Shown in pieces: positions 1 to 64,000 of a DNA stretch of 64,000 nt. The notes under the pieces were generated by a model. That model was not told where the DNA came from, did no database searches, and worked only from the letters and a program-made list of their open reading frames with translations. Origin of the DNA: Neoechinorhynchus agilis (Eukaryota; Animalia; Acanthocephala). How positions within the stretch are numbered: the first letter of the stretch is position 1; each line of letters begins with the position of its first letter. The stretch is taken from the NCBI GenBank assembly GCA_051530055.1, contig CM121342.1:16197480-16261479 (forward strand), read 5' to 3'. Both the position numbers and the translations under genes were made by a program.

Positions 1-282
1 TTTCAAAATTCAGCGCCCAAGGTCACCACCCCGGAAGGTATCTGAGGCTCTAGAGGGACGTACAAACCGCTTGAGAGTGTAAGTGATTCAATTACTTGCC
101 TGATGTTAGAGATCGGTGTGGCTGTGTGCCTAAGGCAAAAATCAGAGTAGGGGATGTTCTAAAAACACTTAATTAATATAACCGACTTGCCAAAAGACAT
201 AAAAAAGTGATTTACTCTTCCAGACAATAGTTCAACTTTTATTTTTTAGCATTTTTGATCTAAGACACAGTAGCAAGAACCG

Positions 283-1690
283 TCAGTTGTTAATTTTGCA
301 TTTTTCGATTCCACACGAGGGAGCCGTGCCTATGACGCTGGCCGTATTCCCTCGTTGTATGGCCATGCTGATTTTTTGAATTAGGTATGACCTTTGATTG
401 CGATCACCTGTGGCCTTAATCATGAGTTTCCCCAGCTCGTCGCAGAATTTGAGAGCTGACTCACCGAACGAACCATTCGTTTCCACCCCGAAAGGAAGAT
501 GTGAGACTTGCTCAACTCCAGGTATTTTGTCATCTTCCTCCTTTCACCCGCTGTCGCTGCCCCTCCCGTTATGGACGAAGCATCACTTTGGTTGGAGGGC
601 GCCAGTGAATCGGCACACGTCGCGTCCCAGATGAGGCATTTTCCTTCCATGGAAATATAATCATACCATCGGGACGCTTTCTGTCGGAGCGACATAGGTG
701 ATTTGGTTCCAATACGTTCGGTGCATTCAGTGAGTAGAGGGCTCTGCTGATAATATTATTTATCTCCGCGTGTCTCGCGATTTGTTCGCTGGATATTTTG
801 CAGTGGAGACCATATCGTCTTGACTCATCGACCTCGGCACCACATCTGCATTTGTGAGGCGCACACGACAGCACTCCCAACCTGAAAGCGACGACAATTC
901 TAACCGACTGTAAAGAAATTAATCATTATTGTTTCAATTAGCGATATTCACTCAGAAATAGATTTATATTGAAAATTTTCGGCCTTTTCGTTGGCCTTCT
1001 TCAGTCAGATTGTTTCGCAAGTTTGTCGCGAAACAATCTGACTGAAGAAGGCCAACGAAAAGGCCGAAAATTTTCAATATAAATCTATTTCTGAGTGAAT
1101 ATCGCTAATTGAAATTGAAACCCTAATCGACTGGTCATCGAGGCGTGTTCCGAGAGAAATTATTGGCAGTGCGTTCAGCCAGGCCCCAGACTCTTTCGAA
1201 GAGCTTGCCACTAGTCGTGCTTGAGAAGCCACGTCGAGTTTCCCTTTTAGTGTGTTCTCGACGAGGGTCTTGTCCCAAACCGACTGCTTATGGCTATTCT
1301 CTGGAGCTTTTTCGAAACCTGCCTTGTTGAGCCAGCACGAAATTGTGCCGAATTCGGTGTCGCCGTTATCCATATCCGTCTGGAGTAATATGGCATTGAC
1401 CATTTTTTTAGTACTGTGTACCGACGCGAGGAAAGCAGGGAGAGCGAGTTCTGTTACACTTCGTAGGCCCAATCCTCCATACGCTACTGGAAGTGTTGCT
1501 TGCTACCATGTCTCGTCGGAAAATTGCGTATTAATTACTCTCTGCAGTTGCGTCCTTAACATTGAGTCGAACCGAAGCAACTCAGTGAAATGCTCAAAAT
1601 ATGGGGCCGATCGCAATTTGTAGAGCATTTTCGGAATGTACAGGCAATTCCTCAAAAGGAACAAAGCCTCGTGAAGACATAAGTAGAAAT
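283..1690 (-). mobile_element. CRE-clade (restriction-like endonuclease) non-LTR retrotransposon, 5'-truncated and frameshifted: RT thumb region, CCHC finger and PD-(D/E)xK endonuclease
   Basis: Minus-strand ORF fragments read HEALFLLRNCLYIPKMLYKLRSAP, GLRSVTELALPAFLAS, SGAWLNALP..LGTRLDDQSIR, HKCRCG..RHAEINNII..LEPNHLCRSDRKRPDG, WDAT and ETNGSFG..QKISMAIQRGN. These are the typical C-terminal motifs of CRE-type RLE elements. Confidence 0.88.
932..1114. repeat. Perfect inverted repeat: 87-bp arms (932-1018 / 1028-1114) with a 9-nt loop, inserted in the CRE copy
   Basis: Arm tttcaattagcgatattcactc...gattgtttcgc is the exact reverse complement of gcgaaacaatc...gaatatcgctaattgaaa. Confidence 0.95.
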
Positions 1691-1879
1691 GAAGTATGTT
1701 TATCCGACCTAATAAGCAAACTAAGACCCTATTGTTGAAATGCACATAAAACGGACTCTTATTCGCTTATTTTAATATTTTACATTTTTTATGAATCCGA
1801 CGCTTTCGAGTCCTTTCAACAAGTCGACCATCTTGGATGGCAGAGCCATCGCCGTAATGCTCCTCACGACCCGGATTCT

Positions 1880-4250
1880 CAACTCCGCGCGAAATGCTCC
1901 GAGAAGCTGGAGGACGGCGATCGTGTGCCGTTCGACTTGTAAGCGGAACGGACCGCCTACTCGCGCCGAACAAGGACATCCTCGACTCTTTAAAATTGAA
2001 GCACCTTCCGCGCAGGCGGAGTTGCTTCAAGCCAAATTATGATTCGTCGGGTACAGAGCCCGACCGCGACCCCCTCATACCCATTGCCGACTCCATCGTC
2101 ACTTCCGCTCTGATATCCTTTCCCCCATCGTCAGCTCGAGGGCATGATGATTTGAGCCCTCGACACTTACGGGATTTGATCTGCTTCTCTTCTGGAGCTC
2201 AAGGTACGCGACTGCTGAACGCAATCACCGAGCTCACACGCGTAATCATTCGCGGTCCCGTACCTCCTCCGGTCGCTCGTCTACTCTGCGGTGCCAAGCT
2301 GATCGCTTTCACAAAAACGGTGGAGGGGTTCGTCTGATTGCCGTTGGTTGTACCTTCCGTCGACTGGCATCCAAAGTCGCGTGTCAGTTCGCCACCGATC
2401 GATTGATCGATCAACTGTTGCCGGTTCAATTAGGAGTCGGAGTTCCTGCTGGAGCCGAGGCGGCCGTACATGCAGCAGGAGCGTATAGTCGGAATGGTAT
2501 CCATAAGGGAACGGCTATGGTCATGCTTGACATGGAGAACGCGTTCAAGTCAATATGCCGCACCGCGATGACAGAGGTTGTCCACCAGCACATACCAGAA
2601 ATCTACCAGTACGTGTCCTTGTGCTACGACCATTCCAGCATGCTGCTGTTCGGCGAATTCCAGGTCAAATCAGCAGAGGGCGTTCAACAAGGTAATCCTT
2701 TAGGTCCTCTGCTGTTCTCATTGACGATCAATCATCTTGCACACAGCTCTTTGTCAGAGTTGTCGATGTGGTACCTCGACGACTGTTGCATCGGAGGGAA
2801 AAACGACCAACTCATCGGCGACATCAACAACATCTCCTAAATGGGTGCCGATATCGGACTATTCCTGAGAACGGACAAATGCGAAATAATTTCGGACGAC
2901 CAAGAGGATGCACCAAGACTGCTCACCGTACTACCCGGAGCAAAGACAACTGCAATCGACTCAGCTGACATTCTCGGGTCTCCAATCGGTAACCTGTCCA
3001 ACCTGGAAACGTTCCTCTCAAAAGCCATCGATCAATTTCGGCTCACTGCCTCCAGGCTCTTGCACATCACGCGACACGACGCCCTGTTCATACTAGGACG
3101 ATGTCTGTCGCTACCGAAGATTGCGTACCTTCCATGGACTTCTCCATGCTTCAAGTCAGTACTCACAAGGGATTTCGACAACTGCGTTCGATCAACCCTG
3201 TCAGAAGTCCCTAACCTACGACTGTGCGACACAGCATGGAAACAGGCGATCCTTCCCATTCGATTCGGCGGTCTTGGCATCCAGAATGCCACCGAAATAG
3301 CAATTCCTGCCTTTTCGTCATCGATTTCGGTCTCTTCAAACCTGGTGCTGAGAATCATCCCACCACACACTCGACTAGAGTCACATCCACCACTTGAACT
3401 GATTGAAGCGCACGCTCAATGGACATCAATGTTCGGGCAGGTCGTTCCAACGAAAACAATCTCCCAAAAACTTTGGACTACCTTGCTCCACGCTGCATAT
3501 TATCAGCAGCTTCTCAACTCATGCTCATCTCCGACCGATAGTGCTCCTCTCCTGGCAGTCTCAGCTCCACACTCCAACGACTTCTTGAAGGCTTTCCCGA
3601 TCACGGCTGACCGTCGCTGTGGGATTTCGGTTGGGCATCGATTTCTCAGGCTCATATACATGTCGGTGCGATGAGACAGTGAACTGGTCGGGAATTAACG
3701 GCCTTGACTGCAAGCGTTCATATGCTCGCCACGCACAGCACTCAGCAGTCAACCGCATAGTCAAGGAAGCCCTCTCAACGGCCGGTTTTCCCGCTCGACC
3801 CGAATCAGTCGGACTCTCCCGAAACGATGGTAAACACCCTGATGGAGCGACTCTCCTCCCATGGTGCTCCGGGAAAATACTGGTTTGGGATTTTACCTGC
3901 CCCAACACGCTCGCAGCATCCCACTTACGGGATGCCGCCTCAAAAGCGGGAGCAGTCGCGAGCTTTAGCGAGGAAAAAAAGCGGCAGAAGTATTCCTCGC
4001 TCGATGGGCATCAATATATGTTCATCCCGATTGCGGTGGAAACACTGGGATGCCTCGGAAAAGAAGCCGATTATTTTTTCTCCTGACTGGGAAAGATGCT
4101 GAAATTTGCCACCGGCGATATGCGCTCCAGCAGCTTCCTGCTGCAGCGAATCAGCGCGGCGATCCAATGCGGCAATGCCGCGGCCATCAAGGAAGCTGCG
4201 GAACAATCATAACGTATGGTATTGCGGATTTGATATGACTGCGAAATAAA
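1880..4250 (+). mobile_element. CRE-clade non-LTR retrotransposon, second subfamily: RT plus RLE, lacking the N-terminus, with frameshifts and stops
   Basis: Motifs KLEDGD..AVRLVS, KHLP, DMENAF, SAEGVQQGNPLGPLLFSL, WYLDD, RFGGLGI, CRC..HSAVNRIV..DGKHPDG..VWDFTC, EEKKRQKY, FIPIAVETLG and QRISAAIQCGNA, spread over ORFs 1894-2337, 2403-2840, 2841-3674 and 3619-4086. Confidence 0.92.
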
Positions 4251-4764
4251 TTTTTTATGATAACTTGTTTATTCTTGAGATATTAAAGGTGAAAAGTTGC
4301 ACTTATCTATTTATCAGTCATATTTTGAGGGTTTCGGTTTCTCCCTCTGTTTTGTTTGAAAGTCGCTTAAAAGGAGTCAACGACCTGACGCAACGGTCTT
4401 TGATTTTTTCAATCATGGAAATCAGTTAGTTTCCAATGTCCACTTTAAAGTTATCCGATACCTCTCGTAGAATCTCTCCATCGCCAGTAATTTAACATTA
4501 TTACCATTATTCCCCTTAAATTGTGCGGTTGACCAGTTTTCATCGAGCTTCCCTAAGAACGGTGTAGTCGCAGAATATTTGTTTGTAAAAATAGATTGAG
4601 ATTGCCGCCGCAGTAAGCGCATTTGGGATTGCAGATATTACACTATTATTTAGGTGCCGGACCTATTTTTATGTCCCCATTCACAGCATTTTTTGAGCAT
4701 TTCTACTGGTGCCAGATTCCCATATCGATCTTCGCAAAGAATAGCGTTGTGATGGAGATACATT

Positions 4765-5275
4765 AATAATAACACGTTTTATTTGTTAATGCACAAAGAA
4801 GAGGACCCATGTACCTTTGGATGATCATAAACACTTGAGCTCTGATTGGATAAATGAATCTGACTATTGATTTTGAAGTGGATTACGAGTCCATGAGTGT
4901 TTGTAAGGTTGGTCTTTCCTCAGGTTCATTTCAAGTTATGATACCCGAAAGGATTAGGCAGTACGGTAAAGGAGATTAGGTATAGGGAGGTGCGAGGTTG
5001 AGGGGTGAAAAGGTGGCGATATGTGGAAAAAATTGTGGTGGAAGGGTTGACAGGCGTTTTGTTTGTTTTATGAAAATAGTATCAGGGCATTCGGTGGGAG
5101 GGAGGTGAGACATTTCAAGACAACGGATTTTGATAGGTTGCAAAAGACGGGATAACCAACCGTAGGTGAGGAAGGGTAAACTAAAGTTGTGCCTATATTT
5201 CCAAGTCAATAAGTTCCAATTCGTCAAGTCATTCTTAAACGTAAGGAAAGACCCCACCAAAGCCAATTCGAGCAT
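4765..5275 (-). mobile_element. 3' end of a CR1/L2-like LINE, inverted relative to the copy at 5345-7486
   Basis: Reverse complement of 4765-4834 matches 7417-7486 (ccaaaggtacatgggtcctcttctttgtgc...aacgtgttattatt). Reverse complement of ~5140-5190 (ctttagtttacccttcctcacctacgg) matches ~7370-7400. Confidence 0.7.
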
Positions 5276-5344
5276 TTTTCAGAAATTTAAGTGCGCTCTT
5301 TCAACCACGATACGCAAAATTGCCTTTTACTCGATTAAATCTGT

Positions 5345-7486
5345 CGTCATCCGTCCCGATTTCTCGAAATCAAAAATTCCCCTCCCCGCCGTTTTCTACT
5401 CCAATACTCGTAGCCTCCTTCCTAAACTAGATGATATTTCACTCATTTCATCTACCTCAAAAACCAACGTAGTAATCCTAACAGGAACATCGCAGTCCAT
5501 TTCATAGCTTCTCTGAGAAACGGCCTTGGAGAATTCACCATTGTTGGCGTCTCTCGCCCTCCGGCTTCTCGTCCTGAGTCCTTGCTCCAAATTGACTCTA
5601 TGATAGAGCTTTAAATTCCACAAATTCACACCATTTCCTAATTGAAGGGGACTTCAATAATCTATTTCCTCTTCTACCCTTCTCCGAGTCGCATCAACTT
5701 ATTGACTTCGCAACTCGTCTTGACGCTCACCTTGACAAAGTGTTCACAAATATCGACGCTTACACATCCGCTTCTAAATTCTTTCCCCCTCGCGAACTTT
5801 GACCATTCTTCTGCCCTTATTACTCCCTCCACCCCACGTCAGCGTATAAAATCTCCCCGTTTACCCGTCTGGGATAAACATGATCATGACATCTTCAATT
5901 TTGTAAAATTGTTCAGCTCTAACATCCGCACATTCCACTCTGACAACACAAATGATCCTTCCTTGACCATGTCCTCAGTAACCTCAATCATAAAAAATTC
6001 ACTAACTTCGAAAATTCCCAAGAAATTCATTAGGATCTCCAACCGTGACCTTCCATGGATACTTCTACAAAGGCAAGCTTCTAAGGCCCATCGCAATAAC
6101 TCCCCAGACTCTTCCCGTTTTCAAAAGGTACTTACTAATAAAATACTTATCGCCCGCAAAAACTTCCTTTCCTCTAAAATTCGATCAGATGGCAACTGAA
6201 CATGGTGGCAGGCCGTCAAGGACTCTCTTGGTCAACGCCATCCGGATCCCTTCCCTAATTTGCCCCCCACTGAATTAAAAAAGGTTATAGATTCCATTAA
6301 TCAGAACCTCTGCCAGGACTCAATTTACAATCACTGCTCAACATCAGTCTCCACACAATCTTTCACACCCACAGCTGGAACTTTTGTCAACTCACCAAAA
6401 CTCCCCTCAGTCTCGTCATACGAAGTACTCCAGTATCTCATGAAATTACCTCAAAATCCATCCTCTCAATCGAAAATCCCAAACTGAGCTCTTCGCTGCA
6501 TATTCCCCGAACTCATCGACCCTCTTACCCTCATTACAAATCACAGCTTTTTATATGGACTGCTAAAGTTATCCTTGTTCCAAAAAAGGGCATCCTATTT
6601 CGGCCGAATCACTCCGTCCAATATCTATTCTACCCGCTTTCAAAAATCATCGAAAAAGTGTTTTAAATCTCGCCTGATTTCACTTCTCTACGAAAAGTTA
6701 TCGCCCCTACAATTTGGCTTCTGGCTCAGATTTTCTGCAACCGATGCCCTACCTTGCATTTATGACACGCTCCTACGTAACCTCGACAATAATGTCCCCC
6801 ACGTCACCCGTCTCATTCAACTTGATTTATTTAAAGCATTCTACTCAGTGGACCATTCACTCCTTCTCCGAGCCTGCTCCGATTTTGGTATCAACTTGTG
6901 GCATATCCGCTGGCTCAAATCTTATCTTCACAATCGCATACAATACAATCACTGTCGTTATACCTCTCCTATTAGCCTATCCCTCTCCAAAGGCGTACCT
7001 CAAGGTGCTGTGCTGTCACCATTTCTGTTTGATATTTTCCTAAACGACCTTAAACCTCTCTCCCGGCAATGTCACCCTCATGACCCATTCACCACCCCAC
7101 CTCTCCCTTTCCTTAACCTCTAACGAAATCACACGCATAAAAGATTTCTGCACCAATCACAAACTCCACCCGAATTTCTCTAAATGAGCTTCTAAATGAC
7201 ATCTTACGAGTAACCTCCCTAAGAATTCTGGGTCTCCGATTTCAATCAAATTTTAAATGGGACTCACACATTACACTTTCCCTCAAATGCAATAACTTTA
7301 AAGTTAATCTCCTAAAACGCCTCCGATATTTAGGAATCCCTTCACCCGAACTCTCCAAATTTTACTTCTGCTTTATTTTACCCTCCCGCACCTACGGTTA
7401 ACCCGTATTTTGCAACGTGTTTACGAAGACCCAAAGGTACATGGGTCCTCTTCTTTGTGCATAAAAAATAGAACGTGTTATTATTA
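5345..7486 (+). mobile_element. CR1/L2-like LINE ORF2 (APE endonuclease plus RT), degraded, with 3' UTR ending in a (tta)n tail
   Basis: Motifs FYSNTRSLLPKLDDI, SRPP, GDFN, LDKVFTN, DHS, SPLQFGF, QLDLFKAFYSVDHSLL, GVPQGAVLSPFLFDIFLNDL and LKRLRYLG..LSKFYFCFILP. Confidence 0.85.
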
Positions 7487-7702
7487 TAAACCAGCCGCGT
7501 ATATGCGAAATAAATAGCAGCATTCCATCAGTTATTATTACATTCCGTCCTGAGGCGATCCAGCTGAAATTGAATGGGGTTTTTCGAATTTTTAAACCAA
7601 AAAAATGTTTGAAGATTGAGTTATTCATGTTTTTGTGTGGCGGAAAAATTAAAATCCATAATAAACATGTGCTAGATTGCGCCTTGTCGAAAACACTCGG
7701 AA

Positions 7703-8166
7703 TTAATCAATTCTTTGAATCTTTTCGCCATATAAAAACACAAATCAAAAAAACCAAACTCCTACCAGTGATTCGTTTCGTCTAAATAGTAAATTTACGT
7801 CGGTCTCACGTATAGTTGACCTTTTTGCGTGCCTAAATGCGTTTTTAGCCGATTATTCGAATTTTAAGACTTTTGTACTTGGCAAACAATGCAAGGTCTT
7901 TAATGTGCACATCCATCACCTCAATTACAATCTCCGCTAAAGTAGATACGTATTTTGCAGTCGGCTGACAGTTCACTTCAACATTGGCTTCATCGACTTG
8001 TCCTCGAAGCATTGGTAACTTCGCATTCACTGCTTCGGTGAGAATGTTCCCAAGTTGCCGGTGTAACACAGCCCTAAGACGCTTTTTTGTTAAGTTTGTT
8101 GAAATATTACCAAAAAGGAGCTTTTGTTACCTCAAACACCCCGATATCGACCTCCTTAGTCATCAT
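7703..8166 (-). CDS. CENPS: Centromere protein S / MHF1 histone-fold protein (4 exons)
   Basis: Manual splicing across GT-AG introns of 49 and 46 nt gives MMTKEVDIGVFERLRAVLHRQLGNILTEAV...LAEIVIEVMDVHIKDLALFAKHAKRSTIRETDVNLLFRRNESL, matching the CENP-S signature KDLEMFARHAKRTTI..DV.LL.RR. The last exon is uncertain. Confidence 0.88.
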
Positions 8167-9037
8167 TCTAAATTGCTCGCCAGGCAGTAGGATTTAAAAA
8201 CACTATCAATATTGAATTCTTCCGTCTAAAAATTACGTTAGCCGAATCGATGACGTTGGTGAAAAATTTAGTCTTTAAATAGTTTACATTAAACTTTTAA
8301 TTCTTAAGAAGTTACTCACATACATAGGTTTTTTTTGGTGATCAGAAAAATGGAGATTTATTCTCAATATTTCGTCTGTTTCGTCGGACTTTATAGCCAA
8401 AAAATAAACATTTTATAGTTTTCCCCTTCAATCGATTCCAGGACAGTTAAAAAAATCGGGTAAGCAAACTAGATAAAGGGGCAAGTGCAAATGGCAGCCT
8501 GTGTAGTATTAAACTTTTTGGGCACACCGATCAATGTATATACTTTTGGTGAACATACACCCGGTCATAAACTATTTGATTTATTGGAAATATTTCGAAA
8601 GACGTAACCTCACCTTATCAGTCATCGATATGTGAAGTATCGGGGATAATTGACTTTTTGAATTTTTTTGTTATTTTGGTCTACGTTTTTAGTAATATTT
8701 CGAAGCGTCTTAATTAGAAACAAGTGTAAACGAAAGCAACACCTTGATGTTTCGAAAGCTCAACTCTTCTTGTCCAATGCTAGATTATGGATATTCGATT
8801 ATGACTGTCCGTAATCATGACCAAAGCCGCTTTAATCAAGAGAATCAGCTTCCACGAATTTTGCTCTGGCCTCTCGTTCTTGTTCCTTAAAAACGTTTGG
8901 ATCTCCCTGACATTACGGTCGAATCGTTTAAAATTATAGGATTTTATGTGAGTCTTCGTTTCCTTTCACTGGAACGCACTTTGGTTCTTCGTATTAATTG
9001 GTTTTGCTCTTTGATTTATTCGCACATATTTGCAGAT

Positions 9038-12000
9038 GTTTCCTTCTGCTAGAAACATCGATGAATTTGGAGAAGATGAACGCGATCGTCGATGCTCACC
9101 TCAGTATTGTAAGTACGATGGCAAAACGGAAGAGCAAAGGTCCCAGCTAGTTCCAGAGACTGCGAGACTTTTGTCAGCGCGTAAACGTCCAGATTTCTGG
9201 ATTGATCGGAAGCCATCAGAGCCGGTCTGTTCGCGCATTGCTGATCGCAAGTTTAAAAAGGCGAAGAAATCAGTACTTGAACGACGATACTTTGATAGAA
9301 AAGTGGTCAAATTAAACTTTGAACAGGAATTCGAAAATATTTTACATCAGTACTCGGATTGCTACGAAAAGGAACTAGAAAGTGATAGCGATTGCGTTGA
9401 TACGTGGATTGATCTTGTACGCCTGGTTTGTGGATGACTTTTTTGGTAATGTTTTTGTTTCAGAATTAGCTCTTTTTTTGTCATAACAAACACTATTTAT
9501 TCGATCGTTTAGCACTTAATTTTTGCTTCTAAACTAATATTTAGCCATTTGTACTCGTTTTACTGGTTAATCTAAGATTTGAAACTCAGAAAAAGTTCCT
9601 TTACGCTCGTTTTAACACAAACCTGACTTGGAGTCGATTCGATCAGCGATTAACGCGTGTAAGATTCTATTTCCTTCGGAAAAGGATTCTCACCGGATAT
9701 CATACAAAAATGCGTTAGAGAATGTGATTCGTCGAGCCCGGACATGCCATCCATTAGACCGCCGACTGCTCGAAATCGACATAAAACTCCGATTATGTTA
9801 CGATCTACAAAACTCATCACTCGAAGATATTGGCTTACAATTGCGCTCATTATTGAACAAACATCAGTTTGATTTGGATCTTTGGGGAACATATATCCGC
9901 CTCTTGTGCCATAGTTCGTCTCATAGCGTAAATCAATGCTCCGTTGCCTTTTCGGATTGCTTGAATACAATAGAAATTATGATGGATGACGGTCCTGAGA
10001 GCAGGCTTGACATGTATCAAGATCATTTCGTTCACGTTATTATCGATTACTCATTGTTTCTTCATTCAAGTGGCCATACGGAGTTGGCTTTATCCATTCT
10101 TCAATGTCTCCTTGACTTTAACTTGTTTCGGCCTGTAGCCGATTTGACGATGTTCGAGTTGGTCAATAAATACCGAGAATTTTGGAATTCCAAGCGATTT
10201 CGTTTGGGCGATGATGGATATAGCGTCTGGTTCAGACAGTCAAACTCAGCAGGACCGAATGATGATCCTTCGGGACATGTTACACCGTTTGATTTTGAAT
10301 CGGATCGTGGATCCCTCTGGCTTCAAATGGAAACTAAACGGGAAGACGAATGTTATTTTGCTTTTAATGGTGATGGAGAAAACCTTGAGGACGACGAACG
10401 ACTCGTTCGGTTTGATCGAATACGGTTCCTTCTCTTTAATCCATCTGTACGTCATCAACTTTGCTTGAAGTTAATACTGGCAATGATGCTCTGCCTTGGT
10501 CAAATGGCATTAAATTGTGGCGGGGTTTACTTCAATGAGGAAAAGAGCAAAAATTTGCGTAAAATTCATTGGTTACTTGCCACCGCTTTCCGGCATGCAT
10601 TTAGGCCAATGATAATTTTTTTGAAAAATTTCATCATCCTGTGCTGGCAAGCATCATTGGTTTGTTGCTATATTTTACTTGTGTTGGAAATATGTCTTAA
10701 ATCGAATGTAGTATAGTTGCTATGTTGGACATCCGATTCGTTCTATATTATAAGATGATGACAGTTTCTGTATGCTTAAAACTTTAACTCGCCTCGGAAT
10801 AATTTCTGTAGATTCGAAGACATTGGGTAAATCCTGCCAAAATCTCGTCCACTTTAATTTCAATCGCCAACCGATTTCCTGAGCTTAACAGTATTCTCAT
10901 TAAGTCCGATCAAAACATAATATGCCAATATCTGATCAATCCACATCGATCCGAACGCAAGACGAGATTTGCATGCAATCTGCTTCGAACAATAATTGAT
11001 GAAGAGAGCTCGTCGTCAATAATGGTTCATTCTGTGATACAAATTTTTCTCTTTTTAAACTCAATTCATCACTCTGTTCCTCCGCGGCAACTCAGCGAAA
11101 TGGTTAAAAAAGATGACATTGATTCAATGGCAATAATTGCTGTCTGTATCAGCAAACGACTCGATTCGTTACCGGCAATATGCGAAATCTCTCGAACCGC
11201 TGACCTAAAACGACGAGCTAAATTCTGCTTGGACGTAGCCAATCTTCTCATAATCAATAGATGCGATCTTCTCATTGATCGTCTTCGTCAAATTATTTCT
11301 GCATTGTTCAATTCGGGCGAAATTAAGTCAATTCTTCTAACAAATGACGATCTCTGTTTCCATGAACTCAGAATCTTGATTTCTGTTGTCTCATCACACA
11401 ATGAATCCGTCGCTGAATCTTTTAAATCCATAGCAGTTCGCAATAACTGGTTCGATTGGTATATCCGATACGCAGACCTCGCAGTCAGATCTAATCGACT
11501 ATCCCGCGGAGAGTTCGAGCATTTAATGACATCGGCTATGATGCCATTCGAAGCGAGCTTTGAAGCGATGGTAATCATGGCCACAAACTGGAGGAAGATA
11601 TGTATTGGGCATCCGGAGTTAACTTGGATTTACTGGATATATGAGCTTTCCAGCGAAAATGCGCGTGCACTAAATGCTATTCGAGACGGTAAGTGTAATT
11701 CATTTTTCATTAATTGTAATTTGAGTACTTTTGCACTTAGCTAACCAAGCTTTGGATAAACGTCATTTGGTTTTAGTTGATTCTAAGATCTACTGTCGCC
11801 GACTTGTGGCGTATTTCAAAAAAGCATTCACGTTCCATCCTCACAATCCTGTTTTTCATCGACTCTAAGACTATGCTGAATCCGTGCATTTTAGTTAGAA
11901 TTTAAAATAATCTTCGTAGTTAATGAAGGCAAAGATCGCAGTTTTGTTCACCGTATCTTGTTAGCATTTCCTCTGATTCGAGGTTTTTGAAGATAATGCT

Positions 12001-12503
12001 TCTACTGCTTTATACCGTTTATTTTTTTCTGCTTCGGTATTTTTTCTCTTCATTAAGTCGGAATATTAGGTTTTATAAGCTTAAATCACCAACTCTGTAG
12101 ATCACCAATATTTAGTGGTCATAATCAGATTTATATTTTCACTCAAATTTTGTTTCGATTGATATTATTTTTGAATCCATGAATGCTCGCACGAATTCAA
12201 CATTATACATGACACTATGTCACTTCCACTTTCGTTCGATTAAAGGGATGGTCGAAGAAGCCATTGTAAATGCAACGAACTATTGTCCTATGAATAAGGT
12301 ACGAAATATTGGATTTCATATGTTTATTATTTCTATATTTACAGGCTCTATATAAAGATTGCTTAGCTTACCAATTAAACAATGAAAAGTCTTCAGAAGA
12401 GCGATCTCTGATTCTTAATCGATCTGTTAAAATGATGGAAGCTAAAGGTTTAAGGATTCGTCTGTACCTCTTAGAATTCGAGCTATTACTTCAACTTAAA
12501 TAA
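9038..12503 (+). CDS. NRDE2: NRDE2 nuclear exosome/RNAi regulator (multi-exon)
   Basis: Starts MFPSA. The NRDE-2 domain reads LWGTYI, DYSLFLHSSGHTELALSILQCLLDFNLFRP, FWNSKRFRLGDDG and EDDERLVRFDRI. The C-terminus reads YCPMNK|ALYKD and MEAKGLRIR..LEFELLL. Confidence 0.9.
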
Positions 12504-13233
12504 ACTAGTAGATTGCTTATAGAATTTCTAAATATGTAATTGGTTGTTGTAATAATCTCATCTCTCTCCTCTGTTTTAAATAAACACATTTGGTTTTTAC
12601 TAATTAAAATGCTAGAAAGACAACGTTTAAATCATATCCTCGTCACTTCTTAGCATCAAGTTATCCCTAGATTTTTTTAGCAATTTTATCCAATTGTCGT
12701 ATCAGAAGGACATTTGTGAACCTCAATTCGTTTTTCTCGTACCAAGTTTGGTGGTCGCTCACAATCTATTAGTAAACGGTAGATTATCTTTAGAAAACTT
12801 TACCATCTTATCAATAATTCTTTATTCGATTGGAAGCTAAGGCTATAAAAACGATAATGATATAAACTAATGGTTATGTTTCTCACTAATTGGTATACGC
12901 CTCGACTCTAATCGCAAAATTTTTTATTTCATAGGCAAAATTAGAAACTGGGTGTGGCTCCCTCAAATAGCGGAGTAAAGAGATGAGAGATAAAATCAGC
13001 CAAAGCTTAATTATATCATTATCGAATTTTTGGATCAAATTACACTATTAAATTGGACTAATTATGAAGGAAGCAGGATTTGTGACTTATCTCGTTGGCT
13101 TCGCTGTAAACAATGTGCGATCAATTTTTCTAGAACATATTTTCTTAATATGTAGCATTTTCCAAAAATAATGAACTTACTAAAGGCGGCTACTAGAAAA
13201 TATAATGTTTGAAAATTGAATTATTTATATAGG

Positions 13234-13394
13234 TTGTTTTCTGGCGTAGAAATTAAGATGATTTTGTTTTTAAAATCCGATATTTCGGCACAATCTTGTA
13301 CGCCTTTTGATCAAGGTTGTAAATTGGCACAAGATTGTGCCGAAATATCGAATTTTAAAAATGAAATCATTTTAATTTCTACGCCATAAAACAA
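13234..13394. repeat. Imperfect fold-back, ~65-bp arms with a ~29-nt spacer (MITE-like)
   Basis: ttgttttctggcgtagaaattaagatgattt...tatttcggcacaatcttgt versus acaagattgtgccgaaatatcg...ttaatttctacgccataaaacaa. Confidence 0.85.
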
Positions 13395-13562
13395 AGACAA
13401 TATAATATTCTGTCTGATTCCTATCAAATGAAGAGCTTTCATTATACTTTCAGGCAGTATATTAATTTTTATATAGAGACTATTTTCTACTGCTAAAATG
13501 CTTTTCGTTACAGCTGTTCTTGATCAGAGAATTATTGTTTAAAGTCTTCAATAGGTAAATAA

Positions 13563-13696
13563 TTTTTTCGATTAAAAACTTTGCGAACCACGTAAGCGTT
13601 CATCATCTGTTTGTTATTTTTTGTTAAAAACGCTAAAATCTTACAAATTGATGATGAACCCCTTACGTGGTTCGCAGAAAGTTTTAAATCGAAAAA
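13563..13696. repeat. Imperfect fold-back, ~45-bp arms; a solo arm recurs at ~25260-25308
   Basis: tttttcgattaaaaactttgcgaaccacgtaagcgttcatcat versus atgatgaaccccttacgtggttcgcagaaagttttaaatcgaaaaa; tttttcgattaaaaaccttcttcgaaccacgtaaaagcgttcatcat at ~25260. Confidence 0.75.
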
Positions 13697-14429
13697 TCAT
13701 TTAACGCGGGTGAAGACTTCATAATAATTCTATTTACATATCGCGGCATCTCTTCACATATCGACGTTCTTGATTCATTTGCCCCTTTGATCCTGGTCGG
13801 CAAAATAATAAAAGAGCAAAATAGTAACCTGCAGCCAATAGGATTGCGATCTTATCAACACACACCCAGTGCAGTCTAACGTGCCCTACGAGTAACTCAG
13901 TGTGATGATCATTCCATAATGATGCTCTCATTCATTCGATGCCTACCAATCATCAACGTTCTCAAAATGACCTGTTTGACATTTTTTACAATTCTACTGA
14001 TTGTTACACTGCCAATTGCCATCTACATGTTTAAAAAAGTCGAAATATGTATCCACATATGTCTCACCGTCACTTGGAAGGTAAGACGAAAGCCGAGAAG
14101 ACGTCGGCGTGCCGTAGGCGGTATTAGATCAATTTCAAAGAAACTTAAAAATGTTGCACATGACATCGATTATTCCGACATTCTCATCAGTGCAAAAGTT
14201 TCAGTGTTTAAAAGTAACCACCACCAACAAAAAAGTAAGTCTTTTAAATAACCTTTAATGCACATTTTACCTGTAGATAAAATTTTATATCACACCATTG
14301 CTTCTCCGATTATAAATCTTTGAGAAAAATCTTTGCGTCAAACAAACGAATTTACGATTGACATTAAAAAATTCCTTTTTAATTTTGTGAGTTTGAAAAT
14401 AAAATGTATTTTGCCTAACATTACATTAT

Positions 14430-14587
14430 TAATCCTCTTGTGGCGATTCACAACCCGAGAGTCAGTTTTATTTTGTAATATTTCGTGGGCCATACCCACC
14501 TAAACAATGACAATGTTTGAAAAGGTGGGTAACGTTATATTACAAAATAAAACTGGCTCTCGGACTGTGAATCGCACAAGAGGATTA
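14430..14587. repeat. Imperfect fold-back with TA at both ends (MITE-like)
   Basis: taatcctcttgtggcgattcacaacccgagagtcagttttattttgtaatat versus atattacaaaataaaactggctctcggactgtgaatcgcacaagaggatta; inner tacccacc/ggtgggta. Confidence 0.85.
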
Positions 14588-16559
14588 CTTTTAACCCGAA
14601 TGTGATCATGAAGGATAATTACATTATTAATTCATTTTAAATTTCCAGTCATGGCAAAAATTCCAGATTTAGCTAATTTTCATCGTAAAGATGCATTTCG
14701 AAGGATTACAATATTATCAAGGGTAGATTCTCTCTGTCGGCAGTCATTTGTGGTCCTGGAAAAGTTTTCTTTTGACATAAAGAGCATTGAAAGTGCAGGA
14801 GAATTTTGCTGGATTCGGTATATAATTGCCTTTTTTGTTTCTCTTCTTAGTTAATCACTGCATCAATCACATTTTTCATTTCAAATTTCAAAGCGGTATT
14901 TCAGAGAGAAAACTTATTTTGGTTCAGACAATTATCTTACTCTATTAAAAGACTTTGAAAATTCACACCGATTTTCTCCGATTACACTTGTTCGTTCCTT
15001 TGGGACGAACAATGCTTTGAACTGAAATAAAGTATTTCTTCTATTCATATGCTCTTGAGCACTTAAAAAGCTCAAAGAGGCCGAGTCCACTTCACTAATC
15101 GTAATTTATACTTTCTTGCCTTAGAATGAGCCGTCGAGGTAATCACCTGTATACAGAGGCTAACACCACTTATTTGTTGCATTGTAATAGAGCTTGTCAT
15201 TTTGACAGCTAAAGTGCTAGTTGGTTCATTGTCTGCAAAGATCGTTTAGCAATAATCTTAGCGGTATTTTTTGATCTATATTAAGTCTCATCAAAAGAAA
15301 ACCAATAAGTTGAGCAAGCTCAAAAGCTTACACTCAATTTAATGATTTCACCGCTTGGAAAAATAGATCAAAGAAAACTTTGAGCTGTGAAATATTAAAA
15401 GCATACGAACGTAAAAATGACAGTTCATCCCTTTTAAATTTAAAGAATAGTGAAAAAAATTGTTGGCAGGATGACTAACAATCATCTGTAACTGCGTTTT
15501 TGGGGCGCGTAGATGTAATTTCAATCTGTAAAAAAATTACGCCAATTATAAGAAGGCCAATAAAGATGATTAAAAGAGGGCCAACAAAATAAAACTCAAT
15601 TTGGTTTTTTGCACGTAATTTCCGCTGAACTGAAAATTCGCTTTTAATCAGCCCTTAGTAAAAAAATCAAATAAAGATCGAAAGTGCAGAGTTGCAATAG
15701 TACAGCTCTTTAATTAAATATTTTGCCTGAAATTGAGAAGTATAAGAAATGTAAAAATTATTTGGCGATCAATTAAAAAATAATTATGTTAGAAAAATGA
15801 GTCAAGATAGCATCAATAGACTTTATTGATTAGTGTTTTAAATATAGAATTTCATCAGATTCGTTTAAATGTTGGAATGTTTTTCTTAAACTATCTAACC
15901 AATAAAAGTTTAGTACAATAATACTATTCCTTAAACTGAAAAAACGCTAACGCCGTCAAATTGCCAATCTATTCTCAAAAAACTTAATATACGATTAATT
16001 CTACATGTCAACATGAATGAAATTTTATTTTTACTCTGCTTAGACGGACGAACCATCGTGCAAAGTGCACCTCAGATTTGAATGGCAGTAGAATTTTAAG
16101 GACAATCATGTTTCGCATTTTAAAAATAAATTTCAAAGCTCAATTTAGCTAAGATTAATTTGTAAAATCATCAAACACTATATTAAGGTTGTTTGCTTGC
16201 TCATAATAAGGAGCTCCGTTGAGCGCTTTGTGCATTAGTAACGAATTTGTGATTACCTCTAAAAAATATGTTAATAAAATATTGGGATATAAAAAGCTTT
16301 ATTGTAAATAACACCTTATTGTTTTATTATTCGTTTATTACTAATCGTAATCGGTTCAGCAGAGCGTGTGATATTCCTTTTTTAAAACTGGGATTAAGTG
16401 AGTAATGTACTTCAAACTGACGTTTGCAACTCGTTAAACCCCTCGAGTAAAGATGTTCAACATGCTAGCGGTCGCTTGGTCGTATATGAGAAGTACGATC
16501 TTGAGCCCAAATGGAAAATATTCCGAAGAACGAAATTATGTGCTTATGAATCCAAAGTT

Positions 16560-17510
16560 GGTGTGGAGATTCAGGCAGCGAGAAGGTACCCGTCAATGGT
16601 TGCAAACAATCAGTTTGGGACTCACTCCTGGTAGCGAGAATTCACAACTCTTTAATTTACTCGATTGGCGGCAGTCTCTACAAGAGAATTGGGTGCCTGG
16701 CTCAACGCTATCATATCGCTTCTGTGGGTACCCTTCTCTCCGACGAAACAGTAAGGATTGTAGTGTCCCTGAGACTTCGGCTACAGACATCCCATCGCTG
16801 CCTTTGCGGGAAGCCATGGTCTCGTCTGTCGGCAATCAGGCGAAAGATACTCACGACACACCGAAGTGAACGCGATTCTTAGCCGTGCCCTGAATACTGT
16901 GAATGCGCCCAACATCCAAGAGCCGAGCAATCTTTGCCGATTCGATGGCCGCCGTAGACCGGACGGTGTCACAGTATTCCCGTGGCAAGAAGGAAAATGC
17001 CTTCTCCGGGACGCTACGTTCATGTACACGATCGCAGTCAGCAACATAAGATTCGCTACCATTACACCAGGGGAGCAGAAACCACCGCTGAGGAACGCAA
17101 AAGAGCAAAATACAGGCACCTGAGTCGAAATCATTATTTTGTTCCCTTTGATGTCGAGTCGCTCGGGTTGTTTGGTACCGTGGCGCAGGACCTGGTCAAG
17201 CAATTGTCCAAGAGGCTCAGACGAATCACTGGCGATCAGAGGGCAGGAGCATTTTTCCTACAAAACATTAGTCTGGCTGTGCAACGGGAGGGAACGCTGC
17301 ATCCGTCCTTTCGACCGTTACACCAGGACGGCAGCTGAGTGATCCAGAGCGGTGGTGTGAATGATCCAACACTATCTATTTTTTTCTTTTTGCATTGTAT
17401 AAAAAGAATTTGTTACGGTCATTAGATTGGCAGCACCAAAATTTTCTAAGTAGCAAAAAACCGAGCAGAGCGGTGGTGTGAATGATTTCTGCTCCGAAAT
17501 TCTGGAGGTT
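16560..17510 (+). mobile_element. CRE-clade non-LTR retrotransposon 3' fragment, heavily frameshifted, with 3' UTR
   Basis: Motifs GAWLNA, LLSDETVRIVVSLRL, HRCLCG, EVNAILSRAL..QEPSNLCRFDGRRRPDGVTVFPWQEGKCLLRDAT, AEERKRAKY, FVPFDVESLG and FLQNISLAVQR. Confidence 0.85.
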
Positions 17511-17997
17511 ATGTTAATAAACTAAAAGTGGAAAATAAAAGTTTTACAAAGTTCTAAATGTTAAAATTTTCAATTAATGTATGAAGCATTCATTTGGTAC
17601 GTGGAATGGCCGGTCTTTTTTTATAAAAGTTAAAGTATGCCAAGTACAGCGATTTTAAAAGTTAGCAATTAAAGCTTTAATGTTAAAGAGACCGTTTAAA
17701 ATAAAGCCCAAGAAAAAACGAGACACAGTACTGCAATTTTTTTATAGAGGCAAATGAGAACGTTTAACATAAGTGATATGAGAATGACTCACTTAGCGAG
17801 TAGGAAAGCGTTTATTCTTTAAAGAGATGAAGATAAATATTGTTAAACGATATTTATAAGCAGCCATTTACTACCTGTTTGTCTAGACTTTGTCATATAT
17901 TCTAAAAAGGACGAGAGTATTTTAAAGCTAAAAATACTTAAAATTTAGGCTTTTAGTTTATTAAGAGAAAATAAAAACGTGATCCAAAAGCAGACGT

Positions 17998-18434
17998 TCA
18001 TTTCTTCTCATCGGTAACAAGAACAGTCTTCGGTACTTCGACAATTTTGATTTGAATTGGCTGCTGGGGCGGAGAATTCAATGGCGAGATCCCATATTTT
18101 GACAGAAGTCTATCGGATTTAAGTTCCTTGTGAACCACGAACGTGTGTGAAAATAGCGCTATAAGTCAAAATGGCAAAATCACCTGATTGCCATGCATCA
18201 ACTTAAAATTTATGTCCTTTAGTTCTAATAAATCAACTAATCGCCTTTTCAGTTCTTCTATAAGTGTCTCACACGGGTTTGTGTTCATTACGATCCGTAG
18301 GTTTTCATAAGTGACAATCAAATGGGCTTCACCCTAACAAAGCATATTTTGAGGGATTTTTAAAAAAACTCACGAACCCTAAATAAGTTTAATAAATCCA
18401 AGTCGTCCTTTATTTCGGATAAATAAGCTGGCAT
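17998..18434 (-). CDS. Ubiquitin-like protein resembling Elongin B (3 exons)
   Basis: Manual splicing gives MPAYLSEIKDDLDLLNLFR|GEAHLIVTYENLRIVMNTNPCETLIEELKRRLVDLLELKDINFKLMHGNQ|ELKSDRLLSKYGISPLNSPPQQPIQIKIVEVPK. This fits a ubiquitin fold with an Elongin-B-like P..P..I.I tail. Orthology is not certain. Confidence 0.6.
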
Positions 18435-18770
18435 CTTTAGAGAAATCCGCTGGCCACCTTGAAGTCGAGGTTAAGATAAAATCTGAAATTATTCATTATC
18501 GCCCTATAATAAAGTTCATGACGCGACAACATGTCAATCTTGAACGAAACTAAGACACAATAAACAAAGATTCAAAGTCAAAAATATTTTGAGTGATACA
18601 AATGCAATTGTATAAGTAAAATAGAGGGAGAGCTTCATGTGTTTTCAGAAACATGGTCAATTTTAGATTAGCTTTCTGTGTAAAAGTTATCTAAGAAAAA
18701 GTGAACAAAGAACCCATTCCGTGACATATAAACGAGAGAAAACGATTTCTAGTCTACGTGTTAAAACTTA

Positions 18771-21700
18771 TCAATCAAACAATCTCCAAATTCTAATTGA
18801 ATGGTCAGCAGAAGCAGTGGCGATTAAATTAAGTTGATCGTGTTTGATCGTCCGTATTGAAGTGACTACGTTCGAATGACCAATTGGTGCTGATGAAATC
18901 GCAAATCTGTTCTTGGAAGGGTGCCGTGTTTGATAATTACAAGAATAGACCGAAATTGGCTTCCGTTGCAAGCGTAGGGATTCGAGTGTATTTGGAATAT
19001 CTGCGCTATCTTCACAGTAATTGAACTGCTCAGTTGTATCGAAGAAATTCGGGATTATCATTTTGGATTTTTCTGGACTACACGAGTTCCATAACCTAAC
19101 ACGGCCATCGGTGCCTCCTATTAGAAAACTATCAGGCGACAGAGTTTCGATTGCACTTAAATATCGCCAATCATACGACGAGTCCGGTATCGTTGATGTA
19201 AATGTGTTCAGCAGTCGACACTGCAAAATATCGATAACGAACGCTTTTGGGCATCGTGAAGAGCTAATGAGCGTTCGAATTTGGTCAACGTGTCGAATCC
19301 GGTGAATGCTTTGATCTTAATAGAAAAACTAATCACTTGTTGCAAAGATTTTTTTAGAACGAATGGGACAATACAAACGTAGACTAATTTTGGTGTTTTG
19401 CAAAAAGAACAGTCGAAAATTTCTTGAGATATATTAATGAAGTGGCGAAATACCTAAAAAGCGAGAACATTTTAAAATCCTATCTCCCCATTGAGACAAT
19501 TGGTTATATTAGAGCCAAAAGTACCAGAGAATTTTTAACATTGGAAAATGGTTGGTCCCAACAACACTTCTATGCATCCAACCATTTTTTCTATCGTGGA
19601 ATCAACGATTCAGAAACGAATGGATGGATCCTCGATTAAGCAATGCAGGATAAAGATGTTCCTAAGTTCAATGTCGGACTTTTATAAAAAAAGAACATGT
19701 CGGGGGTGGAAATATGTTTTCTTTTTCTTAGTTCTGCCACTCCTCAGAGATTCAAAAATTCACTGATTTATTTCCCCGATATTTCACCTCTCGGATAGTT
19801 CCGACATTTCCTCTCAAGGTTTGTCTAGATTAAACAATTTAACAACGACATTGAGGAAATGTCGGAACTATCCGAGAGGTGAAATATAGGGGGAAATTGA
19901 ACGTAAAATCCATTAGTATGTGGCGGTAGAGAAAATTATATATCCAAGAATCACTTTAATTGAACTATTTCGTCCAACCACACTGGACTTCTTCACATAT
20001 TTAAAACTTACAAGCAATAATTGACTGAAAAAGTCCAGTGTGATTGGACGAAATAGTTCAATTAAAGTGATTCTTGAATATATAATTTTCTCTACCGCCA
20101 CATATCAGGGAAATAAATCATCGTTGAATTTTTGAATCCCCGAGGAGTGGCAAAATTAAGAAGAGAAGGAAAAATTGAGCATTTTGAAAAATAATAAGTA
20201 AAACAATCGGTCAAGATATTTAAAGACACATTCATATTTTGCAATTTGGCATCATTCGTTAGAAAAATGGAATACATTCCTAGCTTGAATTTTGTTTAAG
20301 ACTAAAAAAGGTGTACTCATTACCGAGATTGTTACCAAAGAAAATACCCAAAGAAAGAGTCTGAGAAAGAACGTACATTATTCTGACATTAGCGTCGATT
20401 TGTACTATTCATAATCCTACAAGTTTATTTGGTCTCATTTTTTTTATAAAATTAGATTGTTTTTTTCTCACTTACCCTTTTCGGGACAAAAAGCGTTTAC
20501 ATATATTCCGAATCTGAGATCGCACAATTGAACGTATCCAAGATTTGTTCCGATTGAAACGATTTGATCGGACATTGCACTCATGCAGGTTGGTTCTCCT
20601 GTTGTTGTTTTTATAGATATAACCATGAGTAGACAGCGGGACGCTTTACTGGACGCAGCGAGCAACAACGTTAAACCTTTCAGGGACCAAGACCGATTTT
20701 TGCCGATCGCAAACGTCGGTAAGGTCATGCGGAACGCACTCGGAAAAAAAGCAAAGATCTCACTCGATTCCAAGGAATGCATCCAAGAATGCGTAAGTGA
20801 GTTTATCAGCTTTGTCACAATGGAGTGAGTATTCTTTATCTTTACAAAAGCAAAGACGTCTCTATAATTGCCCTTTATTCAGAGCTGCCGAGAAATGCGC
20901 TATTGAAAAAAGGAAAACAATGACCGGAGAGGATCTACTTTTTGCACTCAAAAAACTAGGGTTCGACAACCATGCAGATGCAATGAGCATTTTCTTGGCA
21001 AAGTACAAAGCAATGAGTGCTCATTTAACTGATGGATTTGTCGCTGATATTGCCAATTCCTCGTCTGTTAATGGAGGTAGTCCAGTAGGTAGTTTATTTC
21101 AATTTAATGGTTCCGGAACTAATTCCAGGAAAGCGAAAATGTCGGCGAAGAAAACCAAGTCGACGAGGTAATGATCGACATATGTGAATTTAACGCTCAA
21201 TAAATTTAAATGTTTGGTGCTAGAAGTTTTTGTTCCGGGAAATCTCGGCTCGAGCTGATAAAACCACATTTCTCAGAAAAAAACGTTTTGAAACCAACTT
21301 TATTTGTTATAAATATTTTCGTGCTAAAACAAAACGTTACAGAGAACCCGTTGGTAGCGTAAATGAACATTCTAATAATTAATAGTAATGACTTTATATA
21401 TTAGAAAGTAATCTTATAACTAAAGTCAAGGATGCCCATTCAATTTTTATTTCGGTCATCAAAGAATAGATCGGCACGTCTAAACACTACAGCTCGCGTT
21501 TGTATGCAAACAAATCAGAAGGTGGAACTTTAAGTGAGAACAACTAATACATACCCTGCTCTGGTGGCAAATCTATCACTAGTTCGATCTTTGCTTCCGT
21601 CCGTCGATCGATAACATTAAGACACGAATCGGATGTTACTAGGAGATTGCCGCAAATATCAGTTGGATATATCGCTTCATTGACTCTCGTTGACTTCAAA

Positions 21701-24700
21701 CGGATCAGATCTGGTTCTATAAGGGCGTCATCTTCTCGGAGACTACAGGATGTTTATCGCTAAATATTATGACAATTCAAGTGTACTGACTTAAACAACG
21801 ATATAATGCTTCGCCTGCACCCGACATAAAACGAATTGCGATCAATAAACGAAATACAATTGATCCGACAATTGCTATCCATTAGGTCGTTCAATTTAAA
21901 GGTTTGTAGTGACCGAATACAGCATCGATTTTGAATGTTGCTAATGTTCCACACCTTGACCACACAATCAAGATCAGCACTTACGGCAACTCCGTCGTTG
22001 TTTGTCTCGAAACTAAAGAAATCATCTAATTATATGCTCATAATATCACTTCGGACTTACATGCGAACGCCAGATTCGTGTTCAATTGTATAAAATGCAA
22101 GTTCTACATCTCTAATCGAAACCGGTTGTACCCGTTCCATTTTCGGAATAGCATTGAGCGATCCAATAGTCTCGGAGTGGATAGTGAGACTGTCGGTACA
22201 AGCAATTTCATCATTATCTTTCAGGTTGATGGGAATCTGCTTAGGAAGGAACGCGATAGACTTCTGACTGTACATATATTTGGACATTGTCTTCTCGTTA
22301 CGTCCAATATCGCAAAACCGTTTTACATACACTTCGTAATCTTCTTTATCATAAATTCGTCCAATTTCTTCGCCCAATTCTTTTATCCGAGATCGAAGCT
22401 CATGACGGTTTCCATAGGCGGCCATTGTTGCGTGGAATGCCCGAATCAACTCAAATCTACGGATTGAACATGCAGCATTAAGTATAAGTCGAATGGTAGC
22501 GTCCACGATTGTTATGTTCTCATCGGAGAGTCCGTGTGGGATAAAACTCCGAATGAAGTCAGTCACGAATGGAGCTGTGTAACTGGATGCAATGTTGTTT
22601 AAGTAGTTGAAAAATGAAAGACGGTGTCTCCAGTCGGATGTCGATCGATTAGGAATTGTACCCATATTTAACAAAAGAAAGGACAGAACCCTTTGTGCAC
22701 CAACATAAGGGATCATCTTGTTCATGAATCTTTCAAGACATTGCATGGCGTGACTTCTCGATCTCATTACCTTAAGATCAAATAAAACTGAGAGCTCAAT
22801 CTTTAGCTATCATGGAAATTTTGATTACCGTAAAGGGAAAACAGCATCAACACAAATGGTCATTCAAATGATTGACTATTAATGCTAAGAATTTCAAAAA
22901 ATTAATCAATGTTCCCAACTCAATAGCGGCAGTTTGTGCATGAAGGATACATGGCTACAACCGCAGATAATTTTGTCTTTAACGTACAAAATCTATAGGT
23001 GAGATCGGACTCAAACAGTTGAACTACTACTTCACAATTGTTATAATCATTTATTCGTACAAATTCCTCTTTATCTCCACGTAGAAATGAAATCTAAAGT
23101 TCAATGATAATTATAGAATCAACAGTCCGAGTTTCGGACCATCTTGAGTGCTCGACTGTCTCGTTTAATGCTGCAATTGTTTAAATGACTTTTCAAGAAA
23201 ATGAACAAACTAATAGATGCCACAGAGAAGATCAACCTTCCCATGTAATATATGAGAGTTCACGCTTTATCACGTCGGAAGGGGTCGTCTTGTCAAGAGT
23301 AAGAAGATGCATCATTCTAGTCTCTGCCCAATTCCAAAGAGTATCCAAACTCTTATTCCTCTCGTCTCTATCGCATTCAGTTTTCGTTATTTCACTTCAA
23401 GGTTTTCACACGTTTACTTTCAAGATAAGAGACTACTTACTTCATAGCATAGGCCACAATATCACTTAAGTAGTAGTAATAGGTTCGAACCCACATATAG
23501 GACGCTTTTAATTTTGGAGATTCCTAAATAGTATTTTAATAAAACAGGAATGTAGCGAAATTTAACACTGTACAAGGCAATGGAGGATATAGGGTGAAAT
23601 TGGTTGCAAACAACTGCTTCCATCTTCCAAATTGCTTAGGGTCTCCAGTACTTTCGAAAGTAGGGCAATTGATGCCACTTTCACTCTGCTTTCTCGTTCC
23701 TTCATCATCTCAAGCTAGAGAGTTCTTGTTTTTAAACTATAAAACCTTCTGAGCACGTACGCAGAATGGGATTACACGATTCCTTATAAAATCTATCGGA
23801 AGGCGTTCAGCAAATGAATCAATCACTTCGATTCCTTTCAATTTTACGTCGGAACACTAAATCATCGCAACGTTAAAAAAGGAAAATGCAAGAATGACGA
23901 ACCATTTGATTGCTTAGATTAGCGAATACGATGAGACTAAGAAAGCAGATTATATCCGAGTCCGTTCGGGATTGAGTTGCGGCTGACAGGATTTGATTAA
24001 GATTTTCAATTCTAAGCTATTATAAACAACACCCAGCTGTCCATGAACTTAATATCCAAAACATCCAACCACAACTTCCAATTTCTCTTCTTATGTTTCT
24101 CTGTGAAAAAGCAACGTGCGACAAACCTACTACTTTGGATCAAGCAACTCGAAAACTCAATTCGAAAAATTTGCTATCGTTTTTATAATAGCACTAATAT
24201 GGTCGAAATTTCACATGGTAAGTTACAACGAGTAAGCTACCTATGGATTCTTTAGGTAGAAGAAAGTTATAAATTTACGATTGTCGTGCTCGTACAAAAT
24301 TACCCAATGATATTCTGGGATGTATAAAATTCCATTTAACTATAACACAGCGGTAAGCTATTCCACGTTGAACAAAAATCTCCATATTTCTTGTTGAATT
24401 TAGTTTTATAACAAAAATTCATCGATATTGAGCTAAGTATTGTTAGCTAAAAACCATGATAGTCCAGAAATATACAATTTAGATGTATGAGTTAGATTTA
24501 CGTCCTAACTGAATAAATCGCATGCTAAAAACTCATGGACAGTGTTGCATTGAAAATCGTCATTGGTACTGTCATCGCCGAATCCTTTGACGACCAAATC
24601 ATTGTAAAGCTCTTTAACGGCCTCAGAAGACGTCAAATGATTATCAACTAAGTCGTTGATGTATGTGAGAGCAATCATACTGCTGTTGAAAAGGACTTGA

Positions 24701-26341
24701 GAACACTCATCAATACAGTGCTGAACGGAAGGTCTTCTAGTCGGATCACGCTCAATCATTTTATCGACCATGATACGAAGATGTTCATCTTCGATTTTAA
24801 ACATTTTTATTGGCCGAATGTTAGCATTCCGGTAATTTAGAAGATCAGCGAGGGAGAATAATGGAGATTCCGTCATGATTTCGGCAATAATGCACCTAAA
24901 ATAGAAGCATTAAGAGTTAATTCACAGGATAACAATCAAATACCCGAGACTGAACACATCCATGGATTCCGTTCCTGAATATGAAAAACACTGGTAGACA
25001 CCAGTATCGATCGATCTGCTTAAAACACTCGAGAAACGCTCTGGTGCAACACAACAGCAGTCGCGACCCGATCCAGAGAAGAAGTAGTAATATTGACTCG
25101 GATCAGCCTGTTACTTGAGGTCATATAAGAGGTGGGCATATTGCGGGGAGCGAGTTTAACAAGGACTTCTAAGGTCCACAAAATCAGATTTTCATGCAAT
25201 CATTAGGTTATAATGACAATCGGTTCAACAGGAAATGTGCGTTCACTAGTTTGGGTCTAATTTTTCGATTAAAAACCTTCTTCGAACCACGTAAAAGCGT
25301 TCATCATCATTTCTAAAAATACTAGTGGTAAAATGGCACAGATTGAAACACTTTTGAATAATTTTAGATACATGGCTCAGGGTACTCTAAGGTAAAGTGC
25401 ATTTTAAATCATAATTTCCCGTTGATATTAGAAACAATAAATCATATTGGAATAATGAAGGGGCGGCTTTAATTATCAAGACTATGTGCAAGAAGAGGTG
25501 AAAATGACACGCATTGTCGAATCATCACGAATGTGAGATTATAGCATTGCTTACTCACCGAAGGCATGATCGTTGGTTTATAAATTCCGAAATCGGTCAA
25601 AAATACCTTCATCCAACCTGTAAGAACAATATTCTCTAATTTTAAATCACCGTGATATATCTATCAGCCAATGACAAGTAGAGACGAAAAAGTCAATATT
25701 TAGGAGCACCTTTTGTTCGTGACATGCAGCGACGGCTACGAGTATTTGATAAATAATGAATACTTTTTCTTTTGCGCTCAAGGGTGGGTTCATGTTCAAG
25801 CGTTCTAGAAGACTATGTTTAAGAAAACATCTAACCATATAAATAGCTTTGTTGCTTGCTTGACAGCTCAGGATAGGAAGGACGTATGACTTGACCGTAT
25901 TCAGTTTTTTATAACATTCTAAAGTGATCCAGTTGTTCGACGTTGAATGCTTAGCTTGTATGATTTTCACTTACGCATAAGTAGTACGGCCAGATCTCCG
26001 TAAGGCAATGATGAATCGTATATCGGGAATATCTTTACCAACACCAGATCGGAGCTCTGAACACGAACAGTGATAGTCTTGACCAATCGGCTTTGACGAA
26101 TACTACAAACGAATTCGTTGTCTCCAAATATGGCTGATCAAAGAACCTACCATCCATTAAACTCAATGCTAATCGTTTGTCTGCTCAACGACGTAGACGA
26201 ATTGAAAGATGTTTCATCGAACTTTGTTCTTGGAGCCAAATCAAAGCATTTATAAATAGCTTCTCTTAGTTCAGTAGAACTAAAGTAGGATTGAACCGAC
26301 GGCATGTTCACGGGTGCGAGCGAGACAACGTAGTTGCCCAT
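18771..26341 (-). CDS. PIK3R4: VPS15 / PI3K regulatory subunit 4: kinase-like domain, HEAT repeats and WD40 (many short introns)
   Basis: Myristoylation-type start [17 protein letters not shown]; [25 protein letters not shown]; [19 protein letters not shown]; MDVFSLGCIIAE; DWRHRLSFF; [14 protein letters not shown]; [11 protein letters not shown]; C-terminal [23 protein letters not shown]. Confidence 0.93.
19771..19896. repeat. Fold-back with 43-bp near-perfect arms, inside a VPS15 intron
   Basis: tttccccgatatttcacctctcggatagttccgacatttcctc versus gaggaaatgtcggaactatccgagaggtgaaatatagggggaaa. Confidence 0.9.
19917..20104. repeat. Fold-back with 74-bp near-perfect arms, a 40-nt spacer and TA at both ends
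   Basis: tatgtggcggtagagaaaattatatatccaagaatcac...cacactggactt versus aagtccagtgtg...gtgattcttgaatatataattttctctaccgccacata. Confidence 0.92.
20625..21171 (+). CDS. NFYB: Nuclear transcription factor Y subunit beta (2 exons), nested antisense in a VPS15 intron
   Basis: [45 protein letters not shown]|[27 protein letters not shown]; intron 20825-20882 (gtgagt...ttcag). Confidence 0.93.
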
Positions 26342-27623
26342 GCAATCCTCTGAAAGTATAAAAACGAAAAACTCGAGTTTCTTTGTTGTGTCTTAAGATC
26401 ATTATTAAACTGAAAGACGTTCATTTCACCGGATGCGAACTTGCGTTTGATCAGCGATATTGAGCAAACATTTTGTGTTTCATGAAGAATCGCTCTGCAT
26501 AAACATGTAGATTTATCGTAAACCGTCGATAAATGCGATCTGATTCGATTTACTTTCGTCAAATAACCCGATTTAGGGTTGTGAACTTTAACCTTGGCGA
26601 AACCTTTAGTATAAATTTTTAGATTGAAAGGCAATAATTATTGTTTTGAATAAAGAGATTGAGAATATTCTAAGGTAATTTCCAAAGACCCTGCACCAAA
26701 GCAAATATTAAAGCGTATTGTGAAAGGATGTTTTAATTTTAAACCTAAAAATACGATTATCAATAAATAATTTTCAAACCCAGACGCCTTTTTGATTAAT
26801 CGATGACGGGTTCGCCGGTTCATGTTACTAAGTCAAAGCGATAGATCTCCCTTTTGGAAACCATCGACTCACGAATTCTTTGAAGATACCATCAAAATTT
26901 TTATCCAAAATTCGGAAAAATTGAACCTAAGAGCCGTGAAAAAGGCCACACATGGACGCAGAAAAAATTAGCTGGCTAGACAGACTTTAAAATATAATCT
27001 ATTTTAGATGATCTCAGAAAAGACAACCAAAAGGCGCCGTCGTCGATCTGAGAATGCCACATGGACGTCGAAGTAAAAAACGAGCATAAACACCAAAACA
27101 ATGCAAATATTATACGGATTGTAGTTGCAATAAAAGCTTTTATATTACTTTGGCACTTCTTTCTGCTGCAACGGAATGACGTTTTTGAGGGTTTTTGTAC
27201 AACGCTTCGTGTTCTAAATTAGTCGATTGATTTTTAAAGCAAAATTTTCAATCACTCAATCTTCCACTCCGTCGTAGTCAAATAAAATTCGAAGAGTTTT
27301 TTGCGTTCCTCGATCTTCATCTCAGCAAAAAACATGTTCTATTGACTGAAGATCCTCGATCTTTGGTTCCTTTTAGCCACGCCTACACAAGTATGCAAAT
27401 AGTTTCTAAAAGATTTCCCGTCTTGTCCAGAGGAATAGATCGTGTGAACACTTTTTTGGCTTGTCCACAAGAACAATACTAAAGTATTCTGAAACTAAAG
27501 AGGAAGTATAATGTGTCCAGCTTCGTGATTAACGATGTTAATACTCTTGGATTAATCTGATTAGACAGTCTTTACAGAACTAGACGAGCTAAAGCATTGC
27601 GATAGCTGGAATCGGCAACAATG

Positions 27624-27654
<31 letters not shown>

Positions 27655-28080
27655 TAAAGTGAAGAAATTAATTTAAGCGCGGGTAAACGGTGGATGTAAC
27701 TACGGCTTAAGAGGATCCGCTTTCTTTACTGCTATTTGGTCTATGCCTAAATTGCCCGACTTGGATTATAGGTTGGTTTTACCTTCGACGCAAATGATAA
27801 GGTATTTTTGCATCTCTTCTAGAGAGCAATCAATCTTAACCATGTTCGATTGCAAAAGATTTGATTGAACTTTTGCGCTGAGAAATTCACCAGTTACAAT
27901 CAATGGCTTTCTAGCTACAAACTGGTTGTTAGCACCGATCCGGTTGAAAATTTGGAAGGCCAGGCTCCGTGATTAAACGGCTATTACGTCTTCCCACTTT
28001 TAGAACAAAAGTTCCTTGTCTAGAATTCCGTTCGAACTATTACTTGATTTTCGAGAAATTTTGTTTCCGAAAATTGCCAT

Positions 28081-28230
28081 TTGAGCTGTTGTAAGGATAA
28101 AGAGAATCTTTATTTTCGAGCTTTTGCTGTCTTATGGCTTCTTCAAGAATTATTTAAGTGTATTATTTGCTCTCGAAAACACGGCAAAAGCTCGAAATAA
28201 AGATTTCTCTTTATCATTACAACGGCCCAA
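28081..28230. repeat. Imperfect fold-back, ~50-bp arms
   Basis: ttgagctgttgtaaggataaagagaatctttattttcgagcttttgctgt versus acggcaaaagctcgaaataaagatttctctttatcattacaacggcccaa. Confidence 0.8.
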
Positions 28231-28506
28231 GTGTTCATTTTAGACAATAAAAACTCGATAAACCATGAAGTTGTAATTTCGCTATTCTTATAGTTCAACG
28301 AAATACTACGACAAACATCACATCTTGGAAAATAAACCAAAAGCACTTCCGACTTCAAGGGAATCTTGAATACATTCTGTCTAATGACTTGGTTAACTGC
28401 AAGATACCAAGCAGGCTTTTATAGACGAATTAGAGCATTATTGGAGAGCGGCTCCTACTCAAGCGAAGGGTATCGCTTCCTTTATTAAGAAAATCGCTTT
28501 TAGATT

Positions 28507-28575
28507 GCAGTGGCCTCGCGGGTGATGCAAAGCAACAATGCACCCTAGGTTCGGGTTCGAATGTACCGTCTGTGC
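28507..28575 (+). mobile_element. Possible degraded tRNA-derived SINE head
   Basis: Box-A-like gtggcctcgcgg and box-B-like ggttcgaat at tRNA-like spacing; no complete cloverleaf. Confidence 0.25.
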
Positions 28576-28984
28576 GCGAATAAAACACTTTAACAATGAC
28601 TGATGAGGCAAGGTCACCTCGCGAAATATTTCCAATAAATCAAAATCAAATGTGCTATTACCAGGATTATTATCACCAAAATAATACTTTGACTAACCCG
28701 AAGGATTTTTTTATCGATGATTACCATTTTGATTTTATCAAGTTCTTAAATTGGAATTTGAAACTTCAAAATCACGGGTTCGCAAATGTTTTTTCTATTA
28801 ATTTAAAGTCTTCGGTCGATCTTGCAGATTTACATTTCTCAAACAGAGTTGGTTCATAAGTTTTGTGATGCGGGTACTTACGGCCGTTGTAGACGGATGC
28901 AACTTTTTCTCTATTGTTTTCTAGTCCTTTTGCGAACTCCGCCAAGGACGGTACCAAGCCTGGCTGAGAAAGGAGGAGGGTTCG

Positions 28985-31715
28985 TGTCAGGAAGGGCATC
29001 CGACTGCAAAAAACCTTGCCAAATCAAATTACATTCATGTCTAATATTCATTTTGTAAACACTATAGCTAGGACATCCCCCGTAAGCGACGCACAATCTC
29101 AACGCCCGGAGTTTGTGATAAATCCGTCAGGGTTATCGAGTTATCGACGAACTCGGCTAAAGAAGCTAGTCGATATAAAAATCCGAATAGCTAGTCTGAT
29201 CGTGGGTACGATGACAGGAAGAAGCCGAGAGATAGTGATATGATGTGGAGGCTACGGATCCAAATACCAGGAGTACAGGAAACTCGATGGAAGGAGGCAA
29301 AAGCGAGGGAGTTGGGTGATGGATTTAAATTGTTCCACAATGGAAGAAACAGTGGCAGAGGTGGTGTTGGGGTGATTCTGAGCGGTGATCTGGTAGATAA
29401 ACTGGTGTCAGTGGACAGAAGGAGCGATAGAGTGATGTCGGTAAGTATCAACAGGACGGGCGTCGTAATAACCATCGTGGGTTGTCGTAATGAAGAAAAG
29501 TCAAATTTCTGGGAAGATCTATCCGAGGCAATATCCACAGTTGAAGGTCGATGCGTGGTATTGGGGGATTTCAACGGGCATGTTTAATCCAGAGTGTGCT
29601 ATGAACGAATTCACGGAGGCTATAGCATAGGAGCAAGGAATGCCGAGGGCGAAAAGCTGTTGGATTTCGCAATAGCAAGGGAACTACGTATTACCAACGC
29701 ATTCTTCATGAAGGATCGAAGATACTTAGCGACGTTTTCAAGTGGACGATATGAGAGTCAAATCGATTTCATTCTCTACCCAATCGATAAGCAGCGAGAA
29801 GTACAGAATGTCAAGACTTTATTGGGCGAAGATTGTGCTTTACAACACAGACCACTCATAGTAGATCTGAAGATCAGGACGGTGAGTAAGCCTCAAAAAG
29901 CGATCCTTATACCGAAAATCAAATGGTGGAAATTGATGGATGATGATTATAAAACATGGAATGTGTGAAGTTTTCTCCGAAAATGTGTGTCATGGTAACA
30001 GATGTTGAGAGTTGGTGGAACGATACGAGCGAAATCATAACCGAGGTAGCCAAGAGAGTATTGGGAATGACATCGGGAAAACCTCCGCCCCGAAACAAGG
30101 AAGCCTTTTGGTGGAACGAGAAAGTCATGGACGCTGTGAGCCGTAAGCGTGCTGCAAAAAAAGAAACTTGATTGCAACAACTCATTACAGAACAAATAGT
30201 TATATAGACAAGCGAAGAAGGAAGCAGCTAGGGAGTGTGCAATTGCAAGGAATGATTCCGACCTAAAGTTATATGATCAACTGGATAGAGATATGGGTCG
30301 AGAAATGATATTTAAGCTCGCTAAACTTCGTGATAAGAGATCGAGAGACATAGTCCAGCAAAAGTCTATCAAGGACAACAGTGGAACCATACTTTACTGG
30401 AATGAAAAGATCCTTGCGAGATGGAGAGAGTATTTCGAAACTCTGATGAATGCGAGGAACTCGTGTGATCCTATCGAAGTAAGGCAGGCAAATAATAATA
30501 TGGTACAACGATTCTCGTATGAAGTAGCGGCGAAAATGATAGGAATGAGAAGTGGAAAAAGTGTTGGGCCTGATCAAATACCGATCGAATTGTGGAAAAC
30601 GCTCTTTCATTTTGGAATACAGATATCGGCGAATTTATTTCGAAAGATTGATGAACAAGGCAAGATACCTACTGCTTAGCAGAAAAGTACACTAGTTCCC
30701 ATCTTCAAGCAAAAAAGGTTCACACAATGAAGCTATGAGAAAGACTATTGGATAGCAGGATCATGGAAATTGTTATTAGCGAAGATCATCGTGGAGTAAT
30801 GCCGAGCAGGAGTACTACAGATGCAATATTTGTATTGAGGCAGCTTTACGAAAGATTCAGCGAAAAACCACGACCACTACATAGCGCTTTTGTGGATTTG
30901 GCGAAGGCATATGATGCTGTGCCTAGGGATCTTGTATGGTCATGTCTCAGAATGAGAAAGCTATGCACGAGAATAGTCTCACGAGCGTACGATCAGCGGT
31001 ATATCTGAGTTTTTCCAAGTTTCAAATGGTTTCCATTAAGGCTCAGCGCTGAGTCCGTTTCTGTTCGCAGTTGTGATGGATGTCCTAGATAATTCGGACA
31101 AAGGCCTCCACGGCAAATAGTTTTCGCAGACGATTTAGTACTTACGGCCGAAAAAGTAAGTCTATTATAAAAGGATCTGGAAAGGTGGAAACGTGAACTC
31201 GTAAATAAAGGTCTGAGAGTCAACAGAACTAAGACGTACTATATGGGATCAGATAATTTATTCATGCAAGGAGTCGAGGTTGAACGCAGGCGTGGGTGAA
31301 TTGGAGGAAAGCCTCGGGCATCCTATGTGATTGGAGAGTTACAGCGAACCTCAAGGGACGGGTCTATGAGGCGGTTGTTAGACCAGCTATGACCTACGCG
31401 GCCGAGACTTGAGCCACAAAACAAGAGGATTTCAATAGGCTGTCTTTAAATGAGATGAGGATGCTGCGGTGGGCAGCAGGAATCACAAGGATAAAGTCAG
31501 AAACTATGAGATCAGAAAGCTATTTCGTGTGGTACCCATCCGAGAGGTGATCGTCAGGAAAAGGCTACACTGGGAGGAGCGTCTGTCTATGATAGATGAG
31601 GATGACTAGTTGAGGAAGATCGAAAAAGTTTGGATTGAGGGGCCAAGGAGAAGAGGACGGCCGAAGAAAAGGTGGAAAGACTGCCTGAAAGATGATGCGA
31701 AGGTGCTTGGGTGAA
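28985..31715 (+). mobile_element. RTE-clade LINE (APE endonuclease plus RT), near full length but with stops and frameshifts
   Basis: 5' motif ggaagggcatccgact; VQETRWKEAKARELGDGFKLFHNG..GGVGVIL; LGDFNGHV; SQIDFIL; PKIKWWKL; GKSVGPDQIPIELWK; STTDAIFVLRQL; AFVDLAKAYDAVPR; FADDLV; RPAMTYAAET; RRGRPKKRWKDCLKDD. Confidence 0.9.
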
Positions 31716-33593
31716 TGTTTGACATGAACATGCGACCTCTCGTGGAGAGCAAAGCAGTAAGACGTGTGTGTTCTCTAGTGCTTTTTGCAGCCGCTACGAT
31801 TTTTAAGCTCCATCTGCAGATGAGTGAAAGAGTTCGAAATGCTTGCCTTCCGCGCTCGGAATTTAAATAACTGGAACATTGTTTGGCCGATAATCCAAAC
31901 ATTCACTCATGTAATCTCATCATATGGTAACTCTTAAATTCAGCGATTTCGATTTACTTGTTCATGTGATAAATCCAATGATAAAAACAGTAACAAAAGT
32001 CCAGTTCTGTTAGTTAAGCAGATTCGATTTGGGTGACCTCCAGTTAGATTTTGGAAGGCACAGGGTTGTGTAGACTTTAGACTTCATAGTCATGAGTTCA
32101 GGAAGTGAAATTGAAGCGATAATGATTTGTAGTCAAAAAATACTGCAAACATGGTCCTCTAGGCTGACCTTTGACGTCCGGCTTTTAGAGAAGGAGGTCA
32201 ATCTTTTGGACCCCAAAATTGTTGCGGCTGCAAACAGACTAGAATAAATTGTATCCGCCTTTGGCGACTGTAAATGATCAAATCACAAAACTAACGGGCT
32301 CTGCATTCTGATCTACTTTCGAAATGTTTACAAACACATCATTAGACCTCTGAGAATAAGAAATGTAAGTACATGAAGCAAAATACTGATTCATGAAGTT
32401 AAACTATCCATCATTGTTCGTTTTCCGAAGTTTGTAAAAGGATCTTGCATTAAATCTTAACTTGGGGACGCCCAAGTAAAGATTAATCCTATTTTTGGAT
32501 TTAAAATAACAGTTAAAAATTCACGTGCTTCCATTTAAGCATTTGTAATGAATAGGTAAATTAGCTTTTATATGTCGGCCATCTTTATTCTATAGCATTA
32601 GGCTTAAATAAAAATAGTAAGAATTTCAAATAGCTCGTAATCGGTAGTTTTACTACACAATGACTTTATGGGCGTTATTTCCGGTATCTTTTTTACAAAC
32701 GGATACTGCTCGTCTGATACGAAAATTGCAAAAGTGATAAGGGATTTGAGCGGTGAAAATCCTTTATGTGAAATGCGCCTTTGTCCTTTTTCACTTGAAT
32801 TGCTTGTATTTTCATTAAAGAAGCAATAAATCAAAAAATCTGTGTTCAAGAGATCTTTCTGGTTATGCACCAAATCCCTCACATCCTTAATTTAGAGATA
32901 AATTTATTGCTGGTTGCTTTGCATTTTAAAGATGAAATCGCAAAATCAGAAACTAGACAGCATATTTACTATGAAAACTATTGAGAGACCGTTTACTTGT
33001 GATGAATAGACGTATTAAACGCCCAGTTATTCTCTGGACAGATTAGTCTTGGAATGCGGCATTGTGATTTAACAAAGGGGTCTTAAACGTTTGCCACAAA
33101 TGATTATGATATTCTAGCTCGCTTTTAGAATATCCGATTAAATACCTAGCTAATGTCCATAGCTCACGAGTACCCTTATGAACATATAAGATTCTTGTAT
33201 TTGAGCTGTAGTTATTGATCGATTTTTTAACAGGCATTAGTGGAATGCAGATGTGTGACAAACCGTGATGATGACTTGGTATACTTGCTCCCTTGACGTT
33301 CTTTGCTGTTGCTGCTGCTAAGGTGAGCAGATGAAACCTAATTCTAAGAGCTATAAAACGTCAAAATTTACGTGGAGACAGTTTCTAGCGGCACCTTATA
33401 AAACCTTCTTTGTATCTTGAGCAACAGAAAAATATTGGCAAAGCAAAAAACATATCTTTCTGATTTTTCAAAAGGACTGAGACTATTAATCATTCCAATC
33501 TAATCCACTTCATTATAAAGTTGTTCTTGTTCGCTGACAAGTGCAAAATGAATCAAATTAGTAAAGTACACAATATATGCTTCTTAAACAAAA

Positions 33594-33665
33594 GGACGGC
33601 AGCTGAGTGATCCAGAGGGGCGGTGGTGTAATTGATTTCTGCTGCGAGATTCTGAAGAAGGTTAA
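33594..33665 (+). mobile_element. Solo 3' UTR fragment of the CRE subfamily seen at 16560-17510
   Basis: ggacggcagctgagtgatccagag...cggtggtgt...tgatttctgct..ga.attctg matches 17326-17365 joined to 17466-17510. Confidence 0.75.
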
Positions 33666-34866
33666 AAATTAATATATAAATATAGATTCGACTTATAAAT
33701 ACTACCATAAAGACCTTTATTGTAGCTCATCCCTTTAAAAATTTTGGTTTCTCGAACACGATTTCGCTTCGAAAAAATGTCTAATTTCTTACAGATTTAG
33801 TGCACATTTCGTTAAGGTTCAGAGATCAAAGACATTCTTGACCTATGCTCTCAGCTCTCAAAAATTTCACCGCCGTTCAGTAGTTGGAAAATGCTTGAAA
33901 CTACGAGAATTTTTGTCCTTACGGAATCACAGCCTTTATAATACGTTTTTGGATTGCCCTTGGTTAAGACGCTGTGTTTTTTGCTGATTCATCAAAACCT
34001 CTCACGTAAATCAAGTACAAAAATGCAAGAGATCTTAGCATTCTAAGTTAACGAAGTGAAATAACATGTTCCAGCCGCTTGAACAAACATTTATTCGTCG
34101 CTCATAACACCGTGAGAAGTTAATGGTACATTTCGCGTAGCGTTCCGCAAACTCGCTTATCAAATTATTTGATGCCGTTTAGCCTTAAATGCGATATCTC
34201 ACGTGGAGCACTCTTAAACCTATCCCGGTAATAAGATAACTTCCATTTCATTAACATTATTGAGCACACTTAACAAATTATTGACTAACGAGAATTTTTA
34301 TTTATTGGTCCCAGCAGAACACTAAAACGTGTGAGTACTTCGACAATCTACTCATCGCCCGGTAGTGGCGTATTAATTTTATTTATTTGCTCTTTTGGTG
34401 AATTGTAGCCACCTATTTGTTTTAAGCGCATATAGACGCTAACTGTAGCCATTCAGTGAGATAAATTGTTACATAGAAAAGGCTAACTCGTTTTTAACGC
34501 CTAACACTTTGTTCATTATTAAAATGATGGACAAAATAAGAAATTGTGGGTCCTGCCAGCGGGCTGTATGCAATTCGATTAAAATCACTTTTGTTTAATT
34601 GATAAGTAGAGCGGCATTTCCGTATCTCTGCAAAGAGGATCTGGATATTATTAAGAGTGGATTCCCCCCCCAGGGTCAATAAAAAACTATTTCTATGAGT
34701 TATGCATAAACTGCGAGTGTATGGAAACGGTTGTGGCTATATGACGAGCTGAAGTATTCTTTTTCTGGAGGTGCCGACATGTCACAGTAAAGAAGATGTG
34801 AGTCTCGTGCACGATCCTACCGATAAGTATTTATTCGGCTTACGAGTTCGGTTTTTGCCGTTTTAG

Positions 34867-35532
34867 ATGGGAGGTCAAAAAAGTAAAATCGATACTACGG
34901 TTCTAAATGAACAAATGATCGAGTTATTATTGGCAAATACTGATTTTACACGCGAAGAGGTATGAGTGGGATCGTTTGGCTTAATCTTCCAAGACAAAAT
35001 ATCAGGTGAAAACATGGCATGCTGGTTTCATTCGTGATTGCCCCAATGGATTGCTGGACCAAAAAAAGTTCAGGGAAGTATACAAGACTCTTCGATCAGG
35101 AGGAAATGTAGAAAAGTTTTGCGATTTAACCTTTAAAGCCTTCGATACCGATTGTAGCGGCAAAATTGATTTTTATGAATTCATGCTCGCTCTTGCAGCC
35201 ACTCAACAAGGTACCGTGTGAGATCAAATAAACCCCTTCCGATGAGCAAAGGTCTAGGGTCAACAGCTCAAAAACTTGCGGCTGCCTTTGATATCTACGA
35301 TATTGACAAAAATGGAGTGATTGATTTAAAAGAGATGATTAAAGTTTTTACTGCAGTTTACGACCTTAACGGAATTAAAGATCGCAAAGGAGACCGTCAC
35401 CCAAAACGAAAAGCTCAAATAATTCTGGAACGAATGGATAAATCAAAAAGCATGAAACTTACGAAAGCTGATTTCGTGTCAGCTTGTCTAGAGGACGGAG
35501 ATTTGCGAAACATTTTTGCTCCTTATGCCTAA
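34867..35532 (+). CDS. Neuronal calcium sensor family EF-hand protein (NCS-1/neurocalcin/hippocalcin-like), 3 exons
   Basis: Myristoylation motif MGGQKS; NTDFTREE|VKTWHAGFIRDCPNG; FKAFDTDCSGKIDFYEFMLAL; AFDIYDIDKNGVIDLKEM. Introns 34960-35005 and 35211-35257. Confidence 0.92.
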
Positions 35533-36045
35533 AATTAGAACAATATTTTCATCACGTTTGAGTCTAAATGTTAGTAATTCTAAATCTGACTCTAAGATGT
35601 GTAATGTGTTTTCGAAATGCATGTTTTGAAAATATGTCGATTGTTTCGGGTAAGGAGGATGAACTTTCGGACGAGGTAGGATGTGATGATATTGATAGCG
35701 TAATTCCACCTTATTCGTAGAAATGCGTACATGTTCATCGCGGTCATATGAGCACAAAATCAGGCAATAGGCTCCTTAAGTACCCAAATGATGTTTAGAG
35801 GGTTTTTTCATTGAAGTGTTTGTCAACGGAACCATGTGATAGAAAATGTCATTGTTGGCATTTTGCGTAGCAAATCCGGAGTATATTACTTCGATGTTAC
35901 CCTTTTTTTGCTCCCCCCGCTAGCTGTTCTAACAACGAAAAAAAAGATGGAATAGTGCGTAAAAGTTGGGACAAAAACAGAGATGCCACAAATATCAAAA
36001 AGCACTTTATTATGACGATCGGAAATATTAGCCAAAATCCGCGGT

Positions 36046-39000
36046 TTATCTTTCACTATTATACGAGGAAAATTCTAATCTTTGTCGGCTACTTAATTTA
36101 TGTTCAATAAGTCTCCATATTACATCAGGTTGTTGAATCAAGAAGGAACTTGCTCCCGATCTTGTTAGCTTCAGAGAAGCGCAATCATGCCTAAAGTGAA
36201 AGGCGATTATGTTAATCATGGCTACCGATACTTTCTATCAGATGGATTACTGCGAATTCTTAGCGAGGAGCTCAATTTTAAAATGATTTCGTTGCGTTTC
36301 TGTGGTGAAAAATAGATCTTCATTGAGCACTTCAATTGCTTATTGGTATCAGTTGTCGCACCCCAAAAAGTTGTTAATGGTTTCTTATCTAAAAATATGA
36401 TGCTCTCTAACTTTATGATTCATAAAGATTATAATCTAGAGCAAATAGTGATATTAATAGATTTCACAAAAAAACAATGATTAGTGAAGCATTTTCAAAG
36501 CCATTCCATGTTTAATACGATCGAGTTACCATTTATTTGTATGCGTATCGTAGCACTCCATTACACCAACAGTTGATGATCCACTGAACCCGCCAATGAC
36601 ATAAATACGATCTCCGTAGACCTAGTTTAATTTGTATTTGTATCTTAGAGTTTTAGTGACTAACCGATATGGTGAAATTACTTCTGGTATATTTCATATC
36701 AGGGATTTTTTGCCAACGATCGCTAACTGGGTTATATTTTTCACATGTTTTTAAGCGATTGCCGTCGTGTGTTCCTCCGAATACATAAATCATTCCGTTT
36801 ACAGCAGCACCAGCTAAATTCACGAGGCGTTACAGAAAAGGTAGCCAATTAAAACAAACAAATCCCAGATCGCGGAGTTTCCATAGAGCTGACGTATTCC
36901 CAAGCATTCAAATGAGATTTGTAGACCTCTACAGAACGAAGTTGAACATCTCCATTATAACCACCAATCGCATAAAAGAGTTCTAGGTTAAGCCAGGATA
37001 AACAAAATCAAAGATCATCGTATTCAACCTTCACATATTACCAAAGCAAAGTCGCTGCGGATCTCGTTCATCTCAGAAATATCCTCCCACTTACGGGTTA
37101 AGATGTTCATCCGCTGGCCGCTTTTCAGGCGCCGCAACCCATCGTGACCGCCGATAGCGTAGATGTGAAGCGATTGCTGGGAGATTTTTTGTAGCACAGA
37201 GAAATTTTTGGGTTGTGATGATTAAAAAGGTTCTTGTTATGCGGAAAAGTACGCTGTACTGGAAAAATTAAGCAAATAAGTGAACTTTTCGCTAGCAGAC
37301 ATTCGTGCGGCTTGACGATTTTGCATTCTGTGCAGTTGGGTACCCGTTATCTCAATGTATTACTTTGATAAACTTCGATCTACAAACGATTTTTTTAAAG
37401 CTATAAAGATGCGATCGTTTATAGGCGCACAGAAGCAAGATCGACAGACTGAGAAATATTAACGTTGTATAAAAATGCATAAACTAGATTGAGAATGAAA
37501 AATACAATAACTGATAAGTAGGCAAGTATGATTGAGAAAAGTAATGTCACATTTCATTTCCCCACATTTCCTAGCAAATGCCCTAATCGTTGTGAACAAC
37601 TGAACTTAGATAACGTCTAAAATGTGTTGAATTAGCGATATTGAAGTTTTGGGCAACGCAAACCTTCCAGGCTTCAGAATGCTTATTCTTAAAGATAAAT
37701 TAAGATCAACGTTATATTCCTGAACATCTAAGACGTTTCCCTTAAACTTTCGTCCGCCAATCATATACATGCGATTTCCTCGAAAAAATATTTTGTGGTA
37801 AGCTCTAGGAGCTATAGGAACTCATTCCGTGAGTGCAACTATGACGATAAACGATTTACGTGAAATAGAGTGAGGTATAACGATCCATTTGTTGGTGCTT
37901 GGAATGTACACCTCCATTTGATGTTCAATTATGCCGTAATTAAAGCCGCCATTGCAAACAATAAGATAAGGTGGGACTCGTGGTTTTCGAATGGTCGCTA
38001 AATGCAAGCATTGCGGAACACTGAATTCATTTCCGTCAATTTTGAACGTGCGTCTGCGGAAAGTGGTTTTGCCTCTTTCGATAAAATAACTAAGGATGTT
38101 TCTCACACGCAGGTTTTCCTGGATCAAAAAATGATCCTTCAATTGTGTACAATCTTCAGTGGACAAGGAAACGAAGCGGACAAAACTCAACATTTCGATG
38201 AGCTTATCCTTCCTATTCGTAATGTCGTTGGCAATCCAGTCGAGGATAAGATTCACCAGATTTAATTCCTTCGCTGTTTTCCATTGATTCCATGAGCAGG
38301 GAGGAAATTTTATCCAAGAAAAAGTAAAGAGAGCAAAATATTCACTGATAAGTCGATTATGGCGTAATTTCATAGATTATTGATTAACTATCTATGTTCT
38401 AGCCGCGAATCATTAGCAGCTAAAAATTCGTAGCACTATGCCCAATTTTGAACGAGTTATATTGTTAAACGATTTTGCGAAATGTATTGGGACCTATAAG
38501 GATCAATTGATAACATTCCATCTGTATTAAAAAATAGGAGGTTCTTTTCCGCTTAATGAAGATCCAAAAGCTAAACCATTAAGACGAGGTAAAACCAATA
38601 AGTTTGGGATCATTGGAATAACGAGGTGATCACTTCTTATAAAAGATTTCAGTTCGCTGGACGATAGTTCGATTATTCGGCTGGAATCTATAACCTCTTC
38701 AAAGTTGGCACTATGAGTTTGGCTAGCATGGAGAGATAAACTGTATTTGCTTACAGAATTAGTTTAACAATCTTTTGTCTTAGACGATTTAAGCACCGTT
38801 TCGAACATATCCGCCAACAGTCAATAATATTACTATTACTTAGATGGCAAACCAATAGATCCCAACAATTCTTTATTATCGGAAACATCTGTTTGGAAAA
38901 TACGAAAACGATACAAACAACTGCAATAAAAAACCTTTAAATCGATCAATAATTTAAGAAATTTTGGGAAATCTTTGGGATCAATATTGAATTTTGTGCA

Positions 39001-39339
39001 ATAGAGCAAATCTAAAAATTGTTAACTTGATCAGGTAATCGAAGGTAAACCTTACACACCTATCAGAATCCCCAGTTGTTTTGCGCTGCATTCATCTACG
39101 ATCATAGTATTAGTTCTTATTGGAAGCTTTTCTATTCTATCAGTTAGCAGTGATTGAGAACCTAAAAATAGCAATTTTTGATCCTTTTAAGGTACAGTGT
39201 AAGCTTTCAAGACAAACGTACTTAAAACAACAGCGCTATTTACACTAAATGAAATTCCTTCCTTAGATATTAGTGTAAAATCCGCGTATTTCGATCGTTG
39301 AATTGGATCGGAAAAATCGATACAGAACGCCGACTTCAT
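36046..39339 (-). CDS. BTB-BACK-Kelch protein most similar in motif pattern to KLHL10
   Basis: BTB start ADFTLISKEGISFSVN..VVL; BACK LDWIANDITNRKDKLIEMLSFVRF; kelch repeats IYAIGGHDGLRRLKS..MNEIRSD, YAIGGYNGDVQLRSVEVY..METPRSG, IYVFGGTHDGNRLKTCEKY..MKYTRSNF and IYVIGGFSGSSTVGVMECYD..TNKW..LTRSGAS. The start codon is uncertain. Confidence 0.85.
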
Positions 39340-40005
39340 TATGTTGTTAGTCTTTATCGGGAAAGTAACTTTCAATATTATGCATGGTTGTCATGGAAAC
39401 ATAGAGAACCGAAGTCAAAGTAAGAAGGGGACGATTGGCATTCTTATGCAACGTCTTCAGAGAGCGTGGCAGAACAATTCGTTCAAATTGCCATTTATAT
39501 TTGCAAAGAAACATGAGCTATTTCTCGCAATTTTCGTTTCTTGATTCGTAAACACGAATTGTTCTTTTTGCGATTCTAAAGAGTTTAACCATTTCAAGCT
39601 CTCTTGCTACCACAGGTACATTAGTTTTATCCGGTAGATCAAAAATATCCCATTTGGAAAGGAACTATCAGAAACGTTTCACTACTGAAAATAACTTCAA
39701 CGCGCAGAGTAGAAACGCTGTTAGCAATTTAGCCGTTGCTTTTGTTAAGAGAGAAATATAGTCTTAATTATGCGGTTTAACTTATTATCTATTGGTTCTT
39801 TATGAAGTGCTTTTAAAAAGAACTGAAGTGTAAGCATCGCTGGGAAAGACAACGCGACCTAGACTAATTTGCCTCCATTAACCTAAACGAAAAGCCCATA
39901 TATATGTGAAAAATGGCTATTTAGTAAAAATAGTTTTTTGGTGGGATCCAATGAACAGCTGAAAAAGTCATTTACAGTCTAAAGTAGATACGCTTTAAAG
40001 ACAAT

Positions 40006-40775
40006 TCAATATTCAGCTGTCGTTGTTAAGCTGACAGAGGACAGTCTTTGTTGGCGTTGCTCCCGTTCAACTTTCTTAGCCAATCGATTTGCGTAATGTG
40101 ACCTTTTTTCAGGAGATTAGGCTCCTTTTATGACCAAAAATCGTACCTTATATAGTTGTTTGTAGTAGTGAAGCCACGGTGTCTAGGACAGTGAGTGATT
40201 CCTGAGGGTATTTTAACTTTTCGTGCTAAGCCATTAAGTTAATCAAAAGAGCGGTGAATAATAAAAGAAGTCTTACCTGTTTTAAATGGTCGGCATGGTT
40301 GATTGTAGTGATTTGTTTTAGTAACAATTCTCTGAGTGTCTACTTTATCATAGACAACCAACGCTTGCTCAGCTTTTGGCTTTGAATTATAAGATTCGTT
40401 GCAGATTTGTTTCTCGATGTCCTCGAAGGACAGAAGCGATGTTGTTTTGTGAATTTGTTGGTCCATGGGTTCAGTTTGAATTGATTTATTGATTAGGAGA
40501 GGCGAGGAGTATGGCATGTGCCGAGAAGTGCCGTCAAATCGAACAATTTCAGATTTCGAGCAATGATCGATGTCGGTGTTTTTGTTAGAGAAGGATCCTT
40601 TCTTAACCGAAAACACCTACATCTTCGCACTTCGCAAGTGTTGAGTTCGATTTTGATTGTAAAAATGGTGAAGGGATTCTCGGTCACTGAACGTGCAATG
40701 AGTGAGTTGCTGAGGTGAAGGGCATAAAGGTCGAGAAAGGAGGGTATGGTTGTTACAAGTGCTAAGGTCTTCATC
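40006..40775 (-). CDS. Unidentified spliced gene (hypothetical protein), with one in-frame TAG or an unresolved exon boundary near 40618
   Basis: Phase-consistent GT-AG junctions join ...CRPFKT|ARKVKIPSG..NNYIR|SHYANRLAKKVEREQRQQRLSS..EY-stop; no family recognised. Confidence 0.4.
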
Positions 40776-41289
40776 CTAAGCGAAGGAGTATGACTAGAGT
40801 CAGTTTGTATGACCTGACCTTTTTGTGATCGCGAATTTCATTAAGCCATCCAAAACAGCACCAATATTGAACGAGTTTCAAGTCAAATCTAATCATGATC
40901 TAAAAAAGCGTAAACACAAAAGTACCGGTGGTTTTCTGCTTCGCTTGTACACAGTGAAAACTAACCTATATGTTCGAAAGGAACCCACTTGAGAAGAAGT
41001 GAAAGGATTGGGTGTTTTTCGGAACTTCGAAGAGGATCATTGTTCGCCGTATGCGTCGTAATGGTTTCCAATAAATATGTGTGCTTGAAACTATGAGGAA
41101 AAAGGAGCAGTGTCACCAGGATGTACACTTGCTGCATATAAGGACTCGGTGGGTTTAGCCATTTTCTAGACTATTGTACACACCGCCGCCGCCACCGTAC
41201 TACATATATATAACAACCGAAAAATCTGGTGCTTCGGAGAAAAAGAGGGTTAAATGTGTACTTTGTTGACCTGGGCTGGTAGAGCAAAT

Positions 41290-41430
41290 ACCGGGAAAGA
41301 TGGATGGGGTGAAGGGAACACGTGGTGCGAATGCAACGAGGACAGCAAGTGGCACTTCCTGCTGTTGATCAACCAAGCAATACGGCGCACTGCGGCTTGG
41401 GCCGAGGACAAAAAGACGACTTACAGGAAC
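41290..41430 (+). mobile_element. Possible degraded LINE RT C-terminal fragment
   Basis: One frame reads RWMG..HVVRM....GLGRGQK, resembling the RLRWxGHVxRM..GRP end of RTE-like elements. Confidence 0.25.
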
Positions 41431-42029
41431 GACCGTAATGCCTTAGGAACGTATACCAATCGTGATTTGCAGATCAACACCATTTGCAAAACATCAAAAT
41501 GAACGAGTGCTGTCACCAAAGTAACAAAAACCCATGGAGATTGTATTCGATGTTCATCAATGAAGACCGTCGGTCAACACCAACTTTGTTCATTTGTGAT
41601 CGTAGTTTGATTAGCTTTTAAAGCAAGTTGCTCATCAATAATAATCAACGTACTTACTTCCTAAACATTTCATTAATATCACTCACCTAAAAGAGACTAA
41701 AAGACAGTATCGTAAGGAGCGAATTCGTTCAAACAAGACTTATCACAACCAATCCTCACCTTTACATTTCTATCAAGATAGTGAGAGTTTCACTAAGAAA
41801 ACACCATATAATATCGGCATTGCATTCGCTGATGCAATGCTCAGCAGGCCAAAAAATCACAACTTGAGTAAAGTGATTTGAGCTACATGCTGAAGTAATG
41901 GAGCGAACCTAGCGAATTTTAGTGGCATTTCGACAACCACATAGTTGAACCTTGCGTAGCGAATGATATGGTCTAATGCCCTCTCAATGTAACTGGGTCT
42001 TGCATTTAATCAAGCGCTTTTCCTCACAT

Positions 42030-42692
42030 TTCTATTGGTCCGTTGTGGTCCCCGCAATCCACCCATCAACTGCGCTTGCTCTCCTCTCTAAATAAACGAG
42101 CCTGCAAAATTTGCTGCAAGGACCTCCCACCAATCGAAGAACATCTTTCCAAAATCTTCGATGAATACATGACCTCTCTGCGTTCCCTTCCATCTAAATT
42201 TCTCCCGTTCATCTCGCCATGGGAACCCTAGCACATTCCGATTGGTCCGTTGTGAACCCTGCAATCTCATATGCACACCCAACTTTTTGCAATTTATCCA
42301 CCCATCAACTGCGCTTGCTTTCATCTCTAAATAAACGATCCTGCAAAATGTGCTCCAAGGACCTCCCACCAATCGAAAAACACCTTTCCAAAATCTTCTC
42401 CCTTCCATCTAAATTTCTCCCGTTCATCTCGCCAAGAGAACCCGTCCGAAATACACGATGTCCGAACAGATTTAATCCACCTCTCCCCCGCACCACACTA
42501 TAAAAAATCATTTTTTGCCATCGCGCAATCAACCCATGAGTCTAAGGCCTGAATCGGAGGAAAGGCTCATGCACATGCGACGACTTGCAACCTCTTTTCG
42601 AATTCAGTCTCAATCAAGCAGCACGAATCCAAAGATACATGGTTCCCGTGCTTGTTTTGGTGTGTGGTAATAAAAACGTGTTATTATTAAGT
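42030..42692 (+). mobile_element. 3' end of the same CR1/L2-like family, with an internal tandem duplication and 3' UTR
   Basis: WSPQSTHQLRLLSSLNKRACKIC and FCNLSTHQLRLLSSLNKRSCKMC; 3' UTR ccaaagatacatggttccc...aataaaaacgtgttattatta is homologous to 7430-7486. Confidence 0.75.
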
Positions 42693-43104
42693 CTAACTAT
42701 TGCATTTTGACGCACTTTAATTATTTGCTAAAAGCTTCGATTTAAACGATGGTATACAGTTCAAATATTAGACGTTCAATATGGAATTAATGGTGTGCAG
42801 TTGCTCAAAATACGAATCGGCCAATCCCATTCACCAAAAGGAAACTAATTTTTCCTTCGCCACTCATCAAGTCCAGGACATAATTTCGTCCTGCGGAATA
42901 CCATCGATTTTGGCATCACGATCGTAGTCCTCAGATGCGACAAAGCGATCGCTTCATAGTACTTCCAAATTTCTTCAAATTTCCTACGGTTAGGATTTAA
43001 CCGAATTCTCGGGGATGACTAATGATTTTTGATAGTTAAAGCTTTATCCCATCGCAAAATTAAAGATCAAAAATCATCTCTAAACCCGAGTTGGCATGGA
43101 TAGC

Positions 43105-43603
43105 GATATTATTTTTGAACCATTAAACCGTGAATTCAATTTTACTAAATTCGGATTGCACGATTTTTCATCATCGTCCGCTCCATCCATGTAAACGACG
43201 CTCCAGTCCTTTATGCCGTCCAGAACATAATAAAGACTTATACTTGTAAGAATTCTTCACAATTTAAGTATAAACTTCAAGTTTAAACAACAACGTCTCT
43301 ATATCCTTCCCATAGCACATAATCGCGAACGCCAATGGCGCAAATGGAGTTCAATTTATATTTGTCCTTATCTGCTAGCTTAAACTTAATCTGGCCGTAC
43401 TGCTTTATCCGGAGCTTAGTTCCACATCGGTCAAAGTTAAGAGAAGGGTCCGTAAGACTTTCTTTAAGAATGGAGAATCTCTCGATCTTTTCTGGTTTTT
43501 CTTGGAGTGTTTCCTTTATGTCTTTTATGTAGATTGGGAAGGAAGGACAGGCAAGCAGAATCATGGCCCAGAACTTAAGCAAAAGAGCTGACATTTCGAA
43601 CAT
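43105..43603 (-). CDS. Putative secreted protein with a possible F5/8C (discoidin)-like segment; 3' end unresolved
   Basis: Signal-peptide-like MSALLLKFWAMILLACPS; IKFKL..LNSICAIG..VV|ISLYYVLDGIKDWSVVYMDG resembles the discoidin Y.L.YS.DG..W motif. The similarity is weak. Confidence 0.35.
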
Positions 43604-43643
43604 CTTTCGCTAGGATTTCAGCTACTCAAGACAGCATAAGCCT

Positions 43644-44390
43644 TGAAAGCTTATATTAAAATGTTTTTGAGAGTGAGTAATACGGTCTTGACAGCCAACT
43701 GTGATGTGCTCCAGTCAACCGGGAACATTAACCATCGTCCATGGATACCTGTGGACCTTCTCATCAAGCTTTTGATTTCACTAAGGGATTTACCTGGCCG
43801 TGAGAATGCGGGCAGTTTAAGTGAAATGAGAGGTAGAAGTACTAAATTTACTCAGCAATGACAGCTTGAAGTGAACTACTCACCAAATCTCACCATCTTT
43901 AAAACGAGTCCATGAAAGCTTATATTAAAATGTTTTTTTTAAAATGAGTTACACGGTCTTGACAGCCAACTGTCATGTGCTCCAGTCAACCGGGAACATT
44001 AAGCATCGTCCATGGATACTTATGGACCTTCTCATCAAGTTTTTGTTGTTGTCGTGGATTATTATCTTCGGGGGAAAAGATACTTTCTTTTTCTTAATAA
44101 AAAAACCTTGGATTCAAAAATTAATTATTTATTTGTACAACAAAGACGGTTTTCCAATTCGAATCGCAACTAGCTCCAACTCTGGCCAGGAGGATACTAA
44201 AATTGGCTTCCTGAATTCAAGAGATATTGGTGATATTTAGGTGATGTTTCCTTCATTGTGGACGATAACACCGATATCAAGAGGTTAAAAGAAGTGTTAG
44301 ATGCTAGGTATAATAACATCAAATGGACCGCGACAACAGAAGAGAGTTAGCAGCGAATTAGCAATTTTCTAGATGTTATTGTTAGTCGTC
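43644..44390 (+). mobile_element. Penelope-like element RT fragment, degenerate, preceded by a ~130-bp direct duplication
   Basis: W*YLGDVSFIV...LDARYNNIKWTATTEE..ISNFLDVIV (degenerate YVDD region); duplicated segments 43644-43774 and 43913-44045. Confidence 0.6.
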
Positions 44391-47280
44391 GTCTACCTGA
44401 TAATTCACGATTCGTTTGATGTGACAAAGTTCTCCTGGGATACGCACTCGGTTTGTTATAAATGATGGAATAATACTGTTTCGGAGACATCGTATGAGCA
44501 ATATAACTCGCGGATCTTGATCTTTAAACGACTCCAGCGTCGCCATGTACTTTATGACAGTAGTAAAGATTGGTTTGTCCAACCTCATTTTCATAATTTT
44601 GTGAAATACTAATTGATTTCCAGCCGCATGATTGATCAAGTTTTTGTTTTCTAAAATGGACACTGCTCCGTTGTAGTGATAAAGAAAAATCTTCATTTCC
44701 GAGCTTTTACCGTCTTATGGCTTCTTCAGGAATCTACAAAGGAACGTGAAGTTGTGAGGGATTGTCCAGATTGATCATTGCAATTTTCTGAAGACTAATG
44801 CTAGTGTTTTGGAACAAAAACAAGTACTTTATTTAGCGTTGATCGTGAGCGAATCAGCAAATCGGATTGCGAGGGATCGTATGAAAGTCAAATATAGTAA
44901 GCTGGTCCGACAATTGAAACCGGCGATAGGAGGGATGTGACAAATCTCAATGACAGAGTGACATATATACCAGAAGGCATGTTGAACGGTCACGAATACA
45001 TGTTATCCTCACGAGAACCATCATTTGCACTTTCGAAGAAACTGAAGGACCTAAACATCGTGCAGCTACAAGTGGATGTTGCACGATTAGGGCATCAGTT
45101 AAGCATGAAATCATTAATGAAGAACAAGGAGAAAAATGCCACGATACAGAGTAGCAATGAGAACGAGAGAATGAAACGATTATGGGAAGTTGTGCTGCGG
45201 TTCGATTTCGAGAAGCGAGTGATCGCAATTCTTAGCGCTGATGATTACACAGAGAGACGTTTGCTCCATGTGCGGAAGGGTGGGAAGTTCTTACGAATCG
45301 TAACATGGGTCAGAAGATTAAATCGAACATTGATCGAGCTGAACAAGACGCACTTCCACGGGTGAAGAGGAGACTAAGGGACAAGTCGATTCGTATTTCA
45401 TTGAGTGATAGAGGCGGTAACCGAATTTCGATCAATAAAGGTGTAGAAGAGATCATGAGATGGAGGAATTGCTGCGAGATCGGACTAAATATATATGATG
45501 GAATCGAAGAACGATTACGAATTGAAGTGCAAGAATGAAGTGATAGCCGTAAGAGATTTGAAAGGAATGAGTGGCTTCACCCGTGGACCATTGCGGTTCC
45601 CGTGATGTATTCAATGGTCAAAACGAAAATAAAATGCTGGTGCGGTAACATTAACAACAGCGTCTGGGCTTAAATGCAGCAAAGATTATTTCGGCAATCA
45701 ATGGACCTGTGTACCGATTATCTCACTATCTGGCGATTAGCCCACTGTTCCAGATAACGGATTCATTTTTGTGGAATGTAGAGGGCTCACTTAATTCTCC
45801 GAATGTGCGATGCATGATTTAAATGGTAGCCAGGTTATGTCTTTTGAATTTTTCTTGATCCATTCGAACATCGACAATGGGGAAACAACAACCAGAAGCG
45901 GTTGAATGAGAACAAAGAGGTCGTAAACCTATTCGGAATGCTGCCGGCGGAAGTGAGTTGATTCAATCGAATGGTTTTAGAGTATAACCTCTTTCGATAT
46001 AGCGAACGACTTTGTAGACAAATCAGTAGTCTTTGTCCCCTCTTGGCAATGACTTTATTCGGTGATTTGGAAAAGCAGCACATCTTTCCGTATAACGTAT
46101 GGCCAAATTTATCTCCGCTATGTGGATGATGTTCTTTGTACCGACAGAGAGGATTGTGAGGTCAATGACATGGAGAAGAGGTTGAAATTCATTGATCCTA
46201 CTGGAGGGACTGAGGTGACACGAAACAAACTACTGGATTATGTGCCGTTACTCAATTTGTGTTTCAAAGTAAATCATATCATTGATTTCAGTTGATATCG
46301 CAAACTGCAAAAGGATAGTCATGCATCGAGATTCCCATCATCCTTTGGTGATGAAACAGGCAATTTGTGCAGAGATGCACAAGACAGCACTGGTTTGTTC
46401 ATCGTCATTGACGGAAAAACGATTGGAGATAGATAAAGTGAACGCGATTTTCGCTTATAATGGATACAAACGTAAAATGGAAATCTTGTGGTTCCAGCAA
46501 CGATGTGATTCAAGAGATAAGAAACGGAAAAATGATTGTTCACTCGAATCGATATAGAGGAAACCGATTCTCAAGATAAAAATATATCAGTGAAAAGTTC
46601 ACTGGTGACATTCGAAGGCTGCTTCGACGATAGAGAATGGATGTTTCTATTGCCCAGAGAAGTGCTCCTTTACTTAGGCGAATTCTGACGAGAACTGGAC
46701 ATCATGAAACGCGGGAAAAATGTTCGTCCAGGGAAGTTCGTGAGCACAACTGGCCGACAAGATTCAATTTTCACTCGAAGATGCCGATGATAATAGCGAG
46801 TTCATCTACATAGGCAACACTGAACGGCCTTTGCGCCAACGTGTAAAGAAACACGTTCGCAACGCACTTAATCAGGGCGCGAAATCATGGCCGCACCATG
46901 GGCAAAGTACCACCCAGAGTGCCATAGCGATGGAGAAGTAAAACTCTCGACGCGAGTTAGGTTTGTGCTTAAGGATCCAGTGGGCACAATTTCTATCCCG
47001 AACTTTTGGAAGGGGATGGCGTTTCCGCAGATACTGTGAGTTAGAGAGTTTTGGACAACAACTCGAGAAAACCCATAACTGCTAAAAAAGCAGGACGAAC
47101 TTTCCTTTTCGATGTCTCCACTTTAAAGCACACTTCACAACTCCACGTTCCTTTGTAGATTCCTGAAGAAGCCATTCGGAAACAAAGATTTTTCTTTATC
47201 ACTACAGCGAGCCAAGTGCCCATTTTAGAAAATAAAACTTGATTAAAAAGCGAATGTTTGTTTCATAAAAATCGAACGTT
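44382..47280 (+). mobile_element. Penelope-like element (RT plus GIY-YIG) with an inverted 5' segment and a downstream partial tandem (pseudo-LTR)
   Basis: LSSREPSFA; YLRYVDDVL at ~46115; HRDSHHPLVMKQAI..CSS..FAYNGY; YIGNTERPLRQRVKKH at 46800-46860. Minus-strand N-terminal piece LIRCLRNSIIPSFITNR at 44382-44696. 44650-44760 is an inverted copy of 47130-47230. Confidence 0.85.
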
Positions 47281-47897
47281 TATTAAGAAATCAATATCCC
47301 AATGGACTAATTAGCTTTTGCGAGGGGGTTGAAACAATTAGGTTGAAGTGATACTCGGCGCATTGGGAGAACGAGTGCCGCCACCCGTGAAAGAGAGTGA
47401 GAGTTCGACCAAATAGCTCTAGATTTCGCCGAAACACAATTCCATTTGAATTAAGTCGAAAAGTGCAGACTATACGACATTCAAGATAAATTCGGAACAC
47501 TTTTTGATTCAATAATCAGCATTTATTGCAACCTTCTGCAAATTTATGGGACCGAAACAAGGAGGTCGGAATAAAAACAACTTTGAGCGTATATCTCTCG
47601 GAAAAATCGTTCAGGTATTTCGAGTTCAATGGGTATTGCATTTTGCAAATTCATTGGATTTTATAGTAAACAAGGGCAATGCAAGTGTCGTTGCGGCTCA
47701 AGGATTATTAGATAGCTGCATTTAACCGATTTGTGAGACCATATAAAACTTGCTTCAAACTTTTTTCCTTCACTTTCATATTGTTAACGTAAGTTATCTA
47801 AATATGCCTTTTAAAAAAATGGGAATCATGCTTTGTTAGGTTGCAATGTTAATATTGCACTTTAGTTCATCAGTTATAGTGTAATACTTTTCCGATC

Positions 47898-48554
47898 CTA
47901 AGCCAGGAGTTTATCCATGAACTGTTTGACGTAACTGATTTCTGCATCGTTAGACCCATGTCCAATGTCCGCGAATATTTTAAATTCTGTATTTTTAAAT
48001 CCCTTCGACTTTAAGAACTCGGATGAATCCCGTCCGGATTTGAGTGGAACAATATTATCGTCATCTCCATGGCACATCAAGATCGGCATCTCCAACTGGT
48101 CCGAGCTAAAATTGATTTTTTGGATTTCTTTGTAAAGGACAAGCCAGGAACTCAATGCGAGAACACCTCTTAAAGGTTTACGTGGATGAGTGAGAGCTGA
48201 GTAGAGAGCCAAAGCTCCTCCCTGGCTAAATCCACCGATTGCAACTCGGTTAATCCCCGCACTAATTTCTTGATCGATTAGTCTGTGAATTATTTGAGTA
48301 GACATCTTTAATCCATGTTCATCGGTCTTCACATTTTCAGTAAGTCCATAAATATCGAACCATGCAGGCATTTGCATCCCGGCGTTCAAAGTGACCGGCT
48401 TTATTGGAGCATTGGGAAACACATACTTGACATGCGGCTCACGAATGAGTTCAAACGTTGAACACCAGCCCTTTCCGGTGTCGCCAAGTCCATGGAGAAA
48501 GATAAAGGTAGCGGTATGTTTAGTAGTAGCGCTCAGAACATACGGCTCATGCAT
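47898..48554 (-). CDS. Acyl-protein thioesterase / lysophospholipase (LYPLA1/2 family), single coding exon
   Basis: IFLHGLGDTG, CPxAP-like FPNAPIKPVTLNAGMQMPAWFDI, GGFSQGGAL nucleophile elbow, HGDDDNIVP and GHGS; 218 aa. Confidence 0.96.
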   Translation of the reverse strand: MHEPYVLSATTKHTATFIFLHGLGDTGKGWCSTFELIREPHVKYVFPNAPIKPVTLNAGMQMPAWFDIYGLTENVKTDEHGLKMSTQIIHRLIDQEISAGINRVAIGGFSQGGALALYSALTHPRKPLRGVLALSSWLVLYKEIQKINFSSDQLEMPILMCHGDDDNIVPLKSGRDSSEFLKSKGFKNTEFKIFADIGHGSNDAEISYVKQFMDKLLA

Positions 48555-50019
48555 CTTAGGGACGTGAAAATGGGATGAGGGAGAGAGTGCTCTTTCATTG
48601 GGTGCATTCGCCTAAGTGTGTGTGGGTTTTGAAATGCGGAGTATATCGATTTATAGTGTAGTCTAGGAAAAAACATTAGTATCAACGCCATTTGTTTTTA
48701 TAAAGCGAAATTCAGTGCGCTCAAATAAAATCATTCATCAATTTAATAGATGGGTTCTGCCCCAATAATGCTATCGGTCGTTTCCGTACGATTAACAGTA
48801 CGTGAAATTAATTGAAGACTTATTGCATCTCGTGGTACCTTAGACCAATCTGACATTTGAACACAAGCGAAAAATGTGAAATTAAGAAATTCTCCGAATT
48901 TAATCGCTCAATTACGAATGATATCAAAGTTCTCCTAAAAACGAATAGTATATGGGATTGCAATCAAGGCGAACTACGCATTCTTTTATTGATTTAAACT
49001 TATCTTAACTGCAAACGACTATCCCTAATTCTATCATATGAAACCCTCTCAAAAAATATTATGAACACCTAGTTTTCTTACTTGTGTGAACTCTATGAAG
49101 TAAAAACAATTCGTCAAATATATCAAACACGAATTATGTACTTAATAAATCCTGGTTCAATGCATCAAAGGAACACTTCCATGTTTAGTACAAATTATAA
49201 GAATTGAAGGTTATGGTCCTCTTTTAAACTCAAAAACATTCTCAGGATTAAGCGAACAAACGTGTTTAAGCTCTTATTAAAAGAATATAAATTAAACGCC
49301 AAAACTCGAATAAAAATTTATTAAGTCTCGAAATTAAAAGAATTTGAGCCGATAAGATTATGCTCTGAGCAACAAATAAGCATAAAATGTGGAATCTCTG
49401 AAAAAATTGCAACATGAAACAGTTTCGATTGACGAAGCATTTATAAAATCATTACTAAATTTAGGCCGATGCGTAAATATCGCTTCGACGAACAAAAGAC
49501 GCCGATGCATATCTAAATAACTAAGTTTCGAAATGAAATTATGTCGATAGCTATCGATATGTTGAAATAACTGAACAAGTCTACTGGTAGGATATTGTTG
49601 TAAGTTCAAAGCAATGCAAAGATCAAAACGTTTGATTGAATCTATACTGTTTCAGCGGGTTTACTACATTCGATCAGCAAAGTTCACTCGGTAGCGATCG
49701 AATGAGTTCCCCCTTAACTTGAATGAAATGAGGCAACATTAGTGACAAGTACGGAGCTCTAAACTCAGCTGAACGATAGTTTTGCTTCATCGGTCTGTCT
49801 AGACATGAGATGCAAATGAGGAAGCGAAAATATTCTTTATTGTGTAAGGGAACTGAATGTTTCCCAGGTAAAATTGCGAACCATATTTCGGAAAAAGTTA
49901 CTTTGTATGCCAACTGGTTTAAGAGTTTCAATAATAAAAATCGAGCCATTGCTGATCGAAGTTCCCCTTTAGTGCTCAAATCTAAAGTCTACACTTACAT
50001 ACGTAATGCTGGTTCATTA

Positions 50020-51487
50020 TCATGGTTTTTGTTTTTGCTTCATATCTTCTTGCACGTTTCTGAGATATATCCGGGGCTTCGCTCCTGCCTCAGCACCTTC
50101 GTATCCTTTGTGCCAGTCGTATCCTTCAGCATATGCTGCCCATTTCCCGGTTGAATCAATATCGCAACACGTCAGGGGTTGCTTCTTTGCCAAGTCAGAT
50201 CCCTTCAATTTCGTCCTAGATTGCTTATCCCATAATCCATATTTGCCATCTGATCCGACTGTCATCATTGTATCATAAGCCGGATTAACGGCTATATCAT
50301 TAACTGTGTACACTTCCTGGAATCCAGCGGCATTCACCGGCAATCGATGGCATTTGAACGAAAATGTATCGCTTGAATGCTCAGGAGATATTGCGGTAAC
50401 GCTAACGCGACCTTCGATGCTGCCACAAATGTAGCCACGAGGCTGACCAGTTCGAGGGTAAGCGGCTACGCATTTCACTTGGTATTTGAGGTTCGACTCA
50501 GTTTTGTGAAGATAGTCGCAGTGATCTCGGATAACGAATCATGAATCCTATTTTTAGTCAATTCTTAGGGTAAAACCAGACACTATTTTACACTTGTCAC
50601 AATAGATTGACACTAAGAACATTTTTTTGACGCCGAACGGCGGTGTCATAAGGCATGCAAATCATCGCCGATGATGATAGTTGAGAAGTTTAAGAGCTGA
50701 AATTTACAAAAAGAAGTCTAATGAATGAAAATTCACGATAAAAAATCGACGCGTAACTTTTTCTTTAAAAAACCAAACTAAAAGGGTGTATTAATAATTG
50801 AAATGTTAGACAGTAAAGACTTATCAATTTACCTAATCAGGTTTTCGATCACTCCCCTTCGACAGTCACTGCGTCTTTCCTCCTACTGTACTCGACTGGC
50901 TGCGGTTCTAATGTATATATCCGTACCATTCGATCAGCGGTTACGACTACGGCCATCGGACCACAGACATCGGCGCAATAAACTCTCTCTCCCAGGTCGA
51001 GTTTCTTGATAGGCTCGGCCTGTCTAAGATCCCAGAACTTAAGCGTCCGGTCCCAAGATCCGGTCATAAGGCAACTGTAACTTGAGGTCTTGATGTAATT
51101 CACCGTTTTCACGGGTAAATCATGAGCTGCCACTTGAATGTACTTGTCCTCGGCTAATGACCATCCTCGGACAATCTTATCACAGCCAGCCGTGAACGCG
51201 AAACGGCCGTCGTCAGACCAACAACAGTCCAAAATACTGTGCCCGTGGTTCTTTTGAGCTTTAAGAACGGATGTTCCATTGTTCAAATCGACCTGCCAAC
51301 ATGCTACGTCGCCAGCCCAACTGGAAGCCATTAAATAACATTCAGATAGTGCACCAGGAGAAAACTGGAGCCGACTTATCGTATCGGCAGGTACATTTAA
51401 CACTTCAGTCTCTCCCGGTGATACCGAAGATGCAGATTGGAGAGAACCAAAAATACTAGAAGATCCAAGCTTTCCAAAAACGCTCAT
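50020..51487 (-). CDS. RAE1: mRNA export factor RAE1/Gle2 (WD40), 2 exons with a ~380-bp intron
   Basis: DTISRLQFSP, SCLMTGSWDRTLKFWDLRQ, ERVYCADV, GSIEGRVSV, FSFKCHR, VYTVNDI, TVGSDGKYGLWDKQSRTKLK and AYAEGYDWHKGYE. Confidence 0.95.
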
Positions 51488-51744
51488 CTTGTCATGAAGC
51501 GAGTATTTTACCCCTTTTGCTAATTAAAATATGTTGAACTCTTTCGTATCTAAACCGCATTTTTAAAACGATTTTAGAATTTATTAATTGCCAGATAACC
51601 GAAATTTCGGATAATTTTACTATGTATTTCTCGTAATTTTTTTAGTATGCTGAAGTTAAGAAACTTTACAAATTATTTATGTATTAGTTGATTTTGCTGA
51701 ACTATCTATGGTCGTTTAAAACAGAGTACTTTCTTGGATTATAT

Positions 51745-52062
51745 TCGGAGGAGCCAACCTGTGTCAGAAAATTTGACATTCAATATATGTCCCAGCTGCT
51801 TACGAATTACCCCGTCGAGCTCTCCTAACAATTTGTCTTCTCCGAAACATGGAGCTGTTCTTAGCTTATGAAGCAATTTTGGCATATAGAGGCAATTCTT
51901 GATCAAGAAGAGACCCTCATGTGCCGAAAGCTCAGAAGTTCGGCGGCCGAGCACCTCCATTTTCGGGATTTGTGCGCGCAGGTCCTTCGCAACATTCTCA
52001 GCAAGAACGCAGCTCCCGAGGAGTATGAGCTGGTCAAGGGTAGCAAAGATAGATGCTGACAA
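51745..52062 (-). mobile_element. Internal fragment of a CRE-clade RT related to the 283-1690 copy
   Basis: LGSCVL..HEGLFLIKNCLYMPKLLHKLRTAPCF..LNVKFSDTGW parallels HEALFLLRNCLYIPKMLYKLRSAPYF..INTQFSDETW. Confidence 0.8.
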
Positions 52063-52141
52063 GTGTGTGGATCCTGTATTTTTTACATTAATAAAACGTG
52101 TTTATTATATTTATATATTTATTTCCTTAATAAGCTCTAAC

Positions 52142-55100
52142 AGCATTCGACAGCGTTTATTGGATTCGAACGATATGGATAAAACCAAAGCATTTCAAAT
52201 GACACTAACACTCGAAGCCGCACAAGATCAAGCGAACGAGTATTTGCCGGGGTATCGCGATTCAGTAATTGATTCAGCGACAGAAAAAGATCGTATGGAG
52301 GGTCAAACTGAGACGCCGTCCAACGGAGAACATACGGTTGCTACGATTCAACGAGCACGAAAACAATGCCGGTATTGCGGGAAATGGTATCATCATAGGA
52401 CTCAGTGTCCAGCACGAAATGCGGTCTGTCATTATTGCAATAGGCACGGTCATATTCAAGCTGTATGCGAGGTAAAGCTGAGAAGTAAAGGAAAAAGCAT
52501 AGTGTCGACCATCGTCTCAAGTGCTACAAAATGATATGATTCAGCACTCGAGGACTCAATCATAGATATAGAACTCGATGGGTATGCATCGAAGGTACTC
52601 GTAGACAGCAAAAGTGCAACCAACTTCATTGACTCTGATTTAGTACGGCAGAACAACGCTGTCATTATTGCAATAGGCACGGTCATTTTCAAGCTGTATG
52701 CGAGGTAAAGCTGAGAAGTAAAGGAAAAAGCATAGTGTCGACCATCGTCTCAAGTGCTACAAAATGATATGATTCAGCACTCGAGGACTCAATCATAGAT
52801 ATAGAACTCGAAGGGTATGCATCGAAGGTACTCGTAGACAGCAAAAGTGCAACCAACTTCATTGACTCTGATTTAGTACGGCAGAACAACGCTGTCATTA
52901 TTGCAATAGGCACGGTCATTTTCAAGCTGTATGCGAGGTAAAGCTGAGAAGTAAAGGAAAAAGCATAGTGTCGACCATCGTCTCAAGTGCTACAAAATGA
53001 TATGATTCAGCACTCGAGGACTCAATCATAGATATAGAACTCGATGGGTATGCATCGAAGGTACTCGTAGACAGCAAAAGTGCAACCAACTTCATTGACT
53101 CTGATTTAGTACGGCAGAACAATGCTGTCATTATTGCAATAGGCACGGTCATTTTCAAGCTGTATGCGAGGTAAAGCTGAGAAGTAAAGGAAAAAGCATA
53201 GTGTCGACCATCGTCTCAAGTGCTACAAAATGATATGATTCAGCACTCGAGGACTCAATCGTAGATATAGAACTCGATGGGTATGCATCGAAGGTACTCG
53301 TAGACAGCAAAAGTGCAACCAACTTCATTGACTCTGATTTAGTACGGCAGAACAACGCTGTCATTATTGCAATAGGCACGGTCATTTTCAAGCTGTATGC
53401 GAGGTAAAGCTGAGAAGTAAAGGAAAAAGCATAGTGTCGACCATCGTCTCAAGTGCTACAAAATGATATGATTCAGCACTCGAGGACTCAATCATAGATA
53501 TAGAACTCGATGGGTATGCATCGAAGGTACTCGTAGACAGCAAAAGTGCAACCAACTTCATTGACTCTGATTTAGTACGGCAGAACAACGCTGTCATTAT
53601 TGCAATAGGCACGGTCATTTTCAAGCTGTATGCGAGGTAAAGCTGAGAAGTAAAGGAAAATGCATAGTGTCGACCATCGTCTCAAGTGCTACAAAAACGA
53701 TAAGGTCTCAGCACTCGATGACTCAATCATAGATATAGAACTCGAAGGGTATGCATCGAAGGTACTCGTAGACAGCAAAAGTGCAACCAACTTCATTGAC
53801 TCTGATTTAGTACGGCAGAACAATGCTGTCATTATTGCAATAGGCACGGTCATATTCAAGCTGTATGCGAGGTAAAGCTGAGAAGTAAAGGAAAAAGCAT
53901 TGTGTCGACCATCGTCTCAAGTGCTACAAAATGATATGATTCAGAACTCGAGGACTCAATCGTAGATATAGAACTCGAAGGGTATGCATCGAAGGTACTC
54001 GTAGACAGCAAAAGTGCAACCAACTTCATTGACTCTGATTTAGTACGGCAGAACAACGCTGTCATTATTGCAATAGGCACGGTCATTTTCAAGCTGTATG
54101 CGAGGTAAAGCTGAGAAGTAAAGGAAAAAGCATAATGTCGACCATCGTCTCAAGTGCTACAAAATGATATGATTCAGCACTCGAGGACTCAATCATAGAT
54201 ATAGAACTCGATGGGTATGCATCGAAGGTACTCGTAGACAGCAAAAGAGCAACCAACTTCATTGACTCTGATTTAGTACGGCAGAACAACGCTGTCATTA
54301 TTGCAATAGGCACGGTCATTTTCAAGCTGTATGCGAGGTAAAGCTGAGAAGTAAAGGAAAAAGCATAATGTCGACCATCGTCTCAAGTGCTACAAAATGA
54401 TATGATTCAGCACTCGAGGACTCAATCATAGATATAGAACTCGAAGGGTATGCATCGAAGGTACTCGTAGACAGCAAAAGTGCAACCAACATCATTGACT
54501 CTGATTTAGTACGGCAGAACAACGCTGTCATTATTGCAATAGGCACGGTCATTTTCAAGCTGTATGCGAGGTAAAGCTGAGAAGTAAAGGAAAAAGCATA
54601 GTGTCGACCATCGTCTCAAGTGCTACAAAATGATATGATTCAGAACTCGAGGACTCAATCGTAGATATAGAACTCGAAGGGTATGCATCAGAAGGTACTC
54701 GTAGACAGCAAAAGTGCAACCAACATTATTGACTCTGATTTAGTACGGCAGAACAACGCTGTCATTATTGCAATAGGCACTGTCATTTTCAAGCTGTATG
54801 CGAGGTAAAGCTGAGAAGTAAAGGAAAAAGCATTGTGTCGACCACCGTCTCAAGTGCTACAAAATGATATGATTCAGCACTCGAGGACTCAATCATAGAT
54901 ATAGAACTCGATGGGTATGCATCGAAGGTACTCGTAGACAGCAAAAGTGCAACCAACTTCATTGACTCTGATTTAGTACGGCAGAACAATGCTGTCATTA
55001 TTGCAATAGGCACGGTCATTTTCAAGCTGTATGCGAGGTAAAGCTGAGAAGTAAAGGAAAAAGCATAGTGTCGACCATCGTCTCCAAGTGCTACAAAATG

Positions 55101-58100
55101 ATATGATTCAGAACTCGAGGACTCAATCGTAGATATAGAACTCGAAGGGTATGCATCGAAGGTACTCGTAGACAGCAAAAGTGCAACCAACTTCATTGAC
55201 TCTGATTTAGTACGGCAGAACAATGCTGTCATTATTGCAATAGGCACCGTCATTTTCAAGCTGTATGCGAGGTAAAGCTGAGAAGTAAAGGAAAAAGCAT
55301 AGTGTCGACCATCGTCTCAAGTGCTACAAAATGATATGATTCAGCACTCGAGGACTCAATCGTAGATATAGAACTCGATGGGTATGCATCGAAGGTACTC
55401 GTAGACAGCAAAAGTGCAACCAACTTCATTGACTCTGATTTAGTACGGCAGAACAATGCTGTCATTATTGCAATAGGCACGGTCATTTTCAAGCTGTATG
55501 CGAGGTAAAGCTGAGAAGTAAAGGAAAAAGCATAGTGTCGACCATCGTTCTCAAGTGCTACAAAATGATATGATTCAGCACTCGAGGACTCAATCATAGA
55601 TATAGAACTCGATGGGTATGCATCGAAGGTACTCGTAGACAGCAAAAGTGCAACCAACTTCATTGACTCTGATTTAGTACGGCAGAACAACGCTGTCATT
55701 ATTGCAATAGGCACGGTCATTTTCAAGCTGTATGCGAGGTAAAGCTGAGAAGTAAAGGAAAAAGCATAGTGTCGACCATCGTCTCAAGTGCTACAAAATG
55801 ATATGATTCAGCACTCGAGGACTCAATCATAGATATAGAACTCGATGGGTATGCATCGAAGGTACTCGTAGACAGCAAAAGTGCAACCAACTTCATTGAC
55901 TCTGATTTAGTACGGCAGAACAACGCTGTCATTATTGCAATAGGCACGGTCATTTTCAAGCTGTATGCGAGGTAAAGCTGAGAAGTAAAGGAAAAAAGCA
56001 TAGTGTCGACCATCGTCTCAAGTGCTACAAAATGATATGATTCAGCACTCGAGGACTCAATCGTAGATATAGAACTCGAAGGGTATGCATCGAAGGTACT
56101 CGTAGACAGCAAAAGTGCAACCAACTTCATTGACTCTGATTTAGTACGGCAGAACAATGCTGTCATTATTGCAATAGGCACGGTCATTTTCAAGCTGTAT
56201 GCGAGGTAAAGCTGAGAAGTAAAGGAAAAAGCATAGTGTCGACCATCGTCTCAAGTGCTACAAAATGATATGATTCAGCACTCGAGGACTCAATCGTAGA
56301 TATAGAACTCGAAGGGTATGCATCGAAGGTACTCGTAGACAGCAAAAGTGCAACCAACTTCATTGACTCTGATTTAGTACGGCAGAACAACGCTGTCATT
56401 ATTGCAATAGGCACGGTCATTTTCAAGCTGTATGCGAGGTAAAGCTGAGAAGTAAAGGAAAAAGCATAGTGTCGACCATCGTCTCAAGTGCTACAAAATG
56501 ATATGATTCAGCACTCGAGGACTCAATCGTAGATATAGAACTCGAAGGGTATGCATCGAAGGTACTCGTAGACAGCAAAAGTGCAACCAACTTCATTGAC
56601 TCTGATTTAGTACGGCAGAACAACGCTGTCATTATTGCAATAGGCACGGTCATTTTCAAGCTGTATGCGAGGTAAAGCTGAGAAGTAAAGGAAAAAGCAT
56701 AGTGTCGACCATCGTCTCAAGTGCTACAAAATGATATGATTCAGCACTCGAGGACTCAATCGTAGATATAGAACTCGATGGGTATGCATCGAAGGTACTC
56801 GTAGACAGCAAAAGTGCAACCAACTTCATTGACTCTGATTTAGTACGGCAGAACAACGCTGTCATTATTGCAATAGGCACGGTCATTTTCAAGCTGTATG
56901 CGAGGTAAAGCTGAGAAGTAAAGGAAAAAGCATAGTGTCGACCATCGTCTCAAGTGCTACAAAATGATATGATTCAGCACTCGAGGACTCAATCGTAGAT
57001 ATAGAACTCGATGGGTATGCATCGAAGGTACTCGTAGACAGCAAAAGTGCAACCAACTTCATTGACTCTGATTTAGTACGGCAGAACAACGCTGTCATTA
57101 TTGCAATAGGCACGGTCATTTTCAAGCTGTATGCGAGGTAAAGCTGAGAAGTAAAGGAAAAAGCATAGTGTCGACCATCGTCTCAAGTGCTACAAAATGA
57201 TATGATTCAGCACTCGAGGACTCAATCATAGATATAGAACTCGATGGGTATGCATCGAAGGTACTCGTAGACAGCAAAAGTGCAACCAACTTCATTGACT
57301 CTGATTTAGTACGGCAGAACAACGCTGTCATTATTGCAATAGGCACGGTCATTTTCAAGCTGTATGCGAGGTAAAGCTGAGAAGTAAAGGAAAAAGCATA
57401 GTGTCGACCATCGTCTCAAGTGCTACAAAATGATATGATTCAGCACTCGAGGACTCAATCGTAGATATAGAACTCGATGGGTATGCATCGAAGGTACTCG
57501 TAGACAGCAAAAGTGCAACCAACTTCATTGACTCTGATTTAGTACGGCAGAACAATGCTGTCATTATTGCAATAGGCACGGTCATTTTCAAGCTGTATGC
57601 GAGGTAAAGCTGAGAAGTAAAGGAAAAAGCATAGTGTCGACCATCGTCTCAAGTGCTACAAAATGATATGATTCAGCACTCGAGGACTCAATCGTAGATA
57701 TAGAACTCGATGGGTATGCATCGAAGGTACTCGTAGACAGCAAAAGTGCAACCAACTTCATTGACTCTGATTTAGTACGGCAGAACAATGCTGTCATTAT
57801 TGCAATAGGCACGGGTCATTTTCAAGCTGTATGCGAGGTAAAGCTGAGAAGTAAAGGAAAAAGCATAGTGTCGACCATCGTCTCAAGTGCTACAAAATGA
57901 TATGATTCAGCACTCGAGGACTCAATCGTAGATATAGAACTCGATGGGTATGCATCGAAGGTACTCGTAGACAGCAAAAGTGCAACCAACTTCATTGACT
58001 CTGATTTAGTACGGCAGAACAACGCTGTCATTATTGCAATAGGCACGGTCATTTTCAAGCTGTATGCGAGGTAAAGCTGAGAAGTAAAGGAAAAAGCATA

Positions 58101-58960
58101 GTGTCGACCATCGTCTCAAGTGCTACAAAATGATATGATTCAGCACTCGAGGACTCGGTACCGTATAGTGAACTCGATGGGTATGCATCGAAGGTACTCG
58201 TAGACAGCAAAAGTGCAACCAACTTCATTGCATCGAAGGTACTCGTAGACAGCAAAAGTGCAACCAACTTCATTGACTCTGATTTAGTACGGCAGAACAA
58301 CGCTGTCATTATTGCAATAGGCACCGTCATTTTCAAGCTGTATGCGAGGTAAAGCTGAGAAGTAAAGGATAAAGCATAGTGTCGACCATCGTCTCAAGTG
58401 CTGATCCAGGGCAAGCACTGCTACTGGAGAAACTCCACATGATTGAGTTTTTCAATATAAAAGGAAACCTATGCTTAAATTCAGTTTGCTGAGTTGGATT
58501 AAACCAAGCCCTGTTTATGTCAGAAAATTCAATATAACGAACAAGAACGATGACAAAGTGGAGGAAGCTACAATAAAAGGTATAAATCCTTACAATGCAC
58601 TCATTCGGTACAAAGATGGCAAGGAAGGTGTAATCTCGACCAGAGATCTGCCTCGACATCCACATAATCGGAGTACTAATGAAGAAATGGATAATTCTAA
58701 CGATTCCTGAAAAATCGATGAACCAGATTCGAATAACGATACTGGCCATGCAAACGCAGGAGGTTCAGACCGAACAGGTGTAGAAGGAAATCTCGACAAG
58801 ACGTCTCTATGTGAAGGTGCGGAGGATGATACTGGAGCGAATAATGAGGACAACAGGAATCAGCGATTTGTACGCCGAGGGAAAAGGATACGGAGACCTC
58901 CCCCGTACCTCGAACAATATCAGTGGAGAAGAATGTAGTGATAACCTACTCGACGTTGCA
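52142..58960 (+). mobile_element. Internally deleted Ty3/gypsy LTR retrotransposon: gag 3' half, amplified gag/protease junction, integrase C-terminus, PPT and possible LTR start
   Basis: gag IRQRLLD..TLEAAQ; two CCHC knuckles CRYCGKWYHHRTQC and CHYCNRHGHIQAVC; protease VLVDSKSATNFID; IN C-terminus TGETPH..SWIKPSPVYVRK..INPYNALIRYKDGKEGVISTRDLP; RRPPPYLEQY; purine tract ggagaagaa (58925-58933) followed by tgtagtg. Confidence 0.88.
52426..58402 (+). repeat. Tandem array of ~25.6 copies of a 233-bp unit (retrotransposon-derived satellite)
   Basis: The unit ctgtcattattgcaatagg...gtacggcagaacaa(c/t)g recurs with a 233-bp period (ORF track starts 52456, 52689, 52922, 53155, 53388, ...) and near identity. 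Confidence 0.98.
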
Positions 58961-59127
58961 TTTAGTGATAACCTACAGATCGAGGAGCGTGCTCAATTGA
59001 ACGCTTAGAATTGGGTACTGCAATGCCTAGGAGATTAAGTTAAAAAAAATTTAAATGGAAGATATCGTTGATTCTTAACGTCGTTCAAACGCAGAAAAAG
59101 GGATGATTTTTTAGATTTAAGCATGAA

Positions 59128-59703
59128 TTACGTTGATAAATTCATAAGCTGGTAAAGAACGTCATTTTCTTCCATTATGCTCGACTCCATCCTTATCTCT
59201 GCGTCGTACATTAGTTCAAGTTCCTTATAGACTTTATATGCCAGATACTCAATAAACAATCGAATCAATAAGGATGGGATGGCTATTACTGTGAACACTG
59301 CGCTGTGCTTCACATCAAATGCCAATAAGGTGCCTATGGCAATTCCAAACGCCAATGCGGTTTGGGCAACAAAGATGATAAGTGGTACAAAGAGTCGAAG
59401 CTTTCTGTGACTCGCAAAGATCCCAGTTCTGATACTCGAGAAAATAACAATGGCGATCGTCGGAACACTGAAGTATTTGTATATTTCTGAATATTGTATC
59501 GGTTGTTCTTGGCTCGTCGAATTAGCCGAAAAGTGGAGTAACGAAAATGTGACGGCCAAGCAGATAACCAAGTAGACGTGTAGGATAGTCAATGCAAACA
59601 ATCGAGTTCGCCTGAAACATTTTAACCCAATCGCCATTTCGTCGAAAGGGAAGCTTAGCAATGTTAGGAAAGTCAAGCAAACTATGAGAAAGTGCAATGT
59701 CAT
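59128..59703 (-). CDS. Hypothetical multi-pass (about 4 TM) membrane protein, single coding exon; may start at 59637 (MAIG)
   Basis: 191-codon ORF with four hydrophobic stretches and an acidic C-terminal tail; no family recognised. Confidence 0.6.
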   Translation of the reverse strand: MTLHFLIVCLTFLTLLSFPFDEMAIGLKCFRRTRLFALTILHVYLVICLAVTFSLLHFSANSTSQEQPIQYSEIYKYFSVPTIAIVIFSSIRTGIFASHRKLRLFVPLIIFVAQTALAFGIAIGTLLAFDVKHSAVFTVIAIPSLLIRLFIEYLAYKVYKELELMYDAEIRMESSIMEENDVLYQLMNLST

Positions 59704-59798
59704 TTTAAAGCGTCAAAAGAAAAACTAAAGATTATGTGAGACGCACAATTTATCACCAAACTTACACCACAATCTCATCATTCATGGTCTCCCTTTCA

Positions 59799-60113
59799 TT
59801 AGTCGAAAAACTGCAACGTGGGTAAGCTTGCCACATATCGTGCTATGCTTAACGCTCGCTCGTAGTTTTCCTTAGCTTGCTCATATTGCTCAAATTGTTT
59901 CCTGGTGGTAGTTGAGACGGCACGAGAATTGATGGAATCAATTCTTTGCAGGGTTTGGTCGAAATAGCGCTCAATTGCTTCCATGCGAGCGTTGATGGCT
60001 TCTTTTTGTTCGTCTTTTGTCCCAAATTCTACCTTCCCTTTCCGAATGGCTAGTATATCCGCAACATGTTCGAATAAGTGACTCATCCGTCTCTTCTCTT
60101 CGTTCAAATCCAT
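59799..60113 (-). CDS. Hypothetical small coiled-coil protein
   Basis: Open frame MDLNEEKRRMSHLF..INARMEAIERYFDQTL..EQYEQAKENYERALS with protein-like charged helical composition, preceded by gttttag. Confidence 0.5.
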   Translation of the reverse strand: MDLNEEKRRMSHLFEHVADILAIRKGKVEFGTKDEQKEAINARMEAIERYFDQTLQRIDSINSRAVSTTTRKQFEQYEQAKENYERALSIARYVASLPTLQFFD

Positions 60114-61131
60114 CAATGTCTAAAACTCTTAATGGACGACCTTGAGCGTTGCGTTACATGTGTAGAAGGTGATCGGATATAATCAAAAGTCCGTTCACAC
60201 AGTGATCCCTCAATAAAGTTCAAATTAAAATCAAGAATTAAAAGTCTTGCTGGTGTAGAATAGCTGAAAGGTCTTAAAAAAGTTCCGTCAGTTATTTATT
60301 TGGTTTCTGATTTAAATTCCTTTCCACTACCCAACATGTAAATCTTTAACGTACAATATTCAATTTCACGCTTTCAAAATAAACTTGTAGTCACAATTTA
60401 TAAAAGTAAATAAAAATCAGATCAGTGAAACAAAATCTTGGAAGTCGTGTATAATGGCTAAATCTACGTTAAACAAAAAACGACCGAGACCTTAAAATAA
60501 TTAATTTTTTTTAATCCCAAGCAGTACAAGGCATAAATGTCTCGTAAATTGCCTGCTTTAGGCACTTTGGAAATATTCGAAGCAGGTGAGTTTGCCAAAA
60601 AAACAACCTAATAATAAAAATTTAAATATGAAAGGTTTATTTAACAATAGGGACGAAGTGATGCATAGAGATGTTTTTAATTAAACTGTAGAGTTCATAG
60701 TTGCAAAAACGGATGCAATGAAAAGGTTGTAAATTGATAAGTTTCCATTTTTTATACGTGTACAAGTGTTCAGAAGATAGCTGAGTTATGAGACTAAATA
60801 ATGAAGAGACTTCTAAAATAGTGAAAATATCTAGGGAACGTGATTATTTGTAATTTTTCTGAAGACGAAAAATATTTGAGCATAAAATGTATAGGACCAT
60901 TTAAAGCAAATATGAAGATTCATGGTTCACGAGGAACGAAGGTTTATGTTCAAACAGCATAAATTATTGAGGAACCAGTGAATTTCACAGAATAAAATGC
61001 ATCGACCTGCTCATAAACTTTCCTATGGAGCATTTACTATACAATCTGAGCGGCCGTGAATCACGCTCTTACTCTCTCTCTAAGGAAATTCTAGGGTGCA
61101 CTAGAGCGCACAAAGTAAGTGTATCCTTCGA

Positions 61132-61638
61132 ATGGAGAACAAATTATTCCAAGATGGCGTAGTGGCCTATTATGACACCCGGAAAATCAAGAGGTCGGAT
61201 AACGCTCAACAGATTTCAGTGCCTATATTTAAAAACGGAAATGTCGTCAAGTGGACAATGAAGTCCAGAAATCAATCGACGGGAGATCAAATGACAGCGA
61301 AGCTTGAAAGTGCTAAAAAGAAAGTTACTTTCACCGAAACACCAAAGGCTATAGATAATCTAACATACATGCAGCAATCAAAAATAGAAACGAATGTCCG
61401 AGGTGCAAAATCCGTGGAACACGAGAGCCCGATATCAGTAAGGGGAAGAAAAGAGCTTGAAATGCGATCAGATCAAAGTAGATATGTGAAGGACGGAACC
61501 ACTCAAACGGCTAACATCAATGATTTAAAAGCAAATGCGCAATCCATTACCAATTATGCCCAAGTGAAGGATGATGTAGGATACGATGATTCAGAAGGAA
61601 ATTCGGGTTATCTAGCGAGCATTCCAAACGCTCTATGA
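61132..61638 (+). CDS. Hypothetical hydrophilic protein
   Basis: 168-codon ORF in AT-rich DNA; no motif recognised. Confidence 0.4.
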   Translation: MENKLFQDGVVAYYDTRKIKRSDNAQQISVPIFKNGNVVKWTMKSRNQSTGDQMTAKLESAKKKVTFTETPKAIDNLTYMQQSKIETNVRGAKSVEHESPISVRGRKELEMRSDQSRYVKDGTTQTANINDLKANAQSITNYAQVKDDVGYDDSEGNSGYLASIPNAL

Positions 61639-62149
61639 TCATCATTTCACTTTTAGCTAATTGATAATTATTTATCCGAACTTCCCAATGGTTATCACCC
61701 TTCTATTTAACGCTGAATGGCTATTCTTTTTACTTCCCGTCCTTATGGCTAGTCATGCTCCAAGTCACAATTCTGCCTAGAATAAAGTAGTGACCAATGC
61801 GCTAAGGGCTTTCTCGGTTTTAATAAAGACTGCCACTAATACCACTAACATAGTTTGGGCACTGTGAAAATAACGCTTACGAAGGCAGTTTCTAAGCCGA
61901 GCAAATATCCAGGAAGAGAATTGGACTAAAGATAGGCGCTCCGGATCTTTAATGGCAAAACTTTGTTGTACCCCGTTTGCGGTCCTTGCATACAAGTGGA
62001 AATGATCGTCTTTAAACATGAAAGTATTCAGACCACGAATTGTGACAGAGCATGTTAAAACGAAAAATTTGGTACCAAAACATCAAATCGATAATTCGGG
62101 CTACAGTCATGAAGAAGGTATGCTTAGAAAATTGAATTTTAGTTCTTAG

Positions 62150-62708
62150 TCTTTGAGGTGATGATTGTGACAACGATCATCAAAATAGAACACCTTACAA
62201 ACAACCTCCGACAATTTCGTACCTGAGTCAGAATAAGTCGGCAATAGGGACCGAATGTAAGCTTGTTTTTCCTTCTTGCCTACATATTCTTGGTGTTCCC
62301 ATGAGTGTAGATCCAGAAACGTCTGAAACACTGGATATGAGACATCGGGCAACTGAACCAATTAAACTTGTTAATGCTGACTCGATTGAAAACTCTAATT
62401 TAACCGGATATTCCGTCAACTATAAGGGCAGCAGTGTTGCAAAACCACCTCAAATCAATCCATTTTTGAACGAAATCAAAGTAATTAAGAACGAACCGCT
62501 AGTAACCGACATCAATCTGCTTTATCCGGATATAAACAAAGACGATACATTTGTTGGAGTGAACCACCAGTTCGAAAATGCATTTGATAAATCTCATCAC
62601 TCGCATGACGACAGTCAGTTGGACACATTTAACCAATTTTTTAATGAGCACCAAAGTACGAGTTCGAGAAATATATTTAAACGGTTCAAAAATTGCCAAC
62701 TGCAATAA
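62150..62708 (+). CDS. Hypothetical spliced protein fragment (boundaries unresolved)
   Basis: Open frame from ~62163 to 62708 with a candidate intron gtaagc...gtgtag (~62257-62308); no family recognised. Confidence 0.3.
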
Positions 62709-63517
62709 ACGGAAACTTCATTTTTGTCACTAATCTAAGATAAATACGGCTTTAATGTTTGTTGTGCAGCAAGGAACCACTAGCCCTGTAAATGGGAATT
62801 ATTTTTTAAAGAACTTCCAAAAGGTCACATACTCGGGGCTATGTGGGCACGAAATTCGATTGGCATTCGAATCAGAGAAATTGCTATTTCGGCAAAAAAT
62901 GGTTAATTCGATGGCGAAGACTTAAGTGCTGCTAAAATAAGAAATTATCAACGATTTGAAATACAATTCGTATGAAAATTGTACGGATCAGCTACAATAC
63001 TCACTTATTGTCACGTTAACTCCTTTCAGGATGATGAACTTTCAGAGACTGTAGTAAAAAGGGAACAAATAGCAGGGTCGTGTTCAAAAGGTTTAAAAGG
63101 CTCCCGGCCATGTAGCCAATTTACAGAAAACTTGTTCGATTTGCGAAAATTGAATAGTTTGCAATAAGTACGAATACTTTAATAGTTAAATTGCTGCAGA
63201 AGTATGAAGCGTGTTCTAAACCCAATACTTCATCAAGATTATTGAAAAAACAAGGAAATATCAACGAGAACTGCCAGTTCGATCGGAAATCCACGAAACC
63301 ACCATTTAATGCAGAAGAATGTGTTGCTCTTTAAAATCAACTTCTATTCATTGAACCGGAAACGATGTAAATTGCACATTGGCCCCGTTGCAATAACAAT
63401 GATCACGCTGATTTATTGATTTCTTCTAATTATTGTCGAATCTTTGGGATTTTGGACTCAAAGATTATTTTAACTCCTTGGTTTCACCAATTTCATTAAG
63501 TATTTTAAGATCTAGAC

Positions 63518-63956
63518 ATGCGGTATCCTCGAAATATGTAAGGTACTTTGAATGTCGATTCAAAAAGTATTCAGTTCAAATAATTCAGCAATTTTCTTTA
63601 TCTGAACAAGACTCCTCGATACCCGCTGTGGCAACCCAATGATCCACGGCATCGCTTATTTCTTCCTCAATTCTGGATGCGTTTAATGAGTGGCCGACAT
63701 TTGGATAATAATCCGCTGCCACCTTTTACATTGACAATGGAGTGTCATATTGAGATGACCAAATCGGATATCAAACAGTATCTCGAGAAGATCTATAACA
63801 TTGGCGTCTTGGACGTTAACACGGAAATAGTAGCAGGTTAGCTTTTTGACTCTAACACCACCCTAAGGTTAAGGTTTTACAGGCAAAGAAAATCGTAACC
63901 CGCGTGGAGGATTCGCTCCACCGGACAATCCACGTAAATTCGCTTATGTTCAATTG
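63518..63956 (+). CDS. MRPL23: Mitochondrial ribosomal protein uL23m (partial; continues past the window end)
   Basis: Spliced MRYPRNI|NFLYLNKTPRYPLWQPNDPRHRLFLPQFWMRL..EMTKSDIKQYLEKIYNIGVLDVNTEIVA|GKENR..RKFAYVQL; introns 63538-63588 and 63837-63882. Confidence 0.88.
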
Positions 63957-64000
63957 GTGAGTAAGGGAATTACATTAGTAGTGATCGTTCCTGGAGTCTC

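Follow-up and report, generated by a model that had tools for sequence, protein, structure and literature searches.

A 233-bp tandem array derived from retrotransposon gag–protease sequence in the acanthocephalan Neoechinorhynchus agilis

A tandem array of 233-bp units occupies positions 52426–58402 (+) of the 64,000-nt stretch of Neoechinorhynchus agilis DNA analysed here (the window), where it lies within the remnant of a Ty3/gypsy-like element. Sequence comparisons supported the derivation of the repeat unit from the gag-knuckle/protease stretch of such a retrotransposon, still in the context in which it was born. The anatomy, parentage and junctions of the array, a second array and the variant pattern were all read from the assembly, and we consider it probable that they record an illegitimate DNA-level duplication in a dead copy of the element, expansion by exchange and conversion, a deletion and a relocation, leaving a non-coding and most likely neutral array.

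Anatomy of the array and its host remnant

TRF reported a period of 233, 24.9 copies, 98% matches and a score of 11144 at 52426–58230, and anchor spacing identified 26 unit starts at a regular interval of 233–235 bp as far as 58402, equal to 25.65 unit lengths and in agreement with the ~25.6 near-identical copies counted in the preliminary description. The array consists of 24 full units followed by a unit 25 of 278 bp and a unit 26 of 100 bp. The head-to-tail arrangement, characteristic of transposon-derived tandem repeats, was far above chance, and the between-unit divergence was ~1.4%. Direct reading of the sequence bore out the earlier delimitation of the unit as extending from the second CCHC knuckle to just beyond the protease motif: the second CX2CX4HX4C knuckle, CHYCNRHGH[I/F]QAVC, is followed by an in-frame TGA and then by LVDSKSATNFID. 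The variable knuckle residue is I in units 1 and 7 and F in the remaining units, and the 3′ part of the unit corresponds to the protease N-terminus, with DSK replacing DSG. All frames in the array are closed, 233 is not a multiple of 3, and no coding frame was found to survive in the array by ORF and sequence reading; the unit peptides gave only chance-level matches to Pfam. A structured RNA or ribozyme in the unit was ruled out by zero Rfam matches at E ≤ 0.1 and an unremarkable DNA fold (z = +0.9).

The right edge of the array is degenerate, with a 45-bp internal duplication in the penultimate unit (58184–58275, +) adjoined by ~9 substitutions clustered at ~58146–58170; the left edge unit is non-degenerate. 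The five scattered 1-bp indels mentioned in the preliminary description were all found near the positions given there (at 54690, 55084, 55551, 55992 and 57813), and unit 6 contains another two. Each of the seven is an insertion, and several lie within short same-base runs. Copy number, 1-bp insertions and the variant mosaic are given here as they stand in the assembly sequence.

All that is left of the host element (52118–58977) is a 5′-truncated gag tail, then the array and an integrase tail, closed by a 44-bp terminal repeat. The unique gag tail (52118–52425, +) carries the first CX2CX4HX4C knuckle at 52367–52408, as read from the sequence, and its similarity to two other copies (L020 and L021), both of which extend further upstream as gag, begins exactly at 52118. 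To the left, where the gag remnant breaks off, lies an ORF fragment from an abundant LINE-like retroelement (51739–52062, −). Its 107-aa ORF was without a match in Pfam; a search of the N. agilis genome scored at least 150 matches to it, many within ORFs of 500–1200 aa. On the other side of the array, unit position 100 is joined to an integrase C-terminal tail with stops (58403–58933, +), which showed 86–96% DNA identity to the integrase tails at L032, L024 and L026 and contains a 79-aa ORF (58471–58710) with 80% amino acid identity to part of a 331-aa ORF matching rve. In the junction alignment the unit-to-integrase join is an internal deletion, with loss of the rest of the protease (PR), RT, RNase H (RH) and most of the integrase (IN); the PR-RT-RH-IN sequence missing from the remnant is estimated at roughly 3 kb. 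The 3′ end of the remnant is formed by the 44-bp terminal sequence TGTAG...CTACA (58934–58977, +), starting with TG and ending with CA. The match to L024 and L026 ends at 58977, and the two halves of the terminal piece match the ends of a ~290-bp stretch in L020 (3793–4082). Its 5′ partner is absent from the window. For the closest integrase relative, on C1, an LTR pair was rejected: direct repeats of at least 80 bp were looked for around it and none was found. The unique gag and integrase flanks upheld the claim that the array is embedded within its parent element, but what survives of that parent is a doubly truncated remnant. The main array is located between host genes near a chromosome end, ~0.9 kb upstream of a WD40 gene as measured to its first coding exon.

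Parent family, second array and variant pattern

Three non-tandem relatives of the unit, at C3:7802139 (91%) and at C2:10667577 and C2:10703403 (87% each), are colinear with gag and unit 1 and cross both unit boundaries into protease, RT and RNase H. The monomer thus has its homologue in an inner stretch of a transposable element also present as single copies, and the colinearity of these copies across both boundaries indicated that the loop-back is a true rearrangement junction specific to this locus. The short similarity noted earlier at this junction was reduced to ~1 bp of exact microhomology within a patchy similarity of ~12 bp. The assignment to Ty3/gypsy rests on gag CCHC knuckles together with a D-S/T-G protease, since L020 has two CX2CX4HX4C motifs and DSG in one open frame; the Pfam backing for this gag-PR region was sub-threshold (Asp_protease_2, 19.1 bits versus a cutoff of 24.3), with no match to zf-CCHC. 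The Pol order with a Ty3-type RNase H was obtained by combining L018, which carries in order PR (3216–3629), RVT_1 (E = 1.4e-4, below cutoff) and RT_RNaseH (86.7 bits, above cutoff), with the related copy L023, whose rve domain scored 30.4 versus a cutoff of 32.6.

A genome-wide search for the unit, proposed in the preliminary description, revealed one more tandem array, the other relatives being single-copy. The two arrays (~25.6 and 5.2 units, ~31 in total) are both on C2, 43 kb apart; C3 has one non-tandem copy of the unit and a match on C1 was absent. The second array (array B), a 5-unit array of ~5.2 units located downstream of the main one, carries the same loop-back junction, and the presence of this junction in every unit as well as in array B suggested that it had a single origin. 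Array B starts and ends mid-unit, with non-homologous junctions on both sides, and is bordered by a 3′-truncated Penelope-like element on one side and by at least 15 kb of a 454-bp satellite on the other. Its divergence was 1.9%, and its decayed edge unit, B05, had 22 differences, far above B01–B04. A segmental duplication linking the two arrays was ruled out because no further sequence in common with the window was present across 15 kb around array B. The outer flanks share a 6-bp match, at first suggestive of a target-site duplication and of a chimeric Penelope retro-insertion in which RT would have switched from a transcript of the array to Penelope RNA. Array B was rejected as such a simple insertion because other copies of the left-hand LINE have a different continuation and the sequence on the right is 454-bp satellite in phase.

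The four dimorphic sites said to occur in many combinations were located at unit positions 137 (A/G, 11/13), 154 (T/A, 15/9), 232 (C/T, 16/8) and 120 (C/A, 21/3), and all eight combinations of 137, 154 and 232 were indeed found. The transversion sites 120 and 154 form a stepwise series, AA to CA to CT, from which the fourth gamete is absent. The outgroup-like AA state was confined to interior units 7, 10 and 12 and to B01, and the edge unit 1 already has the derived states, indicating that variants had spread across units. Private variants are held by adjacent units on different backbones (77A in units 8–9 and 200A in units 9–10). The lag-1 similarity of neighbours was not significant (permutation p = 0.18), so that the local signature expected of unequal exchange is weak, and a higher-order repeat or neighbour similarity was rejected by the same test together with the absence of lag periodicity and a Mantel r of −0.14. 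Two of these sites, 137 and 232, are CpG transitions. Their repeated deamination was rejected as the source of all combinations, since the CpG observed/expected ratio of 1.03–1.23 in the genome gave no sign of methylation-driven hypermutability. The unit divergence in both arrays, the decayed B05 and the derived variants reaching the edge unit leave the idea of an array caught at birth unsupported. The term satellite also proved too strong for ~31 units at two loci on one chromosome: a classical satellite would form long arrays or reach high copy number at several loci, as a rule in heterochromatin, and we found two C2 arrays, the main one between host genes.

Origin of the array

In the reading that we favour, the starting point would be a dead, 5′-truncated Ty3/gypsy-like copy in an intergenic gap of N. 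agilis. An illegitimate duplication at the DNA level, with nearly no microhomology at its breakpoints, would have doubled the 233-bp segment running from the second zinc knuckle of gag to a point just beyond the protease active-site motif, and homologous exchange out of register, between sister chromatids or between homologues, would then have raised two copies to ~25 units. Exchange together with short-tract conversion would have limited divergence between units while carrying new variants from one to another. A later internal deletion probably fused the last unit to the integrase tail, and still later a piece of the array would have moved 43 kb, to the margin of the major satellite block. 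We infer this order of events, the mechanism of exchange and conversion, and the neutrality of the array, the last being an assumption. The shuffling by conversion proposed earlier agrees with the variant mosaic, which may in part be a consensus artefact of the pooled-worm hybrid assembly; the proposed rolling-circle or template-switch amplification was inseparable from ordinary unequal exchange in these data.

The leading competitor, itself unlikely, is an extrachromosomal route in which a 233-bp circle was excised and copied by rolling circle, and the concatemer returned to the parent site by homologous recombination and was end-joined at array B. The mid-unit ends and non-homologous junctions of array B, with no other window sequence around it, resemble what would be left by a free concatemer captured at a break, and the units are well mixed with no effect of distance. 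However, in-place reintegration in perfect gag register is less parsimonious than duplication in situ, B05, diverging far more than B01–B04, looks more like the edge of a resident array than like a recent capture, and direct evidence of circles is absent.

We give slightly less credence to an assembly artefact, in which the true locus would have a single unit or just a few, their number having been inflated, and the alleles of the pooled worms mixed, by the assembler or polisher. The published assembly was made from pooled males and females with MaSuRCA from ONT plus Illumina reads, followed by purge_dups and Hi-C polishing, and because of this pooled hybrid design the unit count, the seven 1-bp insertions, the substitution clusters and the phasing of variants per unit may partly be artefactual; the N. 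agilis ONT reads are published (PMC12690905). The uniform direction of the seven indels and their occurrence in same-base runs, the error-like local clusters in units 6 and 25 and the near-random distribution of the dimorphic sites all point in this direction. On the other hand, assemblers usually collapse rather than expand tandem repeats, and ONT read length comfortably exceeds the 6-kb array. Array B is an independent array in unique flanks, with the same junction but variant frequencies that differ from those of the main array (76T in 3 of 4 units versus 2 of 24), and the haplotype series at 120/154 is structured, unlike noise. This series, the degenerate edges (unit 25 and B05) and the private variants held by neighbours are signs of a real, evolving array.

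A reverse-transcription origin, in which template jumps by the element's own RT would have introduced the initial duplication and the PR-to-IN deletion into a single cDNA, with DNA-level expansion only after integration, is quite improbable. Both rearrangement junctions are internal to the element and show little microhomology, and the 3′ terminus at 58977 is the normal end of the family; yet the remnant lacks a 5′ terminus and upstream gag, being cut at 52118 against the unrelated LINE fragment, neither junction was found in any other genomic copy, and RT jumps would yield 2–3 copies, not 25.

Function and comparison with known repeats

In most animals piRNAs are ~24–32 nt long, and their clusters show dense production with a ping-pong or phasing signature. 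Small-RNA libraries exist for N. agilis, one of the acanthocephalans in which piRNAs are retained (PMC12256650), and array B adjoins a large satellite block, but a functional element, whether a piRNA source against the family or a heterochromatin or centromere seed, is highly improbable, given that the main array sits between host genes and the target family is already dead and low-copy. A centromeric satellite would be present at the centromere of every chromosome, whereas tandem copies were found on C2 only; with ~31 units on one chromosome, a general centromere repeat is impossible. The heterochromatin, centromere-seed and piRNA roles raised in the preliminary description are unsupported, and the array is non-coding and most likely neutral.

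Repeats of this kind are, to our knowledge, undescribed in acanthocephalans. In maize, CRM1TR and CRM4TR are centromeric tandem arrays of rearranged Ty3/gypsy pieces involving LTR/UTR segments, whereas the N. agilis array consists of gag-protease coding sequence and lies in an intergenic region close to a chromosome end. The short arrays of Lathyrus sativus reportedly lie in non-coding parts of active elements; in contrast, N. agilis amplified a coding segment in one dead truncated copy, and other copies lack the repeat. The Lathyrus satellites, derived from Ogre/Ty3-gypsy, exist as short arrays inside genome-dispersed LTR retrotransposons (Vondrak et al. 2020; PMC7004042), so that many copies carry them and retrotransposition spreads them. 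They resemble the N. agilis case in the short tandem arrays within LTR retrotransposons, their occasional expansion and the parent context recognisable at array edges. The review “Satellite DNAs rising from the transposon graveyards” names gag and pol domains as satellite sources and presents a two-stage model, initial duplication followed by expansion through non-allelic homologous recombination (PMC12628747). The N. agilis array is like the reviewed LTR-retrotransposon-derived satellites in being a tandemised segment of an LTR retrotransposon and differs from them in its very small family (~31 units, two loci), still attached to a fragment of the parent. In the same genome, a 267-bp Gypsy-tail array at C2:4.00 Mb was confirmed as an array and rejected as a member of the same family, since blastn and tblastx detected no similarity.

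The path from mobile element to tandem repeat is a recognised route (PMC12628747, PMC7004042), and knowledge of satellite origin is unchanged by our finding. Its value lies in a clean, fully traceable animal case of a tandem repeat from retrotransposon coding sequence, in which the parent, both breakpoints, the later deletion and the relocated array are readable, and which is useful for teaching and, as a marker locus, for following how arrays turn over among individual worms. The finding would gain greater importance only if such arrays prove exceptionally frequent in the N. agilis genome. A genome-wide habit, by which internal pieces of five or more unrelated retroelement families (Gypsy, Penelope, R2/CRE-like) would each have given rise to arrays with 150–270-bp units, and parts of such arrays, as with array B, would have moved to the margins of the major 454-bp satellite blocks, is a doubtful proposition. 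If true, it would imply a lineage-specific repair or replication bias that makes and relocates satellites at an unusually high rate, might connect with the heavy gene loss of acanthocephalans, and would make N. agilis a natural system for observing satellite birth.

Structure of the 233-bp array and its remnant parent element

Tandem Repeats Finder detected a 233-bp period at 52426-58230 (24.9 copies, 98% matches, score 11144), together with a 45-bp duplication at 58184-58275. An 18-bp anchor occurred 26 times across the array at spacings of 233-235 bp and then 278 bp; therefore, the array (array W) spans 52426-58402 and comprises 24 full units, a further unit extended by the 45-bp duplication and a 100-bp terminal stub, which bore out the 233-bp array claimed for this interval in the preliminary description. 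Upstream of it, the first 52 kb contained no further tandem array. Read directly, each unit shows the second CX2CX4HX4C knuckle (CHYCNRHGH[I/F]QAVC) first, followed by a short linker containing an in-frame TGA and then the motif LVDSKSATNFID. The array is non-coding, since 233 is not divisible by three and stops occur in all frames. The locus is intergenic, lying between the first coding exon (212 aa; 50849-51487, minus strand) of a WD40-repeat host gene, which appeared Rae1/Gle2-like by eye, and further minus-strand ORFs starting at 59128. The start of the WD40 exon, at 51487, is only ~250 bp from transposon debris and ~0.9 kb from array W.

A same-genome search with one unit as the query (46,219,100 bases in 102 contigs; contig C2, 16,375,937 bases) returned array W, a second array at C2:16298662-16299882 (array B), and single copies at C3:7802139 (91%), C2:10667577 (87%) and C2:10703403 (87%). 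All three single copies were colinear with the unique gag of the window and unit 1, and their BLAST alignments all ended at the unit end because these copies run on into the remaining protease and then the reverse transcriptase, which are absent from the array. The pol order in the C3 copy was protease (Asp_protease_2, sub-threshold), RVT_1 (E = 1.4e-4, sub-threshold) and RT_RNaseH (86.7 bits, above cutoff). The C2:10.67 Mb copy retained both knuckles and the protease motif, DSG, within one open frame; the array units have DSK at this motif, and a stop separates the knuckle from the protease.

From 58403 onward the sequence corresponds to the C-terminal part of integrase, including a 79-aa ORF (58471-58710) with 80% identity to a portion of a 331-aa ORF on contig C1 matching rve. 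This downstream tail shared 86-96% DNA identity with three other integrase tails, all alignments ending at 58977, and a 44-bp TG...CA terminal piece (58934-58977) closes the element; 58977 is also where two integrase-tail copies, L024 and L026, come to an end. On the left side, homology to other copies begins abruptly at 52118, those copies reaching further into gag, and directly upstream of the gag remnant, on the opposite strand, is part of a LINE-like element that is very abundant. These boundaries define the "parent element" as a remnant at 52118-58977, in which the 5.98-kb array is flanked by a 308-bp gag tail and by 575 bp covering integrase tail and terminus. Thus, the array is indeed embedded between gag and integrase as first described, within an element of which only this remnant is left. 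In the 44-bp terminus, a 14-bp motif stands on either side of an 11-bp core, and in the C2:10.67 Mb copy region (L020 3793-4082) the two halves of the terminus lie ~235 bp apart (~290 bp overall); the terminus represents a very short LTR or, alternatively, what is left of an LTR after collapse between direct repeats of 11 bp.

The loop-back joins protease "...cagaacaaYgc" to knuckle "tgtcattattgc...". In other copies, "...cagaacaaYgc" continues with "aaagacag" and the knuckle "tgtcattattgc..." is preceded by "aatgcggtc". Exact microhomology at the join amounted to ~1 base, with ~12 surrounding bases loosely similar; this loose likeness is the short similarity first described for the junction. 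The right-hand join at 58402/58403 leads from unit position 100 into integrase with patchy similarity only. Since the unit extends beyond position 100, amplification must have preceded, or accompanied, the deletion of the remaining protease, reverse transcriptase, RNase H and most of integrase.

A second array and the surrounding repeats

Array B, ~43 kb downstream on C2, contains 5.2 units (95% overall) with the same loop-back junction and orientation as array W. Its units differed by 1.9% from array W units and by 2.4% among themselves, and the dimorphisms at 120, 137 and 154 were common to both arrays; 76T was found in three of four B units versus 2/24 in array W. The last unit, B05, carried 22 differences, for the most part novel and not ancestral. 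Array B is therefore a displaced portion of this array family. It shows that the tandem structure did not arise as an isolated accident of assembly, and that the family is not of very recent birth.

Array B is adjoined on the left by a Penelope-like element (RVT_1 and GIY-YIG) that lacks its last ~220 bp and is 98-99% identical to other copies, and on the right by an in-phase 454-bp satellite at least 15 kb long; nothing else in the surroundings matched the window. The Penelope-like family, represented here at L017 1811-3667 (C2:16296810-16298666) with reverse transcriptase and GIY-YIG in a long ORF, is young. The 636-aa ORF of this element runs on into array B. At the 5′ end of the element a 117-bp segment is inverted, and this segment recurs in two other copies (L033, L035). 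A single retro-insertion of the Penelope-like element and array B with a target-site duplication was rejected, the far-left LINE continuing differently in other copies.

The 454-bp satellite is a major genome repeat (615 first-look candidates), with arrays at C1:99-149 kb, C2:2.557-2.571 Mb, C2:16.300-16.315 Mb and the C3 end. It fills L019 1-8192 (C3:7806152-7814343), L049 1-9740 (C2:16305000-16314739) and L017 from 4884 onward, and its blocks directly adjoin array B and, on C3, the Gypsy-like family copy. The last 1.8 kb of contig C3 (L019 8193-10000) consists of a 67-bp tandem repeat (26.9 copies, 97% matches); neither TTAGGG nor TTAGGC telomere repeats were seen at this end, and the last 10 kb of C2 held no tandem repeat. 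A 267-bp tandem array at C2:4.00 Mb (L050 1-2816, C2:4002000-4004815; at least 10.6 units, 98% matches) showed no similarity to the window element.

Variation among units

The 24 full units had a mean pairwise difference of 1.43%; relative to the single copies, the units diverged by 9% (C3 copy) and 13.8% (C2:10.67 Mb copy). Four dimorphic sites, reported earlier to occur in many combinations, were confirmed at 137 (A/G, 11:13), 154 (T/A, 15:9), 232 (C/T, 16:8) and 120 (C/A, 21:3), and all eight combinations of 137/154/232 were present. Distant units were identical (4 = 19 = 20; 5 = 15 = 21), neighbours among the 24 full units were not significantly more similar than random pairs (p = 0.18), and no higher-order period was found among the units. 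Because sites 137 and 232 are CpG transitions, recurrent mutation was considered; the genome CpG observed/expected of 1.03-1.23 gave it no support, which leaves exchange or conversion, or consensus mixing, to account for the combinations.

The transversion sites 120/154 formed three haplotypes only, in the series outgroup-like AA → CA → CT. Among interior units, 7, 10 and 12 kept the outgroup-like AA, as did B01 in array B, and edge unit 1 carried derived states, indicating that new variants spread across the units, the edge included. This pattern points to concerted evolution rather than fresh amplification. Together with array B, it argues against the very young satellite caught at birth that was initially proposed.

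Private variants common to adjacent units on differing backbones, 77A (units 8-9) and 200A (units 9-10), are compatible with short conversion tracts and also with smear from polishing. Seven 1-bp indels, all insertions and several within short same-base runs, and tight clusters of 4-9 changes in the near-identical units 6, 25, B01 and B05 (window 53693-53720 and 58146-58170; L017 3845-3850 and 4682-4760, respectively) may represent sequencing or consensus errors, as was suspected for the indels in the preliminary description, or error-prone repair; the clusters may be ONT patches left unpolished or tracts of such repair. The N. agilis assembly (102 contigs, 46.2 Mbp, N50 16.4 Mbp, three major contigs) combines ONT and Illumina reads assembled in MaSuRCA, with haplotigs purged and Hi-C tools used for scaffolding and polishing (PMC12690905), a pipeline that bears on trust in the fine detail of the array.

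Origin and standing of the array

The most economical account would begin with an illegitimate duplication within a dead element copy, followed by out-of-register homologous exchange and conversion that would have expanded and homogenised the units, a later internal deletion, and a rearrangement that displaced some of the array by 43 kb. The right-hand edge is degenerate in both arrays and derived variants have spread, which agrees with this four-step account; the absent neighbour effect and the intact left edge agree less well. An origin of the array in rearranged cDNA and a rolling-circle origin are less likely alternatives, and neither is needed.

Nothing points to a function of the array, and the unit had no Rfam match and no unusual fold. 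As to the suggested centromere role, the array cannot be a general centromere repeat, because the ~31 units are found on one chromosome only.

Satellites and tandem repeats that originate from the LTR, gag or pol sequences of LTR retrotransposons are an established category with a two-stage model (PMC12628747), the same model as proposed here for array W, and retrotransposon-internal arrays with occasional expansion are well documented in plants (PMC7004042). Array W is thus not surprising; it is a clean, instructive case of an already known category.
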